Shown here: positions 1 through 64,000 of the stretch, in pieces
How positions within the stretch are numbered: the first letter of the stretch is position 1
How the letters are laid out: every line of letters begins with the position of its first letter
Source of the DNA: Candidatus Latescibacterota bacterium
GTDB taxonomy: Bacteria > Latescibacterota > UBA2968 > UBA8231
Reading direction: 5' to 3'
Length of the DNA stretch: 64,000 nucleotides
Assembly (NCBI GenBank): GCA_965200315.1
Contig: OZ241362.1
Location: 2,144,001-2,208,000, forward strand
The notes under the pieces: model-generated
The model's database searches: none
Told to the model about the DNA's origin: nothing
Seen by the model: only the letters and a program-made list of their open reading frames with translations
Made by a program: the position numbers and the translations under genes

Positions 1-2
1 CC

Positions 3-194
3 CAAGCCCCGTTTATAGAGCTGCTGCCCCTTTCGGTGGATATAGCCCTCGAATCGGCGCATTTGCCTGGTTCCTTCCACAAAGACCCGGCCGACCAAAT
101 GATCGTCGCCACAGCGCGGCTGCACAGTCTGGTGCTAATCAGTGCCGACCAACGGCTGTGCGCCTATCCACACGTGCAAACAAAGTGGCGATAG
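3..194 (+). CDS. PIN-domain (VapC-like) toxin, 3' end only
   Basis: Manual translation of frame 3: ...ALESAHLPGSFHKDPADQMIVATARLHSLVLISADQRL...KWR*. The H-x-D-P-x-D-x-x-I-x-A and (T/S)-x-D motifs are typical of VapC. Absent from the ORF track; truncated at the window edge. Confidence 0.8.
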   Translation, partial: QAPFIELLPLSVDIALESAHLPGSFHKDPADQMIVATARLHSLVLISADQRLCAYPHVQTKWR

Positions 195-362
195 CAAATC
201 AATGGGGCTTATATACGTGAGTGACCAACAGTTGGTGAAGATCTGATAGCTGGGAAACCGACGGACTTTGCGGCTCCACAAATTTGCTTACTGCTGGATA
301 TTAGTCAAGATACCCGGTCTTGTTTCTACTATTCTGCGGCCATCTGCGGATACCAAACGCAA

Positions 363-1043
363 CTACGCCAGTTGCTCGTCCGAAGCGATGCGACCGTCGT
401 GGATGCGGATCAGCCGCTTGGCCTGTAAGGCAATAGCGGGATCGTGGGTCACCAACAGCACGGTGTTGCCCTCCTCGTGCAGGGCGTCGAAGAGGATCAT
501 AATATCCTCGCCCGTTTGCGAATCGAGGTTGCCGGTCGGCTCGTCGGCCAATAGCAGCGAAGGCCCGTTAGCTAAGGCGCGGGCAATGGCCACCCGCTGA
601 CATTGCCCGCCGGACAGCTCGGCTGGACGGTGCGTCATGCGGTCGGCCAAGCCAACCCGCTCCAACGCCTGAATCGCCCGGGTGCGGCGCACCTTGCGAC
701 GCTGGCCGTTGTAGATCAGCGGCAGCTCGACGTTTTGCAGCGCCGACGCACGCGGCAGCAAGTTGAAGGTCTGGAAGATGAAGCCGACGCGGCTGTTGCG
801 CACTTCGGCCAGCTCGTTGGCATTCATGCGCGACACATCTGCGCCGGCCAAGCGATACGTTCCGTCCGTGGGCGAATCGAGGCAGCCGAGGATGTTCATC
901 AGCGTGGACTTGCCCGAGCCAGAAGGCCCCATCAGCGCGACGTATTCGTTGGCGTCAATTGCCAAATCCACCGAGCGCAGCGCATGCACCTCTTCGGCAC
1001 CGCGCACGTAAACCTTGCTAACACCATTCAGTTCGATCAGCAC
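363..1043 (-). CDS. ABC transporter ATP-binding protein (LolD/MacB-like)
   Basis: Walker A GPSGSGKS, signature LSGGQ, Walker [14 protein letters not shown]-loop VTHD. Start moved to GTG 1043, just after the upstream permease stop. Confidence 0.92.
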
Positions 1044-1047
1044 GAAA

Positions 1048-2271
1048 TCACTCCGAGCGCAACGCATCCACCGGATCGAGCCGCGAGGCGCGGGCCGCCG
1101 GATAGATGCCAAAGAAAAGGCCAATCGCGATAGACAAGGCCAGCACCAGCAGCGTGGCCTCCGGCGAAACAATGCTGGGAAAGTCCAATTCGCTGTAATG
1201 GGAAATGACGCGCGTAATGCCCTCGCCCAACCCATAGCCCGCAGCCACCCCGAGCGCTCCCCCCGTCCAACTCAGAGCCATCGCCTCTATCACGAACTGC
1301 CACAACAGCGTCACCGGCTTGGCACCGAGAGCCTTGCGGATGCCAATTTCGCGGGTGCGCTCGGCGACCGATACCAGCAGGATGTTCATAATGCCAATGC
1401 CGCCGACCAACAGCGAAATCCCCGCAATCCCACCCACGACCAACTTCAACAGCAAAATGGTCTGCTCGACCTGCTCCAAGATGCTGCGACCGCTGACGAT
1501 CTGATAGCTAGCCTCTGGGCCGTGGCGCTTTTTGAGCGCCTTTTCAATGGCCTCGGTAATGTGGGGCACGTCTTCGCTCTCCTTGGCGTGAGCGACCAAG
1601 GCTTGGATGTACTTGTTGCCGGCGAGCCGTCGCTGGGCCGTGGTCACTGGCACCAACACTTGGTCTCCCCAGTCTCGGCCGAAAGTCTGGCGCTCTTCCA
1701 TCAGGCCGACAACGGTAAAGCGCTGGCCGTTGAGCTTGAGCTCGCGGCCCAAGAAGGGGGCCAAGCCAAACACCTCCTCGCGCACCTTCTGCCCAATCAC
1801 GCAGACCCGGCGCAGCTTGTCCAAGTCGGCGTTGATGAGGAAGCGACCCTCGGCGACCTTCCAGTTGTACACCTCGGCGAACTCGGGCAGGGTACCATCC
1901 GCACTGCTCTGGTAGCTGGCCTTGCGATAGCGCAGCTTGGCCCCATGCGTCATAGAGGGCAGGACCGCGGCTAAACGATCAGAGGCTTGCTCGACTACGC
2001 GCAGGTCATCCATGGTCAAGGGCTTGTAGTGAGGGTTGGGGACCCAGCGGCCGTCCTTGAGCTGCATGTATTGCGGCGTAATCATCACGAACTGCGCCCC
2101 GCCTAACTTGCCGAACTCGTCAATGACAAACTGCCGCATCCCCTCGCCAATCGACACGATGCCGACGACCGCGCCGACCCCAATCATCATGCCCAGCAGG
2201 GTCAGCGCCGTGCGCAGCTTGTTGACCCATATTTGCCCGAGGGCAATGCGGATGGCTTCGAGGAAGATCAT
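1048..2271 (-). CDS. ABC transporter permease (MacB/FtsX family)
   Basis: N-terminal [17 protein letters not shown]; C-terminal [27 protein letters not shown] and [19 protein letters not shown] 2271 overlaps the upstream stop (ATGA). Confidence 0.92.
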
Positions 2272-3497
2272 GTGCGGCGCAGCGCTTCTACCGGATCGAG
2301 CCGGGCCGCGCGAAAGGCGGGATAGACGCCAAAAAAGATGCCGACCACCGATGAAAAGCCGACGGCCCACAGCACGGACTCAGCCGAGACAATGCTGGTA
2401 AAAGGCGCGCCGGGCGCGAGCTGCTGAATGATGAAAGCGGCCCCCAAGCCAAAGCCGAAGCCGCAGAGGATCCCCAACAGGCCGCCGACCATGCTCAACA
2501 CCACGGCCTCGGCGAGGAACTGGCCGAGGATGTGGCGCGGCTTGGCGCCGAGAGCCTTGCGGATGCCAATCTCGCGGGTGCGTTCGGCCACCGACACCAG
2601 CAAGATATTCATAATGCCAATGCCGCCGACCAACAGCGAAATCCCCGCAATCCCACCGCCCACTTGCTGCAAGACGCGGAAGAACTCATTGGCGTCATCG
2701 ATCTGTCCCTCGCTGGTTTCCACTTCAAAGGCGTCACCGTGCTCGTGGTGTCGCCGGAGGATGCGGCGCACCGCTTCAACGACCCGCTCAACGGTGTCTA
2801 AATCCTCGACGAAGAGCGTGAGTTCCGAGAAGTGATCCTCGCCTTGCAGCCGCTTTTGGGCTGTGGTGTACGGGACCAATACGCGGTTGCCCCTGCTCTG
2901 ACCAAAGCGGACGCGCTCGGCGAGCACGCCAATCACCACGTAGCGGTCGCCGTTGAGCAGGATCTCCGCGCCCAGCGGGTCGGCCCTCTGAAAGAGGTCT
3001 TTATGCACATCACCGCCGAGCAGGCAGACCTTGCGGGCGAGGCGCAAGTCGTCCGCACTCAGGGGCCGGCCGCTGGTCACAGGCCAGTTGAAGCCTTCGT
3101 TGAACGCCCCGGAAGTGCCCGTATAGCTCGCCTGCACGGTGGTCTTGCCGCGCTGTAGGGCGGCACTGCCCTCGACGCTAGGCACGAGGGCGTGTAACTC
3201 GTCTATTTCTCGCTGCATGGCCGCCATGTCGGCCGCAGTCAGATGCTCCTGCCACGGGCGGCGCACCCAGCGGCCATCCTTGCGCACCCACTGGCGCGGC
3301 GGCTCCACCTCTATCATGCCCGCCCCACCGCTGAAAATGAACTGCGAGATCACCTCGCGGCGCAGTCCCTCCCCCAGCGACACCACGGCAATGATCGCCG
3401 CCACGCCAATGACAATCCCTAGCAGCGTCAGCAGCGAGCGCAGCTTATGCGCCCGGAGCTGACCTAGGCCGGCAAAGAGGGGTTCGAGAACGGTCAT
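2268..3497 (-). CDS. ABC transporter permease (MacB/FtsX family), paralogue
   Basis: Same MacB motifs (RSLLTLLGIVIGV; [14 protein letters not shown]). Start set at MTVLEP. Confidence 0.92.
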   Translation of the reverse strand: MTVLEPLFAGLGQLRAHKLRSLLTLLGIVIGVAAIIAVVSLGEGLRREVISQFIFSGGAGMIEVEPPRQWVRKDGRWVRRPWQEHLTAADMAAMQREIDELHALVPSVEGSAALQRGKTTVQASYTGTSGAFNEGFNWPVTSGRPLSADDLRLARKVCLLGGDVHKDLFQRADPLGAEILLNGDRYVVIGVLAERVRFGQSRGNRVLVPYTTAQKRLQGEDHFSELTLFVEDLDTVERVVEAVRRILRRHHEHGDAFEVETSEGQIDDANEFFRVLQQVGGGIAGISLLVGGIGIMNILLVSVAERTREIGIRKALGAKPRHILGQFLAEAVVLSMVGGLLGILCGFGFGLGAAFIIQQLAPGAPFTSIVSAESVLWAVGFSSVVGIFFGVYPAFRAARLDPVEALRRT

Positions 3498-3649
3498 CGG
3501 CGTTTTTCGTCCTTTAGCTTTAGGTCGAAGACGCAGCAATTAAAGCGTTGAAGATAAGCCATATAACTACAAGCCCAAAACGGCACCGAGAATTCCACTC
3601 CCGTTAATTTGGCCAACGACGATCAGCCCTATCTTGCACCGCCGATATG

Positions 3650-3687
3650 TATTGACTAAATTTATTCATTACCTATTGACTAAATTT
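3650..3687 (+). promoter_or_regulatory. 14-bp direct repeat TATTGACTAAATTT x2 in an AT-rich promoter region
   Basis: Copies at 3650-3663 and 3674-3687, followed by TATAAT at 3689-3694, upstream of the AAA ATPase gene. Confidence 0.45.
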
Positions 3688-3715
3688 TTATAATAAACGT
3701 AACTACAATATATCA

Positions 3716-5101
3716 ATGAATTTAGAAGAATTCCAAATTCACAATAGTCATCTTGAAGGTGCCTTTTCCGACCTCGACCCGCACCTCAGACGCCTGCGCA
3801 ATCAGCCCCTAATCTATCGCTTTCCCCTCCTCGACCGCCTGCCGCGCAACCAGCCGGGCATTTACACGGTGGGCGGGGGCCGCCAGATTGGCAAAACTAC
3901 CCTGCTCAAACAGTGGATGGCCGACCTCCTTGCAACCGGCGTTGACCCAGCTCGTCTGCGCTTTTTCACCGGCGAACTCATCGACGATCACCACGCGCTA
4001 GTGCGCTTGGTATCAACTCTACTGCGAGAAATGCCCACCGAGGGCCGGCGCTATATCCTGCTTGACGAAGTAACCTATATCGCCGGTTGGGACAAGGGGA
4101 TCAAGTACCTCGCCGACGCCGGCTTGCTCGAAGGCGTCGTGCTCATTGCGACCGGCTCGGACATGGCGGTCATCCAAGAGGCCCGCATGCGTTTTCCTGG
4201 CCGCAGAGGGCAAGCCGCAGAGGTTGACTTTCACCTCTATCCCCTGAGCTTTGCCGCGGCCGTGGGTCTAAAGCGCTCGCTGAGCAGCCAAGAGTTGCTA
4301 CAATTGGCACAGCCTAAATCGCCGCTACCCGAAGAGATAGAGCAAGTCCTGCGCGAGGAATTTCTCGCCTATCTAGTCCACGGCGGCTTTCTCACCGCCA
4401 TCAACGATATGGCTCGCCACGACTGCATCCTTCCGGCCACATTCGCCACGTACAGCGACTGGATACGCGGAGATATGCTCAAGCGCGGCAAACAGGAGCA
4501 CTATTTGGGCGAAGTGCTGGCCGCCATTGTCCGCTGCTGCGGCACCCAGACCACGTATAACGCCTTGGCCCGCACACTTAGCATCGACCATCCCGCTACC
4601 GTGAGCGACTATATCGCCCTGCTCACCTCTATGGATGTCCTCCGCATGCAGCCGGCCTTGCGCGAGGACAAGCTGACCGGTGCGCCGAAAAAGGCACGCA
4701 GAATCAGCTTTTGCGATCCCTTCATTTTCCACGCCGTGCAAAGCTGGCTACACGCGGCGCAGGACCCTTTCGCCACCGAGGTGCGCCCCCTCCTCGCCGA
4801 CCCCGAGCTCACCGCCACCCTAGTAGAAGCCTGCGCCGTTGCCCATTATAGCCGTCGCTATCCCACCTACTATATCAAAGGCGAGGGCGAAGTGGATATC
4901 GCTTATGTAAAAGACGGTCGTTTTTGGCCCGTGGAAATCAATTGGACGGACCAGTTGCGGCCTAAGACGCTCAAGCAGATCAGCAAGTACGCCAACAGCC
5001 GCATCCTCACCCGCCGGAGTGCGCCAGCGAAAATAGGAGGTATTCCCGTCGAGTTCCTGCCCCAGGCCCTGCTGCGCCTAGACCTAGAGGAGCGGACTTA
5101 A
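3716..5101 (+). CDS. AAA+ ATPase (AAA_14 + DUF4143-like)
   Basis: Walker A GGRQIGKTT, Walker B YILLDEV, ATGS, HGGF, and C-terminal GEVDI...PVEI nuclease-like motif. Confidence 0.85.
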   Translation: MNLEEFQIHNSHLEGAFSDLDPHLRRLRNQPLIYRFPLLDRLPRNQPGIYTVGGGRQIGKTTLLKQWMADLLATGVDPARLRFFTGELIDDHHALVRLVSTLLREMPTEGRRYILLDEVTYIAGWDKGIKYLADAGLLEGVVLIATGSDMAVIQEARMRFPGRRGQAAEVDFHLYPLSFAAAVGLKRSLSSQELLQLAQPKSPLPEEIEQVLREEFLAYLVHGGFLTAINDMARHDCILPATFATYSDWIRGDMLKRGKQEHYLGEVLAAIVRCCGTQTTYNALARTLSIDHPATVSDYIALLTSMDVLRMQPALREDKLTGAPKKARRISFCDPFIFHAVQSWLHAAQDPFATEVRPLLADPELTATLVEACAVAHYSRRYPTYYIKGEGEVDIAYVKDGRFWPVEINWTDQLRPKTLKQISKYANSRILTRRSAPAKIGGIPVEFLPQALLRLDLEERT

Positions 5102-5298
5102 AACGTCATCCCTTTCAGCCGACCGCAACCTCGGTCTCCTCCTCATCTTCCAGGACTTGGAACAAGACGCCTCGATCAAAGCAAGACTGCCCGGGCAGGA
5201 TGGTCTCCCTGTATGCACTCCGCAAGCAGGCATCCGGAACGCACCGCACAGCCGTCGGCCGGAGCCGGCCCCTAGCCCACGGGCCGATAGGTTAGGCT

Positions 5299-5350
5299 GG
5301 ATTCCCGCCCCGTGTCGGGGCACGGGGTGACGTTCTTGCGCGGGAATGAC
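5299..5350. repeat. GATTCCCGC...GCGGGAATGAC palindromic repeat (dRS3-like)
   Basis: Same ends recur at 60692-60715 (GATTCCCGCATGCGCGGGAATGAC). This copy carries an internal insertion. Confidence 0.6.
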
Positions 5351-5437
5351 AACGGGGGAACGGCAGGAAGCAGCACAGGCTATATGAAGACCGCGTAACG
5401 GCAGTTATCTAACTGACGTTACACAAGCCCTAGGTCA

Positions 5438-5597
5438 GAAGCTGTTGAGTTATCCGGCGGTGGTTTCGATTCTCTTCGCAAGCCCTATCCCCCCGGCCCC
5501 CTTTCCGACGCGGAAAGGGGGACAACAGCCGGTTCGCCCTGCCTCGCAGGAAGGGGGGCTAAGGGGTAGGTCTCACGAAGAATAGCTCAACAGCTTC
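5438..5597. mobile_element. 160-bp MITE with 16-bp terminal inverted repeats and TCA target duplication
   Basis: GAAGCTGTTGAGTTAT (5438-5453) vs ATAGCTCAACAGCTTC (5582-5597), one mismatch; TCA at 5435-5437 and 5598-5600. Confidence 0.7.
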
Positions 5598-5659
5598 TCA
5601 GGGATGCTTCCCTTCGCTCAGCATGACAAGCGTCGGCGCGTTCCCTTGCTCTGTCGGGC

Positions 5660-6967
5660 TCAGCGTTCCTCGTCCTCCTCGTCCTTCTCCGCATCTTCGT
5701 TCCCCTCCAACTTGCTGCGAATGAGGCTGGGGTCTTCGGCAACGCGGTCGCCGCTGGCAAGGCCGGAGAGAATTTCAAAGCGCGTCGAAGTCTCAATGCC
5801 GATGGCCAATTCCACCTCGGCGAAAGCACTGAGCGGCAGGTGCAGCGCACTGTCTGGGCGCGTGCTGTCCGCCGCTGCGGCGAGCGAATCCGGCGACTCG
5901 GCCATATAGGCGACAAAACGGCCGTGCTCGTCTTCTTCGTCCTCGTCGTCAAACACTTCCAGCACCCGCTCCACCGGCAGGTACACCGCGCTGTCGCGCC
6001 GCGCAAACAGAATGTCGATGTCGCACGACATGCCCTGGCGCAGGCGCGGCGCGTGGTCGGTAATCTCGATCTCGGTGTCAAAGGTGACGATGGTGCTGCC
6101 CTGCCGCTGCTGACCCACCGGAGCGATCCAGCGCACCCGACCGCCATACGTGGTGTCGGGATACGCATCCACGACAATGTCCACGGCTTGGCCAACCTCC
6201 ACCCGGCCAATGTCGATTTCCGCGATGTCGCCGCGCACGATGAGCTGGCTGGGGTCGCCGATCTGGAACAGTACCGTCCCGCCAGAATACGACGACAGCC
6301 CAGAGGCCACCACCTCGCCGATTTCCACGTTGCGGCGGATGACAATGCCGTCAATCGGGGCGAGGACGCGCATCTCGTCGAGCGCGACTTGATCTTCTGA
6401 GAGTTGGTCGCGCTGTAGGTTGGCCTTGGCTTCGAGCATGTCGAGTTCGAGTTGGGCTAAGCGCAGGCCGGTGCGCGCGCGCGTCAGGCGCACCTCGGCT
6501 TCCTCAAACTGCTTGGCCGGTATCATCTTGCGGTCGAACAGGGCCTTCTGACGCTCAAAGTTCCGCTCCTGCTCCGCTAGGTCAATTTTGCCCTGCTCCA
6601 CGCTGGAACGCTTCTGATACAATTGCAGCGATTGATTGGGGTCTGGCTCGATGACGGCCATCAGTTCGCCCGTCTCCACCCACTCGCCAGCCTCTATGGG
6701 CAAGTCGCGGATTTCGCCGGCAATGGTGGATTTGACCTCCACGGTCCGCACCAGCTTGATGCGGCCGGTTTCAGCCAGCTTATCGACGACCGCGCCCCGC
6801 TCGACGAGTGCCGTGGGATAGGTTGCTTCGGCCTTTTCCTGCCGCAGGTTGAAATAGACCGCCGCTCCGACCGAGCCGGCCAACAGCAAGAAGACGAGGA
6901 GCTTTACGAGGCGACGTCTTTGAGTCGTTGGGGACACCAGATTAGCCTTGGGGGGCAAAGGCTGCAC
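5660..6967 (-). CDS. Efflux periplasmic adaptor subunit (MacA/HlyD family)
   Basis: N-terminal TM helix, lipoyl-like halves VKSTIAGEI / APIDGIV...GEVV, coiled-coil hairpin, EILSGLASGD. Confidence 0.9.
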   Translation of the reverse strand: MQPLPPKANLVSPTTQRRRLVKLLVFLLLAGSVGAAVYFNLRQEKAEATYPTALVERGAVVDKLAETGRIKLVRTVEVKSTIAGEIRDLPIEAGEWVETGELMAVIEPDPNQSLQLYQKRSSVEQGKIDLAEQERNFERQKALFDRKMIPAKQFEEAEVRLTRARTGLRLAQLELDMLEAKANLQRDQLSEDQVALDEMRVLAPIDGIVIRRNVEIGEVVASGLSSYSGGTVLFQIGDPSQLIVRGDIAEIDIGRVEVGQAVDIVVDAYPDTTYGGRVRWIAPVGQQRQGSTIVTFDTEIEITDHAPRLRQGMSCDIDILFARRDSAVYLPVERVLEVFDDEDEEDEHGRFVAYMAESPDSLAAAADSTRPDSALHLPLSAFAEVELAIGIETSTRFEILSGLASGDRVAEDPSLIRSKLEGNEDAEKDEEDEER

Positions 6968-7658
6968 CGAGCGAAGCGAACCCGGCGATCCAACCTATCC
7001 AAAGGAGCGACAGCACAATGGCCCCAATGTAAGCCCGGCTGCGATCTACCTGCCCGACGATGGACAGACCAAGCCCGACGAGCACGGTCCACCAAATTAA
7101 AAATGGGTCCATTTCGGCCAGAAAGCGCCCGCCGAAACTTTGCAGGGCCTCCTCGGACAGGAAAAGCCCTAGCCCCATTTGGATTTCCGTCGTCTTACTG
7201 GCCGAAATGAGCAGCGCAGCGACTATTTGTTGGGGAAGGATGACCAGCCCGGCGTAGGCCATTATGGCGAGGGCTTGGCCGTAGGAGAGCAAGCCGCCGA
7301 ATAATTTGCCCAGCACTAGGCAAAGCACAGCGGAGATGAAGAGGTAAATGAACATCACAATCGGCGTAGCGATCAGGGTCGCCACTTGGCCCGCGCCTTG
7401 GGATTGGAACTTCTCCACCATTTCGCGCTCATCGGCGGACATGTCTTTCATCTGCTGCATGTTCTCTTGGTGGGCCTCGGTTGCGATGGGTAGGACGAGC
7501 AGGGCGGCTGCCGTCGTCACTGCGGCAAGTAACGCGGTCGGCACCAGCCAGTCGGCGACACTGCGCTGCTCGCTTACAGCCTCAAAGGTCTCGGATGGAG
7601 CGTAGAAGACGCGCAATATGCGGCCGACGATGCTCATTTCTGCTTGGGGACTTTCCAT
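6942..7658 (-). CDS. Yip1-family membrane protein
   Basis: VFYAPSETF N-terminal motif and about 5 TM helices; YknW-like position upstream of a MacA/MacB set. Confidence 0.75.
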   Translation of the reverse strand: MESPQAEMSIVGRILRVFYAPSETFEAVSEQRSVADWLVPTALLAAVTTAAALLVLPIATEAHQENMQQMKDMSADEREMVEKFQSQGAGQVATLIATPIVMFIYLFISAVLCLVLGKLFGGLLSYGQALAIMAYAGLVILPQQIVAALLISASKTTEIQMGLGLFLSEEALQSFGGRFLAEMDPFLIWWTVLVGLGLSIVGQVDRSRAYIGAIVLSLLWIGWIAGFASLGAAFAPQG

Positions 7659-7811
7659 GGCAGTTCCTTTGTGTGGGAGGTTTTCGCCGACAGCGGCGAA
7701 TGTTCCGGTTATAAGCAAACTAACGATTGCCTAGCACATATCCAAACAAAGAGGCCAAGGTCGTCTAGGGCTCCAATCAGGGCCAATGCCAATAGAGAGG
7801 AGACTGAATGT

Positions 7812-8801
7812 TCACAACCACTGCAACAAGAACCGAGCCTGTGCCTCCTCTAGGCTTAGCAGGCCCTCGACGCACTCGCGGATGCGCTTGAGCATGGCCG
7901 CCGGGTCGTTGTACGCTCCCTTGCAGAACAAATCGCTCGTCGTCTCCCAACGCTGGCCTATGTCCCCAAAGGCATCGGCCGACGCCGACAGAGCACCCAA
8001 GCCGGTTGCCGCCGCCAGCCGCCGCAGGTTGTCGTCCAGCCGCCGGCGCTGTGGGCCGAGTAGGGCCATCTCGCTGAACACCTCCCGCATCCAAGCGCGC
8101 ATACTCTCTGCGTCCCGCTCAGTCTGACGCTCCAGCTCCTCGACAAAGCGCTGCGCGGCCGGCAGGCCCGTCTCTACCCGGCCGACCTTGCTACCCGCGA
8201 GCATCTCCCGCACATCATCCAACAGCACCTGCTCCATCCTTTCGACAGGATAGGGATCGAGGCCCTCGGGCACTGCGTAGTCGTACAACAACAATTCGGG
8301 TAACATGTCGGGCAGACGCGAAATCGGCACCTGCCCCACAAAGCCCTGCGGATTGACCAAGATCATCAACACGTCCGCCACTCGATCGTACCCATAGATG
8401 AGCATGGCTTCACTCGCGCCGGGTACGCGATTGTAGCGAAAGGCCGCATCTTTCACATCGCGGGCATCCACCCAAGCGAGCAGCACTCGATCTGCGGCAA
8501 GCGACTCTTCAATCGCCTGCCATAGATCGGCAAAATTATCGCGGCGCACCTCGCGACGCTCAATTCCGTAGAGATAGTACAAGTTGCGATGGAGCAACTC
8601 ATCGGCAGGCAGACCGACCGGCATTCGCTCCTCGGCGTCAAAAAAGAACGACCAACCCATCAAGGCTCCGTAGTACGCTCGCTCGTCGGCGAGTTGGGGG
8701 CTGTAGTATTGGAGCGCGGCCATAATAGTCTCTCCAGAGGCGAACAACGTGGGATGCCCCTCGACTCGGTAGAGATCAACAGGATGAAGTACCTTCTTCA
8801 C
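7812..8801 (-). CDS. BtrH N-terminal-like (papain/C39-fold) protein, probably catalytically degenerate
   Basis: IEESLAADRVLLAWVD and MLIYGYD resemble BtrH_N, followed by a helical C-terminal domain (TGLPAAQRF). RBS GAGGA before GTG. Confidence 0.55.
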   Translation of the reverse strand: MKKVLHPVDLYRVEGHPTLFASGETIMAALQYYSPQLADERAYYGALMGWSFFFDAEERMPVGLPADELLHRNLYYLYGIERREVRRDNFADLWQAIEESLAADRVLLAWVDARDVKDAAFRYNRVPGASEAMLIYGYDRVADVLMILVNPQGFVGQVPISRLPDMLPELLLYDYAVPEGLDPYPVERMEQVLLDDVREMLAGSKVGRVETGLPAAQRFVEELERQTERDAESMRAWMREVFSEMALLGPQRRRLDDNLRRLAAATGLGALSASADAFGDIGQRWETTSDLFCKGAYNDPAAMLKRIRECVEGLLSLEEAQARFLLQWL

Positions 8802-8980
8802 GGTATCCTCAATTGGTTAGAAGGTGAGTTGCCAAAATCAGGGCAAGGCACACGTCTAAAAAGGACTTCTGCTCTAGACAATGGATGGGATGGTAATGAC
8901 AAGTCGCCTTGGGTCAGGGCGGATATGACCCATCTCCTTCGGAGAAGGGGAACAGGCGGCCCCCTCGGGGGCCGGGCCAC

Positions 8981-9115
8981 GTTCAACATTCCCTGCAGAG
9001 TGCAGCGATGTCTCTACCTATTCGCCAAGGCGGAGGGAGCGACCCTTCGCCGGGTCTCGGCTATTGTATTCAGCAGATGACCCGACTACGGCGGGATCTG
9101 CAAGGAATGCTGAAC
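8981..9115 (-). ncRNA. Unassigned structured RNA / 5' leader candidate
   Basis: An 18-19 bp closing stem GUUCAGCAUUCCUUGCAG / CUGCAGGGAAUGUUGAAC (two G-U pairs on the minus strand) encloses several hairpins. It starts 7 nt after a sigma70-like -10 box. Confidence 0.5.
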
Positions 9116-9121
9116 ACTCTG

Positions 9122-9151
9122 AAGATAGGAGAAGATGGCCGCTGGCGACAA
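9122..9151 (-). promoter_or_regulatory. Putative sigma70 promoter TTGTCG-N18-TATCTT
   Basis: -35 at 9146-9151 and -10 at 9122-9127 on the minus strand, directly after a terminator. Confidence 0.45.
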
Positions 9152-9174
9152 GGCCAACTTGTTTTGTGCTGGGC

Positions 9175-9200
9175 AAAAAAATCAGCCCCTTGCGGAGCTG
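9175..9200 (-). terminator. Rho-independent terminator after the DUF1854 gene
   Basis: Minus strand CAGCUCC-GCAA-GGGGCUG-A followed by U7. Confidence 0.75.
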
Positions 9201-9229
9201 ATCGGCAGGACGGCAACGGCGAGGACTAA

Positions 9230-9760
9230 TCAGACGACTTGTTCAACCGCGGCCAAGCTCTTCTTATCCAATTCGTCGAGGCGCGGAATTTCAAAGCGGT
9301 TGCCATCCACATCGGTGATCAGCAGCCGGTGGTCGCCGAGCCATTGGGCGTTTTCCGAGACGTTCTGAACGACGAACTCGCGCGGGCCGCGATCGGTCTG
9401 CACGTCCCAATACGAGGTGCCGTATTCGTTGCGCACCGCATTGACCTGCTGAATCGCCGCCGTCAAGTAGCGGCGGTCCAGCTCTTCCTCAATCAAGGCG
9501 CACGCTTCTAAATCGAGCTGTTTGAGATCGTCAATCATACAGATCTCCTCGTCTTTGGCGTCGAGGAGGCAGATATAGCGGGTCGGATGCGACAGCGGCG
9601 CGGCGCGGACGACCTTCACCTTCAGGTATGAGCGGTCGCCTTCAATGGTCAAGCGCAATATCCAAGCCGGCGCCCGGAAGAGGCGCAGCTTGTCAATTTC
9701 TACGTGCTCGGGGTGAGTCACGGAAATCGGGGTGATCGCTAATTTTGCGTTATCTGTCAT
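9230..9760 (-). CDS. DUF1854 family protein
   Basis: VRAAPLSHP..YI, LIEEELDRRY, WDVQTDRG, LLITDVDGNRF motifs; typical position downstream of an ABC transporter. Confidence 0.8.
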   Translation of the reverse strand: MTDNAKLAITPISVTHPEHVEIDKLRLFRAPAWILRLTIEGDRSYLKVKVVRAAPLSHPTRYICLLDAKDEEICMIDDLKQLDLEACALIEEELDRRYLTAAIQQVNAVRNEYGTSYWDVQTDRGPREFVVQNVSENAQWLGDHRLLITDVDGNRFEIPRLDELDKKSLAAVEQVV

Positions 9761-9773
9761 TGCATCTTCCTCG

Positions 9774-11984
9774 CTAGCCACTGGTGGCCATGACCGCGGA
9801 TGTCTCGCGTTGGGTCTTTACTAGATTGTAGAAAATGCCCTCGCACGCCATCAGTTCCTCGTGCGTGCCAACTTCGGCTATTTTACCTGCGTCGAGGACT
9901 ACGAGTCGATCCGCGCTACGCAGGGTTGAAAGCCGGTGGGCAATGGCAAAAGTCGTGCGGCCTTGGACCAGCCGCTGAATGGCCTCTTGGATTTTCTTCT
10001 CAGTCGGCGTGTCCAGCGACGAAGTAGCCTCGTCCAAGATCAGGATCCGCGGGTCGTGGAGAATGGCCCGCGCAATCGCGATGCGCTGCTTCTCGCCGCC
10101 GGCGAGTTTGTCGCCCTGCTCCCCGACGACCATGTCATATCCGTCCGGCTTTTTGACGACAAACTCGTGGGCGTTGGCCGCACGGGCCGCACGCAAAATC
10201 TCGCCGAACGTGGCACCGGGCTTGCCATAGGCGATGTTTTCGGCAATCGTGCCGTTGAACAAAAATGACTGCTGGGCCACCAAACCAATCTGCGAACGCA
10301 GGTCGCGTAGGCGGATTTTGCGGATATCGACCCCGTCAATGGCGAGGCGGCCGTGCGAGACATCGTAAAAGCGCGTGATTAGGTTGATCAGCGTGCTCTT
10401 GCCCGCCCCAGACTTGCCGACTAGACCGATCATCTCGCCCGGCTGCACCACCAAGTCGAGGTCGCGCAGGACTATCTTGCCCGGGTCATAGCCAAAGGCC
10501 GCGCCTTCAAAGGAGACCGCGCCTTTAAGCGCGGGCGCACGCTGGGCACTGGGGTTGTCAAAAGGCTCGGAGGGCGCATCGACGATCTCAAAGATGCGCT
10601 CGGCACCGGCAAAGGCCCGCACCATGAAGCTATAGAAATCGCCAAACCACTTGAGCGGATGGTAGAGCATCCACAGATAGGCGATAAAGGCCATCAGCTC
10701 CCCCAGCGACAGGTCGCCGCCAACGATCTGCTGACCGCCGAAATACCACACGAAGAACCCACCAAAGCTCATGAAAAAGTTGGTCACCATGAAGAAGACC
10801 AACCAAGAGCGCTCGGCGCTGACGCTGATTTGGCGCAAGGCGTGGTTGCGCTGATCAAAGCGCTCGGACTCGCGGTGTTCTTGCGCGAACGCCTTGACCA
10901 CGCGGATGCCGGAGATCGATTCGTTGAGATGCGTCGTCAGCCGCGACCAGCGCGCCGACCAACGGCCCCAGAAGCGTTGCAGGCGATTCCAGATGAGGCT
11001 TGAGCCAATGACAATTGGCGGCACCGGAGCCAGCACGTAGAGGGTCAGCTCCCAGTTCATGTAGAACAGCAGCCCCAAGATGCCGACGATCATCGCGGCA
11101 TTGGAGACGATATAGGGCATGTCAAAGAGCAGAAAGTCTTCGACCATTTCCGAGTCGTTGTTCATGCGCGAGATCAAGGCGCCGACCTTGCGCTTGTCGT
11201 AAAAGCGCAGGGGCAGGTACTGGAGAGCCTTGAACAAATCCGTGCGCAAGTGCTCGATGGCGCGGAAGCCGACCCGGACGTTGAGCCAGCGGCGCACCAC
11301 GCCGATGCCCCACTCGACGACGCCAATCAGGAACAGGCCGCCAACTAGCCAGTAGAGCATGTCGGCGGCGGTCCCGGGGACGAGCACATCGTCAATGAGA
11401 TGCTTGATGATATAGGGAGGTGCCAACTCCAGCAGCGAGGATGCCACCGTAAGGCCCAGCAACAAGGCTAGCTGGAGCCGATAGGGCAGCATGTAGCCGA
11501 TGAGGCGCTTGAAGGTGTCGAATTTGGCGATGCAGACCGGGCATATCCCGCCTATTTCGGGCAGGCGACGCCCGCATTGCTCGCAGTGCGTCCGGTCCAG
11601 CTCGTGGGGCAGGTTGAGGTCTTGGCCTTCTTTGAGCTGTTCGATGCCCTCGGCCACCTCGGCGAATTTGGGTGCCAGCGAGTTGGAGTAGTACAGATGC
11701 GTCGGTGCGCCTTCTGCGCACTCCAGCTCCAAGCGCCCGCCGCCGACTAGCGCCTCAATGCGGGCGGACTTGACCGCTTGCAGCGAAAACTCCACGTCGC
11801 CGTGCGCACCGTTGGGCGCGAGGACCATCAAGCGCTTCGACGTTACGACCAACCAGCGCTGCTCAAAGCGGTCCTCGCCGGCCATATCCGTGGCGACCTG
11901 GATCAGGACTTGCTCCGCACGGCCCTTGCGCGATTCGACTTTGGCTTCGACCGTGCGCGGCAGATTTTCCAAAAAGGTGGACAT
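9774..11984 (-). CDS. ABC exporter (fused TMD+NBD) with N-terminal extension and CxxC..CxxC Zn ribbon
   Basis: CEQC...CPVC; GKSGAGKS; signature LAGGEKQR; LDEATS; IAHRLST. Confidence 0.9.
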   Translation of the reverse strand: MSTFLENLPRTVEAKVESRKGRAEQVLIQVATDMAGEDRFEQRWLVVTSKRLMVLAPNGAHGDVEFSLQAVKSARIEALVGGGRLELECAEGAPTHLYYSNSLAPKFAEVAEGIEQLKEGQDLNLPHELDRTHCEQCGRRLPEIGGICPVCIAKFDTFKRLIGYMLPYRLQLALLLGLTVASSLLELAPPYIIKHLIDDVLVPGTAADMLYWLVGGLFLIGVVEWGIGVVRRWLNVRVGFRAIEHLRTDLFKALQYLPLRFYDKRKVGALISRMNNDSEMVEDFLLFDMPYIVSNAAMIVGILGLLFYMNWELTLYVLAPVPPIVIGSSLIWNRLQRFWGRWSARWSRLTTHLNESISGIRVVKAFAQEHRESERFDQRNHALRQISVSAERSWLVFFMVTNFFMSFGGFFVWYFGGQQIVGGDLSLGELMAFIAYLWMLYHPLKWFGDFYSFMVRAFAGAERIFEIVDAPSEPFDNPSAQRAPALKGAVSFEGAAFGYDPGKIVLRDLDLVVQPGEMIGLVGKSGAGKSTLINLITRFYDVSHGRLAIDGVDIRKIRLRDLRSQIGLVAQQSFLFNGTIAENIAYGKPGATFGEILRAARAANAHEFVVKKPDGYDMVVGEQGDKLAGGEKQRIAIARAILHDPRILILDEATSSLDTPTEKKIQEAIQRLVQGRTTFAIAHRLSTLRSADRLVVLDAGKIAEVGTHEELMACEGIFYNLVKTQRETSAVMATSG

Positions 11985-11991
11985 GGATGGT

Positions 11992-14220
11992 CTAGTCCTT
12001 AATGGCGATGATCTCGGCCACCTCTTTTTGCAAATTGACCAACTCGCAAAAGGTCCCCTGCTTGTCCATAAGCTCTGCGTGCGTCCCCTGCTCGACGATG
12101 CGGCCGTCGTCGAGGACCATCAGACGGTCGGCGTTGCGCAACGTCGAAAGCCGGTGGGCAATGGCCACGGTGGTGCGGCCCTCAATGAGCCGCTGAATCG
12201 CCTCTTGGATCTGCAGCTCGGTCTCCACATCGACCGAGGCGGTGGCTTCGTCGAGGATCAGGATGCGTGGGTTGTGGAGAATGGCGCGGGCGATGGAGAC
12301 GCGCTGGCGCTCCCCGCCCGAAAGCCCGGCCCCCTTCTCCCCGACTTGGGTCTCATAGCCATCGGGCTTAGCCATGATGAAGTTGTGGGCGTTGGCCGCA
12401 CGGGCGGCCGCCATGATGTCCGCAAAGGAGGAACCGGGCCGGCCGTAGCCGATGTTTTCGGCAATGGTGCCGGAAAAGAGCACCGGCTCCTGCAGCACGA
12501 TGCCGATCTGCGAGCGCAAGTCGCGCAGAGCGATGCGGCGGATGTCGATCCCGTCGATCTCAATGGTCCCGTAATCGACGTCGTAGAAGCGGGCTATGAG
12601 ATTGATGGTCGTCGTCTTGCCGACCCCGGACTTACCCACCAAGCCGATCATCTCGCCCGGCTGGATGTCCAAGTCAAAACCCTTCAGCACGGGCTTGCTC
12701 TTGTCGTAGCCAAAGGTGACGCCCCGGAAGCAAATGCCCCCCTGCATTCGCGGCAGCCGCTCGGCGGTTGGGTCCTCGTAGGCCTCGGGCTGGGTGTCGA
12801 TAACCTCGAAGATACGCTCGGCTCCGGCAAAGGCCCGCGACATCCAAGCATTGACTTGGCCGAACCACTCCAAGGGGCCGTAAAACAGCCACATATACGA
12901 GTAAAAGGCCAACAGCGTACCCAAGGTCATTTTTCCGCCGAGGACTTGCAGCCCGCCGAGAAGCCAGATGACCAAGACTCCCAAACCCGTCAGGAACGTG
13001 ATGGTAGCGAAGAACACGCCGCGATTTATCGCGGTCTTTTCGGCAACTTCGCGCAGCCGGCCGTTGGGCTTGGCAAAAGCCGCTATTTCCCGGCCCTCTT
13101 GGGCAAACGCCTTGACCACGCGGATGCCGGAAAGCGTCTCCACCGTGCGCTCCGTCAGGCCAGACCAGACCTCGCCCCACTTGACGAAAAAGCCGCGCAG
13201 CCGCCGCCAAAAAACCACCCCCCACAGCATGATCAGCGGCACGGGCACCAACACGTATAAGCTCAACGACCAACTCATCCAGAACAAAAACCCGAGGATG
13301 CCGAAAACCATCAGGCCGTTGATGACGATATAGGGCAGGCCATCGACGAGGAAGTCCTGCAACATGCCGGCGTCGCGGGTGGCCCGCGAGATGAGAGAGC
13401 CGACCCTGCGCTTGTCGTAAAACTGCAAGGACAGCATCTCCAAGCGGCGGTAGAGGAGCGAGCGAATATCCGCGGTGAGCTGCGCGCCGAGCCAAGTCGC
13501 AATCCAGCCGTGGGTCCATTCGGCGACCCACGCCGAGAAGCGGACGCCGACCAAGGCCACGACGAACAGACCCAAGAGGTGGATGCGCTCGTCAGCCCCG
13601 GTGGCTTGGCCCTCTACCGGGACCAACACCTCATCGACGATGCGCTTGATAATCAGCGGCGGGGCCAACTCCGCAGCCGTGGTGGCAATGGAAGCGAAGG
13701 CCAAGACGCCTGCCTTGAGTTTGTACGGGCCGAGATAGCTGGCAATGCGCTTGAGGGTCGCCAGTTTTTTGATACACGCCGGACAGATGCCGTCTTTCTC
13801 CGGCAAGAGCCGCTCGCAGCGCTCGCAGCGGGTCCGCTCCAAGTGCCCATTGACGACAAAGGGCTGGCCTTGACGCAGCTGCTCCAAACCTCGCACCACC
13901 TCGGACATCTTGTCAGCTTCAGAGCTGGTGTAGCCCAGCACCAAGGTTGGCGCATCCACGCGCTCGATTTCCAACTGGCCGCCGCCGACAATCGCGTCGG
14001 TGCGCACCTCGGCCAGCGCGGCGAGGGGAATATCGACGACAGCACCCTGAGTGGGCACGACGAGGACCCGGCGCGGGGTGGCCACCAGCCACTGGCGGCC
14101 AAAGCGCCCGTCGGCGGCCAAATCCGTAGAGACGCGGATTAGCACCTCCTCCTCAGCGGGCAGGGCGGCGGCGATCCGCACGGCCGCGGTCGCGTCGGCT
14201 GGCTCTAGCAGTTTTTGCAC
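11992..14220 (-). CDS. ABC exporter (fused TMD+NBD), paralogue with the same N-terminal extension and Zn ribbon
   Basis: CERC...CPAC; GKSGVGKT; LSGGERQR; LDEATAS; IAHRLST. Confidence 0.9.
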   Translation of the reverse strand: MQKLLEPADATAAVRIAAALPAEEEVLIRVSTDLAADGRFGRQWLVATPRRVLVVPTQGAVVDIPLAALAEVRTDAIVGGGQLEIERVDAPTLVLGYTSSEADKMSEVVRGLEQLRQGQPFVVNGHLERTRCERCERLLPEKDGICPACIKKLATLKRIASYLGPYKLKAGVLAFASIATTAAELAPPLIIKRIVDEVLVPVEGQATGADERIHLLGLFVVALVGVRFSAWVAEWTHGWIATWLGAQLTADIRSLLYRRLEMLSLQFYDKRRVGSLISRATRDAGMLQDFLVDGLPYIVINGLMVFGILGFLFWMSWSLSLYVLVPVPLIMLWGVVFWRRLRGFFVKWGEVWSGLTERTVETLSGIRVVKAFAQEGREIAAFAKPNGRLREVAEKTAINRGVFFATITFLTGLGVLVIWLLGGLQVLGGKMTLGTLLAFYSYMWLFYGPLEWFGQVNAWMSRAFAGAERIFEVIDTQPEAYEDPTAERLPRMQGGICFRGVTFGYDKSKPVLKGFDLDIQPGEMIGLVGKSGVGKTTTINLIARFYDVDYGTIEIDGIDIRRIALRDLRSQIGIVLQEPVLFSGTIAENIGYGRPGSSFADIMAAARAANAHNFIMAKPDGYETQVGEKGAGLSGGERQRVSIARAILHNPRILILDEATASVDVETELQIQEAIQRLIEGRTTVAIAHRLSTLRNADRLMVLDDGRIVEQGTHAELMDKQGTFCELVNLQKEVAEIIAIKD

Positions 14221-14388
14221 GCTCAGGCCTCAAAAAAAACTGCGGGGGTAGCCCCGCAAAACAGGTTGACTCAACCCTGAAAAAGCTACTCTTGGCGTTT
14301 GGACAATGGCAAGGGAAAATTGGAAAAGGGTGCTCGGTCGTGGACAATCGCTTTGCCAATTCGCCCTTATCCTTACATTATAGGGTCT

Positions 14389-15186
14389 ATGACCGCTATG
14401 ACCGCAGACCAAAAGACACGGGTGTTCTCGTCCTGTGAAGAGCGCAACCAGCAGCTAGCCCACTGCCTCCGCGACCTAGTCCTAGAGCAGATGCCCGCCG
14501 CGGATCTCTTGCGCTGGGCCAGCGAGACCTTCCCCGGCCGGGCCGTGCTCAACACCAGCTTCCAGTACACAGGCGTCGCGATGATCCACATGGCGACGTC
14601 CATGGGGCTGAATTTGCGCTTTGCCACCATCGACACCCTCCGGCTCCACCCCGAGACGTACGCCTTTATGGAGGAAGTCAAAGTGCGCTACGGCTGCCAC
14701 TTCGAGGTCGTTCAGCCCAAAAGCGGCGATGTTGAGCGGATGGTCGCACACCACGGCGAGTACTTGTTTTTCGACTCCAAGGAAAAACAGGAGCACTGCT
14801 GCCAAGTGCGGAAGGAATGGCCCAACAACGCGCTGTTACAGACCGCGGACTGCTGGATTTCGGGGCAGCGCTGGGACCAGTCCGCGCATCGTCAGCAGAC
14901 CGCGAAGAAGGCGGCCCTGATCGACGAGTACAGCACCCGGCGCAAAATACTCAAGCTCAATCCATTGGTCGATTGGAGCGAAGAAGCACTGATGGAGTTT
15001 ACGCGGGCAAACGACTTGCCGGTGCATCCGCTCTACGGCCAAGGCTACCCGAGCTTTGGCTGCATCATCTGCTCCACTCCGATCCGGCCCGACGAACCCA
15101 AGCGCAACGGTCGCTGGCGTTGGTTCAACGAACAAGCCGACGGCCCAGACGACCACAAAGAGTGCGGGCTACACTACAACATCTGA
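14389..15186 (+). CDS. cysH: Adenylyl-sulfate (APS) reductase, thioredoxin-dependent, CysH family
   Basis: IDTLRLHPETY, CC (EHCCQVRK) plus CxxC (GCIIC) 4Fe-4S ligands, KLNPLVDW, GRWRW, C-terminal KECGLH. Confidence 0.9.
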   Translation: MTAMTADQKTRVFSSCEERNQQLAHCLRDLVLEQMPAADLLRWASETFPGRAVLNTSFQYTGVAMIHMATSMGLNLRFATIDTLRLHPETYAFMEEVKVRYGCHFEVVQPKSGDVERMVAHHGEYLFFDSKEKQEHCCQVRKEWPNNALLQTADCWISGQRWDQSAHRQQTAKKAALIDEYSTRRKILKLNPLVDWSEEALMEFTRANDLPVHPLYGQGYPSFGCIICSTPIRPDEPKRNGRWRWFNEQADGPDDHKECGLHYNI

Positions 15187-15199
15187 AGGAACCTGAGCA

Positions 15200-15550
15200 A
15201 TGGTCCAAGCCTTGGAATGGCGCTACCACCGCCCCGGCTGAACGAGCTGCAAGCGCGCACAAGAGTTTCTTGTGCAAAACAGCATTGCCGACGGCATCGT
15301 GCAGAGTGCGACCAAAGAACCGGTCGCAGGTACGGCCGCCCTCACTCTGCTCGAGGACGCGACCGAGCTGTTCGTCGCCCAAGGGCAGCAAATCCTCCGC
15401 TTCGACTTGGTGGCGCAACGGCCGGCGGACGAGGAATTGCTCCCGCTTCTGTTGGGGCGTTCTGGCAAGCTGCGGGCACCCGCGTTCCGCTGCGGTACGC
15501 GCCTGATCGTCGGCTATAATCAGGCGCTGCTGCCGACGGCGTTGAGCTGA
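15200..15550 (+). CDS. ArsC/Spx-like thioredoxin-fold selenoprotein (UxxC), in-frame TGA at 15239-15241
   Basis: ATG 15200 after AAGGA gives MVQALEWRYHRPG-TGA-TSCKRAQEFL, continuing in frame into the 15272..15550 ORF (GKLRAP..LIVGYN). Hairpin GCACAAGA-GTT-TCTTGTGC at 15257-15275. Confidence 0.82.
15257..15275 (+). promoter_or_regulatory. SECIS-like hairpin
   Basis: Perfect 8-bp stem with a G-first apical loop 23 nt after the UGA. Confidence 0.65.
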
Positions 15551-15729
15551 GCACATATGGTAGAGATCGGCTTCACTCGTCCCGCAGTTAAAGTTGCAAA
15601 TCTCAATAAGGCGAAAGACCTAGAGCAAAATGACTTGCGAGTTATATTTCCTTACAAAAAATAAAAGGGAAATATCGTCTAATACATCGAATGGAAACCG
15701 CGATTTATCTTTCCCGAGTACCAATGCCC

Positions 15730-17199
15730 TCACTGATTCGAGGAATGCGGATAGACCCGCTCCCACCCCGCCGCACCGAACACCTTATCGGCCCACAGAG
15801 GGCCACTTGCAGAGGCGTCCACCAAATTGTAGTCGTGCGAGGATTGCACGGAGCGCATGACCTCGCGCCAAAGTGCAGCGTCTAAGTGCCGGTATTCGGC
15901 CGCGTGCGACGCGGATTCGGCGAGATTGTGCTGTTCTTGAGGATCTTCCTGCAAATCGAAAAGCCCGGTCGCGCCGTTGCCGTACTTCACTAGCTTGTGC
16001 CGCCCGTCGTAGGCCATCCAGCCAGATTGCAAGCCGCCGATGAGCATGTCGCGCGGTGTATCGCCGGCCAAGCCCAAGCCGGGCAAGGGCCTAGCGTCCA
16101 TGTACTCCGGTACACCGTGCCCAGATGCGGCTAACAGGGTAGCGGTGACGTCCGTGAGACAAACGAGATCGTCGCGCACCGCGCCGACGGCACCGCCCGG
16201 CTGGCGCACTAGCATGGGCACGTGGCAGCTACCCTCGTAGAAGTTGCCCTTGGCGTTTACGCCGTGATCTCCGACCAAGTCGCCGTGGTCGGAGGCGAAG
16301 ATGACGATGGTGTTGTCGAGACGGCCGCTTTCCTCCAAGGCCGCGAGGATTTGGCCGACCTCGTGGTCTATCTGCAAGATGAGCGCGGAGTAGTGGGCGC
16401 GCACCTTGCGCTTCTGCTCCTCGGTGTAGGGACCTTCGGCCTCTGGAGTCCATATCGGCACGCCCGGCCGAGGCCGAGGATGGATGCCCTCGCGGACATC
16501 CCGGTGAATGGGATCGCCGGGGGCAGGATCGGGAATGTTATCGACATCTACTTTAGCCAGAAATTCAGGCGTGGGATCGTAGGGGTCGTGGGGGCCGGGG
16601 AAGCCGACCATGCAGGCGAAGGGCCGCTCGTCGTCGTACTCGCGGATGAAGCGCGCAGCCTCCTCGCCGACGAAGTAATCCCAGTAGCAATCCCAAGGCA
16701 AAAGCGACACGCAGGCACCGCGATTTTCGTCGTATCCTTCGTGCTCCTTGCCCATGTACTTGCGGTGGCCGCGCTGTTGCAGATAGTGCCAGTAATCATC
16801 TTGGATGTTGACCCACACCTTGTCTTCGCAGGCGATGCGATGTTGGAAGCCAAAAGAGGCTTCCCACGGGTAGAAGTGCATCTTGCCGATGGCCGAGGTG
16901 AGGTAGCCGTGGTCGGTCAACATCTCCGCCCAAGTGCGGATGCCACACGCAGCGTGGTCCGGTCGCAGGTGGTTGCCGTTGGTCAGCACGTGATTGCGCC
17001 AAGCATTGAGGCCAGTCAGCAGCGAACAACGCGCCGGTACGCAGACCGGATGCAGGCTGTAGGCGCGGTCGTAGCGGATTCCCTCGGCGGCAATGCGGTC
17101 GATGTGGGGCGTGGAAATGTGGGGAGCACCGTAACAACTGAGAAAGTCGTGGCGCATCTGGTCGGGCATGATGAACAACAAATTGGGTCGGTCGCTCAT
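15730..17199 (-). CDS. Sulfatase (formylglycine-dependent, choline-sulfatase-like)
   Basis: RPNLLFIMPDQ, CVPAR (CxPxR), GKMH, PHDP, SDHG, KGNFYEGS. Confidence 0.92.
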   Translation of the reverse strand: MSDRPNLLFIMPDQMRHDFLSCYGAPHISTPHIDRIAAEGIRYDRAYSLHPVCVPARCSLLTGLNAWRNHVLTNGNHLRPDHAACGIRTWAEMLTDHGYLTSAIGKMHFYPWEASFGFQHRIACEDKVWVNIQDDYWHYLQQRGHRKYMGKEHEGYDENRGACVSLLPWDCYWDYFVGEEAARFIREYDDERPFACMVGFPGPHDPYDPTPEFLAKVDVDNIPDPAPGDPIHRDVREGIHPRPRPGVPIWTPEAEGPYTEEQKRKVRAHYSALILQIDHEVGQILAALEESGRLDNTIVIFASDHGDLVGDHGVNAKGNFYEGSCHVPMLVRQPGGAVGAVRDDLVCLTDVTATLLAASGHGVPEYMDARPLPGLGLAGDTPRDMLIGGLQSGWMAYDGRHKLVKYGNGATGLFDLQEDPQEQHNLAESASHAAEYRHLDAALWREVMRSVQSSHDYNLVDASASGPLWADKVFGAAGWERVYPHSSNQ

Positions 17200-17315
17200 G
17201 GTTCTATTCCATTCGTTAGGGTGTTTTCGCACTCGTCCGCGCTTTGGCCCAATCGTCGGCGCATCCTTGGTCAGCTACTAATTGCTAGGGGACGGCCTTC
17301 GTTGGTGCGCTCATA

Positions 17316-18710
17316 CTAATTCTCTTGGCTACGAGCGGCAAGGACCAGCTCCTTGAACTGATCTCCGCGTGCAGCGTAACTGGGAAACTGATCGAAGCTA
17401 GCGCAGGCCGGCGAAAGCAGCACCACGTCGCCAGTCTGCGCTAGGCGACGAGCAGCGTCTAGGGCTTCAGGTAGGCCGGGGCAGCGGTGGATAATCCCAC
17501 CAGCACCCGCCTGCCGTACAGCAGCGGCAATGCGCCGGGCCTCTTGACCGATGAGCAGCACGGCGCGGACATTGGCCGCGGCAATAGCAGTGCCCAAGGC
17601 ACTGAAATCGGCCCCTTTTGAAGCGCCGCCAGCGATCAGCAGCAGGGGCGCGTCAAAGGCCCGGATGGCAGCACAGCTAGCATCGACGGTCGTGGCCAGT
17701 GAGTCGTTGTAATAAGTAACGCCGTCGCACTCGGCAACGTATTCGAGGCGGTGGGGAAGGCCCGCAAAGGAGCGAATGGCCGCGGCAAAATGGGTCGGCG
17801 GCGCACCAAAGGCCAAAGCACCAGCTACGGCAGCGGCGACATTGCTCCAATTGTGTTGTCCCCGCAGAGGAATGTCGTCCACCGGACAAATAGCGGTCGG
17901 TTGCGCCCCTGGGCAGCAGGCCCACAACTGGCCAGCGGCAATCCACGCACCCGGAGCACTCGGGGTGGTTGTGCTAAAGGCCCACAGGGTAGCTAAACTC
18001 TCATCGGCAAAGGTTCGAGCCGTGGGACAGTCCCGATTGACGACGAGGATATCGCCGGGCGTTTGGTAGCGACAGATGGGTTTTTTAGCAGCGACGTACT
18101 CGGCGCGGTCAGCGTGATAGTCGAGGTGGTCCTCGGTGACGGAAAGAACCACGGCGATGTGCGGGCTTTGGTCGAGGTCTTGCAATTGGAAGCTGGACAG
18201 CTCTAGAACGACTCGGTCGGTCGGCTGCAACTCGTCAAGGAATTCGAGCGGCGGCCGGCCGATGTTGCCGCCGCTAAACACCCGTACCGACGGATCGGTT
18301 GCCAGCAAGGCATGCAGCAGCGCGGTCGTAGTGCCCTTGCCCTTGGTGCCGGTAATGCCGAGCACGGGCGCGGGGCATAGCTGTAAAAAGAGGCGCGTCT
18401 GGCTCGATACTTCGACGCCGCAACGGCGCGCCGCGCACAGGCGCGGGTCCAGCATCGGCAAGCCCGGCGTGCGGAACAGCAAGTCGAAGTCGGTCAGGTC
18501 ATCGAGGTAGCGGTCGCCGATGCGCCACCGTCGTACGCCCTCCACCGGCGTGGCCGGGGCACGGACATCGCACACGGCAAAGGGAATCTGGCGCACGTGG
18601 AGAAAGCGAGCCAGCGCGCGGTTTTCTATGCCGAGGCCAAGGAGGGCAATGCGCCGCTGGTGCAGAGCCGCGCTTGACTCTTTGGGGCCGGAGGATTTTT
18701 TTAGCGCCAT
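17316..18710 (-). CDS. murD: UDP-N-acetylmuramoyl-L-alanine--D-glutamate ligase
   Basis: GITGTKGKGTT, GGNIG, LELSSFQL, DHLDYH, HRLE, NDSLAT, LLSPACASFDQF. Confidence 0.95.
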   Translation of the reverse strand: MALKKSSGPKESSAALHQRRIALLGLGIENRALARFLHVRQIPFAVCDVRAPATPVEGVRRWRIGDRYLDDLTDFDLLFRTPGLPMLDPRLCAARRCGVEVSSQTRLFLQLCPAPVLGITGTKGKGTTTALLHALLATDPSVRVFSGGNIGRPPLEFLDELQPTDRVVLELSSFQLQDLDQSPHIAVVLSVTEDHLDYHADRAEYVAAKKPICRYQTPGDILVVNRDCPTARTFADESLATLWAFSTTTPSAPGAWIAAGQLWACCPGAQPTAICPVDDIPLRGQHNWSNVAAAVAGALAFGAPPTHFAAAIRSFAGLPHRLEYVAECDGVTYYNDSLATTVDASCAAIRAFDAPLLLIAGGASKGADFSALGTAIAAANVRAVLLIGQEARRIAAAVRQAGAGGIIHRCPGLPEALDAARRLAQTGDVVLLSPACASFDQFPSYAARGDQFKELVLAARSQEN

Positions 18711-18758
18711 TGAATCGCAATACGCGCTTTAACTTAAATTAGATAGCGAGAAGGTGCT

Positions 18759-19136
18759 GTGGCTGTAACAATTATGCGTACGGTGCGGCCTAGTCCGCAA
18801 TGGCAAGACAGCTTGATCCGGCTAGAGAGCGGCCAGCGGGTCGTTATCGACGCCGAGGAAACTTGGTCGCCGGACATGCGCAACCAAATCGCCTGGTGCG
18901 GCGCCGATGGCTTGTACAACTTGCCGGCAGAATCGGGCTACCTACTGCCTGGAGCCAATGTCGGTACCCTCGTGGCGCGCATTGGCGACAGCGGGCCAAT
19001 CTTTGCCGTGGGCAGCCGCTGCGACTTTATCGCCGATCGCGCAGGCATCCTGTATTTGGCCATGAACGAAAACCCGGATTTCAACAACCAAGCCGGCAAA
19101 ATCGTCGCTCAAATCATCGTCTTCAGCCAACCATGA
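18759..19136 (+). CDS. Small beta-sandwich protein, LecA/PA-IL lectin-like
   Basis: WQDSLIRLESGQ, GTLVARIG..GPIFAVG, GILYLAMNE..FNNQAG resemble PA-IL-type domains; no signal peptide. Confidence 0.5.
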   Translation: MAVTIMRTVRPSPQWQDSLIRLESGQRVVIDAEETWSPDMRNQIAWCGADGLYNLPAESGYLLPGANVGTLVARIGDSGPIFAVGSRCDFIADRAGILYLAMNENPDFNNQAGKIVAQIIVFSQP

Positions 19137-20170
19137 GCCTCGCCGACAGTGCGGCGACCGCAGCCTATGCGCGCGCAGGTCATCCGCCCATCCGCGCGTT
19201 CGCTCCACTCGCCGAAGGGGTCTGGCGCATCGAAGACGCAGACGGCCGCAAGGTCGTGGTCAAACATCAACTCTTCGGGAGACTGACGCAGGGCACGGCT
19301 TACGACCTGTTGGAGGTCGAGCGCGACGTGCTCGGCTTCTTGCACACAGCGGGTTGTCCGGTGCCGGCCGTGCTGGGTATCGATAAGGAGGCCCACTGCA
19401 TCTTCTTGCAATGGGTCGGCGATCGCACCCTCGACGACGCCATTCAGGACGGGGACCGTGCGACGACGATTCAGGCCATACGCGGGCTGTGCGCCATTGA
19501 GAGAGCGTGCGCCCAACGCGCCGACCAGCTAAAGCCGAGGGTAGTGCCAAGCGCCAACCGCACAGCCCTCAACGTCGCCTGGGACGAGGCCGGAGCGCGA
19601 GCGCATACTGGCATCGAGCAGCTAGGCAGCCGTCTCCAGCGGCCGCTGGACGCTGGGGTCCAGCCGCTGCTCAAAGCCATGCACGATTGGCTGGCAGCAC
19701 GGCCAGCTTCGCTGGGCAGCGTAGATTACAACGCGTACAACGCAGTGGTCGAGCCGGGGGGAACGCACGTTTATTTTCTCGAATTTGCCAAAATTGGCTG
19801 GGACTGGACGGAACGGCGCTTGACTCAGTATACTTCTAGTATGGGTAGCGGGCGACAGGATGGGCGCATGCGCTCGCTGCTGGACGCATCCGCAGCGCGT
19901 TTATACGCCGAGGCGTCCGGGCGCAGCGACGGCGCGCGGGCGCTCGATTATCACCGCATCTTTTTTCTTTTAAACAGCGCAGCCCTGTTGTGCGCGGCCC
20001 TCGACGGCGAGCCGCACGCGCTGGCCCTGCGCCAACGCTGGAAAAGGCCCTATGCGAGGCTTAGGCAATGCGCGGCCATGCTGGCCGAGGGCCTGAGCAC
20101 AGACCCAAGCGCGGCCGAGTTCAGAAGCCGGTTGCAATTTTGTATATCACCACGCGGAGGTACCCTATGA
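19133..20170 (+). CDS. Aminoglycoside/choline phosphotransferase-like protein
   Basis: VVVK, ERDVLGFL..GCPVPAVL, DYNAYNAV, FLEF kinase-fold-like motifs (atypical). ATG overlaps the upstream stop. Confidence 0.55.
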   Translation: MSLADSAATAAYARAGHPPIRAFAPLAEGVWRIEDADGRKVVVKHQLFGRLTQGTAYDLLEVERDVLGFLHTAGCPVPAVLGIDKEAHCIFLQWVGDRTLDDAIQDGDRATTIQAIRGLCAIERACAQRADQLKPRVVPSANRTALNVAWDEAGARAHTGIEQLGSRLQRPLDAGVQPLLKAMHDWLAARPASLGSVDYNAYNAVVEPGGTHVYFLEFAKIGWDWTERRLTQYTSSMGSGRQDGRMRSLLDASAARLYAEASGRSDGARALDYHRIFFLLNSAALLCAALDGEPHALALRQRWKRPYARLRQCAAMLAEGLSTDPSAAEFRSRLQFCISPRGGTL

Positions 20171-20433
20171 GCGAGTGGAATACTCTCGATTTTAAGCCCC
20201 GGGCCCGAGGAATGATCATCGGCGATATTCCCTGGCTGGCGCGGATAGCCGACAAGGCGCGGGCGCGCCAACAGCACCGCATCGGCGACTACGTATTTCC
20301 CTGACCGGCCGACAAGCGCTTCCTGGAGGAAGTGGAGCTAACAGCCGAAGCATTCGAGGAGATGGTGGCCTCGTCCGCAGACGACGATGCCCTGATCGAA
20401 AAGATGAAAGCGCACTTGGACAGAAAGCACTAG
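20167..20433 (+). CDS. DUF5069-like small selenoprotein, in-frame TGA at 20302-20304
   Basis: MSEWN...WLARIADKARA...IGDYVFP-TGA-PADKRFLEEVELTAEAFEEMV...DDALIEKMKAHLDRKH*. RBS GGAGG; starts on the upstream stop (ATGA) and ends 1 nt before the next ATG. Confidence 0.8.
20317..20334 (+). promoter_or_regulatory. SECIS-like hairpin
   Basis: CGCTTCC-TGGA-GGAAGTG; apical loop 19 nt after the UGA, with G at loop position 2. Confidence 0.6.
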
Positions 20434-20434
20434 C

Positions 20435-21322
20435 ATGAGCACTTCAGCGCAAACCGTGCGCGCGCCAAGGCGGAGAGTCCGGGAGATGGAGGTGGAGGTC
20501 GTCCACGTGCGCCGCGACACCCCAGACACCACCACGCTCTTTATGTCGACTGGCGACGAGCCAATCGAATACCAAGCCGGCCACTTCTGCACCATTGATC
20601 CGCATCAGTTCGGTGAGCTAGAGCACTTCACCGCCTATTTAGAAGATCAAAAGGGGCAGCGGGAAAAGCCGCGGGCTTATTCCATGGCTTCTGCACCGCA
20701 CGAAGAGCACCTCGCCATCACGATCAAAGAAGAGCGCTACGAGAGCGGCGAGACGCCGTACCCGCCGCTATTGTCGCCGCTCTTGACTTACTACATCCAA
20801 GAGGGCAGGCGGCTGGTCATCAGCGGTTTTACCGGGGCGTACACCTTTCCCGCCGATGTCTGCGAGCGCACTGATCACATTATCCACTTGTGCGCCGGCA
20901 GCGGCATCGTGCCCAACCGGAGCCTGATCAAGGAAAGCCTGCACCGCGGCGACCCGCTTAGGCACACCTTGCTGTTTAGCAACAAGACGCGCGGCGACGT
21001 CATTTACTTCGAGGAATTCGAGGCATTGCGGGCGCAGTACCCCGACAAACTCAAAGTCATCCACTGCATCACCCGCGAGGACCCAAGCGGCATCCGCGGG
21101 GCCCACGAGGGGCGCATCTCTGGGGAACTCTTGTGCCAAGTCGCGCCCGATCCCGCCAAGGTGATGGCTTATAGCTGCGGCCCGGGCATCACGCCCTACG
21201 AGCGCCGGGCGGCTCGGGCCAAGGGAGAGACTCCCGAGCCGCGCTTCGTCGAAAACATGGTCGCGCTCTTGCAGGAGCATGGGCTGGACAAAAAGCAGAT
21301 CCGGCAGGAGAGCTGGGGCTGA
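20435..21322 (+). CDS. Ferredoxin-NAD(P) reductase-like FAD/NAD-binding oxidoreductase
   Basis: YQAGHF, RAYSMAS (FAD-binding), AGSGIVP, LLFSNKT, YSCGP, C-terminal QESWG; no 2Fe-2S domain. Confidence 0.85.
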   Translation: MSTSAQTVRAPRRRVREMEVEVVHVRRDTPDTTTLFMSTGDEPIEYQAGHFCTIDPHQFGELEHFTAYLEDQKGQREKPRAYSMASAPHEEHLAITIKEERYESGETPYPPLLSPLLTYYIQEGRRLVISGFTGAYTFPADVCERTDHIIHLCAGSGIVPNRSLIKESLHRGDPLRHTLLFSNKTRGDVIYFEEFEALRAQYPDKLKVIHCITREDPSGIRGAHEGRISGELLCQVAPDPAKVMAYSCGPGITPYERRAARAKGETPEPRFVENMVALLQEHGLDKKQIRQESWG

Positions 21323-22279
21323 ATGAAGTTAATCGTGCAGATTCCCTGCTTTGACGAAGAGCAGACCCTGCCCGCTGTAATCCGCGACATCCCGCGCCAA
21401 GTGCCCGGCATCGATCAAGTCGAAATTTTGGTCATCGACGACGGCTCCAGCGACCTCACCAGCGCGGTGGCGCGCGAGTGCGGCGCGGATCACGTAATTC
21501 GCTTCTCGCGCAACCGCGGGCTGGGCCAAGCCTTTAAGGCTGGTTTTGACGCTTGCCTACAGCTAGGGGCCGACATCATCGTCAATACCGACGGCGACAA
21601 CCAGTACTACGGCGGCGATATTGACAAGTTAGTCGCGCCCATCCTCGGCGGCCGCGCCGACATGGTCATCGGCGACCGGCGGACGCAGGCCATTGCCCAC
21701 TTCTCCGCCCTCAAGCGCTGCCTACAAAGCTTGGGCAGCCGGGTGATTAGCCGCCTCGCCGGCTTGCAGGTGCCGGATGTGGCCAGCGGCTTTCGCGCCT
21801 TTAGCCGCGAGTGCGCGATCCAGCTTTCGACCTTTACCAATTTCGACCACACGGCCGAACACGTGATCGAGGCCGGATACAAAAATTTGGCCGTGACTTC
21901 TGTTGCGGTGCGCACCAATCCCAAGACGCGCGAGTCGCGCCTCTTTTCCAACATCGGCAAGTTCGTCTTCAAATCCGCGGAGATCAGCTTGCGCACCTAT
22001 GCGCGCTACGCCGCGCTCAAGATATTCGCCCTGTGCGGCATCTTGACCTTTGCCGCGGGCTTTTGCCTCGGTGTGCGCTTTCTCTACTTCTTCTTTTTTA
22101 CCGACGAAGGAATGCTACACGTGCAGTCGCTGATTCTGGCGGCGATCTTGCTGTTGGCCGGGTTTCAGATGTTTCTCACCGGCGTCATAGCCGATCTGAT
22201 CGCCACCAATAGGGACTTGCTCGAAGATGCGTTGCAGCGAGTCAAGAAGTTGGAATTGCGCGATACGGGCAAAAGATAA
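21323..22279 (+). CDS. Glycosyltransferase family 2 (DPM/ArnC-like, two C-terminal TM helices)
   Basis: IPCFDEE, VIDDGSSD, NRGLG, TDGDNQY, DVASGFRAF. Confidence 0.9.
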   Translation: MKLIVQIPCFDEEQTLPAVIRDIPRQVPGIDQVEILVIDDGSSDLTSAVARECGADHVIRFSRNRGLGQAFKAGFDACLQLGADIIVNTDGDNQYYGGDIDKLVAPILGGRADMVIGDRRTQAIAHFSALKRCLQSLGSRVISRLAGLQVPDVASGFRAFSRECAIQLSTFTNFDHTAEHVIEAGYKNLAVTSVAVRTNPKTRESRLFSNIGKFVFKSAEISLRTYARYAALKIFALCGILTFAAGFCLGVRFLYFFFFTDEGMLHVQSLILAAILLLAGFQMFLTGVIADLIATNRDLLEDALQRVKKLELRDTGKR

Positions 22280-22287
22280 TTTCCCAC

Positions 22288-23235
22288 ATGAAAAAACCTG
22301 CGGTTTACATCGACGGCCAAGAGGGGACCACCGGGCTGCGCATTCGCCAGATGCTAGCCGGGCACGAGGATGTGGAGGTGTTGCTCATTCCACCAGAGCA
22401 TCGCCGGGACCAGCACGCACGGGCCGAGTTTCTCAACCGAGCGGACTTGTGCGTACTCTGCCTGCCCGACGACGCGGCAGCCGAGGCCCTCGCCTTGCTC
22501 AAAAACCCACAGACCAAGGTCATCGATACGAGCACAGCGCGCCGAGTCCACCCCGAGTGGGTCTATGGATTGCCCGAGATTTCACCCGCGCACAAAGAGC
22601 GGATTCGCCGCGCACAGAAGGTCGCCAATTGCGGTTGTTATCCGGTCGGCTTCATCCTCGCGGTGCGGCCCCTCATTGCACAGGGGCTGCTCCTGCCCAC
22701 CGCGCCACTGGCCATCAACGCGGTGTCCGGCTATTCCGGCGGGGGACGCAAGCTGATTGCCGAATACGAGGGGGCAGGCGAGCACAAGCCTTTCTGTCTG
22801 TATGGCCTCGACGGCGCACACAAGCACTTGCCCGAGCTGTGGAAATTCAGCGGGTGCCAAAAGCAGCCGCTCTTTGTGCCGTCCGTCGATCATTCGTTCT
22901 GCGGCATGGTCGTCAGCACACCGGTCCCCACGGAATTTTTCGCCCGTCCTCGCGTCAATCGCGCAGCCGTGTACGAGGCTTGGCGCGCTTACTACGAAGA
23001 CTGTCCCTTTGTGAAGGTGGTCGCGCCCCAAGACGCTGTACTCCGCGACGACAAATTCCTCGAGCTAACGGGATTGAGCCATACCAACTTCGTCGAACTA
23101 TCGGTCTGGGGTGATCCTCGGCAGGGGTTGGTTTTGGTCGGGCGGCTCGACAATCTCGGCAAAGGAGCGTCGGGCAATGCCGTGCAATGTCTCAACTTGA
23201 TGCTCGACTGCGACGAGACCGCAGGGCTGGTCTAG
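22288..23235 (+). CDS. argC: N-acetyl-gamma-glutamyl-phosphate reductase (type 2)
   Basis: IDGQEGTTGL, YGLPE, ANCGCY, SGYSGGG, HKHLPE, LDNLGKGASGNAVQ. Confidence 0.93.
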   Translation: MKKPAVYIDGQEGTTGLRIRQMLAGHEDVEVLLIPPEHRRDQHARAEFLNRADLCVLCLPDDAAAEALALLKNPQTKVIDTSTARRVHPEWVYGLPEISPAHKERIRRAQKVANCGCYPVGFILAVRPLIAQGLLLPTAPLAINAVSGYSGGGRKLIAEYEGAGEHKPFCLYGLDGAHKHLPELWKFSGCQKQPLFVPSVDHSFCGMVVSTPVPTEFFARPRVNRAAVYEAWRAYYEDCPFVKVVAPQDAVLRDDKFLELTGLSHTNFVELSVWGDPRQGLVLVGRLDNLGKGASGNAVQCLNLMLDCDETAGLV

Positions 23236-23985
23236 ATGCTCGTCGATAGCCACTGTCATCTCGACCAATTCGCCGATGCCGACGCCGTGCTCGCAGCAGC
23301 CGCCCAAGCCGGGGTCGGGCAGATAGTCGCCGTCAGCGAAAGTGCCAGTTCCATGCGGGCGGTGCTCGCGCTCAAGCAGCGGCACCCGGATCAAGTGCTA
23401 GCCGGGCTTGGCTTGCATCCAGCATGGATCACCCAAGCCACAGACGCCGAGATCGCAGACGCGCTCGCCTATCTGGCCGCGCATCTGCCCGAGGCCGAGG
23501 TCCTCGGCGAGGTCGGCCTCGACTACAAATGGGCGACTAGCCCGGCACAGCAGGCTCAGCAACAGGACGTCCTCGCACAGCAGCTCGACCTAGCGGCACA
23601 GTGCGGCAAGCCGATCAATCTGCACTCGCGTCGCGCCCAGCGGCAGACCTTGGAGCGGGCCGTGGAATTTCGCCGCCGCACCCAGCTCAACGCCCAGCTA
23701 CACTGGTTCACCCAATCCAAAAAACTCGTGCGGATCTGCCGTGCGGAGCGGATCTACGTGTCCGTCGGTCCGTCGGTCCTGTGCGATCCGCAGACCCAAG
23801 CCGTGGCCGCGGAGATCGACCGCGAGTTGCTACTGTTGGAAACGGACGCGCCCGTGCCCATTGGCGGGGCCGCGGGCCATCCAGCGCAGGTGGCAGCAGT
23901 CGCCGCAAAACTAGCCGAACTCATCGGATTCACCGAAGAGGAGGCCGCCGCCAATTGGGCGCGCTATTTGGGCAGGCTATCGTGA
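23236..23985 (+). CDS. tatD: TatD-family hydrolase
   Basis: DSHCHL, GLHP, GEVGLDY, LHSR, LHWF, LLETDAP. Confidence 0.88.
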   Translation: MLVDSHCHLDQFADADAVLAAAAQAGVGQIVAVSESASSMRAVLALKQRHPDQVLAGLGLHPAWITQATDAEIADALAYLAAHLPEAEVLGEVGLDYKWATSPAQQAQQQDVLAQQLDLAAQCGKPINLHSRRAQRQTLERAVEFRRRTQLNAQLHWFTQSKKLVRICRAERIYVSVGPSVLCDPQTQAVAAEIDRELLLLETDAPVPIGGAAGHPAQVAAVAAKLAELIGFTEEEAAANWARYLGRLS

Positions 23986-24108
23986 AAACATCCGCAGATG
24001 GGCGCAGATAGACGCAGAAAAGTAGAACAGATCCGCAGTTTGAATCGTTCAAGTCATTCAGGGTTGCTATATCAGCGCAATTACAGCAATCGGTAAACAG
24101 GAGGAACT

Positions 24109-25854
24109 ATGCCAACGAGTATTTTTGTCCTTGCTTGCGCCCTCATCTTTTGCGAGCTAGCAGGGCCAGCGAGCGCCCAACAAGGCCTAGGCAGCTTGGA
24201 AAGTCTGATCAAGCAAGGCGAAGAAGAAGTCAAACTACCGGCCTTGTCCGCGTCCGACCTGCCGGCCCTAAATCAGGATTTGATCTCCGATAAGGCGCGC
24301 CTGCCCGGCGGCTTGAGCGCGGATAAGACGCGCATCGGTCAGGATCGCGATATAGACCCAGACGCATACATCGTCGGTCCCAACGACGTCCTGCAGCTCT
24401 ACATCTGGGGCGAATTCGACAAGCCCTACACCTTGCAGATCGATCCAGAGGGCTACGTTCTCATCCCCACCGTCGGCTCGTTCCACATTTCGGGCCTGTC
24501 GCTGACCGCGGCCAAAGAGCGCCTCTCGACCGCAGTCCAAAACAAGTATCCCGGTGTAAAAATCAGCATTTCCCTCGTGAGTATGCGCCTCTTCACTGCG
24601 TACGTCACCGGCGCGGTGCTGAACGAGGGCAGCTTCACCATCCATCCGACCACGCGAGTTGCAGATATAATCAATCGGGCCGGCGGCTTTAGGGACCGGT
24701 TACAACGGATCGCGTTGCCGGGTCAGGATGCTACTACTCAGGCCACGGGCCGGCGCTCCATTGAGCTGATCCACCGCGACGACACTACTGAGCGCGTGGA
24801 TCTCGACATGTTCCTCGCCACCGGCGACCTCGCGCACAATCCCTACGTGCGCATGGGCGACGTGGTCCACGTATCGTTTCGCAAGCATTCGGTGTCCATC
24901 TTCGGCGCGGTCAACGAAGAGGGCGAATACGAATTCCTACCCGGGGACACCCTCGGCGACCTCGTGACATTGGCCAAGGGCTTGAACCGCTCCAAACCGC
25001 TGATCAGCGCCGAACTCTGGCGCTTTCAGGAGGGAGCCGAACAGGCCGAAGTCACTGAGCTGGGCGGCGACAAAGAGACGCTGGAGGAACTGGACTACGA
25101 GAACATCCGCCACGTTGAGCTACGTCCCAACGACGCGGTCTTCATCCGCGCGCGGTCGCTGTGGCAGTCCACGCACACGGTGGTGATCTCTGGCGAGGTC
25201 AGGTTCCAAGGCCGCTACCGCATCGAACCCGGAGTCACCCGTATCAAGGACGTGGTAGCCGCGGCCGGCGGCCTAACCGACGAGGCGTCTCTCATCGGTG
25301 CCCGAGTAATCCGCACTAGGGTACGAGCCGAAAGCGACCCGCAGCTAGAGCAGCTAAAGAGACAGAGCGAGGTGGCGGGCCTCACCTATATGAACATGGA
25401 GGATCGAGCTTATCTCAAGACCAAAACCCGCGAGGAAAAGGGGCGGGTCGCGGTCGATTTCGAGCGGTTGTTTGTCGATGGCGACGCACAGCAGAACATC
25501 CTGCTCGCCAGCGGCGATGTGATCTTTTTTCCCATGCAGCGGCACACCATCAGCGTCAGTGGCCAAGTGCAACGAGCCGGGCTGATCGACTACGAGGTAG
25601 GCCGCAAAGTGCGCTACTACGTAACCAAGGCCGGCGGCTACTTGTACGACGCTGACAGACGCAATGCCCGCCTAGTCCGGGCGCGCACGGGCGTCCGCGA
25701 GAAGCTCAAAGACAACCTGATAGTCGAGGTCGGCGACGAAATATGGGTGCCCCAGAAGGAGCGCATCAACTATTGGGTATTCTTCCAAGAGACTGTGGGC
25801 ACCGCCGCTAGGGTCCTCGCCCTCGTAATCGCGGTGCAGACGGTGTCGCGGTAG
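24109..25854 (+). CDS. Polysaccharide export protein, Poly_export + multiple SLBB domains (Wza/KpsD-like)
   Basis: Signal peptide, YIVGPNDVL..IWG, IDPEG..IPTVG, repeated V.G.V..PG/AGG SLBB units. Confidence 0.85.
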   Translation: MPTSIFVLACALIFCELAGPASAQQGLGSLESLIKQGEEEVKLPALSASDLPALNQDLISDKARLPGGLSADKTRIGQDRDIDPDAYIVGPNDVLQLYIWGEFDKPYTLQIDPEGYVLIPTVGSFHISGLSLTAAKERLSTAVQNKYPGVKISISLVSMRLFTAYVTGAVLNEGSFTIHPTTRVADIINRAGGFRDRLQRIALPGQDATTQATGRRSIELIHRDDTTERVDLDMFLATGDLAHNPYVRMGDVVHVSFRKHSVSIFGAVNEEGEYEFLPGDTLGDLVTLAKGLNRSKPLISAELWRFQEGAEQAEVTELGGDKETLEELDYENIRHVELRPNDAVFIRARSLWQSTHTVVISGEVRFQGRYRIEPGVTRIKDVVAAAGGLTDEASLIGARVIRTRVRAESDPQLEQLKRQSEVAGLTYMNMEDRAYLKTKTREEKGRVAVDFERLFVDGDAQQNILLASGDVIFFPMQRHTISVSGQVQRAGLIDYEVGRKVRYYVTKAGGYLYDADRRNARLVRARTGVREKLKDNLIVEVGDEIWVPQKERINYWVFFQETVGTAARVLALVIAVQTVSR

Positions 25855-25942
25855 CAATGGACCAGGCCAAGCCCGACGCATCCTAGCTTTCGTGCTCGCG
25901 GTGCGGTCTCTTTAGACAAATAATTTCAAGGAGCACTACTGA

Positions 25943-27145
25943 ATGAATACCCCAAAAAAAGAAATCGACATCATCGATCTGCTAACGGCACTGTACGCTG
26001 GCCGATGGCTAATTATCGGCGGCACCTTGGCCATCTGCGTCTTGGCTGGTGGCCTCAGCTTCCTCTTGCCAAAGGAATACGAGGCCACCGTGCAAATTCT
26101 GCCCCCCCGAGATGAGAAGCAGAGTTTCGGCTTTTCCAGCCTGCTCTCGTCCTTACCCATACCCTCCTTGCGCCTCGGGGAAAGGGGCACACCGTCTGAC
26201 ATTTCTCTCGCGACTATTAGGAGCACGACGGCGCGGCGGCTGATGGTCGAGAAATTCGGTTTGATGCAGCGCTACGAGGCGCGCACCATGACCGACGCGA
26301 TTGAGGCCCTCGCCGACAAAACTACGGCCGACATGACCGAAGAGGGCATGCTCGGAGTCTCAGTAATTGACCAAGACCCGCAAACGGCTGCCGACATGGC
26401 CAATTACTACATCGTCCTGCTCGATAGCACCAACAAGCGGTTCGCGCACAAGACCGCCTCCGAGCGCTTGAGTTTTATTCGCGGGCTTTTGCAAGAAGAG
26501 GATAAAAAGCTAGAGGACAAGATGAAGCGGCTAGAGCAGTTCCAGTCCGAACACAATGCCATCTCGATTGCGGACCAAGCCCGCGCGGCGATTCTGACGG
26601 CCACCTCGATGCACACCGCCGCAATGGAACTCGCAATTGAGCGCCAGCGGCTCATCCTATCGGGGCTAGGTCCCAACCACGACAAGGTCAAACAGCTCGA
26701 GCGCGAAATCCTACTGCGGCAGGGGACCATAGCTTTCTTGCGCGACGGCCTCAAGCCTGCCGACAACACCATGCTGCACAACAAAGCGCTGCAACTACAG
26801 CTAGACGAAAACCTCTTCCTACCGCTGAATCAGATCCCAGGCGTGGCCCAAGAGTACGCAACCCTCGAAAAGGATGTGCTCGTGCAGACGTCCCTTATGC
26901 TGGTTCTGCTGCAACAGGAGGCCCAAGCCCTGATCGAGGCCAAGGACGCCACTTCGACCGTACAGATACTCGATCCGGCCACGCCGCCCGAAATCAAGGC
27001 AAGGCCCCAGCGCGTACTGATCGTATTTATCGCCGGCTTACTCAGCCTCATCGCCTCGACTTCCTATGTGCTGGGAGCGGTGTACATGCGAGACCTTCAA
27101 CAGCGCTGGCGCAACCGGAACCAGACGACGCCTGAGGTTTTATGA
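25943..27145 (+). CDS. Wzz/GumC-like chain-length determinant
   Basis: [10 protein letters not shown] helix, PKEYEAT, coiled coil, [14 protein letters not shown] plus C-terminal TM helix. Confidence 0.85.
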
Positions 27146-27582
27146 CTATTCAAGTGAAAGTGATCAATAATGGGGGCCAATCGCTGCCTACCTATGAGAC
27201 GGCGCACAGCGCGGGCCTCGACTTGCGCGCCGCGTTGTCAGAGGCCGTGATTTTAGCACCCGGCGAGCGCGGCCTCATTCCCACCGGCCTGTTCCTCGAA
27301 ATTCCCCCAGGCTACGAGGCACAGGTCAGGCCGCGCAGTGGTTTGGCCCTCAAGCGCGGCCTGACGCTACTCAACGCCCCGGGTACGATTGACGCCGACT
27401 ACCGGGGCGAAGTCGGCGTCATCCTGGTCAACCTTTCGGCTGAGGAGCAGTGCGTCGGTCCGGGCGACCGCATCGCCCAGCTCATTTTCGCGCCGGTGAC
27501 GCGCGGCGAGTGGGTCGAGGTCGAGGCACTCGCGGAAACGGAGCGCGGCAGTGGCGGCTTTGGCTCGACCGGGAGGCACTGA
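27142..27582 (+). CDS. dut: dUTP diphosphatase
   Basis: [38 protein letters not shown]. Confidence 0.97.
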
Positions 27583-27606
27583 AACCGTCGCAAGCTAGAA
27601 ACCGCG

Positions 27607-27660
27607 ATGCGTTTTTTTAATACGAGAGGGTCGGTGGTGGCCGCAGATCACTACTGCATT
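27607..27660 (+). pseudogene. N-terminal remnant of an AAA-like ATPase gene
   Basis: Translates MRFFNTRGSVVAADHYCI, resembling the MRFFNTAGP...DHYCI start of AAA-like proteins; similarity is then lost as the low-GC insert begins. Confidence 0.45.
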
Positions 27661-27697
27661 CGCAGGCTTTTGACGACAATGGTGCCCAGAAGCATTG

Positions 27698-28057
27698 TCA
27701 AGAAGAATTACGCTTTGGTTTTGGAAACAGATAATTTACTATAATGGCGAGCAATCCAATGACTTTGACGGTCGTACCTGTAATTAAAGCAATAAGCACT
27801 CCATCCGGGAGGGTAAAATCGCCTACGTTGAATCCATGAAAAAAGAGAATTGTGGATAGTATCACGAGCCAGCCGAGAACGAGTAAGTATATTAAATATC
27901 CGTATTTCTTGCGATTTTCTATATTTTGCTCATCGCTTCGATTATTCAATTTTATACGTTCAAGTTCAGCCTCGGCAATCTGTTGTTTGATGTTATCCTC
28001 GCCTACGCTCTCTCACGGAGGGATACGCTTTAATTTATTTTCTTCCTCGTCTGTCAT
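27698..28057 (-). pseudogene. Two-TM membrane protein, putative Panacea-partner toxin, interrupted by TGA at 28013-28015
   Basis: ATG 28057 overlaps the Panacea stop. MTDEEENKLKRIPP*ESVGEDNIKQQ... continues in frame into the 27698..27949 ORF. Confidence 0.55.
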
Positions 28058-28554
28058 AGAAGGCGATCCTTATAGTATTTTTCTATAAGAGCATTATCTA
28101 TATTAGCATTTTTTATTGGCCCCACCTTTTCGCGTATTTGACTCCAAGGGCTACCTTCTTCATGCGTCGTAGCAGATAGCTCACCGGCACTAAAGTGACC
28201 ATATAGCTCCCATATCCGGTTGAGAAAAGCAATGGTACGCTTATCATCAGGTTTGATGCGGGGTACGTGGCTACCCCATTCTTCAAGAAAAGAATTGTAA
28301 GTCCACGCTAATGCCAGTTCAAGGATCGGTCCTGAACCAAACTGCTTGAATTCGTGGTAGATAAAGGGAAAGACCGGTCCATATTCCCATGCTTCAGCCA
28401 ACTCATCTTGGACAAGGGGTTCCTCATAAAGGGCCAAATGCCAACCATGAGCAATATAGACCAACTTTTGAATCTTTAACGGCGAAATATCTTTTTTGGC
28501 CGACAATTCAAGGAAGTAGTTGGCGATCTCCTTTGCTGAGTATGAGTATTCCAT
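28054..28554 (-). CDS. Panacea (DUF4065/SocA-like) antitoxin
   Basis: IANYF, PLKIQKLVYIAHGW, EAWEYGPV, YG.FSA.EL...THEEGSPW. Confidence 0.88.
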   Translation of the reverse strand: MEYSYSAKEIANYFLELSAKKDISPLKIQKLVYIAHGWHLALYEEPLVQDELAEAWEYGPVFPFIYHEFKQFGSGPILELALAWTYNSFLEEWGSHVPRIKPDDKRTIAFLNRIWELYGHFSAGELSATTHEEGSPWSQIREKVGPIKNANIDNALIEKYYKDRLL

Positions 28555-28748
28555 GTCCTTTCTCCTGTTCAAAGGATTATATACTGAACAAATGAATACC
28601 TTTTAACCGCGTCAATACGTTTCGTTCGTATGTATCTATTTTGCATATATGTCTATAAATGATTAGCTACATTCGGAAACGCAAATCGATAGAATTCTGT
28701 CCCCGGATAATATCCTTTTTGCTTTGTTCACTCGGGTTACAGTTCCCC

Positions 28749-28789
28749 AAAAGAGGCCGATGCTCCTTTTTGGAGGGCCGCCTCTTTTG
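28749..28789. terminator. Hairpin terminator after the Mo-enzyme operon
   Basis: AAAAGAGGC...GCCTCTTTT inverted repeat immediately past the moaD stop. Confidence 0.55.
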
Positions 28790-28796
28790 CTTAAGG

Positions 28797-29066
28797 CTAA
28801 CTCGCGCCCCCCGATATGGCGGGCAGGAAATGGACCTCACTTTGCGGCCCCACCTTGGCCCTAAGCCCGGCGGAGACCACTTCGCCATCCACCGCGACGG
28901 CAATCTCGGTCTTGATGCGGTCGCCATCGAGAACCCGCTCCTTGAAGCCAGGGTAGCGGGCGTCGAGCGCGGCCACGACCTCGCGCACGGTCGCGCCCTC
29001 CACCTCTACTTGCTGCTGGCCAGCAGTCAGCTTCTGCATCAGCGAGGGAATCCAAGCTACAGGCAT
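28797..29066 (-). CDS. MoaD/ThiS ubiquitin-like sulfur carrier
   Basis: GATVREVV..L..RYPG, VAVDGE, LPAISGG followed by AS. Confidence 0.88.
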   Translation of the reverse strand: MPVAWIPSLMQKLTAGQQQVEVEGATVREVVAALDARYPGFKERVLDGDRIKTEIAVAVDGEVVSAGLRAKVGPQSEVHFLPAISGGAS

Positions 29067-29072
29067 AATGGG

Positions 29073-31355
29073 CTAACCACCGGCAGCCTGTGCAGCCCGT
29101 TCCTCGTGCGCCTGCAACGCGGCGACAATGCGGCTGGGCTTCATGGGCAATTCCTGCGGACGTACGCCAACGGCATCCTCAATGGCCGCAGCTACAGCCG
29201 CGGGCGGCGGGGCGATGTTGGCCTCGCCAACGCCGCGCACACCATAGGGATGGCCTGGGTTGGGAACCTCGACGATGATGGTCTCAATCATCGGCAGATC
29301 GAGGCTAGTCGGAATCCGGTAGTCGAGAAAGCTGGAGTTGTCGAGGTGACCGTCTCCACTGTAGAAGTACTCCTCGTTGAGCGCCCAACCAATGCCTTGG
29401 GCCGAGCCGCCCTGCATCTGGCCCTCGACGTACGCCGGGTGAATGGCCCGGCCCGCGTCTTGGACGACTGTGAAGCGCACAATCTCGACCTTGCCGGTCT
29501 CGGGATCGACCTCCACATCGGCGATATTGGCCGCAAAGGAGCCGCCGACGCCCGAGTCTGGATCCACAGAGGCGCGGCCAATGACCGGGCCGCCGGTCTC
29601 TTCGAGGCGGCCAGCTAGTTCCTTAAAGGTCAGCGCGTTATCGCCGGAACGGAAGACGCCGTCGTCAAACTCGACTTGGCTTACTTCGACCTCCCAGAGC
29701 TGGGCCGCGCGCTCGCAGAGCTGGTCCCGCACGTCGAGGGCGGCCTTGTACGCGGCCCAGCCCGTGGCATACGTCACGCGGCTGCCGCCGGTTACGTCCG
29801 TGTGGCCAATCGAGTCGGTGTCGGCCACCTGCGGTTTGACGTCTTCGGCCTTAAGGCCCAAAGTTTCGGCAAACTGCATGGCGATCGATGTGCGCGTACC
29901 GCCGATGTCGGTCGAACCCTCGACTAAGCTGACCGTGCCGTCAGAGTTGACGCTGGCCGTGCAGGAGGATTTAAGCCCGACGTTGAACCAATAGCCGACC
30001 GAGATGCCGCGCCCTCCGTTGGGGCCAGCAGGCGCTGGACTCTGGTAGTGCTCCGAGTTGGCGATGGCCTCCAACACCTCCTTGCAGCCCATCTTTGGAT
30101 ACACCACGCCGTCGATACGGCGGGTGCCGGTCGTCGCGGTGTTTTTGAGCCGGAGATCCAGCGACTCCATCCCCAATTCGGCAGCTAGCAGCTCAACCAC
30201 GTGCTCGGTGGCAAAGGCCACCTGCGTCGAACCTGGGGCGCGATAGGCAAAACTCCGCGGCTTGTTGACCACTACGTCATAGCAGTCGATCCGGCCATCG
30301 GGTATGTCGTAGCACGAAAACACGCACATCGCGGCCGCGCCGACCAAGCCGCCGGGATACGCCCCGGACTCAAAGGCGATATAGGCGTCGGCGGCCACGA
30401 TCTTGCCGCTGTTGTCAGCTCCCATCTTGATTTTGATATACGACCCAGGCGTCGGCCCGGTGCTCTCAAAGACGGCTGGCCGGGTCATAATCATTTTGAC
30501 GGGTTGGCCGCTCGCCTTGGAGAGCAGGGCGGCGACCGGCTCCAAGTAAACCGGGATTTTGCCGCCAAAACCGCCGCCAATTTCCTGGGGCACGACCTTG
30601 ATCTTGGAAATGGGTATGTCCAAGACCGCGCCAACTTGGGCGCGTGCGGTGAACGAACCCTGTGTGCTGGTCCAGATCGTCAGTTGGCCATCGGCGTTCC
30701 AGCTCGCCGTGGCGTTATGCGGCTCGATGTATCCTTGATGCACGGTGGCGGTCTGAAACGCGCGCTCCACGACCACGTCGGCCTCGGCAAAAGCCTTATC
30801 CGGGTCGCCGAGCTTGTGCTCGAAGTGGGTGGCGAGGTTGCTCTTGCGACCAGTGTCTTCCCCAAACTCTTGGGTGGTCATGTCGTCGTGGAGCTGGGGT
30901 GCGCCCTCCTGCATGGCCTCGCGTACATCGAGCACGGCCTCTAGGACTTCGTACTCGACCTCGATCAGGTCGAGGGCCTCTTCGGCAATGTGGACGTTGG
31001 TGGCGGCGACCGCGGCGACTGGATGCCCGCTGTACAGGGCCTTATCCGTGGCCAGCACGTTGTCGCGCAGGTATTTGAGCCGGGCCGGGCCTTCGCCGAG
31101 ATCGACTATTTGGTCGCCGGCATCGGGCAGATCCACGCCCGTGAGGACGGCCTTGACCCCGGGCAGGGCCACAGCTTTGGCAGTGTCTATGGACTTGATG
31201 CGCGCATGGGCGTGGGGCGAGCGCAGGACCTGCCCGTAGAGCAAGCCGGCCAACCGGGTGTCGGCACCGTAAATGGCGCGCCCCGTGACTTTGTCGACGC
31301 CGTCGTGGCGGATGGGACGGGTGCCGATGACTTTGTAGCCGTTAGTGGCAGACAT
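29073..31355 (-). CDS. Xanthine dehydrogenase family, molybdopterin-binding subunit
   Basis: KVTGRA.Y, RSPHAHA, IGGGFGGK, AYRAPG, EGQMQGG..QGIG, RGVGE. Confidence 0.93.
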   Translation of the reverse strand: MSATNGYKVIGTRPIRHDGVDKVTGRAIYGADTRLAGLLYGQVLRSPHAHARIKSIDTAKAVALPGVKAVLTGVDLPDAGDQIVDLGEGPARLKYLRDNVLATDKALYSGHPVAAVAATNVHIAEEALDLIEVEYEVLEAVLDVREAMQEGAPQLHDDMTTQEFGEDTGRKSNLATHFEHKLGDPDKAFAEADVVVERAFQTATVHQGYIEPHNATASWNADGQLTIWTSTQGSFTARAQVGAVLDIPISKIKVVPQEIGGGFGGKIPVYLEPVAALLSKASGQPVKMIMTRPAVFESTGPTPGSYIKIKMGADNSGKIVAADAYIAFESGAYPGGLVGAAAMCVFSCYDIPDGRIDCYDVVVNKPRSFAYRAPGSTQVAFATEHVVELLAAELGMESLDLRLKNTATTGTRRIDGVVYPKMGCKEVLEAIANSEHYQSPAPAGPNGGRGISVGYWFNVGLKSSCTASVNSDGTVSLVEGSTDIGGTRTSIAMQFAETLGLKAEDVKPQVADTDSIGHTDVTGGSRVTYATGWAAYKAALDVRDQLCERAAQLWEVEVSQVEFDDGVFRSGDNALTFKELAGRLEETGGPVIGRASVDPDSGVGGSFAANIADVEVDPETGKVEIVRFTVVQDAGRAIHPAYVEGQMQGGSAQGIGWALNEEYFYSGDGHLDNSSFLDYRIPTSLDLPMIETIIVEVPNPGHPYGVRGVGEANIAPPPAAVAAAIEDAVGVRPQELPMKPSRIVAALQAHEERAAQAAGG

Positions 31356-31375
31356 GGCGTTCCTCCTCGTTGGGT

Positions 31376-31855
31376 TCAGGCGCTTTGGCGCACTTCCTCA
31401 GCCGCGTCGAGGACGGCGCGGACGATCTTGTCGTAGCCCGTGCAGCGGCACAGGTTGCCGGCCAGCCAGTGCCGCACTTCGTGCTCGGAAGGATTGGGGT
31501 TGCGGTCGAGCAGAGCCTTGGAGGCCACCAAAAAGCCCGGGGTGCAGATGCCGCATTGCAGCGCGGCGTGTTCGAGGAACTTCTGCTGCACCGGGTGCAG
31601 GCTATCCGGGCTGGCAAGGCCCTCGACCGTGCCGATCTCCTTGCCCTCGGCCTCAACGGCCAGCATCAGACAAGAATCGACGAGGACGCCGTCGACGGCG
31701 ATGGAACACGCGCCGCAGTTGCCGTCGTTGCAGCCTTCCTTGGTGCCGGTGAAGCCGAGCGTCTCGCGCAATACTTCGAGCAGGCTTTGGCGCGGCTCGC
31801 AGAGAAATTCGGTCGACTCCCCGTTGATTGTGGTTTGGACATGTGTTTTGCTCAT
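31376..31855 (-). CDS. Xanthine dehydrogenase family, 2x[2Fe-2S] subunit
   Basis: GTKEGCNDGNCGAC, QCGICTPG, GNLCRCTGY. Confidence 0.95.
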   Translation of the reverse strand: MSKTHVQTTINGESTEFLCEPRQSLLEVLRETLGFTGTKEGCNDGNCGACSIAVDGVLVDSCLMLAVEAEGKEIGTVEGLASPDSLHPVQQKFLEHAALQCGICTPGFLVASKALLDRNPNPSEHEVRHWLAGNLCRCTGYDKIVRAVLDAAEEVRQSA

Positions 31856-31938
31856 GTACTTAACTCCGAAATTTGGGCCGCTTGTTGCGGCGAGTGAGAC
31901 GCTTCTATCGCCGACCGGATGGTCGGTGCATTTTAACT

Positions 31939-32847
31939 TTAGCCAGCCGCTTCCTGCACGGCGTTGGCGACGAACTGACCGCGGGCCCGAGCCACAGCAC
32001 CCGCGAGGGTGCGCTTGACCAAGACCCCGACGAGATGGGTGCGGAACTCGGCTGGGCCACGCATATCGGAAATCGGGCGAGCCGCGCTCTGGGCTGCGGC
32101 TGCGGCCGCGGCAATGGCCTCGTCTGAAACGGCTTGACCCGCTAGGCTATCGCCGGCCTCGCGCGCGAAAATCGGCGTGGGCCCGACCGCGGCGAGCGCT
32201 ATACGCGCGGCCTTAAACTCCTTGCCGCGATTGGCCAAGGTAACATGGGAGGACACTCCGACGACGGCGATGTCCATCTCGTTGCGCGGAATGAAGCGCT
32301 GATAGTGAGAGCCCGTGTTCTTTTTGGCAATCGGCATCTGGAGAGCAACCAAGAGCTCGCCGGGCGCGAGCACGCTACGGCCCGGAGCCGTGCAAAAATC
32401 TTCTACCGCGACTTGACGCCGGCCGGCCGGCCCGGCGATGTGGCACACGGCCGAGTGGGTAATCAGGCTGGGAATGGTGTCCGCACTCGGAGAGGCGTTG
32501 CACAAATTGCCGCCAAAGGTGGCGCGGCCCTGTATTTGGATACCGCCGATGATGGCGGCCGAATCGACGAGCCCAGGGTAGCGATCGACGATTTCGGGGT
32601 CATTGTAGATGCGCCAGCAGGACACGGCCGCGCCGATGACCAAACCCCGGCGGGGGCCGTAGGAAAGCTCATTGGCCTCGGGGACGTTCTTGATGTCGAT
32701 GACGCAGTCGGGCGTAAATCGCTTTCCGCGCAACTGGACGAGCAAGTCGGTGCCGCCAGCGAGGACGCGGGCGGCCGCGCCCTTCTCGGCCTTGAGGGCC
32801 ACGGCCTCGCGCAATGTGCTGGGAGCGCAGTATGCAAAATCTTTCAA
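31939..32847 (-). CDS. Xanthine dehydrogenase family, FAD-binding subunit
   Basis: LAGGTDL, QIQGRATFGGNLCNASPSAD, PISDMRG. TTG start after GAGGAGG. Confidence 0.93.
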   Translation of the reverse strand: MKDFAYCAPSTLREAVALKAEKGAAARVLAGGTDLLVQLRGKRFTPDCVIDIKNVPEANELSYGPRRGLVIGAAVSCWRIYNDPEIVDRYPGLVDSAAIIGGIQIQGRATFGGNLCNASPSADTIPSLITHSAVCHIAGPAGRRQVAVEDFCTAPGRSVLAPGELLVALQMPIAKKNTGSHYQRFIPRNEMDIAVVGVSSHVTLANRGKEFKAARIALAAVGPTPIFAREAGDSLAGQAVSDEAIAAAAAAAQSAARPISDMRGPAEFRTHLVGVLVKRTLAGAVARARGQFVANAVQEAAG

Positions 32848-33018
32848 GGAAAACCTCCTCGCTTGTAAGTAGTGATCGCTTAGTTTGCGCCTAATTATGG
32901 CCTGCTCCATCTCCGCTGTCAAGAGCGGCAAAAGAGGCCGGATAGCTGGATTTTTCTCGGAGAAATCCTCGGCGTGAGGTGCTTCAATCCGCGGGCGACT
33001 GAGCCGACGGGATGCGTC

Positions 33019-34824
33019 CTAAGGCAGCTTCATCATCTTCTTGGTTTCCACGCGCCCATCCACCTCGACCCGATAGAGATACACGCCGGCGGCCACATCC
33101 CGGCCCACCTCGTCGCGACCATCCCAAGTAAACCGATGGGTACCCACCCGCAACGACCCCTGCCACAACGGCCGCACCCAACGACCCAGCACGTCGTACA
33201 CCGCCAGCGACACCCCGGCCGCGTCCGTCACCAAATCGAGGGGAATCACCACAGCCGGATTAAACGGATTGGGATAGCTGTCGCCCAGCCGATACTGCGC
33301 CGGCACAGCACCCACTGCCATCCTCACCGCCGTCGGCTGCCCAACCCCTGAATTCTCGAGCAGATGCACGCCGCCCAAGGTCGGGTCTAACACCACTAAG
33401 TCCAGATCGCCGTCGGCATCGACATCGCCGGGCAGCACCCTAGTTCCATCACCAGCCAAGCGATGCGTTTCCCCTTCTTGGGTCGGATTCAAGCCGCCAC
33501 CCCACTCGACAAACACCCCAAATCCCGATGCCCGGTTGCCGCCGACAAATACCCAATCATCTATCCCGTCGGCATTCAAATCGCGCACCACCACCGGTGA
33601 ACGCACAAACAAATGCTCATCGTACAGCACCTTCAGCACCTCTGCGGACAGCCTTTGCACAGCGAGTCCCATATCCCCTTCATAGGAATTGCGTTGGAGT
33701 TCCACGAGCATCTCCTGCTGCTCATCTCCGTCAAAATCGCCCATAGAACTATTCATGCTGTAGTACAAATCGAAGAGCGATTCGAGGTCGTCTGGACTCA
33801 TCGTAAGTACCTCTTCTTCGAGATTCTCCCCGATAGACCAAATCGCTATTTCGGAGCCTGCTCTTATCATAATCTCGTCTTGGCCATCGCCATCCATATC
33901 GTGGGCGAGCATAACCCAAAATCCGTCTTGGTCATACCCGATGCGCGCGATTTCAAAGGCTCCACTGCCATCATTGAGGGCCATGACCCAGCCCCAAGGC
34001 GGTCTATAGCCAGAGGAGGGATCACCTTGATAGGGGGCAAATCTAGCAGAGAAAAGGTCTAAGTCGCCATCGCCATCCAAGTCGGTCAAGACGCCACTCC
34101 CCCATCCAAAACCCCCTAAACCCGGTGTAATCGGATAGAACACCGGTGGCGCAAAAAGACCGGGGCCATCAAAGTAAAAATACTCTACATGCGGCCGGGC
34201 TAATTCGCCCTGCGAGCGCTCTTCAGGGCCAGTCAACTCGATCCAGTCGATCTCAAAGCACCCGACCACCTCATCCACCGACCGGGGCTCCTCCGCTTCG
34301 TTGTGATCCAACCTAAAGAGCAGCCGAATATCCCGTAAAAGCCCCTCCCATACGATCTCATCTTGGCCAGAGAGGGTAAACTCTACTTCCTGCCATTCGG
34401 TCGTGTAGGCGAAGTCTATAAAGGGGATCGAAAATCGGTTTTCTGACGGCCCTTCTGGATCGAGTCCTGGTGCCGCGAGGTTGTGCTCATTGGTCCAAGC
34501 AAACCAAATGCGCCCTACCGTAGGGCGATCATGCACGGTGCGGAACCGGACCCGCACCCGGTCAAACAGGTGCGAGTCGTAGCCGATGATATAAGAAATC
34601 AATTCCACACTCGAAACAGGATTGCCTTTGCCCACCATCGAAGGCGAGACATCGACCCTCCACACGCCATCTTCGACCTCCCCTCGAAACAGATTAAAAA
34701 TTAACCCGCCCAGAGCACTTTTGGCAGCCCATCCTTGCGTCGTTCCGTCGTCGAAATCCCACTTGACCGCCTCGGCGAGGCCGCTCCATAACACTAAGCA
34801 TCCAACGACGGCGAGCTTCAACAC
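33019..34824 (-). CDS. Secreted FG-GAP repeat protein with T9SS type-A-like/FlgD C-terminal domain
   Basis: Signal peptide; DLDGDGDLD, DMDGDG, DLNADG, DVDADGDLD; C-terminal YPNPFNP...VYDVLGR...WDGRD...GVYLYR...KKM. Confidence 0.8.
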   Translation of the reverse strand: MLKLAVVGCLVLWSGLAEAVKWDFDDGTTQGWAAKSALGGLIFNLFRGEVEDGVWRVDVSPSMVGKGNPVSSVELISYIIGYDSHLFDRVRVRFRTVHDRPTVGRIWFAWTNEHNLAAPGLDPEGPSENRFSIPFIDFAYTTEWQEVEFTLSGQDEIVWEGLLRDIRLLFRLDHNEAEEPRSVDEVVGCFEIDWIELTGPEERSQGELARPHVEYFYFDGPGLFAPPVFYPITPGLGGFGWGSGVLTDLDGDGDLDLFSARFAPYQGDPSSGYRPPWGWVMALNDGSGAFEIARIGYDQDGFWVMLAHDMDGDGQDEIMIRAGSEIAIWSIGENLEEEVLTMSPDDLESLFDLYYSMNSSMGDFDGDEQQEMLVELQRNSYEGDMGLAVQRLSAEVLKVLYDEHLFVRSPVVVRDLNADGIDDWVFVGGNRASGFGVFVEWGGGLNPTQEGETHRLAGDGTRVLPGDVDADGDLDLVVLDPTLGGVHLLENSGVGQPTAVRMAVGAVPAQYRLGDSYPNPFNPAVVIPLDLVTDAAGVSLAVYDVLGRWVRPLWQGSLRVGTHRFTWDGRDEVGRDVAAGVYLYRVEVDGRVETKKMMKLP

Positions 34825-34919
34825 GACAGCACCTCCATAGAAATTTCCACAAGACGGCCAGTCTGATTCCAGCGAGTACTAAATTTTGGCCAGCGACAGA
34901 CCGCATCCATAGCTTCTCA

Positions 34920-35795
34920 TCAATCGCTCCCCACCCCCGCTTCCAAGCTCCAATAGACCGTTTCGATCCAGCGCTGCGCTGGCACGAAAGACCACGCCCA
35001 CGACGCCCATTGAGGGTCGAGTCCCTCGGCGCTTATTTGGTCGAGCGACATGCCCGCACTCCGGAGTGTGCGCACGCTATCCGTAGTTTCCACCAACATG
35101 CGGTGGTAAGCCTTCAAGTCGTCGAGTGTGGCAACCGGGCCGTGGCCGGGGATGATTTTGGTGTCCGCGGGAAGCTGGTCAATGAGCGCGGCGATGTGTT
35201 GCGTCAGGGTCTCGACATCGCCGCCGTACTCTAGATCGACAAAGGGGAAAAGGCCATTGAAGAACAGGTCGCCAAGATGGACGACCTCGGCGTTGACAAA
35301 GAATACGGCGATGTCCCCGTCGGTATGGGCGCGAGGGAAGTGAACGGCGCGGATTTCCTCGCCATTGAAGAACACAGACACCGACTGCTCAAACGCAATC
35401 ACTGGTAAGGCAACCGCCGGCGCAGGCTCAATGTGCCGCTTGCCAAACTCACCACCCGTCGCCAAGCGTTTGCGGACGTTGGCGTGGGCCAAAATCGCGG
35501 CGTGCTGGCCAAAGGCGCGGTTGCCGCCGGTGTGGTCACCGTGAAAATGCGTGTTGAAGATGTACTGGGGCTGACCGACAAAACGAGACAGCGCGGTGCG
35601 CACCTCATCAGCCTGCGACGCCAGTTTGTCATCTACCAAAAGAATGCCGTCGTCGCCGACGCAAACCCCTACGTTGCCGCCACCGCCTTGCAGCACATAC
35701 ACTGCGTCGCTGAGCTGATGGAGCGACAACTCGGCGGTCGCTGGGCCAGTAGCTAACAGTGTTGCGATTAATGAGCAAGCCTGTAAGAAGCGCAT
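34920..35795 (-). CDS. Metallo-beta-lactamase fold hydrolase (cyclase-like), secreted
   Basis: THFHGDHTGGN, AHTDGD, GDL, IPGHG; signal peptide. Confidence 0.88.
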   Translation of the reverse strand: MRFLQACSLIATLLATGPATAELSLHQLSDAVYVLQGGGGNVGVCVGDDGILLVDDKLASQADEVRTALSRFVGQPQYIFNTHFHGDHTGGNRAFGQHAAILAHANVRKRLATGGEFGKRHIEPAPAVALPVIAFEQSVSVFFNGEEIRAVHFPRAHTDGDIAVFFVNAEVVHLGDLFFNGLFPFVDLEYGGDVETLTQHIAALIDQLPADTKIIPGHGPVATLDDLKAYHRMLVETTDSVRTLRSAGMSLDQISAEGLDPQWASWAWSFVPAQRWIETVYWSLEAGVGSD

Positions 35796-35817
35796 GGTTC
35801 TTTACCTCTGTGATTAA

Positions 35818-35916
35818 CTGACATGATGCTGCGCTCCGCATGACAACATGGGCGTCCTCGCCTGTCCTGCGGAGCGCAGCCAAGCATCTCATACCCGGAC
35901 CTGTGCGTAACATCAG
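35818..35916. mobile_element. Short MITE (CTGAC...ATCAG ends) with 7-bp TGATTAA duplication
   Basis: TGATTAA at 35811-35817 and 35917-35923; right end GCGTAACATCAG; internal GCTGCGCTCCGCA/TGCGGAGCGCAGC inverted repeat. Confidence 0.6.
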
Positions 35917-35925
35917 TGATTAAAG

Positions 35926-37557
35926 TCACGGATCGCTGTTTCTTTCTTCTATCGTTATGTAGCGATTGACCGGCAGATCAGTAAAAATTTCGCAGTGCTG
36001 ATCGGGCCAGCGCACTTCGAGCGTATCGACTCGCTTGACGCGCCCCAGCCCGAAGTGGAGGCGGCGGTCTTCACTGGAGAGGAAACTGCTGCCGCAGATG
36101 AGGTCGCGAATCTGCGTCCGCTTGCCAGCGACGAGTCGCGCTCGGGTGCCAACGCCATCGCGGTTGCCGCGCGTACCAACCAAGCGCAAACCCAACCAAT
36201 TCCGCCGGTTGCCCACATCGTTCCGCAACAGCGAGGGCCGATCGTCGAGATTGGCCACGAAAACGTCCAAGTCGCCGTCGTTGTCAAAGTCGAGCACGTT
36301 GGCTCCGCGACTGACGCCGGGCACCTCAAAGCCGAGCGCGACCTGCGTAAACGTCCCATCGCCAACATTGGCAAAAAGCTGATTGGGCTGGGCGTATGCA
36401 CTGCCGCTGCCGGCGCGGTCAATCTGCGGGTACACATGGCCGTTGGCCACCAACAGATCGAGATCGCCATCGTGGTCAAAGTCAAAAAAACCCGCGCCAA
36501 ACCCCACGTGCGCCCATCCCGCACGCCCCAATCCAACTTCCGCGCTGACATCCGCAAAGGTGCCGTCGCCTTCGTTGCGATAGAGGGTATTGTACTCGTC
36601 TGCAAAATGCGTGGCGAACACATCGGGGCGTCCGTCGTTGTCGTAGTCGCCCCAAGCCACCCCCATACTCGCTTGGATTTGTCCGCTGCGGCTGTATGCC
36701 AAGCGGGCCGGGAGGGAGCGGTCTGTAAAGCGGCCATCGCCGCGATTGCGATAAAAAAAGTTCGGGCTAGAATCGTTGGCCACGAACAGATCGGGCCAGC
36801 CATCGGCGTCCGCATCCGCAAACAGGACGCCCAACCCATAGCCCGGGGAAGGGTGGTTAAGGCGCGCCCAAGCGGTGATGTCGGCAAACTCGCCGCCATC
36901 GTTGCGATAAAACACATCCGCAGCCCCCACCAATCCCCTCGGGCCGATGAAAACCTCCACCCCCTTCCATTGCGCCCCCAAACGTTTAACCTCAGTCGAA
37001 TCGAATACCGCATAGCTCGCCACGTACAGGTCGAGGTCGCCGTCGCGGTCGTAGTCGGCCCAAGCTGCGCCCGTGCTCCAATCGGACGCGGCCACGCCAG
37101 CCCCTGCGGCCACCTCGACAAAGTGGTCGCCATCGTTGCGGAAGAGCAGATTCTCCCGCAATTGCGTCGCGTACAGGTCCTGGTCGCCATCGTTGTCAAA
37201 GTCCGCGCTAGTCGCCCCCATGCCCCAGCCGCGCCCTGCGGCCCCGAGCGCCTCGCCCACCTCGACAAAGCCGGCCGGGCCATCGTTGCGAAAGAGCGCA
37301 TGGCCACCGCCTTTGCCATTGACCCAGTACAGGTCTTGGTCGCCGTCGCGGTCAAAATCGAGCGCGGCCGTGCCGCCGCCTTTGGCCTCGGGGATGTAGC
37401 CCTTTTCCAAGCTGCCGCTCGTGTGGACGCGAGTCAGGCCGAGATCAGCGGCCACATCGACGAAGGGCACGAGCGACTCGGCGGCGGCGCAGCACGTCCA
37501 CAGGATGGTTGTGCAGAAGCCGCCGGCTAATTTCCACTTGCCGCGATCCAAGCTCAT
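35926..37557 (-). CDS. CRTAC1 / ASPIC-UnbV family FG-GAP protein
   Basis: Many DxDxDGxxD repeats; C-terminal N.DGVG.R...SFLSS...LHFGLG...LEVRWP. Confidence 0.9.
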   Translation of the reverse strand: MSLDRGKWKLAGGFCTTILWTCCAAAESLVPFVDVAADLGLTRVHTSGSLEKGYIPEAKGGGTAALDFDRDGDQDLYWVNGKGGGHALFRNDGPAGFVEVGEALGAAGRGWGMGATSADFDNDGDQDLYATQLRENLLFRNDGDHFVEVAAGAGVAASDWSTGAAWADYDRDGDLDLYVASYAVFDSTEVKRLGAQWKGVEVFIGPRGLVGAADVFYRNDGGEFADITAWARLNHPSPGYGLGVLFADADADGWPDLFVANDSSPNFFYRNRGDGRFTDRSLPARLAYSRSGQIQASMGVAWGDYDNDGRPDVFATHFADEYNTLYRNEGDGTFADVSAEVGLGRAGWAHVGFGAGFFDFDHDGDLDLLVANGHVYPQIDRAGSGSAYAQPNQLFANVGDGTFTQVALGFEVPGVSRGANVLDFDNDGDLDVFVANLDDRPSLLRNDVGNRRNWLGLRLVGTRGNRDGVGTRARLVAGKRTQIRDLICGSSFLSSEDRRLHFGLGRVKRVDTLEVRWPDQHCEIFTDLPVNRYITIEERNSDP

Positions 37558-37573
37558 CCGTATATCCTAGTAC

Positions 37574-38263
37574 ATGACTACGACATTGACCCAAAACGAC
37601 TCTGAATCCCTCGTGAGTCGCATCATTGAAGAGTTGCGAGCCAACCCCGAAGCTCAGGCCCTATTACTGCGGGCCTTGCTCACCGACGAATTTCTCGGTA
37701 TGCCCATACGCCTCAAGCGCGTAGAAGCCGATGTCGCCCAACTCAAAGTTGACGTCTCAGTGCTCAAAACCGATGTCGCCCAACTCAAAACCGATGTCGC
37801 CCAACTCAAAACCGATGTCGCCCAACTTAAGGGGGACAGTTTAGAAGTGAAACTCTACCGGCGGATTCGTCCGTTACTCAGTCAGCGGTTCAACCTGCGC
37901 CGGGGCCAGATAATGCAAGGTAGCCTGCAAGATCCCAGACCGGATTTTTTTGAACCGGTTGAAAAGGCTTTTGACGCGGGGGTTATTACGGACGCACAGG
38001 AAGTTCGGATCAGTGCTACGGATCTGATTATTCGCGCACAGCGCAAGGAGGACTTGGCGGTGGTGTGGGTGGCAGTGGAGGTGTCCAATCAAATCGGGCA
38101 GCGCGACATTGATCGGGGGCGCGAGTCGGCTGACGCCCTGAGCGCGATCTTCCAACAGGAGGCCCTCGCTGTGGTCATCGGCTATCGCATCCATGCACAG
38201 GACCAAAGGCGCGCAGAGCGAGCCGCTGTGCATGTCCTCCGCGTCGAGGAGACGAGGGACTAA
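37574..38263 (+). CDS. Hypothetical coiled-coil protein with heptad repeats and nuclease-like C-terminus
   Basis: DVAQLKT repeats; DLII...VAVEVS...DIDR PD-(D/E)xK-like tail. Confidence 0.65.
   Translation: MTTTLTQNDSESLVSRIIEELRANPEAQALLLRALLTDEFLGMPIRLKRVEADVAQLKVDVSVLKTDVAQLKTDVAQLKTDVAQLKGDSLEVKLYRRIRPLLSQRFNLRRGQIMQGSLQDPRPDFFEPVEKAFDAGVITDAQEVRISATDLIIRAQRKEDLAVVWVAVEVSNQIGQRDIDRGRESADALSAIFQQEALAVVIGYRIHAQDQRRAERAAVHVLRVEETRD
37730..37834 (+). repeat. In-frame 21-bp tandem repeat, about 5 units
   Basis: Unit GATGTCGCCCAACTCAAAACC; units 3 and 4 exact, unit 2 divergent. Confidence 0.9.
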
Positions 38264-38289
38264 CGGGCCGACGTATAACATCCGACATC

Positions 38290-40770
38290 TCAGTACGCGC
38301 TAGCGACGAGTTTGGCACTCGTCGTCTGTCCGCCTTCGGCATCTACTTCCACGCCGACGCGACACACGTACAGTCCCGGCGGTAGCAGTCGGCCCTGTTG
38401 GTCCCGCCCATCCCAAGTCAGCCGCTGAACCCCCGCGGCGGTCGCGACCGCCTGTTCAATGCGCTGTACCGACTGGCCGTCTAGGCCATAGACTTCCAGA
38501 ACCAACGCCTTGGCACCCTGCACTTGGAACACCGGAAAGACCAATTCCACCACGTCATTGATCCCGTCCCCATTGGGCGTAAACGGATTTGACGACGCAG
38601 CCACCTCGCCTAAAGCGGCCTTGGTAAAGGGCGTGAACACGGTCAGGTGGCGGCCCGCGTCGACCCGCTGCCACACTTGGTCGGCCCCTTGTCCACGACC
38701 GACTTGCACCTCAAAGGCATTGCTAACCAAGTAGAGTTCGCCAGCAAAGCGCAGCGACACGACACCCGGCCCCTGCTCAACCGGCTTGGGCAACCTCACC
38801 CACAGCGAATCCGGGCCGGTCGGCAGCCGCTCGAACTGATCGCGTCCGTACTGCTCTTCACCCACGGCTCCGTCGACCAAGTCCATCTCCGCGCCCGGCG
38901 GCAGCTCCACCAGCACTTGGTCGAACCCGCTGTTCCCGTCTTGGAACGCGGGCCGCAAGCGCAAGGTAAACGTCTGAGGTTGCCCGCGCTGAGACGCTCT
39001 GTTGGGGGCGATCTCGCCGAGAATTTGGCTGGCGAGGGGCGCGTCTAGCGCAAGGCGCAGTGAGCTTAGCAGCACGGCCGCGTCTGGATCGTCCGAGCGC
39101 AGAATAGCCTCGATCATCACGTAGCGGCGCGGACTCGGCGAGGTGATGGGCGCACCCGAGGCCGAATAAGGCAGACTCCACGGGCTCCAATCCTCACCGG
39201 GAATGATGGTGATAGTCGAATCGCCGCGCTGGAAGCTGAGCAGTTTGCGGTACTTGGCCTCGGTCACTTCTTGGCCGGTGCTCGAAAAGTAGCGGATGTT
39301 CTGGCCGAGTTGGTTCCCGCTGCGGGTGCGGACGCGCACTTGGGTGCCGGGCGGCGCATCGGCCGTCCACTGCACGGATGACAGAACGCGGGCGGCGCGC
39401 CCCAATTCGATCGGCTCAGATGTGAGCGATACCTCGGGGAGAAAGCCGCGTCCGTATAGCTGTATCTCGCGGATGGCCGGGCGGGCCGACCCCCGGACCA
39501 AGGTGTAATTCATCCTGAAGTAACGCGCCTTAGTCAGCGAAAACACATTATCCTGAAAGAGAATATTGCGATGCGCGGTTCCTTCTCCACCCTCCAGACC
39601 GCGCGCCGTCAACGCGACATAGCTCAAGCTGCCGTCCGGTGCGCGGCTGCCATCGGAAAGCGCAATCGCGTAATTGGGAAACGCTCGGCTATATCTATCG
39701 CCAAAGACGATGGCGACGCGGTTGACCCAATACCAAGTTCCCAAGTCAAAATAGATATTGCGATGCGGATCCTGAAATACAACCGCCGGATCGTTGCCGC
39801 TAAAGCCCACTTCCACACTCCAAAAGGAGCCCCACTCGCCATCTACGGTTAGCTTTTCCGCGCCCAAGTTGCCGTAGCCGATAATCTCCCCGCCGCGGTC
39901 CAAGGCACCAAGGCTAATGTTGTCGCCCGCGGTCCACACCTCGACTTCGGTCAGCCGCGGCCGCTCCCGGCGATAGTATTCGACCGGGCCTTGCCATTCC
40001 GCCGCAATGGCCTCGTATGCCGCTCGGTCTATCGGTCGCAAAACGCCGCTCGACTCGCGGCGGAAGTAGAGCACATCGCCGCGATCTTCCTCCGGTAGAC
40101 TATTCCAGCGCACGGCACTGATTTGCTCGGCTTGCCCCAAATCGCTGGCCGTCGCCACCACCTGGAGAAACTGAATCAGACGACCGGTAAGCCCCGGGTC
40201 CACTTTGCGGGTAGGCTGCAACTCAAACTCATAGACGCGCTGCGATTTGTTTAACCCCTCGCTGTGGCCGGCGGGCAGGTAGCTGAAGGATTCGCTTTGT
40301 AGGAAGGCGGGATCGCCGTTGGCGGTGAGCACCTTGAACTGGAGGAATGGATCGCCTTGGCCTTCCGCGGCGAACTTCACCAACACCTTCTGAGCCCACA
40401 CCAGCCGCCCCAAGTCGATTTCGATCCACCACTTGTCGAGTGGGTCCGCCAAGTCCGGTTCCCAGAAGGTATCCTCCCGGCCATCTAAGATATTGGCGGC
40501 CCCCGTTAGGCCGGTTCCAGCACTGCGGATGCCGCCCTGCGCCCCATCTCCATAGGTGAACGCGCTGGCGTCCAAGGCGGCGTTGACCTGATCGCGGACA
40601 AAGGCGGGCTGGACGCCTTCATCGCTGAAGTCCAAGCTGCCCGGCGGAAAGCCCCACTCCGGCCAGTGCTCCGGAGCGACGTTCAACTCCTTCGCGTCGA
40701 GTTGGTACGCTTGGCACCACACCGCCGATGCCGTCAGCAGGATTGTCCCTACAATCGCAACGCTTTTCAT
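38290..40770 (-). CDS. Secreted protein with discoidin-like domains and FTPNGDGIND/FlgD C-terminal domain (paralogue C2)
   Basis: Signal peptide; DG..DTFWEP..WIEIDLG; RTRSG...WSPWS.PY...SPSPRRY; NPFTPNGDGIND...WDGRD...PGLY...ASAY. Confidence 0.8.
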   Translation of the reverse strand: MKSVAIVGTILLTASAVWCQAYQLDAKELNVAPEHWPEWGFPPGSLDFSDEGVQPAFVRDQVNAALDASAFTYGDGAQGGIRSAGTGLTGAANILDGREDTFWEPDLADPLDKWWIEIDLGRLVWAQKVLVKFAAEGQGDPFLQFKVLTANGDPAFLQSESFSYLPAGHSEGLNKSQRVYEFELQPTRKVDPGLTGRLIQFLQVVATASDLGQAEQISAVRWNSLPEEDRGDVLYFRRESSGVLRPIDRAAYEAIAAEWQGPVEYYRRERPRLTEVEVWTAGDNISLGALDRGGEIIGYGNLGAEKLTVDGEWGSFWSVEVGFSGNDPAVVFQDPHRNIYFDLGTWYWVNRVAIVFGDRYSRAFPNYAIALSDGSRAPDGSLSYVALTARGLEGGEGTAHRNILFQDNVFSLTKARYFRMNYTLVRGSARPAIREIQLYGRGFLPEVSLTSEPIELGRAARVLSSVQWTADAPPGTQVRVRTRSGNQLGQNIRYFSSTGQEVTEAKYRKLLSFQRGDSTITIIPGEDWSPWSLPYSASGAPITSPSPRRYVMIEAILRSDDPDAAVLLSSLRLALDAPLASQILGEIAPNRASQRGQPQTFTLRLRPAFQDGNSGFDQVLVELPPGAEMDLVDGAVGEEQYGRDQFERLPTGPDSLWVRLPKPVEQGPGVVSLRFAGELYLVSNAFEVQVGRGQGADQVWQRVDAGRHLTVFTPFTKAALGEVAASSNPFTPNGDGINDVVELVFPVFQVQGAKALVLEVYGLDGQSVQRIEQAVATAAGVQRLTWDGRDQQGRLLPPGLYVCRVGVEVDAEGGQTTSAKLVASAY

Positions 40771-40865
40771 GCAGCACCTAATGGGAATCAGTGGTCAGTG
40801 ATTCAGTGGTTGGTTTCCCTAGCACCACTTCCGGGGGGCGGGTCGTGCCTGACCACTAACCACTA

Positions 40866-41987
40866 TTAATGTGGATCGCCCACGCGCCAGCGGTGCTTTT
40901 CCACCCCATCCATGTCAAGCTCTATCCCAAAACCCGGGCCTTCCGGCAGCACAATGCAACTATCCTCCACTCGCAGCGGCTCGGTGATAATCTCGTCCCG
41001 CCACGCAATGCCGGTGACGAACTCCATGGGGGCCACATTCGGTATGGAGGCCATCAAATGCGCAGCTGCGATGATGCCGACCGGGCCTTTGGTGTTGTGC
41101 GGCGATATGGGAACGTGAAAGGTATCGGCAATGGCCGCGATTTTGCGCACCTCGGTGATCCCACCGGCGTACATCAGGTCGGGTTGTGCTACATCAATGC
41201 CATCTAGGTCCAACAATTGGCGGTAGTGGCTCTTGGTATTGAGCCGCTCGCTGCCCATGACCGGAATGGAGATTTCCCGCCGCACTTTTGGATAGGCATT
41301 CAGATCGTCCGGCGGCACGGGGTCTTCAAACACGTATAGATCGTACGACTCTATGGCGCGGGCCAAGCGGATGCACTGGGCCACCGTGAAGCGGCCGTGG
41401 CAATCGATCAACAGCTTGGCATCCGGCCCCACCACTTCTCGCACTGCGGCGAAGTGCTCTGCCGTCTCTGTCGGATGGCCGTCGTCCGCGTACTGACCAA
41501 AGTCGTGCCCGCGCCGCGACCGCGCTCCGCCCTTGAGCGCAGTGTACCCCTCTGCTACCTTTCCCCGCGCCATGTTCGCCGAATCCTCGGGCGTGGCACC
41601 GCCAAAGTGCGTATAGACCTCGACTCGGTCGCGGAACTTGCCGCCCAACAGTTCGACCACCGGCAGGTTCGCCACCTTGCCCTTGATGTCCCACAGCGCT
41701 TGGTCAATGCCGCTCATGGCGCTCATCCACACGGGACCCGCCATGCGCCAGATGCCGCTCAGCGAGGAGCGCAGATAGAGCTTGTGCCACAAGTACTCGA
41801 TGCGCGCCGGATCTTCGCCGATCAACTCCTGTTTGAGATGCTCGACCGCAGCTACGACCACCGGCTCCTTTTGGGAATACGTGGCCTCTCCCAAGCCCAC
41901 GAGGCCCTCGTCGGTAAAGACCCGCACAATCGTCCATTTGCGGCCCGGCGAGTCGATTAGAATGGTATCAATATCGCGTATTTTCAT
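40866..41987 (-). CDS. Mandelate racemase/galactonate dehydratase-like enolase superfamily enzyme
   Basis: GLGE, SGIDQALWDIKGK, LLGG, DCHG, FEDP, SER, QPD..GGITE..KIA, PHN, PGFGIELD. Confidence 0.9.
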   Translation of the reverse strand: MKIRDIDTILIDSPGRKWTIVRVFTDEGLVGLGEATYSQKEPVVVAAVEHLKQELIGEDPARIEYLWHKLYLRSSLSGIWRMAGPVWMSAMSGIDQALWDIKGKVANLPVVELLGGKFRDRVEVYTHFGGATPEDSANMARGKVAEGYTALKGGARSRRGHDFGQYADDGHPTETAEHFAAVREVVGPDAKLLIDCHGRFTVAQCIRLARAIESYDLYVFEDPVPPDDLNAYPKVRREISIPVMGSERLNTKSHYRQLLDLDGIDVAQPDLMYAGGITEVRKIAAIADTFHVPISPHNTKGPVGIIAAAHLMASIPNVAPMEFVTGIAWRDEIITEPLRVEDSCIVLPEGPGFGIELDMDGVEKHRWRVGDPH

Positions 41988-42196
41988 CGGTTCCCCATTT
42001 TTTTGCAAGATAGGCCAGCATGAAAACTCAATATATTAGTCTCATGGATTTACTCAAGGCGTTTCTCGACTCACAAGCCTGTATTGACCATTTTGTCAAG
42101 CTGTAGTGGCCAGACGGCATAGCCTGCCCGGATTGCGAATTAGAGAAGATTTATATCTGTAAGCGGTGTTTTTGTTGTGGGGATTGCAAGAACAAC

Positions 42197-43270
42197 TCAG
42201 CGACGCAGACGACCGTTTTCAAGCAAACAGTCGAACACTTCTTGCGCCACAGTGCTAGCTACTTCTTGGTAAAAATCATCGAGAACAGGTGCCTTGTCCA
42301 TCTCAAAAGCCGTATTGACGGCGTGCCACTTATTCAACACCTCTTTGTCCTCAGACACATCCTTCATCACCAACAGCGCGGCGGTGCTTAGCTTGAATTG
42401 TTGCTGGTTGCGATCCTTGCCGACTGAGTACGAGTTTGCCACGTAATCCAAGGTATAGCGAGCGTCCTCAATAGATGCGATATCCGTAGTCCAATAGACG
42501 CGCCTGAACCGTTTGAGCTCGTCCAAGAGGGCCGGTCGAATGGACTCATGCAGTGCAAGGAGCTTTTCCTTTTGTATATCCTCCTGACGCGAAGAGGTCT
42601 TAAATATCTTGGAAAAGGTCCTGTCGTCTATAAATACAAAGTGGCCCAATATGCGACCTTTGTGTCCTTGCTTGATAATTTTACTGGCCTGTAAGTCCCC
42701 ACTATTGCTCGTCTTCACCAACACCTTAAAGGTTCCAGTCGGGGCGTTTACCGCGCCATCATCCGCTACCGGCTCTTCCGCCACCGGCGATCCGACGAAT
42801 GGAACTAGCAGTGCCGCGGTATAATCCAAGGCTTGGAACTTGAGCAGCTTGCTTTTGCCCGCCGCTTGCGCGATCAGCGGTTCCAACCCAACACTCTCTT
42901 CTTTCTTCAACAGGTCGCCGGCCATATCCACGACCCGCACCAAATACGCCTTGGCTTCGCGCTCGGAAAAATGCTCCCCGTGCAGCGCAAAAAGTTGTTC
43001 GCCGAGGGCCGTGGATTTCTTGCAATGAGTCTTTAAGTCCCGCAATAATGAGACCAAAGAATCCCGGCTCACAGCAGCCGACAATCCAGACGCGGTACTA
43101 ACATCCGCGACGAACTCGTCCAACGTTCCCTTGTCGTCTCGCTCCATGCGGTCGCGCAACTGATCCAAAGCCACGAGCACAAAACTCGTCTCCTGTGCAG
43201 AAGCGGCCAAAATACTCGATGCCATGGAGAAAAAGACGCAAATAGCAAGGCGACACCATGTGTTATTCAT
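42197..43270 (-). CDS. Hypothetical exported protein
   Basis: 357-aa ORF with a signal-peptide-like N-terminus and RBS AGAGGA, 16 nt after the upstream stop; no recognised motif. Confidence 0.65.
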   Translation of the reverse strand: MNNTWCRLAICVFFSMASSILAASAQETSFVLVALDQLRDRMERDDKGTLDEFVADVSTASGLSAAVSRDSLVSLLRDLKTHCKKSTALGEQLFALHGEHFSEREAKAYLVRVVDMAGDLLKKEESVGLEPLIAQAAGKSKLLKFQALDYTAALLVPFVGSPVAEEPVADDGAVNAPTGTFKVLVKTSNSGDLQASKIIKQGHKGRILGHFVFIDDRTFSKIFKTSSRQEDIQKEKLLALHESIRPALLDELKRFRRVYWTTDIASIEDARYTLDYVANSYSVGKDRNQQQFKLSTAALLVMKDVSEDKEVLNKWHAVNTAFEMDKAPVLDDFYQEVASTVAQEVFDCLLENGRLRR

Positions 43271-43285
43271 CTATATATCCTCTTG

Positions 43286-45271
43286 TCAAATCTGCGTCAG
43301 AAAACTGCCCACATGCCCGGTAATGTAATCGGCCACCAGCCACGCGCCGGCCGCGGCCACTTCCCCGAGGATCAGCCCTAAAAAAAACGGACGCAGGCTC
43401 CGATATAGCCGCGGCCCCCCATACTTGAGGATCACTAGCTTGAGCAGCCAAGCTATGAGCGCACTGGCAAAAATGTGGCCGGTCTTCCAGTTCGCGCTGA
43501 TGGCGTAGCCGAGCGGATTGAGAGGCCACCACAACCAATGGTGCCGCACCCACATCAGCACGGCCATCACCCCGCCGCCAATCGCCATAAAAGACCAAGC
43601 GTCGAGTCTTGGGCCGGTCAATTCCGCCGCAATGCGCGGAGCCATGTCCTTGGGGCCGTACGTAGCGGCTCCCCAACCAAAAAACAGGCCGTTGAGATTG
43701 ATGCCGCCGTATTTGTACGCCAACGCCATGGTGACGTACGAAGAGCCGACCAAGCTGACCACAATGGCGATGATCACCGCCCAAAACAGCCGCCGCTTTC
43801 CGCCCTTGATTACCTCGCTCATCTTCAGGCCATTGGCGACCGACGACATGACAAACGAGCGGATCTCCGAGTGCCAGCCATAGGAAAATCCCAAGGCCAC
43901 CAAGCCAGAAGCCCCCAAGCTCGAAGCCCCGGCACCGGAAATCACAAAGGTCGAGGTCATAATGGGGGGGCGCATCGCCGGAATGCCTCCTTCGGCGACC
44001 ACTCGTGTCAGCCCCAAAAACAGCACCATGGCCCCAAAGATAAACAGCGCCACGCCCAACGGCGGCAACCCAGCCATCCACAGCCCCAACCCCACCAAAC
44101 CGAGCGACGCCAACAAGCCGAAGGTAGCCTGCCGGTACGACATAATTTCGTCGGCATCTTCTACATCTAAGTCGCCGTACCACGCTTTGCGCCACACGGC
44201 CTGCAAGTGCCCGCGCGACACCCACAGCCCGATCAGCACGAAAACGATCATCGCCCCCATGCCTTGGTGGGCTATGTACGGCTCCCGCGAGTACAGATCC
44301 ATCCGCTCTGTGCTTTGCAGGCCGAGGACGTTGAAGACGCCCCGTTGCACTGTGGTGAGGATGTAGAATACCCAGATGGACGCGGAAATATCCAAGTTGA
44401 CGAAGTAAAAGAAGCCAATCCAAGGCGGGCTAAACCACAAGTCCAAACGCACGGTATCGCGAAACAGGGGGAGCGACGCGGTCCGCGCAATCCCGGGCAC
44501 CTCCGGGAAATAGGCGTGCAATCCATTGACGCTGAGCAAGACAAATGCAAACGCAAACCCCAGCCACATCGCCTTATTGGTAAAAAACTCCCGCCCAATA
44601 GCGCGCCCTTGCTCGCGCTGAATCATTTCCATCGGCACCTGCACCAACGGATACGCCAGTTTCTCTCGATCTACCCATTGCTTGCGCAGGATGACCATCG
44701 TGCAAATCATCGCTGCGCTGAGCACCAAGAAGAACCCGTACCAATAGGTCAGCGGCAGCACCCACGCTGCCCAGGGAATGGTAGCCCCCTCGGGCAGCCC
44801 TTCAAAAAAGTAGCGCGCCACGTTTTCGCCGCGCGGAATCATCCACGTGGGGATGTACTGGTTGTATAAAAAGTCCCAGTTATTCTCCGGCGTCGCATAG
44901 TACGTAGAGCCGACCAGACAGGGAATGATAAATTGGGTAAACCCCATCCCGGGAATGCAGCAGGCGACCACCAGCATAATGTAGATGGTAATCAGTTCGG
45001 ATTGGGTCAGGGCCAAAGAGCGGCGCAGGCAGTACACGAGGCCGCTGGCAGGTACTAAAAAAAAGAAGAAGAATAAGGCGGCCGGCGTACTAAAATTTAA
45101 GGTCAGGTACGAGCCGCGAATGATGGTCGTGGCGTACGCGTCTAAACCATTGAGCAGCAAGGCAAGCACCGCGCCGAGCAGGATGCCCCGCACGGGGATG
45201 CCGGCGACATCCTGCTGTCCTTCCTCCTCTTTCACCCACTCGAGGTATGCTGGAGGAATTTGTTTTTTCAA
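43286..45271 (-). CDS. DUF6785/DUF6784-like polytopic membrane protein (OPT-like transporter candidate)
   Basis: About 15 TM segments; LRKQWVDREKLAYPL, RVVAEGG, WWPLNPLGY, KLVILKYGG..LYR..RPFFLGLILGE. Confidence 0.75.
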   Translation of the reverse strand: MKKQIPPAYLEWVKEEEGQQDVAGIPVRGILLGAVLALLLNGLDAYATTIIRGSYLTLNFSTPAALFFFFFLVPASGLVYCLRRSLALTQSELITIYIMLVVACCIPGMGFTQFIIPCLVGSTYYATPENNWDFLYNQYIPTWMIPRGENVARYFFEGLPEGATIPWAAWVLPLTYWYGFFLVLSAAMICTMVILRKQWVDREKLAYPLVQVPMEMIQREQGRAIGREFFTNKAMWLGFAFAFVLLSVNGLHAYFPEVPGIARTASLPLFRDTVRLDLWFSPPWIGFFYFVNLDISASIWVFYILTTVQRGVFNVLGLQSTERMDLYSREPYIAHQGMGAMIVFVLIGLWVSRGHLQAVWRKAWYGDLDVEDADEIMSYRQATFGLLASLGLVGLGLWMAGLPPLGVALFIFGAMVLFLGLTRVVAEGGIPAMRPPIMTSTFVISGAGASSLGASGLVALGFSYGWHSEIRSFVMSSVANGLKMSEVIKGGKRRLFWAVIIAIVVSLVGSSYVTMALAYKYGGINLNGLFFGWGAATYGPKDMAPRIAAELTGPRLDAWSFMAIGGGVMAVLMWVRHHWLWWPLNPLGYAISANWKTGHIFASALIAWLLKLVILKYGGPRLYRSLRPFFLGLILGEVAAAGAWLVADYITGHVGSFLTQI

Positions 45272-45314
45272 GGCCGTTTACCTCGATCATGGTTCAAATC
45301 AGTACCGATTCCTC

Positions 45315-45430
45315 CAGTAGGGACAGACACATACAGTAGGGACAGACACATAGGTCTGTCCCTACGAATATGTCGCCGTTTCCGTGTGAATGATTTATGT
45401 CTTCGTAGGGGCGAACCGATGTGTTCGCCC
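45315..45430. repeat. GTAG-type REP hairpins with a 19-bp tandem duplication
   Basis: CAGTAGGGACAGACACATA x2 then GGTCTGTCCCTAC; GTAGGGGCGAAC..GTTCGCCC at 45405-45430; similar unit at 60631. Confidence 0.7.
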
Positions 45431-45502
45431 TTTTATCCGTTCTTCTTAGATGAGTACGCCAGCTAAACAATAGGCCACCGATGTGACTTCGAGCCGTGCA
45501 AA

Positions 45503-48022
45503 TCAGTACGCGCTAGCCACGAGTTTGGTGATCGTCGTTTGCTCGCCTTCGGCATCGACCTCCACGCCGACTCGGCACAGATACAGGCCCGGCCGCGTCA
45601 GGCGGCCCAGATCGTCTCGCCCGTCCCATGTCAAACGCTGCACTCCGGCGGCATGCGCCACCACCGGAGCCATTTGCCGCACGCGCTGGCCGTCTAAGCC
45701 ATACACCTCTAGCACCAACTCCTTGGTACCCTGCACAGCGAACACCGGAAACACCAATTCCACCACGTCGTTGATCCCGTCCCCATTGGGCGTAAACGGA
45801 TTGGATGACGCGATCACCTCGCCCAACAGCCCGCCGCTAAACGGGGTCAACACCTGCAAACTGCGGCCGGCACCGGCATCCACCCGCTGCCATACCCGCT
45901 CATCGCCTTCGCCCAACCCCACCTGCACGGCAAACGCATTGCTGGCGAGGTAGAGCACACCGGAAAATTGCAGCGCCACGAACCCCTCTCCCTCCGCCAC
46001 GGGCGCGGGTAGCTGCACCCACAGCGAATCGGTCCCGGCCTTTACCCGCGTGACTTCTTCTGGCCCGTAGCGCACCCGCTCCGCACCCACAACCACTTCC
46101 TCCAGATCGACCGCCGCCCCTGACGGCAACACCACTAGTACCTGGTCGAAGCCGCGATTGTCGGCTCGGAACTGCGGCTGCAAAGACAGCGTGAAAGTCG
46201 TGCGCTCCCCGCGCTGCTGAGTCTGACGCGGCTGCACTTCGCCTATAACTTGGCTAGCCAAAGGCCAATCCAACGCAATGTGCATCCGGCGCAACAACAC
46301 CCCGTGGCCGGGGTCGTCCGAGCGCAGCGTGGCCTCCACTATGGAGTAGCGGCGCGGGCTTGGCGAGGTAATCGGCGCGCCCGTGGCCGTGTAGTACGGA
46401 CTCCAAGAGCTCCAGTCGGCACCGGGAACCACCGAGATAGTCGAATCGCCCCGCTGAAAGCTGAGCAACTTGCGATATCTGGCCTCGGTCACCTCTTTTC
46501 CGGCCTTGGTGAAGTAGTGGATTTCCTCGTCGAGCTGGTTGCCAGTGCGCGTACGAAATTGCACTTGGGTGCCCGGAGGGGCGTCGGCCGCCCAGTGAAT
46601 GGAAGACAGGATGCGGGGATCACTGCCCAGTTCCATAGGTGCCGATTGAAGCGTCACCTGCGGCAGGAAACCGCGACCGTAGAGCTGGAGCTCGCGAATG
46701 CCGGAGTTGGCCCAATTCGGGACGATGAGCACGCGGTAATCCATCTTGAAGTAGCGCGCTCTAGTGAGCGGAAAGGCATTGTCCTGATAAAAAATGTGGG
46801 GGAACAGCCCACTGAAGCGGCCCGGCTCTATGTCGGCGGTTTCTCGCATGGCCAGCGCAACGTAAGCCAAGCTGCCGTCCGGGTTGCGCTGGCCATTCGA
46901 GAGGTTGATGGCGTAATTGGGAAACGCGCCGGTAAAGCCGTGAGCGATGTTTTCGCGGTCAAAGCCGATGACCACTCGGCTGATCCAGAACCAAGTCCCC
47001 AAGTCGAAGAGGAGCTCGCGGTCGAACTCCACGTCGATGTGCTCGACGCCGCTGACGCCCACTTGCTCGGTCCACACGGTCTTGTAGTCGCCGTCAATGG
47101 CCAAGCGCTCCGTCCCGGTGTTGCTCGTGCCCCCGATCAACCCACCCCGGCTCAGCGAGCCCAAGCTGATATTGTCGCCCTCGGTCCACACCTCCACCTC
47201 GGCCAGCCGCGGCCGCTCCCGTCGATAGTACTTTATCGGGCCAGCGCGTGACTCGCTCAGTGCTGAGTGCTGGTCTTGGTCAATCGGCCGCAAAACGCCC
47301 GAGGACTCGCGCAAGAAATAGAGCACATCGCCGCGTTCTTCCTCTGGCAAGCTGTTCCAGCGGCTCTCGCTGACTTCGTGCCCTTGGCCGCGCGCACTAG
47401 CCGTGGCCACGATCTGGACGAACTGGAACATGTCGCCGACAAAGCCCGCGTCCGCTTCCTGTGCAGGCTTCAGATCAAACTCAAAGACGCGCTGAGTCTT
47501 GTTCAAGCCCTCGCTGCGGCCGGCCTGCGTGAAGCGGATCGCCTTGCTCTGGGAGAAAGCCGGGAGGCCGTTGGACGTGAGCACCTTGAACTGCAAGAAA
47601 GGGTCGCCCATGCCTTCCGGTGCGAATTTCACCACGATCTTGCGCGCCCACACCAAACGGCCCAAGTCGATCTCGACCCACCAATCGCGTAGGGGCGCTT
47701 CTACATCCGGCTCCCAGAAGGTATCCTCTTGGCCGTCTATGACATTCGCGGCCTCAGCTAAGCTAGTGCCCGCCGACCGGACCCCACCCTGTACGCCTTC
47801 TCCGGACACAAAATTCGGAGCGTCTAGCACGGCGTTGATTTGCTCGCGGATGCGGTGCGGTCGCACCCCTTCTGGGCCCAATTGCACCGTACCTGCGGCT
47901 ATCTCCCATTCCGCCCAGTCGCCCTCGTCAACGGCAACCCGGTCCAATTCGAGGCGGAATCCCTCGGGCCACGCCGCCGCCGCGATCAGCAGGGCGCAGG
48001 CAATGAGCCACAACCGAGTCAC
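45503..48022 (-). CDS. Secreted FTPNGDGIND/FlgD-CTD protein (paralogue C1)
   Basis: Colinear with 38290..40770; GTG start overlaps the upstream TGA; signal peptide. Confidence 0.8.
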   Translation of the reverse strand: MTRLWLIACALLIAAAAWPEGFRLELDRVAVDEGDWAEWEIAAGTVQLGPEGVRPHRIREQINAVLDAPNFVSGEGVQGGVRSAGTSLAEAANVIDGQEDTFWEPDVEAPLRDWWVEIDLGRLVWARKIVVKFAPEGMGDPFLQFKVLTSNGLPAFSQSKAIRFTQAGRSEGLNKTQRVFEFDLKPAQEADAGFVGDMFQFVQIVATASARGQGHEVSESRWNSLPEEERGDVLYFLRESSGVLRPIDQDQHSALSESRAGPIKYYRRERPRLAEVEVWTEGDNISLGSLSRGGLIGGTSNTGTERLAIDGDYKTVWTEQVGVSGVEHIDVEFDRELLFDLGTWFWISRVVIGFDRENIAHGFTGAFPNYAINLSNGQRNPDGSLAYVALAMRETADIEPGRFSGLFPHIFYQDNAFPLTRARYFKMDYRVLIVPNWANSGIRELQLYGRGFLPQVTLQSAPMELGSDPRILSSIHWAADAPPGTQVQFRTRTGNQLDEEIHYFTKAGKEVTEARYRKLLSFQRGDSTISVVPGADWSSWSPYYTATGAPITSPSPRRYSIVEATLRSDDPGHGVLLRRMHIALDWPLASQVIGEVQPRQTQQRGERTTFTLSLQPQFRADNRGFDQVLVVLPSGAAVDLEEVVVGAERVRYGPEEVTRVKAGTDSLWVQLPAPVAEGEGFVALQFSGVLYLASNAFAVQVGLGEGDERVWQRVDAGAGRSLQVLTPFSGGLLGEVIASSNPFTPNGDGINDVVELVFPVFAVQGTKELVLEVYGLDGQRVRQMAPVVAHAAGVQRLTWDGRDDLGRLTRPGLYLCRVGVEVDAEGEQTTITKLVASAY

Positions 48023-48732
48023 GCGACCCTTTCCTCCCCCACCTGCTGACACGCCGCGATGAATTCCTCGGCCGTGGTGGTATAACCGATCAGATGTTCA
48101 AAGTTGCGCAGCGTGATCCGGTTGATCCAACCGCCTTCCGGCAGGCTGTCGTCTAGCGTGTCGGGCATCTCGATCGTACCGGGAGCGTTTGAACAATCGC
48201 GCAACAGAATGACGCGATAATTCCTCCCCACGGCTTCGGCGCAGGTGTAGTGCAAGCAGGCCCGCCGGCTGTAGCCAACCACGAACAGCGTCTTAATCCC
48301 ATAGCTACGCAAGTGCTGGTCCAAAAAGGTGTCGTGGAAGCCGCTCCAGATCCACTTGGGGAAATTGCGCTCGCCCTCGCGGGGCGCCACGCAGTCGAGG
48401 TATTCGGGTTTGTATTCCTGTCGCGCCCAGTTTGCAATGCCGTTGTCGCTGTCGCCGCCCTTGGTCTTGCCCCAGATCTCGCCCACGATGTTGCCGGGGT
48501 CGGCCACTAGGCGCAGGTCGTTGTGGACGTAGTTTACCAGCATCCCGCCGGCGCGGGCGGCTTGCAAAGCCGGCGCGATAAAGTCCTTGGTCGTTGGATT
48601 GGGCGAGCACCCATCGACATCCACTAAGAGAAAGGCGCACTCGGCGAACTTCAGGGCTAGGGTCTCGTACCCATAGTCGTATCCGCCGGGATAATCCTTG
48701 TAATAGCGAATGGGGATTTGAATGTTGGCCAT
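48019..48732 (-). CDS. Isochorismatase-family cysteine hydrolase
   Basis: AFLLVD, K..WSGF.DT.LD..LR..GI.TL.V.G....C..YT; RBS AAGGAGG. Confidence 0.85.
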   Translation of the reverse strand: MANIQIPIRYYKDYPGGYDYGYETLALKFAECAFLLVDVDGCSPNPTTKDFIAPALQAARAGGMLVNYVHNDLRLVADPGNIVGEIWGKTKGGDSDNGIANWARQEYKPEYLDCVAPREGERNFPKWIWSGFHDTFLDQHLRSYGIKTLFVVGYSRRACLHYTCAEAVGRNYRVILLRDCSNAPGTIEMPDTLDDSLPEGGWINRITLRNFEHLIGYTTTAEEFIAACQQVGEERVA

Positions 48733-48746
48733 AGGGGCCTCCTTTT

Positions 48747-50717
48747 TTAATAGACCACGGCGACGGTTCCCGCTAGCTGATCGCCGCCTTTTTCTGACTC
48801 CACCGATAGGCGATAAACATACAGGCCCGGAGGCACCCGCTCGCCGCTTTCGTCCCGGCCATCCCAAGAAAAGCGCAGGCCACCGCTGTGCTGTTGCCCG
48901 TCGTGGATTACCCGCAGCGAGCGGCCGGACAGATCGAAGACAGCGAGGCGCAAGGGCACCTCTTGGGTTACCTGTAATAGCTTAAAAGAGAAGTGGATCT
49001 GCTCGTTTATCCCGTCGCCATTGGGGGTGGCAATTTTCGGCTGCACCTCCAGATCGTCTAGTAGGCGACGGGAAATCGAGGTGCGGACCGTGAGTACCTC
49101 GCTCACTATCTCGCTCGCCGCATCGCCGCGATTGATAGGTTGCGCTAGCTCCAAGGGGCGCTGCGAGTCCCGCACCCAGCCGCGAAAGGTCGTGCCGTAG
49201 CGCAGCACTGGAGCGCGAAAAAACACCTCGATCACTCCGCCGGAATCCCCGGATGTACGCGGGGGAAACAAGGCGACCGCAAAGCGCAGCGAATCCGGCG
49301 AGATATGCACGGCAAAGCTATCCAAGCCAGTGGCTTGGACCGAATCCACGCTAGCCACGCCAAAGGGCGCGGCAATTTCTACGGAGTCAAAACCCGAGTG
49401 CTGTGCGCGGATGATGGGCTGAATGGCATACCTAAACGACGCGATCTCGCCCAGAGCAACCTCGGGGGGATATATTTCGCCCAGCACCTCCTCGGCCAGC
49501 GGCGGCTTGGTCGCCGAGAATTCGATGAACTCTAGCTCTCCGCCTTCACTGCCTACGGGCAAAAAATCGACCCGCAGTTGCAAGACCGAATTGGGGCCGG
49601 GCGAGGCGATGGCAGTGCCGCTGCTGTCGGCGAACGCATAGGGCGACGACCAGAAGCTCCAGTTGTCAATGTCGTAGGTGATTTCGCCGGCCTCGCCCGG
49701 TTTGAGAAAGAGGTAGTCCGTAGCGTCGAGGGGCTGCCCTGCTTCGTCGAGCGACGTCACTTCATCGCCGCGGCCGGTGAAGCGCCAATACACGTTTGGA
49801 TCGAGATCCTTCCCGGCCCGCGATTGGATCCAGACGCGGGCGCGGGGATCCTGGCGGCCGCGCCAGCGGATGTCGCCCCACACGGCCGGCTCGCCGAGGT
49901 CGATAAATGGGCTGACGTACGATGCTTGGTGCGCGTAGCCCACGCCATAGACTTCCACTTCGCCGATGTGCAGGGCCTTGGGCGACGCACGGAGGAGCAA
50001 CAGCCCCACGCTGCGGGCGAGGGCCGGGGGAAAGCGCACGTCTATGGTGTCCTGCACGTTTTCGGGAAGCTCAAAGACGAGCTGGCCGCCGACGCGGGCA
50101 GCACCATACCCGGATACGGTGTCTTTCTTCTGCACACCTAAGTCGGCACTCACGTACAACCCGTCGGGATACAGGCCGCTCTCAGCGGCGACGACCCGCA
50201 CTCTGTTCACAAAAAACAGGCCGCCGAGGTCCATGGTAACGCGCCGCGATTCCAAGTAGCGCTGGCCCGTGAATCGGCTCTGAATGCCTGCCACCCATTC
50301 CCAGAACGTCGTTGGGTCGGCGTCGATCATGTTCTTGGACAGATCGGTGATGGAATAGCTCGCTACCCCGCTCACCCGCACGTAAGGCCCCCCGTTCCGC
50401 TCGGGACTAGTGAGAGCGATATTGGTCGCCGGCGTCAAAAGGATCGGCCGCAGCTTTCCGGCGGTGAGGGCCTCGGTGTCGAGGCTTTGCTCCTCCTCAA
50501 AGTCGCTCCAAGACAATTGATGGAAATTCACTCCGGCCTCGCTCGGGCGGGGCAGGTCCTCGCCGCCGATGCGATAAAACTCCACGGCCCCGCTCCTTTC
50601 TAGGGCGAGCGCGGCGAATGCGAGGGCTAGTAGCGTCCTTAAGTACGCGACACCCGCTCGAGCACATCTTCGTGCGGGCTTCTGACCCGGCCGCAACCGT
50701 AGCGTCCTTTTTCTCAT
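48747..50717 (-). CDS. Secreted TPNGDGINE/FlgD-CTD protein (paralogue B)
   Basis: MID.DP.T, MDLGG, QSRAG...WSFWSSPY...SPGP, ATPNGDGINE...WDGRD...PGLY...VAVVY. Start position uncertain. Confidence 0.78.
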   Translation of the reverse strand: MRKRTLRLRPGQKPARRCARAGVAYLRTLLALAFAALALERSGAVEFYRIGGEDLPRPSEAGVNFHQLSWSDFEEEQSLDTEALTAGKLRPILLTPATNIALTSPERNGGPYVRVSGVASYSITDLSKNMIDADPTTFWEWVAGIQSRFTGQRYLESRRVTMDLGGLFFVNRVRVVAAESGLYPDGLYVSADLGVQKKDTVSGYGAARVGGQLVFELPENVQDTIDVRFPPALARSVGLLLLRASPKALHIGEVEVYGVGYAHQASYVSPFIDLGEPAVWGDIRWRGRQDPRARVWIQSRAGKDLDPNVYWRFTGRGDEVTSLDEAGQPLDATDYLFLKPGEAGEITYDIDNWSFWSSPYAFADSSGTAIASPGPNSVLQLRVDFLPVGSEGGELEFIEFSATKPPLAEEVLGEIYPPEVALGEIASFRYAIQPIIRAQHSGFDSVEIAAPFGVASVDSVQATGLDSFAVHISPDSLRFAVALFPPRTSGDSGGVIEVFFRAPVLRYGTTFRGWVRDSQRPLELAQPINRGDAASEIVSEVLTVRTSISRRLLDDLEVQPKIATPNGDGINEQIHFSFKLLQVTQEVPLRLAVFDLSGRSLRVIHDGQQHSGGLRFSWDGRDESGERVPPGLYVYRLSVESEKGGDQLAGTVAVVY

Positions 50718-50729
50718 AGCCTCAGCCCC

Positions 50730-53426
50730 TTAGTCGAGCCCGGCATAGACCGTCACAAATTGGGATGCGCCAGTAAAGGCGTCTTCTCCCTTGCGGTCGA
50801 TTCGGCTGACTCGCAGGCCCATCTGGGTGGTCAAACTGTACCCGAGATATGCGCCTGTATTGGAGTACTGGATGGCGAGCACCGTCTCTCGATAGTCTGG
50901 CTGCAATCCCAAGGCCCGCACTTTTTCCGCGTCTTCGAGCTGGCTGAATATGGTGTACTCCAGCCCGGCTCTCAGTTCGGAACTAGTCAAAATTGCGACC
51001 TCGCCGATCAAGAACAAGAGCAGGGCGTTTTCTTTGCGCACGGGATCGTTGCTCAAAAGCGGCGCTTCGCGGCGATGTTCGTTCTTGATCTTGGGGGCCA
51101 GCAGCACGCGGCCGACTTCGCGCCGGTACTCGGCCTTGTTGATCAGGCCGAAGAACTGGAAGTTTTCGCGCATGTCCGGCTGCGCGTCGTTTTGGTGCCA
51201 GATGTCGTATTTCAGCTTGTTGGTAACGGTCAGGCCGGGGATGCTGGTATAGTCAAAACTGGCAAATGCGGAATTGATGTAGGTGTTGGGCGCGGCCAAG
51301 GGGTCTTCTATCCGCTGCAACGCGCCTGGGGCACCAGTCGGCTGCACCCACTGGACGACGTTGTCTGCGATCTCGTCCTCGACCCGCTTGAACATGTCAA
51401 AGACGCGGACCCGACCCACACCGGCGATGTCTTTGTCCCACGTAACAATCCCGTACGCGGTCTGTTCGCGCTTCTTAGCCGAGAGCATGCGCTCCCGTTT
51501 GTAGCCGGCGGTCAGTCGCATCTCGGGCGTGAGGTGCATCCCGACATACGCATTGTAGCCGCGGCGATTGCGGTCGTATGGATAATCCGGGTCCTCGTCG
51601 TTTTCAAAGCGGTCGATCCAGAAGTTGTTGTTCATGTCCATGCCAAACAAAAACTCCGGGCGATCTACATGGTAGCGCAGGAAAGGCTCCTCGTAGTCAG
51701 GGACGAAGTTCGGCCGGAACTCGTTGTCGTTTTGGTTGAAATCCGAGATGAAGTCGAGGTTTTCGTCCCACCCGGGGAAAATCCGCAAATCCGGCCCGAA
51801 CTGGTTGAGGCGCAGCCAGTCGGGGATGCGGTCTTGATCGTCGTTGTCGTCCACCCACTCGTAGTAATTGGTCGTTGGGTCGGTGTAGTCAATGTCGCCG
51901 GAAGGCGAGGCGATTAGGCTGGTGGTGCCGTAGTTGTAATCCATGCTATAGGTCTCGGCAAAGAGGAAATAGGGATAGCTCTTCTTCGACAAATTGACCA
52001 TATAGGCATTGGCTTGATCCGCGGCCGTGTGGTGGGTCGCAAACGCGCGGTTCGGGTATTTGCGATAGTGCCGACTGCGGTCGAATTCCGCGTACAGATC
52101 AAAACCCAGCACTTCCTGCACCTCCAAGGTAAACCCATAGATGTCGTTGCCCGTAGGCAAGCCGTAGTCGAGGCGCAACAACCCCAAGTTGGACCCGTCC
52201 TGCACGTTGCCCTCCGCCCGCTTCGCCGTCAGAAAAACGGGCTGCCCCTCGGGTATGTTGAGCTGGCGATCCGAGCTCATCTCAATGTGGTAGTCGTTGG
52301 CCACCACCAACTCGATCTGCGTGCGGCGAATGGTCGAAAGCTCCGGGCCACTGTACGACGGGGAGCGGAAATCGTAGGTCATTTCGATGCGCTCGTCGCC
52401 ATCGGCCGCGAGGAATCCAAGGCGTTGTAAGCCACCGTCAATGATCGGCTCAAAGCCGATTTGGCTGCCCCGCACCGTTTCCTTCTCGACCTCGACGACG
52501 CGCTCGCCTGCTTCTGTTTCGCGCACTATCTCAGTCTCGGATTCAATGATAATGTCCCACGAAAAGAGGGCCGCCCCGCCCTCGCGGTCTTCGGGCGAAT
52601 CATCGCTCAGGCGGATGAAGATCTGCCCGACGTGCTCCAAGTTTTGCCCAACCGTCAGCGAGCCGGTCCACGGGTTGCCCTCAAAGCTCTCCAACAGGGT
52701 TTGCGAGTTGTGGGCGTTGATATAGAGGCCACCTACCTCGACAAAGTCGCCGATCTGCGTCGTGCCGTAGAAGCCCAACAAATTGGTACTATTGGTGGTT
52801 TCAACAGACACGCTCCGCGCCAGCCCGGGGGAGCTAATCCGCGACATCAAGACGGTCAGGCTGTACTTGTCGGACTGAAAGTCGGCCTGTATGCCGTCGA
52901 AGGCCGGCTTGGAGAACGTCATCGGTGTCAGCGTGGTGCGAATCATGCTGCCGATCGTCAGGGCCAAGTTGTTTTGCCCCTTTTGGTCGGAAGCAATCAC
53001 GAGCTGGTTGAACCACGCGCTGAACCGAGAGGTCTTGAATACCGTACTGCCAAACTGCTGGGGCTGATTCTGGCTCCAGTCGTAGATGAGCCAGCCGCGG
53101 TTGATGAAAGACCCATAGAGGTCGTAAAAATAATCGCCCTCTATGTCGCTGGAGACGTAGCGCTGGTACAGGTCGCGGGCGTAGTTGGTGTATTCCCATT
53201 GCTTCCAGCCGTAGAGCTGATATAGCTCTTGGGGCACGTACCAACGCCGCACGGCCGGATCTAAGGAGTCGAAAAGCACCCCCGGCCCGATGGGTTCATA
53301 CGAGACCTCACCGCCCCGCTGCACGCCCAACCTACGGCCGTAATCTTCCCTTCCCTGCGCGCCAATATCGCCGCCCGTCGCCGCGGCAATCAGGGCTGTG
53401 AGCAAAAGCAAATTCCGTCTGGCCAC
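50730..53426 (-). CDS. Large exported protein, putative outer-membrane beta-barrel with acidic Ca-binding-like repeats
   Basis: Signal peptide; DDNDDQDRIPDW, DENLDFISD, DMNNNFWID; C-terminal third made of alternating amphipathic strands ending FVTVYAGLD. Confidence 0.65.
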   Translation of the reverse strand: MARRNLLLLTALIAAATGGDIGAQGREDYGRRLGVQRGGEVSYEPIGPGVLFDSLDPAVRRWYVPQELYQLYGWKQWEYTNYARDLYQRYVSSDIEGDYFYDLYGSFINRGWLIYDWSQNQPQQFGSTVFKTSRFSAWFNQLVIASDQKGQNNLALTIGSMIRTTLTPMTFSKPAFDGIQADFQSDKYSLTVLMSRISSPGLARSVSVETTNSTNLLGFYGTTQIGDFVEVGGLYINAHNSQTLLESFEGNPWTGSLTVGQNLEHVGQIFIRLSDDSPEDREGGAALFSWDIIIESETEIVRETEAGERVVEVEKETVRGSQIGFEPIIDGGLQRLGFLAADGDERIEMTYDFRSPSYSGPELSTIRRTQIELVVANDYHIEMSSDRQLNIPEGQPVFLTAKRAEGNVQDGSNLGLLRLDYGLPTGNDIYGFTLEVQEVLGFDLYAEFDRSRHYRKYPNRAFATHHTAADQANAYMVNLSKKSYPYFLFAETYSMDYNYGTTSLIASPSGDIDYTDPTTNYYEWVDDNDDQDRIPDWLRLNQFGPDLRIFPGWDENLDFISDFNQNDNEFRPNFVPDYEEPFLRYHVDRPEFLFGMDMNNNFWIDRFENDEDPDYPYDRNRRGYNAYVGMHLTPEMRLTAGYKRERMLSAKKREQTAYGIVTWDKDIAGVGRVRVFDMFKRVEDEIADNVVQWVQPTGAPGALQRIEDPLAAPNTYINSAFASFDYTSIPGLTVTNKLKYDIWHQNDAQPDMRENFQFFGLINKAEYRREVGRVLLAPKIKNEHRREAPLLSNDPVRKENALLLFLIGEVAILTSSELRAGLEYTIFSQLEDAEKVRALGLQPDYRETVLAIQYSNTGAYLGYSLTTQMGLRVSRIDRKGEDAFTGASQFVTVYAGLD

Positions 53427-53454
53427 TGTGCGTCGTCCTTTGTTTATTTCCGCG

Positions 53455-55179
53455 TCAATAGGCAATGGTCACCACGCTGCTGCTGCGCTCGGTGCCACTG
53501 TCGGTCTCCACTTCGACTTGCAGAATGTAAACCCCGGGCAGCAGTAGCCCGCCCTGTGCGTCTCGGCCATCCCAGAGGCGCTCAAACCGCCCGCTCCCGC
53601 GGCCAGCGCCCGGCAGATCTACGACCTGATTGCGCGCCAAGTCGTAGATCTGCAGCGCAACCGGCGCTCGGCCCGTCAGATAGAGCAGATCGTAGGTAAG
53701 AGTCGTGTGATCGTTGATTCCGTCGCCGTTGGGCGTGAACACCGGCGGCGTTGCAGACACCCGATGTACCAAGCGCTGGCCCTTCAAGGGCACCCGCACG
53801 CTCAGGTCGTCTCCCGCAAAGAGGGGAGCAGCGTTGCCGCTTGCGATCGCTTGGGGCAGTGCCCTCTCGCGTGTGGTGTCGAGGAGACGTCCGGTAAACA
53901 CAGTCTCATAGCGCAGCACGGCCGTGTCGAAAACCACTTGCAGGGCGCGATTGCCGGTCTGGCGCACAAAGCTAACTCGCAGTCCCTTGGCCCCTAATTC
54001 CTCGCTGAACTCGATCTCTTGGTCATCTACGCGCAACTCGCGCAAGGCGCGGACCGGAGCCGGGGTGTCGATTTCCAAGCGGTCGAATCCCTCGGCATCC
54101 GTCACTTCGATGGTATAGACAAAGCTCGTATCCACGCCTACGGGGACCTCCTGTGGCCATATCTCGCCGACGATCGCCTGCGCCAAGGCCGGGCGAAAGA
54201 CCTCGAAGGCGAGTGAATCCACGGCCATGCCGTCTTCTAGCCCATCGCTCTCCAACACCATACTGAACTGGAAATAGCGGCGCGGGGCCGGCGAGAGGAT
54301 CGGATCGCCGCTGTTCCGATAGGGCGTGGACCAAGGGCTCCAAGTATCAGGCTCGTCGTCCGGCGCGGGACTGCTGCCGCTGCGGGTGCGCACGATGAGC
54401 CGCGACCGCTGCGGCAAGCCCACTTGCTCGGTGGCCCATTGCAGCCGGCCCCACAGCGCATCCTGCTCCATGTCGAAGACCTCGGACAGGTAATCCGCCT
54501 CGGGCACAAACCCGCTGCCAAAAATTTCCAATTCGTCGATTTCCCAGTTGAACCGCTGCGTGGACTCTAGGCGGATATAGCGCACGTATTGCAAGGGGAA
54601 CCGCACGTCGATGGTGTCGCGGCTATTGCTGCCGTCTTGGGCCATGACCGTTACCAAGGTCTTGTCCGGCAGCTTATCGACCGAGGCGGCTACGATATCT
54701 GCACCGAATGCGCCGTCGTTGATGGAGAGCACGTAGCCTTTCATAAAGTCGCTTTTGAAGGCTTGGCGAGGGAAAAAGCGAATGTGATTGACGCCAAACC
54801 GAGCGCCTAAATCGACGACTAGGAGGATGCCGGTGGCCACCACATCCTTGGCCTCAAAAGCCGTGTTTGGATCACCATCCACCATGCTGTGCAAACGCTC
54901 TTTAAGCACGTCCGAGGTCAGGCGCAAAACGGCTTGGGCGTTGGGCGAAGTCACCCGGCCGCCGCGTTCGAGGAGCCCCGTGGCGATATTGGTGTTTTCC
55001 TCCACGCTGCGGGGCTGAATCCAGCCGGCGCGGCTGCTGAAGTCGATGAGCGGCGCGGCTGCGGCCGCCTCCTGCCAAGTTGTGCCGCTTACGTCGCCTC
55101 CAACCACGATGTTTTCCGTCGCCAAGGCCGCCGCAGCGAGCAACCCCACTAACGCCAAGGCATTGCGCTGTCTGCTCAT
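53455..55179 (-). CDS. Secreted FTPNGDGIND/FlgD-CTD protein (paralogue A)
   Basis: MVDGDPNT, VDLG, RTRSG...WSPWSTPY...SPAPRRY, VFTPNGDGIND...WDGRD...PGVY...TIAY. Confidence 0.8.
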   Translation of the reverse strand: MSRQRNALALVGLLAAAALATENIVVGGDVSGTTWQEAAAAAPLIDFSSRAGWIQPRSVEENTNIATGLLERGGRVTSPNAQAVLRLTSDVLKERLHSMVDGDPNTAFEAKDVVATGILLVVDLGARFGVNHIRFFPRQAFKSDFMKGYVLSINDGAFGADIVAASVDKLPDKTLVTVMAQDGSNSRDTIDVRFPLQYVRYIRLESTQRFNWEIDELEIFGSGFVPEADYLSEVFDMEQDALWGRLQWATEQVGLPQRSRLIVRTRSGSSPAPDDEPDTWSPWSTPYRNSGDPILSPAPRRYFQFSMVLESDGLEDGMAVDSLAFEVFRPALAQAIVGEIWPQEVPVGVDTSFVYTIEVTDAEGFDRLEIDTPAPVRALRELRVDDQEIEFSEELGAKGLRVSFVRQTGNRALQVVFDTAVLRYETVFTGRLLDTTRERALPQAIASGNAAPLFAGDDLSVRVPLKGQRLVHRVSATPPVFTPNGDGINDHTTLTYDLLYLTGRAPVALQIYDLARNQVVDLPGAGRGSGRFERLWDGRDAQGGLLLPGVYILQVEVETDSGTERSSSVVTIAY

Positions 55180-55237
55180 ATCGCCTCTTGGGAGAGTTGC
55201 GCTTCACCGGATCAATCAGTTCAGTACCTTCAACAGG

Positions 55238-55513
55238 CTACTGGGTGATAGCAAGCCGGATGTTCAGTGTATCCAGCACTTTAAAGAGCGTGTCAATGCG
55301 CGGGTTTCCCTCGCTGGATAGCGCACGGTACAACGCCTGCCGTCCTAGACCGCTGGATTCGGCGATCGAGGACATTCCCTTGGCCCGGGCGACATTGCCG
55401 AGAGCCTTGGCGAAGTACTGCGGATCGTTTTCTTCTAGCACTACGTTGAGGTATTCAATCAACGCCTCATCGTTATTGAGAAAATCGATTACGTCGAATT
55501 TTTTGAGCTTCAT
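55238..55513 (-). CDS. Addiction module antidote (HTH antitoxin)
   Basis: FD..DFL, ALGNVARAKGM..IA...GLGRQALYRALS.EGNP; RBS AAGGAGG. Confidence 0.9.
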   Translation of the reverse strand: MKLKKFDVIDFLNNDEALIEYLNVVLEENDPQYFAKALGNVARAKGMSSIAESSGLGRQALYRALSSEGNPRIDTLFKVLDTLNIRLAITQ

Positions 55514-55811
55514 GATGCCTCCTTAATATCTCGCTCGCCATTTGCTGAGCGCGTTTGATGTCTTGCTGCTGCGTCGATTTGTCGCCACCGCATAGCAGGA
55601 TCACCACGGTATTTCGTCGAATTGTGTAGTAGGCGCGATAGCCCTTGCCGACATTGATTCGGAGCTCGCTGACCCCGTCGCCAACCGATTTGTGGTCTCC
55701 AAAGTTGCCGTCTTCGATGCGTTCGATTCGGGAAACAATCGAGACCCTAGCGCGTTGATCACCGAGTCGCTTGAGCCAATTCTCAAAGACCTCGGTATAG
55801 ACGATTTCCAC
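55473..55811 (-). CDS. Addiction module killer protein (RelE/HigB-like toxin)
   Basis: FENWL..L.D, RIERI..GNFGD.KSVG.GVSELRI..G.GYR.YY, LLCGGDKSTQ..DI. Start set at GTG 55811. Confidence 0.88.
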   Translation of the reverse strand: MEIVYTEVFENWLKRLGDQRARVSIVSRIERIEDGNFGDHKSVGDGVSELRINVGKGYRAYYTIRRNTVVILLCGGDKSTQQQDIKRAQQMASEILRRHHEAQKIRRNRFSQ

Positions 55812-55818
55812 AGGCGCA

Positions 55819-55846
55819 ATGTCCCTTTTTAGGGACATATTGTCAA
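55819..55846 (-). promoter_or_regulatory. TA promoter with palindromic operator
   Basis: TTGACA (55841-55846, minus strand) followed by the palindrome ATGTCCCT-N4-AGGGACAT (55819-55838), which covers the spacer and -10 region. Confidence 0.65.
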
Positions 55847-55883
55847 GTAGATCATGGTGTCGTGTACCAAGCGGAAAAGATAT

Positions 55884-55922
55884 AAAAAACCGCCATGCCA
55901 GGTCGGAAGCCCGGCATGGCGG
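55884..55922 (-). terminator. Rho-independent terminator
   Basis: Minus strand CCGCCAUGCC...GGCAUGGCGG followed by U6. Confidence 0.8.
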
Positions 55923-55951
55923 CATTCAATCTACGCACCTAAAGCAACTAA

Positions 55952-56836
55952 CTACTCGGCAAACGTGGATTTGAGCCGGCCCCAGCCAATTTCCTCTACG
56001 GCCGTGGGTTCGGCCGTGGCTTGGGAAGCCCAATCGATATCCGGATCGATGGGAGCCAGCAGAAAGTCGGAGAGCAAATCGCCCTGGAAGTAGCTATCCG
56101 TGGCCCCACTCAGGGTCCAATAGCCCTCGTAGCCGCCAATTTCCAGATCGTCGTCGTCGATGATCGTGAAGTGGAAGCCCGTGATATTGCCCTCGACCAA
56201 GGAGCCGATAGTGCTCTGGTCAATCCCGTTCCAGTTCAGGTTGTCGAAGGGGGTTAGCATGTACTCGGCTCGGAAGAAACCCTCCCCGCCTTCATCGGCG
56301 GTCTGGGAGTTAGCGAACTGCCCATAGGGCGGCTCAGTAATCCACTGGGCTTTGCCCCAGTGGTTGAGGCCCGGGCCGCCTTGGTTGAAACCATAGTTTT
56401 GGGCGTGGGCTCCGTGCAGCAGATCCTTCTGATCTTGGTCTTCCACGTCGGGCCACACGTTGAACATGCCGCCGCTGTGGTCCGCGTCGAACACCATCTC
56501 CATAGGCTCCCAGCCAGTGACGACCCAGATGGCGTCGTCGAACCGATCCTCCATCACGTAGAGCTTGTTGGTGGTGGGGTTCCAGCCGACGATGGCCCGC
56601 AGTGCTAGGTCGGTGGCATCCCACGCGGTGCCTACGCCTCTCACGGTCTCGGTTAGCTGCTCGTGGTTGATCCAGTAGGCATCGGGAATGACGTCCCACT
56701 CGACGAGGTTGCCGTCAACAGTGGGAATATTGGCGTCCGGGAATTGCACGGCTACAAACACCACATCTACGGGCAGGTGTGCCCAGCTAGGGGTGGCCGC
56801 GAGTGCGACAGCAAAAATCAGAGCGAGTTTCTTCAT
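55952..56836 (-). CDS. Secreted CBM9/DOMON-like protein with TAVE..WGxxK C-terminal tail
   Basis: Signal peptide; PTVDGNLVEW; GFHFTIIDDD; tail PTAVEEIGWGRLKSTFAE. Confidence 0.7.
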   Translation of the reverse strand: MKKLALIFAVALAATPSWAHLPVDVVFVAVQFPDANIPTVDGNLVEWDVIPDAYWINHEQLTETVRGVGTAWDATDLALRAIVGWNPTTNKLYVMEDRFDDAIWVVTGWEPMEMVFDADHSGGMFNVWPDVEDQDQKDLLHGAHAQNYGFNQGGPGLNHWGKAQWITEPPYGQFANSQTADEGGEGFFRAEYMLTPFDNLNWNGIDQSTIGSLVEGNITGFHFTIIDDDDLEIGGYEGYWTLSGATDSYFQGDLLSDFLLAPIDPDIDWASQATAEPTAVEEIGWGRLKSTFAE

Positions 56837-56960
56837 TGCTTTACTCCATTGGAAAGAGGTTGGAAAACCTATAACTTCTCTGCAGATGCTTTTGCTATAA
56901 CGCTACATTGTACGGAATTTATTTCTCACTTGTCAAACTTTTCCGATAAGATGCAAAATT

Positions 56961-58889
56961 TTGCGCGATTTTGGATCCATCACCCATCACTCCCGCGTTG
57001 CGTCGGCTGTTCGCTGGCTACTCTGTCCTCTCGTTGTTCTTGCTGCCTGTGCAGTGCAAGATCCGGATGACAGGCTTCAACCTGAGCTCAGCCGAAGGCC
57101 GCTGGCCCAAGTCGGCACGGAGCTGATTACCGAGCGGGACTATCGCCGTTTTGTCGCCGGGCTGCCCGAGTGGACCCAAAGCGCGGCCAAAGGCAGCGAC
57201 CAAGTGCGCGACTACCTGCAATCCCTCGTCGATCGCGCCCTCATCTTGCGCGCAGCGCGAGCGCAAAAAGCAGAGCAAAGCGCGGCCGTGCAAAAAAACA
57301 TGGCAGTAGCACTGCGGCTGAAAGTGGGTCAGGCGATGGAGCAGCGCTATATCCGACCCGCCGTCTCGGTCAGCGAAGCAGAGCTGCGAAGCGAATTCAC
57401 CGTGCGGGGATGGGAGCGGCAGCTCAAGATCGCCCACATTTTCGTGCGGACGCCAGCGCGAGCCGAAGCGGCCCTAGCCGCCCTGCAAGCGGGCCGGGCC
57501 TTTGCAGAAGTGGCGCACGAGTTTTCGCAAAACCGTACCTCGGCGGCGCACGGCGGAGAAAAGCCTTACTACTACAGCCGCATCAATGCCATCCCCGCCG
57601 TGCGCGACTCCTTGTTCAGCTTGCCCAAGGGCGCAATATCGGCGATTCTCCCCGTGCCCAAGGGGTACGAAATTTTCAAGATCCTCGACGAGCGCACCGC
57701 TTCCTATGAGCAAATGCGGCCGCAAGTCCTCAAGGCCGTTATGAGGGAGCGGTTGCAGGCGCGGCGGCGGGCGTACATCGACTCGCTGGCCGAGCAGTTC
57801 CAATGGCAGGAGGTTGCCGAGGGCATGGAGCGGCTCACGCGCATCTTGCACAGCGGCGCACAAGAGGGCGATAAGAAGGTATTTTACCTCGCGGAGGCAG
57901 ACGCCGCGGCCGCGCTGTACACGTACCAAGGCGGCGCGATCACCTTGGGGGAGGCGGTGAGCCGCTCGCAGTTCATCCGCCAAGGGCGGTATGTGGAAGA
58001 CCGTCTGAAGGTGGCACACTACTTGGAACGCGACGTGAAGGTGCCACAGCTTCTCCTGCTGCAAGGCCGCGCCTTGGAAATCGACCAAGAGCCGGCGATC
58101 GCCGGCTGGCTCGAGCGCAAAAAGGAAGAAATCCTCATCCGCGAAATGCGGCGTCTCGCCACAGCTCACCAGAAGCCGATAACCGAGCAAGAGATGCGCG
58201 CTCACTACGAAGCGCACCCGAGGAGTTACCAGACTTCGTCCATGGTAGAAGTCGTGGAAATACAGGTCGAGGAAGCGGACCAAGCGCGGGAATTGCTATC
58301 CCAGATGCGCGCCGACCGGCAGCGGGCCGCGCCGCTGATTGCCCTCCTCGCCGACATAAAAAAGGACAGGCGTGCGGTAAGCGCGTTGCAAAGTCTCAAC
58401 GGTGAACTCGCGGTATATGCCTATCTCAAGCAGCGTCTGAGCGATCCACTGGGCACAGCGCAAGTCGCCGCGGAAATTGCAAGCGCAGCCGAGCCAGCAG
58501 ACCTCGCCGAAACCTACATCGCGCGTCAACTCGCAGCCGTCCACAGCGTGCGCCACGGCAGTCGCGAAGCCGAGGGCCTCTACCAACTCTACTGGCACGA
58601 GACGCCGAGCTTTGGCCCCCTCGTCAAAGCGGCCATGGAGGCCGAGGTCGGCGCACTCATTGGTCCGGTAGAACACCACGGCCTGTACTCGATCGCCAAA
58701 ATCGCGGGGCGCACAGCAGCGGGGCGGCAGCCTTTTGCGGAAATACAGAAGCGCATCGAACACACCTTGCGGCGCAACCGCGAAAACGAACTGTTCGGGC
58801 AGTGGCTGCAAGCGTTGCGCACCGACGCCGCAGACGAAGTGGTCTTCTTCGACGACAACATCGAAGCACTGGGGCAGGACGCGCCGTGA
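56961..58889 (+). CDS. PpiC/SurA-like peptidyl-prolyl isomerase lipoprotein
   Basis: Lipobox VLAAC; HIFV...AE..L..L..G..FAEVA..FS; two SurA_N/rotamase-like repeats. Start uncertain. Confidence 0.8.
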   Translation: MRDFGSITHHSRVASAVRWLLCPLVVLAACAVQDPDDRLQPELSRRPLAQVGTELITERDYRRFVAGLPEWTQSAAKGSDQVRDYLQSLVDRALILRAARAQKAEQSAAVQKNMAVALRLKVGQAMEQRYIRPAVSVSEAELRSEFTVRGWERQLKIAHIFVRTPARAEAALAALQAGRAFAEVAHEFSQNRTSAAHGGEKPYYYSRINAIPAVRDSLFSLPKGAISAILPVPKGYEIFKILDERTASYEQMRPQVLKAVMRERLQARRRAYIDSLAEQFQWQEVAEGMERLTRILHSGAQEGDKKVFYLAEADAAAALYTYQGGAITLGEAVSRSQFIRQGRYVEDRLKVAHYLERDVKVPQLLLLQGRALEIDQEPAIAGWLERKKEEILIREMRRLATAHQKPITEQEMRAHYEAHPRSYQTSSMVEVVEIQVEEADQARELLSQMRADRQRAAPLIALLADIKKDRRAVSALQSLNGELAVYAYLKQRLSDPLGTAQVAAEIASAAEPADLAETYIARQLAAVHSVRHGSREAEGLYQLYWHETPSFGPLVKAAMEAEVGALIGPVEHHGLYSIAKIAGRTAAGRQPFAEIQKRIEHTLRRNRENELFGQWLQALRTDAADEVVFFDDNIEALGQDAP

Positions 58890-59764
58890 TCCAACGCGAA
58901 CTTCGCAAGCTGATCGCGCCTCTGCTCGGGCCGGCACTCGTACTGCACATCGCGTTCTTTGTGCTGCCGGTGTGCAATGCCTTCTACTATTCGCTGACTT
59001 CGTGGTCGGGCGTATCGCCGCAAAAGGAGTACATCGGCCTCGCCAATTTTATGCGCGCCTTTGCCGATCACACCTTTCTCACGGCCCTAGAGAACGTCTT
59101 TTTGTTTGGCATCCTCGGGTTCTTAGTCGTCTTTCCGTTGAGCCTGCTGTTTGCGGTGATTCTCTCCAAAAAGCCGCCCTTTGCCGGCTTTCTAAAATTC
59201 GTCGTCTTTGCCCCCACCCTGCTCTCGGTCGTGGTCACCGCCGTGCTGTGGGGCAGCATCTACAACCCGGTCATCGGCCTGCTCAACGAAACCCTGCGCA
59301 GCGCCGGGCTAGACGCGCTCACTCGGCCTTGGCTGGGCAGCCGCCACAACGCCCTGCCGGCCATTGCCGTCGCCATGATCTGGCAGGGGCTGGGCACCTA
59401 CGTGATCCTATTTTTGGCGGGCCTGCAAAAGATCCCGCTCAGTTTTTACGAGTCCGCCGAGCTGGATGGGGCCAATGCTTGGCAGCAATTTTGGCACGTG
59501 ACCCTGCCGCTTTTGTGGGACGTCGTGCAGATTCTGGTGATTTTCTGGATCATCGGCGCCTTTCAGGCTTTTGCCCTCATCTTCGTCATCACGCGCGGCT
59601 ATCCCAACGTCATCGAGGTGCTGGGAACCTACATCTATTGGGCCGGCTTTCAGGGGCAAAGCATTGGCTATGCCTCGGCCATGGGGGTCGTCATGTTCTT
59701 CCTCGTATTGGCGTTTAGCCTCGCAGTCAATCGCCTGATGCGCCGCGAAAGCGTGGAATACTAA
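58886..59764 (+). CDS. Carbohydrate ABC transporter permease 1
   Basis: YIGLANF, AGLQKIP..FYESAELDGA, IGYASAMG. GTG start overlaps the upstream stop. Confidence 0.92.
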   Translation: MIQRELRKLIAPLLGPALVLHIAFFVLPVCNAFYYSLTSWSGVSPQKEYIGLANFMRAFADHTFLTALENVFLFGILGFLVVFPLSLLFAVILSKKPPFAGFLKFVVFAPTLLSVVVTAVLWGSIYNPVIGLLNETLRSAGLDALTRPWLGSRHNALPAIAVAMIWQGLGTYVILFLAGLQKIPLSFYESAELDGANAWQQFWHVTLPLLWDVVQILVIFWIIGAFQAFALIFVITRGYPNVIEVLGTYIYWAGFQGQSIGYASAMGVVMFFLVLAFSLAVNRLMRRESVEY

Positions 59765-59766
59765 CG

Positions 59767-60594
59767 ATGCGCCGCTGGTCCAAGCTACTGGCCATCCTGT
59801 TCATGGGGGGCTATTGCCTAAGTTCCCTAATCGCCCTGTTCTGGGTGACTTATACCTCCTTTAAGACCAATCCCGAGTTCTTCGCCAGCACTTGGTCCCT
59901 GCCCGCCGAATTGCGCTGGAGCAATTACGCGTACGCGTGGGACAACGCCGAAATTGGCCGCTACTTTTTTAACACGGCCTACATCACCGCGCTCGCCACG
60001 AGCGGCACTCTAGTAGTATCGGCCATGGCAGCATACGTCCTATCGCGGGTAACTTTCCGGTTCAGTCGATTCACCTTCTATCTCTTTCTGTCGGCCATGA
60101 TGGTGCCGCCCATGCTGTACCTCTTCCCGCTCTTTGTGCAGATGCGGTATATGCACCTAACCAACAGCCACTTTGGTTTGATCGTGCTCTACATCGCCAC
60201 CGGGCTGCCCTTTTCGATCTTTGTCCTGACGGGTTTTTTCCGCACCCTGCCGACCGAAATGGAAGAGGCCGCGCTGATCGACGGGGCCTCGCCGTGGCGC
60301 ACCTTCTGGACGATCGCCCTGCCTTTGGCCAAGCCCGGGCTCATCGCGGTTTCCATCTTCAACTGCATCAACTACTGGAACGAGTTCTTCTGGTCGCTCA
60401 TCCTCCTCCGCACCGGCAAGCTCTACACGCTGGCGCGCGGCCTGCAAACCCTGTTCTGGAACATGTCAACCGAATCGCGCTGGACCGAGTTATTTGCCGG
60501 TCTGGTGATCGTCATGCTGCCCTTGATCGTGGTGTTCATCCTGTTGCAAAACCGCATCACAGAGGGTCTAACCGTCGGCGCGCTGAAAGGATAA
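59767..60594 (+). CDS. Carbohydrate ABC transporter permease 2
   Basis: SFKT, WSNY, EMEEAALIDGA, WNEF, GLTVGALKG. Confidence 0.92.
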   Translation: MRRWSKLLAILFMGGYCLSSLIALFWVTYTSFKTNPEFFASTWSLPAELRWSNYAYAWDNAEIGRYFFNTAYITALATSGTLVVSAMAAYVLSRVTFRFSRFTFYLFLSAMMVPPMLYLFPLFVQMRYMHLTNSHFGLIVLYIATGLPFSIFVLTGFFRTLPTEMEEAALIDGASPWRTFWTIALPLAKPGLIAVSIFNCINYWNEFFWSLILLRTGKLYTLARGLQTLFWNMSTESRWTELFAGLVIVMLPLIVVFILLQNRITEGLTVGALKG

Positions 60595-60615
60595 TTGAGA
60601 ATTTGTACTTCGTAA

Positions 60616-60805
60616 CTGACGTTGCGCATTGTAGGGGCGACCTTTATGGTTGCCCGCCTTGGCGCTGGTGGGCTGAATGCGTCGATGCCTCGATTCCCGC
60701 ATGCGCGGGAATGACCCGGGCGACGGGGGGAAGAATGGGAACTCGGCTTCGACAAGCTCAACTAGCGGGACGATCCAGCCCCGGCTCATTCCTGCGTAAC
60801 ACCAG
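60616..60805. mobile_element. 190-bp MITE with 7-bp TTCGTAA target duplication
   Basis: Ends CTGACGTTGCGCA / TGCGTAACACCAG; TTCGTAA at 60609-60615 and 60806-60812; contains a GTAG REP and a dRS3-like hairpin. Confidence 0.72.
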
Positions 60806-60828
60806 TTCGTAATTCGCAATTGACAGGT

Positions 60829-62133
60829 ATGAAACGCCGAGATGTTCTCAAATACCTTGCTGCCGCTTTCGCCGGTGGATGCGGCCGCTATCTGCCCGGG
60901 GAAAATGTGCTGGAGATAGCCAACCTCCAGCCGCCTGCCGCCCAAGTGCCGATCAACCAGCTCATGTGGCGGGCCATAGAGCACTTCCGCGAGACGCATC
61001 CAGATGTCCAAGTCGAGCCCGCTAGCGGCGGCGGCGGCGGCTACCAAGAATTGATGATCCGCGTCATGGAGGGGCACCCGCCGGACATCATGTCTTTTGC
61101 CACGGCCGAGACCGGCCTGACCTACGCCTACGTCGAACAGGGGCACGTCCTCGATATAACCGAGCATCTCCAGCGGCCCTCTTGGGATACCCCGGGCAAA
61201 ACTTGGCTGGAGACCATTGACCCCCTATACCGAGGGCCGCTGACGTACCAAGGCCGCTATTACGCCATCCCCCAAAACGTGATTTCCCTTCAGGTGTATT
61301 GTAACGCCGAGCTGTACCAACGCGCCGGTGCCAGCCTCAACCCGCAGACTTGGGATCAGTTTCTCGACAACTGCGAGCGCCTCAAGCGCGCCGGCATAGT
61401 TCCCATTACCCAAGACGGCATCCACTGGTACACGAGCTGGTGGTTCGATCACCTAGCCCAGCGCATCCTCGGTGCCGACAAGGTGCGCCAAGCCTTCCGC
61501 GATCCCCAGCGCCGGACCCCATGGACCGAACCCGGGTTTCTCCAAGCTGCCCGCATGGTCGAACAGATGCTGAATCGAGGGTATTTCGCCGAGGGGTTTG
61601 CCGGCCTCAATCACATTGAGTCCGAGCTTTTGTTTTGGCAGGGGCGAGCGGCGACCGTCTTTGTCGGCAGTTGGTTTACCAGCGGCCGAACCGCAATAAT
61701 CGGGAAGGACTTTCCCCTGTACGCCTTTCGCTTTCCCGCAGTCGAGGGCGGGCGCGGAAATCCGCACGACCTGATCGGCACGGTCAACACCCAGAGCATC
61801 CCCTCTCTGGCCCGCCAGCCCGAGCGGGCAGCGGAGTTTCTGCGCTTGGTCAACAGCCACTGGTTCCAAGAGCAGATGGTGCAACAGGCCCAGATGATCA
61901 GCCCGCTCGTTGGGATGCCGCTGCCCGGCATCCAACAAGGCTTAGATCAGATCCTCGCCAAAACCGAGCAGTTCTACTCATTTTCCTTTGGGCTAGAAGG
62001 GGCGCACCCGTTCTTGTATCGCCAATACTGGAACGAGTGGAACCAGTTCATGGTGGCGCGCGAGCTGTCGGCCCTCCAGCTCGTGGAAAACCTCGAAAGT
62101 ATATTTACCCGTTATTACGGACACTTGGGGTAG
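60829..62133 (+). CDS. Sugar ABC transporter substrate-binding lipoprotein (Tat signal)
   Basis: KRRDVLK twin-arginine motif plus AGGC lipobox; G.PPDI, YAIP, PQTWDQF, F.QG.A....GSW. Confidence 0.88.
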   Translation: MKRRDVLKYLAAAFAGGCGRYLPGENVLEIANLQPPAAQVPINQLMWRAIEHFRETHPDVQVEPASGGGGGYQELMIRVMEGHPPDIMSFATAETGLTYAYVEQGHVLDITEHLQRPSWDTPGKTWLETIDPLYRGPLTYQGRYYAIPQNVISLQVYCNAELYQRAGASLNPQTWDQFLDNCERLKRAGIVPITQDGIHWYTSWWFDHLAQRILGADKVRQAFRDPQRRTPWTEPGFLQAARMVEQMLNRGYFAEGFAGLNHIESELLFWQGRAATVFVGSWFTSGRTAIIGKDFPLYAFRFPAVEGGRGNPHDLIGTVNTQSIPSLARQPERAAEFLRLVNSHWFQEQMVQQAQMISPLVGMPLPGIQQGLDQILAKTEQFYSFSFGLEGAHPFLYRQYWNEWNQFMVARELSALQLVENLESIFTRYYGHLG

Positions 62134-62429
62134 AATTGAAGGCAGGACGCGGGTCGCGCATCCGCTATATACCTCCAAGGAGGCTATCTTCCACCGCCCA
62201 CAGCCACAGCCAGATATGGACAAAGGAGCGTTGAAGTCCATGCGGCGCTTCTTGCGACAAGCAGGCGTAGAACCAGAGGTAGGAAATCATGCTGAACCAT
62301 AGGCCATGTCGAGTTCGACGACGAGGCGGGCCTCCTTCATGGCGAGGTGCTAGATCTCAAAGACGTCGTCACGTTTCAAGGACAGCTAAAGAACTAGAGC
62401 GAGCCTTTCGAGAATCGGTAGATAAATGA
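62125..62429 (+). pseudogene. Degraded hicA-hicB toxin-antitoxin pair
   Basis: Fragments in shifted frames: LGVELKAGRGSRIR and IFHRPQPQPDMDKGALKSMRRFLRQAGVEP (HicA-like); GHVEFDDEAGLLHGEVLDLKDVVTFQG and ELERAFRESVD (HicB-like). Confidence 0.75.
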
Positions 62430-62668
62430 TAGTGCAGAAGGGTATAATGATGAAGGTGAGAGTACGGTGATCTACGGCTTTAATGAACTACTCAATCACT
62501 TCAACAAACTCTAGAGGCAATCCGAAATCCATGTCCATAACCAAGGCCGGAGGGCCGAGATCGCCAGCCCATTCAAATTGATCCAGCATACGTCGGAAAG
62601 AGGCTACGGCAATGTAGGGAGTCGGTCAGCAGAAGGCTGGTCCAACTCGTCTCCCCAACCGCTAACCG

Positions 62669-63499
62669 CTATGCGCCAGCGCGGTCGATCCACTTATAGG
62701 CGGCTTTGGCGTTGCGCCAGAAAAACTTTTCCGTCGCCTCTTTGCCGCGTGCGGTAAAATACGTCATCACCAAGCGCTGTATGTCAGCGTACTTGCGACC
62801 ACTGCGGTCGGATACCGGCCAGTCGCTGCCGTAAATCAGCCGGTCCTCCCCGAACATATCCCATAGCGCGTCGAGCACCGGGGCGTAAAAGTCCACGTCC
62901 GTCGGCGCTGGCTTGACTTGGCTGCGCAAATCCATCAGCCCCGACACCTTGCAATAGACCTGCGGATGCGCCGCGGCCTGGCGCATCAATTCCAACCGCG
63001 CCGGATCGGGCGGCTGGCCGTCGATCGGGATGCCGCCGATGTGGTTTATGACGATGCGCAACTCGGGGAAGCGCTCCGCCAGCGCGGGCACGCCCTCGTG
63101 CAAACCCGTATCCAGTTCCAGATCGTTGGCTACTAGCATCTCAGCAGCGGCCAAGCCGTGACTTTCCGTTGCATGTACGCGAGCGCGGATGCCGACGAAG
63201 ACCGGATCGGCGGCAAAGCGCTCCAAGTGAGCGGCAAAGTCCGGGTCGTCGGGCTCGAGGTGGCCGACCAATCCCACGATGAAGGGATCGGCGGCGGCCA
63301 AGTCGAGTACCCACTGGTTGTCCTCGACCCACGGGCTGCACTCGACCATGACCGTGCCCGTCACGCCCTCGGGAACGGCCAAAGCCTTGTAGTCTTCGGG
63401 CAGCGCACGCCGGTAGAGAATCTCGTCGTCTTTTTCCGGCCAAGGCACACCTTGGGGTCGGAACGGATCGTAGAAATGGGTGTGGGTATCAATGATCAT
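62669..63499 (-). CDS. Amidohydrolase family 2 (sugar lactonase-like)
   Basis: IIDTHTHFYD, IVINHIG, KVSGL, RLIYGSDWPV; RBS AAAGGAG. Confidence 0.88.
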   Translation of the reverse strand: MIIDTHTHFYDPFRPQGVPWPEKDDEILYRRALPEDYKALAVPEGVTGTVMVECSPWVEDNQWVLDLAAADPFIVGLVGHLEPDDPDFAAHLERFAADPVFVGIRARVHATESHGLAAAEMLVANDLELDTGLHEGVPALAERFPELRIVINHIGGIPIDGQPPDPARLELMRQAAAHPQVYCKVSGLMDLRSQVKPAPTDVDFYAPVLDALWDMFGEDRLIYGSDWPVSDRSGRKYADIQRLVMTYFTARGKEATEKFFWRNAKAAYKWIDRAGA

Positions 63500-63533
63500 C
63501 GAAATCGCTCCTTTTTTAAGTATGCCGCACAGC

Positions 63534-64000
63534 TCATTTACCGTCCGCAGAGGACGGTTGCACCGCATCCTGCTCCGTAGGCATACGCCAGTTTTGCGCC
63601 TCATCTAACGTAATAGTGCGAAAATCGGGCATCCGGTCGGCGTCGCGGTCCTGATGCTGATGGCCACCTAGGATGTACATCGAGTGCTTGCGCCCCGACC
63701 CCGGGCGGTCGGCGTCGAGCAGCCGGAATCCTATATGCAGCGTCTGGCCCGGCGCGAAAACGTGCCGCTTGCTCTCCTCATGGCTGGCCCCCAGCACATC
63801 CCACAAGGCCGCTTTCCACTCAAAGGTATATTCGACGTGCAAAGTGCCGTTGGCCGCGTCGGGCGGGCGCATCGTCCAAGCGATGTCGAAGTGGGGTTTG
63901 TGCATCGCCCACAGGAACTCCTCTAAGAAAGGATCGTGGTGCTGGTCGAGAAAGCCGGCCTGGCCGTGGGGCAGGCGCGGGTGCTTCAACGGCAGCACCC
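63534..64000 (-). CDS. Hypothetical protein, 3' part (possibly CBM9-like)
   Basis: Open frame running off the window edge; EYTFEW...GQTLHIGFRLLDAD resembles the C-terminal half of 55952..56836. Confidence 0.5.
   Translation of the reverse strand, partial: VLPLKHPRLPHGQAGFLDQHHDPFLEEFLWAMHKPHFDIAWTMRPPDAANGTLHVEYTFEWKAALWDVLGASHEESKRHVFAPGQTLHIGFRLLDADRPGSGRKHSMYILGGHQHQDRDADRMPDFRTITLDEAQNWRMPTEQDAVQPSSADGK

Follow-up and report, generated by a model that had tools for sequence, protein, structure and literature searches.

An NF041106-family UxxC selenoprotein encoded directly behind cysH in one lineage of Latescibacterota

The cysH locus and its transcription

The window, by which we mean the whole stretch of 64,000 nucleotides from a Candidatus Latescibacterota bacterium that was analysed here, carries a cysH gene followed on the same strand by a gene for a small selenoprotein (Table 1). 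A preliminary description of this DNA had proposed an ATG with a ribosome-binding site 13 nt past the cysH stop and, in its frame, a TGA codon; both can be read directly from the sequence (stop at 15184-15186, ATG at 15200, TGA at 15239-15241). Translation with TGA as U gives MVQALEWRYHRPG-U-TSCKRAQEFL..., and the frame is that of the open reading frame 15272..15550 in the table 11 list. The surroundings are likewise as first described: a sulfatase lies convergently next door and no other cys gene is adjacent, sat being located about 0.5 Mb and sulfite reductase about 1.1 Mb away.

Table 1. Features at the cysH-selenoprotein locus (window coordinates)
Feature	Position	Strand	Remarks
ABC transporter, fused membrane and ATPase domains, divergent	11992..14220	-	terminator-like hairpin 14259-14240
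Sigma-70-like promoter match upstream of cysH	14353..14381	+	weak, 9/12 positions; consensus match only; 1 site vs 0.4 expected
cysH, assimilatory (P)APS reductase, 265 aa	14389..15186	+	PF01507 115.3 bits; NF002537 197.3 bits
cysH-selenoprotein spacer, 13 nt	15187..15199	+	AGGA at 5' end, Shine-Dalgarno-like, 9 nt before ATG
Selenoprotein gene	15200..15550	+	116 codons and TGA stop; ArsC/Spx-like thioredoxin-fold, U14-x-x-C17 motif
In-frame UGA, selenocysteine residue 14	15239..15241	+	TGA at homologous codon in 81/81 loci
Cys17 codon TGC, presumed resolving cysteine of UxxC motif	15248..15250	+	near-invariant in alignment A4
SECIS-like hairpin, 8-bp stem, GTT loop	15257..15275	+	centroid structure and covariation
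Sulfatase, convergent	15730..17232	-	PF00884 156 bits; variable cargo of cysH/murD gap
murD-like Mur ligase, ancestral convergent neighbour of cysH	17316..18710	-	Mur_ligase_M and Mur_ligase_C matches

The product of cysH scores above the cut-off of NF002537 (197.3 bits; cut-off 154) and below that of TIGR02055 APS_reductase (173.9 bits; cut-off 235.3). Five cysteines, namely CC at 137-138, the CxxC at 225 and 228, and Cys259 in the C-terminal KECGLH, are invariant in 48 relatives, the last of them being the ECGLH cysteine to which the preliminary description had pointed. In CysH-type reductases the CC...CxxC cysteines (4Fe-4S cluster) mark APS specificity. The genome also encodes two canonical thioredoxins.

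The gap of 13 nt between cysH and the selenoprotein gene was measured in 17 loci, which are those where the selection of open reading frames kept cysH; in three further loci (L023, L024, and L041) the tblastn match to cysH stops 5-16 nt before the selenoprotein start. A terminator scan between the two genes returned no terminator-like site, and contigs from all three RNA libraries span both genes, although such contigs could include DNA and are no proof of a single transcript. From the short spacer, the result of the terminator scan and the bridging contigs it appears most likely that in the window's own genus the selenoprotein gene shares the cysH transcript.

Selenocysteine insertion and family membership

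The TGA is found at the homologous codon in all 81 related loci, where it is preceded by WRYHRPG and followed by xSC; at one locus, L072, Ser takes the position of Cys17. Residues W7, Y9, R11, P12, S16, E22, F23, and L24, which flank the TGA, are invariant across 64 sequences with identity down to 56%, and the basic residues R11, R87, K90, and R92, in motifs flanking the redox site, are invariant as well. The perfect 8-bp hairpin with a GTT loop 23 nt downstream of the TGA, also noted in the preliminary description, is upheld by the sequence and by covariation: its arms (15257-15264 and 15268-15275) enclose the loop at 15265-15267, and the stem begins 15 nt past the UGA. The folding energy of the region is ordinary (z = -0.58; 54 of 200 shuffles fold equally well), and the hairpin was therefore judged by covariation. 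Across 80 distinct homologous stretches 90.2% of the stem cells are paired, and two of the eight stem pairs covary (pair 27-41 with GC 39, AU 25, and UA 12; pair 29-39 with AU 63 and GC 16). None of 500 shuffles reached this covariation score or this percentage paired, and sliding the stem by 1-3 columns lowers pairing to 26-66%. In Rfam, positions 14100-15900 have no match with an E value of 1 or below.

The machinery on which selenocysteine insertion depends, and which the preliminary description had made a condition of its reading, is encoded in the genome: SelA (478 bits), tRNA-Sec (71.9 bits), the SelB wing (58.8 bits), and SelD (371 bits). The SelD match itself holds one TGA. The conservation of the TGA in all 81 loci, the covarying hairpin and the presence of SelA, SelB, SelD, and tRNA-Sec establish that 15200-15550 encodes a genuine selenoprotein.

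The protein matches the NCBIfam model NF041106 "ArsC family (seleno)protein" with 108.1 bits against a cut-off of 85, residues 5-109 aligning with model positions 1-105 of 107, and a six-frame search of the genome with the same model gave 100.4 bits in a match that includes one TGA. The match to Pfam PF03960 is marginal (23.7 bits; gathering threshold 24; E 6.1e-5), and the Spx/MgsR model TIGR01617 (21.9 bits; cut-off 75.05) and NF002459 (20.6 bits; cut-off 123) are matched below their cut-offs. The NF041106 score, an AlphaFold model (pLDDT 95.3) and the structural likeness to Spx bear out the earlier assignment to the UxxC thioredoxin-fold, ArsC/Spx-like selenoproteins. Spx of Bacillus subtilis (PDB 1z3e, 3gfk, 3ihq, and 6ghb) is of the same fold class, with 24-26% identity; in structure comparison it reached Z 8.1 with an rmsd of 3.2 over 88 residues, only 88 of the 115 Spx residues being aligned, and the profile match has an E of 4.4e-8. 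The C/U-T-S-C motifs of the two proteins match in register, Sec14 falling on Spx Cys10 and Cys17 on Spx Cys13, and there is a further match at the G-x-L-R-x-P loop that precedes strand 3. In contrast to Spx, the selenoprotein has Sec in place of Cys10, is shorter, and falls below the TIGR01617 cut-off. ArsC of the R773 type and YffB (PDB 1rw1) share the same Pfam clan-level fold (Z 6.0-7.4) but differ in having a single-Cys or UxxS site where the selenoprotein has a CxxC-type site; nor does the selenoprotein have an ars gene context or an ArsC equivalog match. The selenoprotein is a small member of the thioredoxin fold with relatives in Spx, YffB, and ArsC, and U14-T-S-C17 is its N-terminal redox motif.

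The family has been catalogued before, and nothing that defines it differs in the window protein, which is a member of NF041106 by its UxxC with Sec first, its length, its in-frame TGA, and a score above the curated cut-off. In the accessible part of the review PMC13188914 the family is listed as 'Arsenate reductase-like protein, UxxC' and the functions of such selenoprotein families are described as largely uncharacterised; it is probably also the group entered, in the accessible part of the GOS selenoproteome, as 'Arsenate reductase 2, cd03032, UxxC' (PMC2398784). New with respect to the catalogued family are the lineage-specific place of the gene, 13 nt past cysH, and the survey of the contexts in which members occur.

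Distribution of the pairing with cysH

The distribution of the pairing was addressed in a survey of 81 family loci, which covered all but 44 of 124 relatives in the family. A Sphingorhabdus locus (L032, 25% identity) was taken to encode a distant ArsC-family protein and enters none of the counts, and one sequence with a long insertion (P0110) was excluded from alignment A2. At 24 of the 81 loci cysH lies within 4 kb of the selenoprotein gene, and all 24 fall into one Latescibacterota clade of 31 tree rows; at the other 57 cysH is not nearby. Seen from the side of the reductase, the selenoprotein gene was found at 12 of 80 cysH loci, always with a CysH at least 73% identical, and these make up 12 of the 13 loci at or above that identity. 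Around the 67 more distant cysH loci (at most 68% identity) there was no NF041106-like gene within 3 kb, and no Trx, Grx or ArsC-family gene as the next gene downstream. The adjacency of cysH and selenoprotein gene, whose conservation among relatives the preliminary description had put forward as a check and whose lack it had made part of a refutation, is therefore largely unconserved and belongs to a single clade.

Even in this clade the pair can come apart. It is split in six genomes; a check of three of them showed cysH retained elsewhere, at distances of 15 kb, 100 kb, and megabases; one split-pair genome has a cysH match broken over two frames and an intact selenoprotein gene. At two split-pair loci (L037 and L038) no replacement redoxin was seen behind cysH. 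Of five sampled Gemmatimonadota and Acidobacteriota genomes that carry the selenoprotein, four have no CysH; these four contain only CysD and DndC, distant PAPS-reductase-like proteins, or nothing of the kind. Conversely, at L049, L053, L056, and L068 the flanking neighbours differ while cysH is still found 0.2-1.2 kb upstream of the selenoprotein gene, so that the linkage goes somewhat beyond passive synteny. A single origin of the linkage followed by two losses might account for the pattern; it is not firmly established, since the family tree, built from 115 columns in a quick search, leaves 32 of its 76 inner branches unresolved. The window's own row is absent from this tree.

The gene order around cysH suggests how the pairing arose. 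Among the 67 more distant cysH loci are 10 in which cysH is directly followed by a convergent Mur ligase gene, across gaps of 0-101 nt. Because these orthologues face murD directly, the selenoprotein gene can be read as an insertion into a variable cysH/murD gap, in which relatives carry a dehydratase or a defence-like cassette where the window has the sulfatase. The pairing is confined to one lineage and has the appearance of a local insertion; the selenoprotein in the cysH-linked lineage was perhaps acquired horizontally.

Elsewhere in the family the tight same-strand partners are of other kinds, with a GNAT in four loci, a 174-aa unknown protein in three, and peptidases or hydrolases in others. 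No universal conserved neighbour was found outside the Latescibacterota. Recurrent neighbours comprise SurE, GNAT acetyltransferases, a beta-lactamase-family protein, an amidohydrolase, an asparaginase, peptidases, and hydrolases, in addition to several without a Pfam match; none of 53 neighbour proteins scanned was arsenic-related.

Role of the selenoprotein

We consider it probable that the window holds a genuine NF041106 selenoprotein which came to lie behind cysH by local insertion in one lineage, and that its family does not in general serve to reduce CysH. The latter is indicated by the position of most members far from any cysH, some of them in genomes without it. Sec in all 81 members, the covarying hairpin and neighbours that vary from clade to clade point to a general redoxin and argue against a pathway-specific one. 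Sec14 of such a redoxin would attack the oxidised sulfur of a substrate, either a disulfide or a sulfur oxyanion adduct, to form a selenenylsulfide. Resolution by Cys17 would leave an internal Se-S bond, and the selenoprotein would then return to its reduced state through a cellular reductase or thiol system. The gene would have landed in the cysH/murD gap in one Latescibacterota family, with sulfatase, dehydratase or defence-like genes as later arrivals.

The preliminary description had gone further and taken the selenoprotein for the dedicated electron donor of the APS reductase. This reading is poorly supported in view of linkage at only 24 of 81 loci, the split pairs in six genomes of the clade, the lack of CysH in four of five sampled genomes, the absence of an NF041106-like gene within 3 kb of all 67 distant cysH loci, and the two canonical thioredoxins of the genome. 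The same idea may be restricted to the lineage, where a selenoprotein inserted behind cysH would have come to reduce APS reductase under physiological conditions, perhaps as its preferred donor: Sec14 would attack the S-sulfocysteine on CysH Cys259 and release sulfite, and Cys17 would resolve the Se-S bond. The discharge of the CysH thiosulfonate intermediate is a reaction for which a UxxC protein of the thioredoxin fold has suitable chemistry, and plant APS reductases, with their own fused redoxin domain, offer a precedent. Like the Trx or Grx reductants of CysH-type (P)APS reductases and the fused plant redoxin, the selenoprotein combines a dithiol-type motif, here selenol-thiol, with a thioredoxin-like fold and is encoded next to or with the reductase; unlike the Trx and Grx donors it belongs to another, ArsC/Spx-like subfamily, has its cysH link in one clade only, and is known here from genes. 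The restricted form is also favored by the operonic spacing in 17 loci and the similarly close starts in three more, by linkage retained in 24 of the 31 clade rows and in 12 of the 13 cysH loci at or above 73% identity, by its survival of flank changes at four loci, by the RNA-library contigs that span both genes, and by the invariant basic residues, since R11, R87, K90, and R92 near the redox motif might help to bind a sulfonate. Moreover, with a 13-nt spacer and no promoter of its own the gene has its expression tied to cysH, an arrangement that selection could have favored for function. We nevertheless consider this restricted donor role unlikely, given that the two genes have come apart in six members of this very clade, with cysH kept in each of the three checked and no replacement redoxin behind it in the two split-pair loci inspected, that in one split-pair genome the selenoprotein gene is intact but the cysH match runs over two frames, that the family mostly does without a cysH nearby (57/81) and occurs in genomes without CysH (4/5), that canonical thioredoxins are at hand, and that the cysH/murD site is an insertion hot spot. 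As co-transcription is likely in the lineage, a local functional link of some kind between CysH and the selenoprotein is possible, and we would give it a similarly low probability.

A redox-sensing regulator of the Spx type, which would bind RNA polymerase and control the adjacent sulfur-assimilation gene through a selenol/thiol switch, is suggested by Spx being the best solved relative both by profile and by structure, but we regard it as very improbable: the TIGR01617 score is far below the cut-off, only 88 of 115 Spx residues align, small Trx/NrdH/Grx-like proteins score nearly as high (Z 6.7-7.8), and residues 56-69 of the model form a beta hairpin in a region that is helical in Spx. Spx regulators are, besides, a Firmicutes feature, and Sec normally marks catalytic sites. 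Slightly less credible still is a glutaredoxin-coupled arsenate reductase (ArsC proper) with Sec replacing the catalytic Cys; the marginal PF03960 match, the ArsC structures among the fold matches (Z 6.0-7.3) and the existence of published ArsC forms with Sec speak for it, but no ArsC equivalog model is among the NCBIfam matches at E up to 0.1, none of the scanned neighbours is arsenic-related, and the Sec-containing form of ArsC proper printed in the accessible part of PMC2398784 has UxxS and not UxxC. That the UGA is an ordinary stop, so that only the 92-aa frame from the GTG at 15272 or nothing is made, is how gene callers treat the gene (most database entries being 83-92 aa), yet this reading is close to refuted by the invariant residues around the TGA, the need of both the NF041106 model and the predicted fold for residues 5-30, and the SECIS-like hairpin with the full Sec machinery.

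As evidence for selenium-dependent sulfate assimilation the locus is weak. In the literature searched, judged partly by titles and the openings of abstracts, we found no printed link between the NF041106 family and CysH. That in this sponge-associated Latescibacterota lineage a UxxC selenoprotein in the cysH transcript serves as the selenium-dependent reductant of the S-sulfocysteine intermediate of APS reductase appears to us rather doubtful; if true, it would be the first enzyme-level link of selenium use to assimilatory sulfate reduction. The selenoprotein described here is a correctly delimited member of a catalogued, function-orphan family that gene callers routinely shorten to 83-92 aa, and the survey provides this family's first context map, with Sec in all 81 examined members, a covarying SECIS hairpin, and neighbours that vary by clade. 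In the cysH operon of one Latescibacterota genus this orphan selenoprotein family gains a concrete candidate substrate.

The selenoprotein gene and its in-frame TGA

The gene that follows cysH is a true selenoprotein gene, as the preliminary description had proposed; the case is made by its conserved TGA, its family score, a covarying hairpin and the selenocysteine (Sec) machinery of the genome. The arrangement of the locus, with an ATG 13 nt past the cysH stop, an in-frame TGA, the frame of the table 11 ORF, the hairpin and a convergent sulfatase gene next door, was borne out by the sequence and, for the sulfatase, by Pfam. With the TGA read as Sec the protein begins MVQALEWRYHRPG-U-TSCKRAQEFL.

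Features of the cysH-selenoprotein locus in the window
Feature	Position	Strand	Basis or remark
ABC transporter gene, divergent	11992-14220	-	Pfam
cysH	14389-15186	+	sequence read directly
Spacer between cysH and selenoprotein gene, starts AGGA	13 nt after cysH stop	+	sequence
Selenoprotein gene, ATG at 15200, in-frame TGA at 15239-15241	15200-15547	+	sequence; 116 residues with TGA read as Sec
Hairpin, perfect 8-bp stem, GTT loop	15257-15275	+	centroid fold
Table 11 ORF	15272-15550	+	same frame as selenoprotein gene
Sulfatase gene, convergent	15730-17232	-	Pfam
MurD-like ligase gene	17316-18710	-	Pfam; three genes beyond

The homologous codon is TGA, flanked by WRYHRPG and xSC, in all 81 selenoprotein loci obtained by two scans of species-representative genomes (18 loci from the first, minus one Sphingorhabdus match of 25% identity, and the best 80 of 124 relatives from the second), which come from Latescibacterota, Gemmatimonadota, and Acidobacteriota. 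In a full-length alignment of 64 sequences W7, Y9, R11, P12, U14, S16, E22, F23, and L24 are invariant, as are G86-R-S-G-K-L-R92 and P94; because invariant residues lie on both sides of the TGA, its reading as an ordinary stop is excluded. The read-through protein scores 108.1 bits against a cut-off of 85 on the NCBIfam family NF041106 ("ArsC family (seleno)protein") and falls marginally below the threshold of Pfam ArsC (23.7 vs. 24 bits). The host genome, a single 5.36-Mb contig with a completeness of 94.7% and a contamination of 7.8%, encodes SelA (478 bits), tRNA-Sec (71.9 bits), the SelB winged-helix domain (58.8 bits), and SelD (371 bits). The SelD frame (G000:C1:2481770-2482693, outside the window) contains one in-frame TGA and is probably itself Sec-containing; about 2.3 kb downstream of it, at 2485017-2485313, there is a thioredoxin match above cut-off (99.8 bits, 302-aa frame).

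Ser replaces the resolving Cys in a single one of the 81 loci (U-T-S-S in L072:4001-4348). Cys forms of the family seem rare; among 120 listed database relatives, P0045 and P0032 represent one full-length Cys form (RPG-C-TSC) and one Trp form (RPG-W-TSC). The Acidobacteriota members (L086, L096, L098, L102-L104) have a GTG start and a 12-residue insertion directly before the invariant LLGRSGKLRAP loop.

Centroid folding of a 65-nt stretch gave the 8-bp hairpin as the sole element, with an ordinary folding energy (z = -0.58). Pairing in the hairpin reaches 90.2% over 80 distinct sequences; GC (39), AU (25), and UA (12) alternate at pair 27-41, and AU (63) and GC (16) at pair 29-39. Neither this pairing nor the covariation score was equalled in any of 500 column shuffles, and sliding the hairpin by 1-3 columns left only 26-66% paired. 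At one covarying pair, one base is at a synonymous third codon position and a change in the other alters the amino acid, a combination that coding constraints alone can hardly account for. No Rfam family matched the hairpin region.

Family and fold

The family of the protein is not new: Zhang et al. (2006; PMC1794560) list ArsC-like selenoproteins, and the GOS selenoproteome table has the entry "Arsenate reductase 2, cd03032, UxxC" (PMC2398784). Within the phylum NF041106 scored above cut-off in 38 of 168 genomes, every one with one TGA and all within the window's own taxonomic family, including 30 of the 31 genomes of its genus. This patchy distribution, together with Gemmatimonadota rows branching beside the Latescibacterota clade in a quick maximum-likelihood tree (81 rows by 115 columns, from which the window's own row is absent; many forks unresolved, midpoint-rooted only), would fit horizontal acquisition. 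In genus g31 of family f4 of the same phylum (G080-G100; e.g., G097:C1:3079967-3080272) there is a second, distantly related ArsC-like frame, about 104-107 aa long and with one in-frame TGA. It reaches only 24-29 bits on NF041106 and may represent another subfamily of ArsC-like proteins with Sec.

A confident AlphaFold2 model from a 64-row alignment (pLDDT 95.3, pTM 0.88) begins beta-alpha-beta, and its helix 15-26 carries the redox motif at the N-terminus. Residues 56-69 form a beta hairpin, and a strand pair (95-98/101-104) comes after the invariant R92-A-P94 loop. The top match in a profile search of PDB sequences was Spx (E 4.4e-8), whose Cys10 and Cys13 align with Sec14 and Cys17 and whose G-L-L-R-R-P aligns with G-K-L-R-A-P. 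Structure comparison gave Z 8.1 for Spx (rmsd 3.2 over 88 residues), 7.4 for YffB, 6.0-7.3 for ArsC proteins, and 6.7-7.8, nearly equal to Spx, for small Trx/NrdH/Grx-like redoxins over about 71-74 residues. The Spx/MgsR model was not reached (21.9 bits vs. 75) and no ArsC equivalog model matched in the NCBIfam search. These fold matches and failed models place the protein in a subfamily of its own among the ArsC/Spx-like thioredoxin-fold proteins, in agreement with the earlier assignment to ArsC/Spx/glutaredoxin-like UxxC proteins. Sec normally marks catalytic redox sites, and given the UxxC motif the most natural reading is that the protein would act as a catalytic selenol-thiol oxidoreductase.

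Linkage to cysH and history of the gap

Across relatives, adjacency to cysH proved to be a feature of one clade. Of the 81 selenoprotein loci, 24 have a cysH gene no more than 4 kb upstream, and in 20 of these it is directly upstream, all 20 being close relatives (selenoprotein identity 85-93%). Among these 20, the 17 in which ORF selection retained cysH have a gap of 13 nt; in the remaining three the cysH match stops 5-16 nt ahead of the selenoprotein start. Linkage is looser in L049, L053, L056, and L068 (64-70% identity), with gaps of about 0.23, 1.2, 0.66, and 0.23 kb. In 57 loci no cysH was found within 4 kb upstream (at L075 the upstream sequence, 447 nt, is too short to judge), and six of these (L026, L027, L031, L046, L047, L070) belong to the same Latescibacterota group. 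In the genomes of L026, L027, and L031 cysH is found at a distance, of about 100 kb, 15 kb, and megabases respectively, and no redoxin gene lies behind the relocated cysH in the first two. All 24 linked loci fall into one clade of 31 rows in the tree, the unlinked rows being the subclades L026/L046/L027/L047 and L031/L070 plus the long-branched L076. The cysH relative in the L031 genome (G003:C1:1934044-1934824, 56-58% identical) is matched by two abutting fragments that differ in frame (query residues 6-170 and 171-265), which suggests a frameshift or assembly error; the selenoprotein gene there is intact. Elsewhere the selenoprotein gene is tightly coupled to a GNAT acetyltransferase (four loci), a 174-aa protein (three), or peptidases, hydrolases, and a methyltransferase, and no recurrent sulfur or redox partner was found among the neighbours surveyed.

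Among 80 loci encoding relatives of the window CysH (46-94% identity), an NF041106-like gene lies within 3 kb in 12, all of them among the 13 with a CysH identity of at least 73%, and in none of the 67 at 68% or less, other Latescibacterota included. In 10 of these 67 loci, for the most part Latescibacterota-like MAGs, the next gene downstream of cysH encodes a convergent Mur ligase; in none is it a thioredoxin, glutaredoxin, or ArsC-family gene. In others, nearly all of them Poribacteria (L145-L193), it encodes a ThiS-family (24/67) or prokaryotic JAB-domain protein (3/67) some 60-390 nt downstream, an arrangement which resembles a sulfur-carrier (CysO/Mec-like) route to cysteine.

In the simplest history cysH and murD would formerly have converged directly, the selenoprotein gene would then have inserted into the gap between them, and further cargo would have come later, the sulfatase gene in the window and other genes in relatives, such as the galactarate-dehydratase-like gene of L049, L053, L056, and L068. 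In L019, L029, L045 (about 4352-7700), and also L046 a three-gene cassette (a GmrSD_N-domain protein, an AAA_15/AAA_21/DUF3696 ATPase, and a 334-aa protein) abuts the selenoprotein gene (in three of the loci the gap is 0 nt) and has the look of a defence island that entered the cysH/murD gap.

CysH and the electron-donor question

Three metatranscriptome libraries, which stem from the study that also provided a likely source sample, yielded contigs matching the region with an identity of at least 99%. In all three a single contig spans both genes, although such contigs may contain DNA and are no proof of a common transcript. Together with the short spacer of 13 nt and a scan that found no terminator-like site between the genes, they make co-transcription likely. 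The ends of RNA-library contigs fall at 14251/14265, adjoining a terminator-like hairpin of the ABC transporter gene (one runs into adapter sequence), and at 14363, inside a promoter-like match ahead of cysH; these may be transcript ends.

Five selenoprotein-bearing genomes of other phyla (four Longimicrobiales chromosomes and one Vicinamibacteria) were searched with the CysH protein and PF01507. CysH was present in one, 35% identical and about 380 kb from the selenoprotein gene. The other four are without it: PAPS-reductase-like proteins, all distant, are the only finds in two of them, a third has just one such protein besides CysD and a DndC, and the fourth lacks any PAPS_reduct domain. CysH is therefore not a general substrate of the NF041106 family, and full-text literature searches, partly judged by titles and abstract openings, returned no published link between the two. 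In the host genome the other genes of the sulfate pathway are dispersed, with ATP sulfurylase at 2.70 Mb and sulfite reductase at 1.04 Mb compared with 2.14-2.21 Mb for the window, and two canonical thioredoxins score above cut-off.

The proposal that the selenoprotein is the dedicated, selenium-dependent electron donor of the APS reductase is thus not sustained: adjacency occurs in one clade and is repeatedly broken there, the gap is prone to insertions, and the family thrives without CysH. CysH requires a thioredoxin-fold reductant for its thiosulfonate intermediate, and since expression of the selenoprotein gene appears tied to cysH, a local recruitment by CysH in this lineage would be chemically plausible, if on balance unlikely.

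Follow-up and report, generated by a model that had tools for sequence, protein, structure and literature searches.

A probable selenoprotein of the DUF5069 family encoded beside an FNR-type reductase gene in a Candidatus Latescibacterota genome

The closest described counterparts of the gene reported here are the bacterial selenoproteins with cysteine homologues and a SECIS element in the coding region, compiled in Table 1 of PMC13188914 (May 2026), which lists 119 prokaryotic selenoprotein families and subfamilies. Our gene resembles them in carrying a single selenocysteine (Sec) codon, UGA, at a column where homologues have Cys, in a stem-loop located a few codons downstream within the CDS, and in the accompanying SelA, SelB, SelD and tRNA-Sec. 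It differs from them in its host family, DUF5069 (PF16798), which is absent from that inventory, in a predicted fold that appears all-helical rather than thioredoxin-like, in the lack of a partner Cys in a UxxC or CxxU arrangement, and in its motif, P-U-(P/G/A)-x-D. A comparison with the NCBIfam selenoprotein models likewise returned no family for this protein at E <= 0.01, so the remark made in the initial annotation, that this was no established selenoprotein family, holds for both collections.

DUF5069 comprises 617 representative clusters at E <= 0.001 and one solved structure, PDB 3omd, an uncharacterised protein of Leptospirillum rubarum. No paper in the literature library searched contains DUF5069 or PF16798, and searches on 3OMD, on groundwater MAG selenoproteins and on selenocysteine combined with Latescibacteria or Poribacteria yielded nothing on DUF5069. 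For the pairing of this small protein with the product of the next gene, an FNR-type reductase, the nearest analogies are ferredoxin-NADP reductase with ferredoxin and cytochrome b5 reductase with cytochrome b5; in these, as here, a stand-alone FAD/NAD(P)H reductase is found beside a small protein with a conserved reactive residue. The known acceptors, however, carry a metal or heme centre, and the pairing found in the window is conserved only in part of one family.

The analysed window is a stretch of 64,000 nucleotides of contig OZ241362.1; all coordinates given here are positions in this window and all features lie on the + strand. We consider positions 20167-20433 to be one intact gene for an 88-residue DUF5069 selenoprotein, a reading to which we assign a probability of about 0.9. 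The gene begins with ATG (20167-20169), six bases behind a GGAGG ribosome-binding site (20156-20160) read directly from the sequence, and its start overlaps the stop codon TGA (20168-20170) of the upstream ORF in an ATGA. The in-frame TGA at 20302-20304, which would specify Sec46 in the motif FP-U-PAD, is followed by 42 sense codons up to a TAG (20431-20433), giving 88 codons, the UGA included, before the stop. This TAG ends one base short of the ATG (20435) of a gene for a 295-aa flavoprotein reductase of the FNR superfamily, FAD/NAD(P)H type (20435-21322), and a family-2 glycosyltransferase gene (21323-22279; Pfam PF00535, E 3.1e-21) begins right after the reductase stop, in the same tightly packed gene string. 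The initial annotation had located the TGA, the 42 codons, the ribosome-binding site, the overlap, the downstream hairpin and the reductase ATG correctly to the base. An open frame of 42 codons is by itself nothing unusual; the finding goes beyond chance because DUF5069 is matched on both sides of the TGA and because the TGA, the frame and the hairpin recur in more than 100 related genomes.

The read-through product matched the Pfam DUF5069 model (PF16798) with an E-value of 3.1e-13 and 50.5 bits (gathering cut-off 27). The match takes in residues 11-86 (profile positions 4-79 of 133) and so extends to either side of the TGA. At the TGA column the initial annotation had expected Cys, on the family motif G(E/D)YxYxCPxD. 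That motif proved accurate: in 149 representative proteins, with 169 domain matches between them, the Sec column is Cys in 114 matches, Ser in 31, Gly in 4, Asn in 2, Ala in 2, Trp in 1 and Pro in 1, with a gap in the remaining 14; in 11 of these gapped rows the called gene stops right before this column. Cys is thus the commonest residue at this position across the family; it occupies the column in PDB 3omd (GEYTYNCPLDQ), and metagenome homologues read YPCPAD there. Most single-domain DUF5069 members have Cys at the Sec column and most multi-domain ones have Ser; Cys is lacking there in the multi-domain paralogues, among them a protein of 469 aa with three repeats that the same genome encodes.

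An AF2 model of the protein (pLDDT 77.7) consists of four helices, one of which spans residues 47-55. It superposes on 3omd with a VIA-align Z of 10.9 and an rmsd of 2.5 A over 82 residues (Foldseek TM 0.70), and 3omd has Cys at the Sec column, inside the same motif GxYxYxCPxD; the protein encoded at 20167-20433 is distinguished by its short form (88 aa) and by Sec in place of that Cys. Beyond 3omd the fold searches gave only noise with Z <= 3.5, e.g. TetR-like helices, and the structure therefore offers no functional lead. A thioredoxin-like fold was not among the matches of the four-helix model, of which only 3omd stands out, although the lack of such a match does not prove that the fold differs. 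An ESM Atlas search with a natural Cys homologue, DUF5069 clusters excluded, gave no usable match. The 88-residue product contains no Cys residues, and neither UxxC, CxxU nor CxxC is present, so that a second Cys near Sec46 is absent. A cluster of basic residues (K10, R12, R14, R26 and K30) is conserved in the domain.

The TGA occupies the Sec column in 47 of 50 related loci of a first set, the other three having TGC, and in 67 of 80 loci of a second set, in which TGC was found in 9 and TGT in 4; every one of the 16 non-TGA rows thus encodes Cys. Within the phylum, an orthologue was detected at E <= 1e-15 in 119 of 168 genomes, with one TGA in 104 of them and none in 15 (counted by rows). Conservation of the TGA in relatives and covariation of the hairpin, both suggested as checks in the initial annotation, were observed. 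The relatives with TGA at this column, from more than 100 genomes, share 43-99% protein identity and keep the frame open to the same C-terminal end. Downstream of the TGA, dN/dS is about 0.1-0.8 wherever dS could be estimated, and this part of the DUF5069 domain appears on codon comparison to be under purifying selection. The TGA is also retained in contigs of four public runs from two studies, which excludes a sequencing error. One DNA run containing the stretch is labelled as a sponge metagenome. Three RNA-library contigs, all from one study, span the stretch; since such libraries may contain DNA and a single study is involved, these contigs are no proof of transcription.

Twelve nucleotides past the UGA lies a hairpin (20317-20334) formed by CGCTTCC (20317-20323), a TGGA loop (20324-20327) and GGAAGTG (20328-20334), the loop beginning 19 nt after the TGA; by the usual spacing and loop rules, this is where a bacterial SECIS would be expected. 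The hairpin is short, with 6-7 bp and a 4-nt loop, and a search of the Rfam models over positions 20100-20500 at E <= 10 produced nothing relevant, i.e. no model recognises it. Across 68 distinct Sec-form sequences pairing was preserved in 94.3% of cells, as compared with 29-69% in slid controls. Compensatory changes occurred at three pairs, and the observed covariation score was reached by none of 500 shuffles. For example, pair 18-31 is C-G in 40 sequences and G-C in 28, and unpaired in none, and pair 17-32 occurs as G-U (24), A-U (23), U-A (13) and G-C (7). Of the 114 Sec rows, 112 keep all six inner pairs, as against none of the 16 Cys rows. The same division is visible in the codons: in the Sec rows Leu is CTG in 114/114 and Phe is TTC in 112/114, while the Cys rows show mixed codons and mixed residues at these positions, so that the hairpin codons are invariant in the Sec forms only. 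The Phe-Leu-Glu-Glu codons are frozen in the Sec forms and free in the Cys forms because the hairpin is written into them, and the two forms together constitute a textbook-quality natural experiment on SECIS constraint.

The genome also encodes the machinery for Sec insertion, all four components of which had been named in the initial annotation as a check: selA (562 bits), selB (345 bits), selD (371 bits) and tRNA-Sec (71.9 bits) all scored above their curated cut-offs. ARAGORN likewise reported a tRNA-SeC with anticodon TCA, and the selD gene of this genome contains an in-frame TGA of its own and so is Sec-containing. Among relatives, selB was found in 58 of 61 genomes, and the three that lack it include one Cys-form genome, G036, which is 93% complete. 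Five of five further Cys-form genomes do carry selB, therefore the presence of the machinery, G036 excepted, does not separate the Sec and Cys forms.

Two other explanations of the TGA have to be weighed against Sec insertion. The codon might be a genuine stop, leaving a truncated 45-residue remnant or pseudogene with the following 42 codons untranslated or translated separately. Such a view agrees with translation table 11, which ends the ORF at the TGA, and with public gene callers, which give exactly such N-terminal halves and separate C-terminal halves; nor is an open frame of this length improbable by itself. We nevertheless consider it most improbable, for the TGA stands at the same column in the more than 100 genomes described above with the same open end, both halves form one domain that matches Cys-containing homologues and PDB 3omd, the downstream part bears the mark of purifying selection, and the covarying hairpin is confined to the TGA forms. 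It might alternatively be supposed that the UGA is read without selenium, either by a near-cognate tRNA inserting Trp, Cys or Arg or under a reassigned code, with the hairpin merely stimulating read-through. Hairpin-stimulated read-through exists in other systems, and Trp stands at the Sec column in some public records (P0039 and P0043), presumably because genes were called with TGA as Trp. However, TGA terminates the genes on either side (20168-20170 and 21320-21322), from which it follows that TGA is not reassigned, and Cys in 16 of 16 non-TGA orthologue rows is the signature of Sec. The complete Sec machinery, with a tRNA-Sec of anticodon TCA, and the lack of selB in the Cys-form genome G036 likewise argue against decoding without selenium, which we regard as very improbable.

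That this is an overlooked DUF5069-like selenoprotein, matched by Cys in homologues at the Sec column and equipped with a SECIS element, is therefore strongly supported by the PF16798 match, the related loci, the covariation and the machinery. On this well-supported reading, the UGA at 20302-20304 is not a terminator, the downstream hairpin with its UGGA loop would serve as the SECIS, and SelB, tRNA-Sec(UCA), SelA and SelD of the same genome can then insert selenocysteine. Judging from the model, Sec46 would cap the N-terminus of the second of four helices in this small domain, within the motif P-U-P-x-D. It is probably a reactive nucleophile, acting in a redox or a group-transfer step; the replacement of Cys by Ser in 31 of the 169 domain matches is as compatible with a nucleophile or a binding residue as with one that does redox chemistry. 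Since Sec marks a catalytic position, the finding would point to the probable reactive residue of DUF5069 as a whole. The residue following Sec is Pro in 81 of the 114 Sec rows, Gly in 23, Ala in 8 and Arg or Ser in 2. A heme-regulatory-type Cys-Pro motif was considered and set aside because the position after Sec varies in this way.

This gene would add to the May 2026 inventory of 119 families a selenoprotein family that is missing from it, on a fold without known function. The public protein records seen mis-call the gene: it appears there as a stub of 45 residues, split into two halves, or with Trp in place of Sec. Genomes labelled Latescibacterota or Poribacteria would need their annotation corrected.

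The adjacent gene (20435-21322) matches Pfam NAD_binding_1 (E 3.5e-13, 50.6 bits, cut-off 22), and in the PDB its product comes closest to ferredoxin-NADP reductases (E 3.5e-12). No other Pfam domain was found at E <= 0.01, the FAD_binding_6 model included, which means that the reductase has no 2Fe-2S domain, in agreement with its first description as an FNR-type enzyme lacking such a domain of its own; all NCBIfam matches fell below their cut-offs. Its translation contains the motifs RAYS, GSGIVP and CGP, which do not vary among 15 reductase orthologues.

In this lineage, as far as gene order can tell, an APH-like kinase, the selenoprotein, the FNR-type flavoprotein and the glycosyltransferase would form a translationally coupled string. 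The initial annotation had gone further and joined the selenoprotein and the reductase in a two-component selenium redox module, a proposal that is only partly supported. All 29 loci from the genus have the reductase gene 3' of the DUF5069 gene, and over the 102 loci compared it lies there in 36, four Cys forms among them; a second, sequence-distinct FNR-like gene takes this position in two further Cys forms. On the other hand, most other lineages that keep the Sec protein show no such linkage, the reductase orthologue being either located elsewhere or not found: in G032 and G059 it is unlinked, in G031 it is on a different contig, and a search at E <= 1e-25 did not find it in 23 of the 24 genomes from families f2-f4, which mostly have the Sec form. 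The Sec protein thus occurs in many lineages from which the reductase is absent, and the latter is no obligatory partner. In G005, of the same genus, the reductase gene is in two pieces and the Sec gene intact. Prediction of a complex between an FNR orthologue, a natural Cys-form DUF5069 protein and FAD gave a score of 0.00, from which no verdict on binding follows either way.

The classical acceptors of FNR-family enzymes are metal or flavin centres rather than thiols or selenols. Gene order nevertheless makes the flavoprotein a plausible, though tentative, NAD(P)H-dependent electron donor to the selenoprotein or to something that it binds. A bolder and rather unlikely suggestion is that the DUF5069 short forms represent a new, non-thioredoxin, all-helical class of selenoproteins, in which a single helix-capping selenol would be serviced directly by the FNR-type flavoprotein or would ligate a redox cofactor reduced by it. 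If true, flavoprotein and selenoprotein would make up a two-component redox module of a previously undescribed kind. The reductase frame opens one base past the selenoprotein stop, and its translation would then depend on Sec insertion and hence on selenium supply.

The partner of the selenoprotein may instead be the product of the upstream gene (19133-20170, about 345 aa), an APH-like phosphotransferase, with the Sec or Cys nucleophile, for example, binding or carrying the kinase substrate or product, and with the downstream oxidoreductases being lineage-specific additions. In 64 of 102 loci the gene immediately upstream is a kinase homologue, in Sec and Cys forms alike and usually with the stop/start overlap; the kinase is thus a more constant neighbour than the reductase with its 36 of 102, which counts against the two-component module. 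Moreover, five related loci run kinase, DUF5069 gene and glycosyltransferase with no reductase between, the genes 3' of the DUF5069 gene vary widely (FNR, the second FNR-like protein, SDR, PhyH, ArgC-like), and the basic cluster mentioned above could bind an anionic ligand. The kinase assignment, however, is itself a lead, because its basis is ESM Atlas look-alike clusters with PF01636 (APH), and Pfam and NCBIfam gave no match for this gene; we regard the kinase as a possible but doubtful partner. A LysW-like carrier scheme, with the kinase and an ArgC-like reductase, was dropped as it had no sequence support. The upstream ORF as called mechanically opens at 18800; its first ~110 residues are Arg-rich, and the orthologues begin near 19133. 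In families f2-f4 and in the Poribacteria-labelled loci neither the kinase nor the reductase adjoins the DUF5069 gene, which counts against the kinase as partner, and the gene is preceded there by one for an RsmD-like methyltransferase or a UPF0182 protein.

The gene at 20167-20433 (+) starts with an ATG that overlaps the TGA of the upstream gene as ATGA and is preceded by a GGAGG ribosome-binding site (20156-20160). Its frame meets a TGA at 20302-20304 and continues through 42 sense codons to a TAG (20431-20433), one base 5' of the ATG of a 295-residue ORF (20435-21322, +). An inverted repeat, CGCTTCC/GGAAGTG with a TGGA loop, lies at 20317-20334. These coordinates, taken from an initial annotation that had proposed a hidden DUF5069-like selenoprotein forming a two-component selenium redox module with an adjacent FNR-type oxidoreductase, proved exact when the sequence and its translation were re-read. 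The 88-residue read-through product matched the Pfam model DUF5069 (PF16798) at 50.5 bits (cut-off 27) over residues 11-86, therefore on both sides of the TGA, in line with the proposed family; no NCBIfam model matched it.

The data strongly support recoding of the UGA to selenocysteine by means of a downstream hairpin within the coding region, the gene being one of a closely packed series. Five independent lines of sequence evidence agree on this reading, i.e. the Sec machinery, conservation of the TGA, its pairing with Cys, the hairpin and the coding character of the 3' half; the hidden selenoprotein of the initial annotation is thus strongly supported.

The genome encodes selB (345 bits), selA (562 bits), selD (371 bits) and tRNA-Sec (71.9 bits), all above the curated cut-offs, and ARAGORN also reported a tRNA-SeC with anticodon TCA. 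The selD gene, located outside the window (G000:C1:2481770-2482693, L014), has one in-frame TGA, so selenophosphate synthetase appears to be itself a selenoprotein in this genome. Among 61 relatives, selB was found in 58, the three others being G025 (75% complete, TGA form), G036 (93% complete, Cys form) and G050, which has no orthologue of the selenoprotein. All of five further Cys-form and five further Sec-form genomes carried selB, and the presence of the machinery hardly separates Sec from Cys forms.

In 50 orthologous loci from this genome and its relatives the column was TGA in 47 and TGC in 3, while in a partly overlapping set, the best 80 of 209 relatives in a species-representative genome collection, it was TGA in 67, TGC in 9 and TGT in 4. 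Within the phylum, 119 of 168 genomes had an orthologue at E <= 1e-15, all of them in four families of one class; by row count, 104 contained one TGA and 15 none. Protein identity to the window's product ranged from 99% down to 43%, and every non-TGA form examined had Cys at this position. Metagenome homologues read YPCPAD there, and the only solved DUF5069 structure, PDB 3omd, also has Cys at the Sec46 column. When 1.84 billion representative proteins were searched with a profile, 617 relatives emerged at E <= 0.001. Among the 169 domain matches in the best 149 of these proteins, the column held C (114), S (31), a gap (14), G (4), N (2), A (2), W (1) or P (1), with Ser mostly in multi-domain proteins. 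Of the 14 gap rows, 11 were gene calls ending exactly before the column and so represent additional TGA forms that gene callers truncated. Public gene calls are inconsistent (P0039, P0042, P0043, P0058 and others): they end at the TGA, begin after it or place Trp at the Sec position. By record titles, the family is concentrated in MAGs labelled Candidatus Latescibacterota and Poribacteria; a small number of other relatives carry the labels Gemmatimonadota, Planctomycetota, Opitutales or Handelsmanbacteria.

Downstream of the TGA, protein conservation extends as far as a shared C-terminus, and all comparisons with an estimable dS gave a dN/dS of about 0.1-0.8; judged by these results, the 3' half of the gene is coding. 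The region 19900-21400 is covered without a break by contigs of four public runs from two studies; these show 0-2 differences, never at the TGA, and this excludes an assembly error there. Nor is TGA reassigned: it terminates both neighbouring genes.

The hairpin was compared with the general spacing and loop rules of bacterial SECIS elements, and no Rfam model recognised it. We aligned 48-nt stretches from the TGA onward for 68 of 69 distinct sequences, one truncated locus being omitted, and 94.3% of the alignment cells were standard pairs, as against 29-69% when the partner was slid by 1-3 columns as a control. One pair was C-G in 40 sequences, G-C in 28 and unpaired in none; the next was G-U in 24, A-U in 23, U-A in 13 and G-C in 7, and none of 500 shuffles reached the covariation score. 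All six inner pairs were intact in 112 of 114 Sec rows versus 0 of 16 Cys rows. The hairpin is encoded within the codons of Phe-Leu-Glu-Glu, nearly fixed in the 114 Sec forms (TTC 112, CTG 114, GAG 113, GAA 111), whereas in Cys forms both codons and residues vary (FLRE, FLQK, FLEQ, FLDE, FLDQ), which indicates a constraint on the RNA rather than on the protein. Two Cys forms within a genus of Sec forms, in G037 (L065) and G053 (L064), keep five of the six pairs, as expected for a recent Sec-to-Cys replacement; both genomes have selB.

An AlphaFold2 model built from 19 sequences (mean pLDDT 77.7, pTM 0.68) consists of four helices (residues 22-35, 47-55, 60-68 and 73-87) behind a poorly predicted basic N-terminus. 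Its only match in VIA-align and Foldseek fold searches was 3omd (VIA-align Z 10.9, rmsd 2.5 A over 82 residues; Foldseek TM 0.70), the next VIA-align row having Z 3.5, and the predicted fold does not look thioredoxin-like. Sec46, in the motif P-U-(P/G/A)-x-D, directly precedes helix 47-55. Thiol enzymes usually place their reactive Cys or Sec at the N-terminus of a helix, and in the model Sec46 would be the reactive nucleophile at the helix cap. The protein has no other Cys, hence no UxxC or CxxU motif; K10, R12, R14, R26, D29 and K30, a basic cluster, are invariant or nearly so. Outside the window, the same genome encodes a three-repeat DUF5069 protein of 469 aa (G000:C1:4133669-4135078, L025), comparable to 430-480-aa repeat proteins in many relatives, and a 177-aa DUF5069 protein (105746-106279, L029), none of these domains having Cys at the Sec column.

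This is in all likelihood one more bacterial selenoprotein family, of the same general kind as others but in an uncharacterised, apparently non-thioredoxin fold. Neither DUF5069 nor PF16798 was mentioned in the literature searched. DUF5069 is absent from the 119 families and subfamilies in Table 1 of a May 2026 review (PMC13188914), and no match occurred in three supplementary files of the deep-Sep study (PMC12013277). Neither term occurs in one supplement of the BSepDB study (PMC13326102), which contains no 'DUF' whatever, and the family table may lie elsewhere. The family is possibly listed elsewhere under a different name.

The 295-residue ORF is assigned by its sequence to the FNR superfamily: its best PDB relatives are ferredoxin-NADP reductases (E 3.5e-12), RAYS, GSGIVP and CGP are invariant in 15 orthologues, and all NCBIfam matches fell far below the cut-offs. 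NAD_binding_1 was its only Pfam domain, so that, as first noted, the Pfam search gave no iron-sulfur domain. The proposed two-component module fared less evenly. Over 102 related locus rows, in which some genomes are counted twice, a reductase orthologue lay directly downstream in 36 (32 Sec and 4 Cys forms), including all 29 loci of the genus. However, only 34 of 61 genomes had an FNR orthologue at E <= 1e-25, none was found at this threshold in 23 of the 24 genomes of families f2-f4, G032 and G059 carry it at a site not linked to the Sec gene and G031 on a different contig, and other loci had an SDR, a PhyH-type dioxygenase or unrelated genes in this position. The reductase is therefore a recurrent but not an obligatory neighbour. 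In G005 its orthologue (L045, about C1:209542-210425) is in two pieces with an internal TGA, beside an intact Sec gene, and is possibly a pseudogene created by a frameshift.

Electrons from NAD(P)H may reach the selenoprotein through the flavoprotein, a reading to which we assign a probability of roughly 0.3-0.4. The strongest reason to suspect a functional link is the recurrence of two distinct FNR-type genes beside both Sec and Cys forms; at least two Cys-form genomes have a different 271-residue NAD_binding_1 protein at the reductase's position. With a similar or slightly lower probability, the conserved partner may instead be the kinase-like protein encoded upstream (19133-20170, +). Its gene directly precedes the DUF5069 gene in 64 of the 102 rows, in Sec as well as in Cys forms and mostly with a stop/start overlap. 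That protein had no Pfam or NCBIfam match; its resemblance to APH-type phosphotransferases, seen by ESM Atlas features only, is a lead. Apart from electron transfer, one may speculate that translation of the reductase depends on Sec insertion, because its ATG lies one base after the selenoprotein stop.

The mechanical ORF of the kinase-like gene opens at 18800, and its first ~110 residues (18800-19132) are Arg-rich and of low complexity; as orthologues have ~330-360 aa, translation probably begins close to 19133. Further upstream, a sulfatase and a MurD-like Mur ligase occupy 15730-18710 (-), while the reductase is followed by a GT2 glycosyltransferase and, at 22288-25854, by an ArgC-like semialdehyde dehydrogenase, a TatD-family protein and a Wza-like polysaccharide-export protein. 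Elsewhere a glycosyltransferase (5 of 102 rows) or an ArgC-like gene (2 of 102) directly follows the DUF5069 gene, an RsmD-like methyltransferase gene precedes it in families f2-f4, and in Poribacteria-labelled genomes it stands between a UPF0182 gene upstream and pheA downstream. The stretch 19900-21400 occurs in 2.1-3.2 kb contigs of three runs recorded as metatranscriptomic, all from one study, a weak hint of operon transcription, and also in an 18.7 kb contig of another study's run, whose library type is not recorded.
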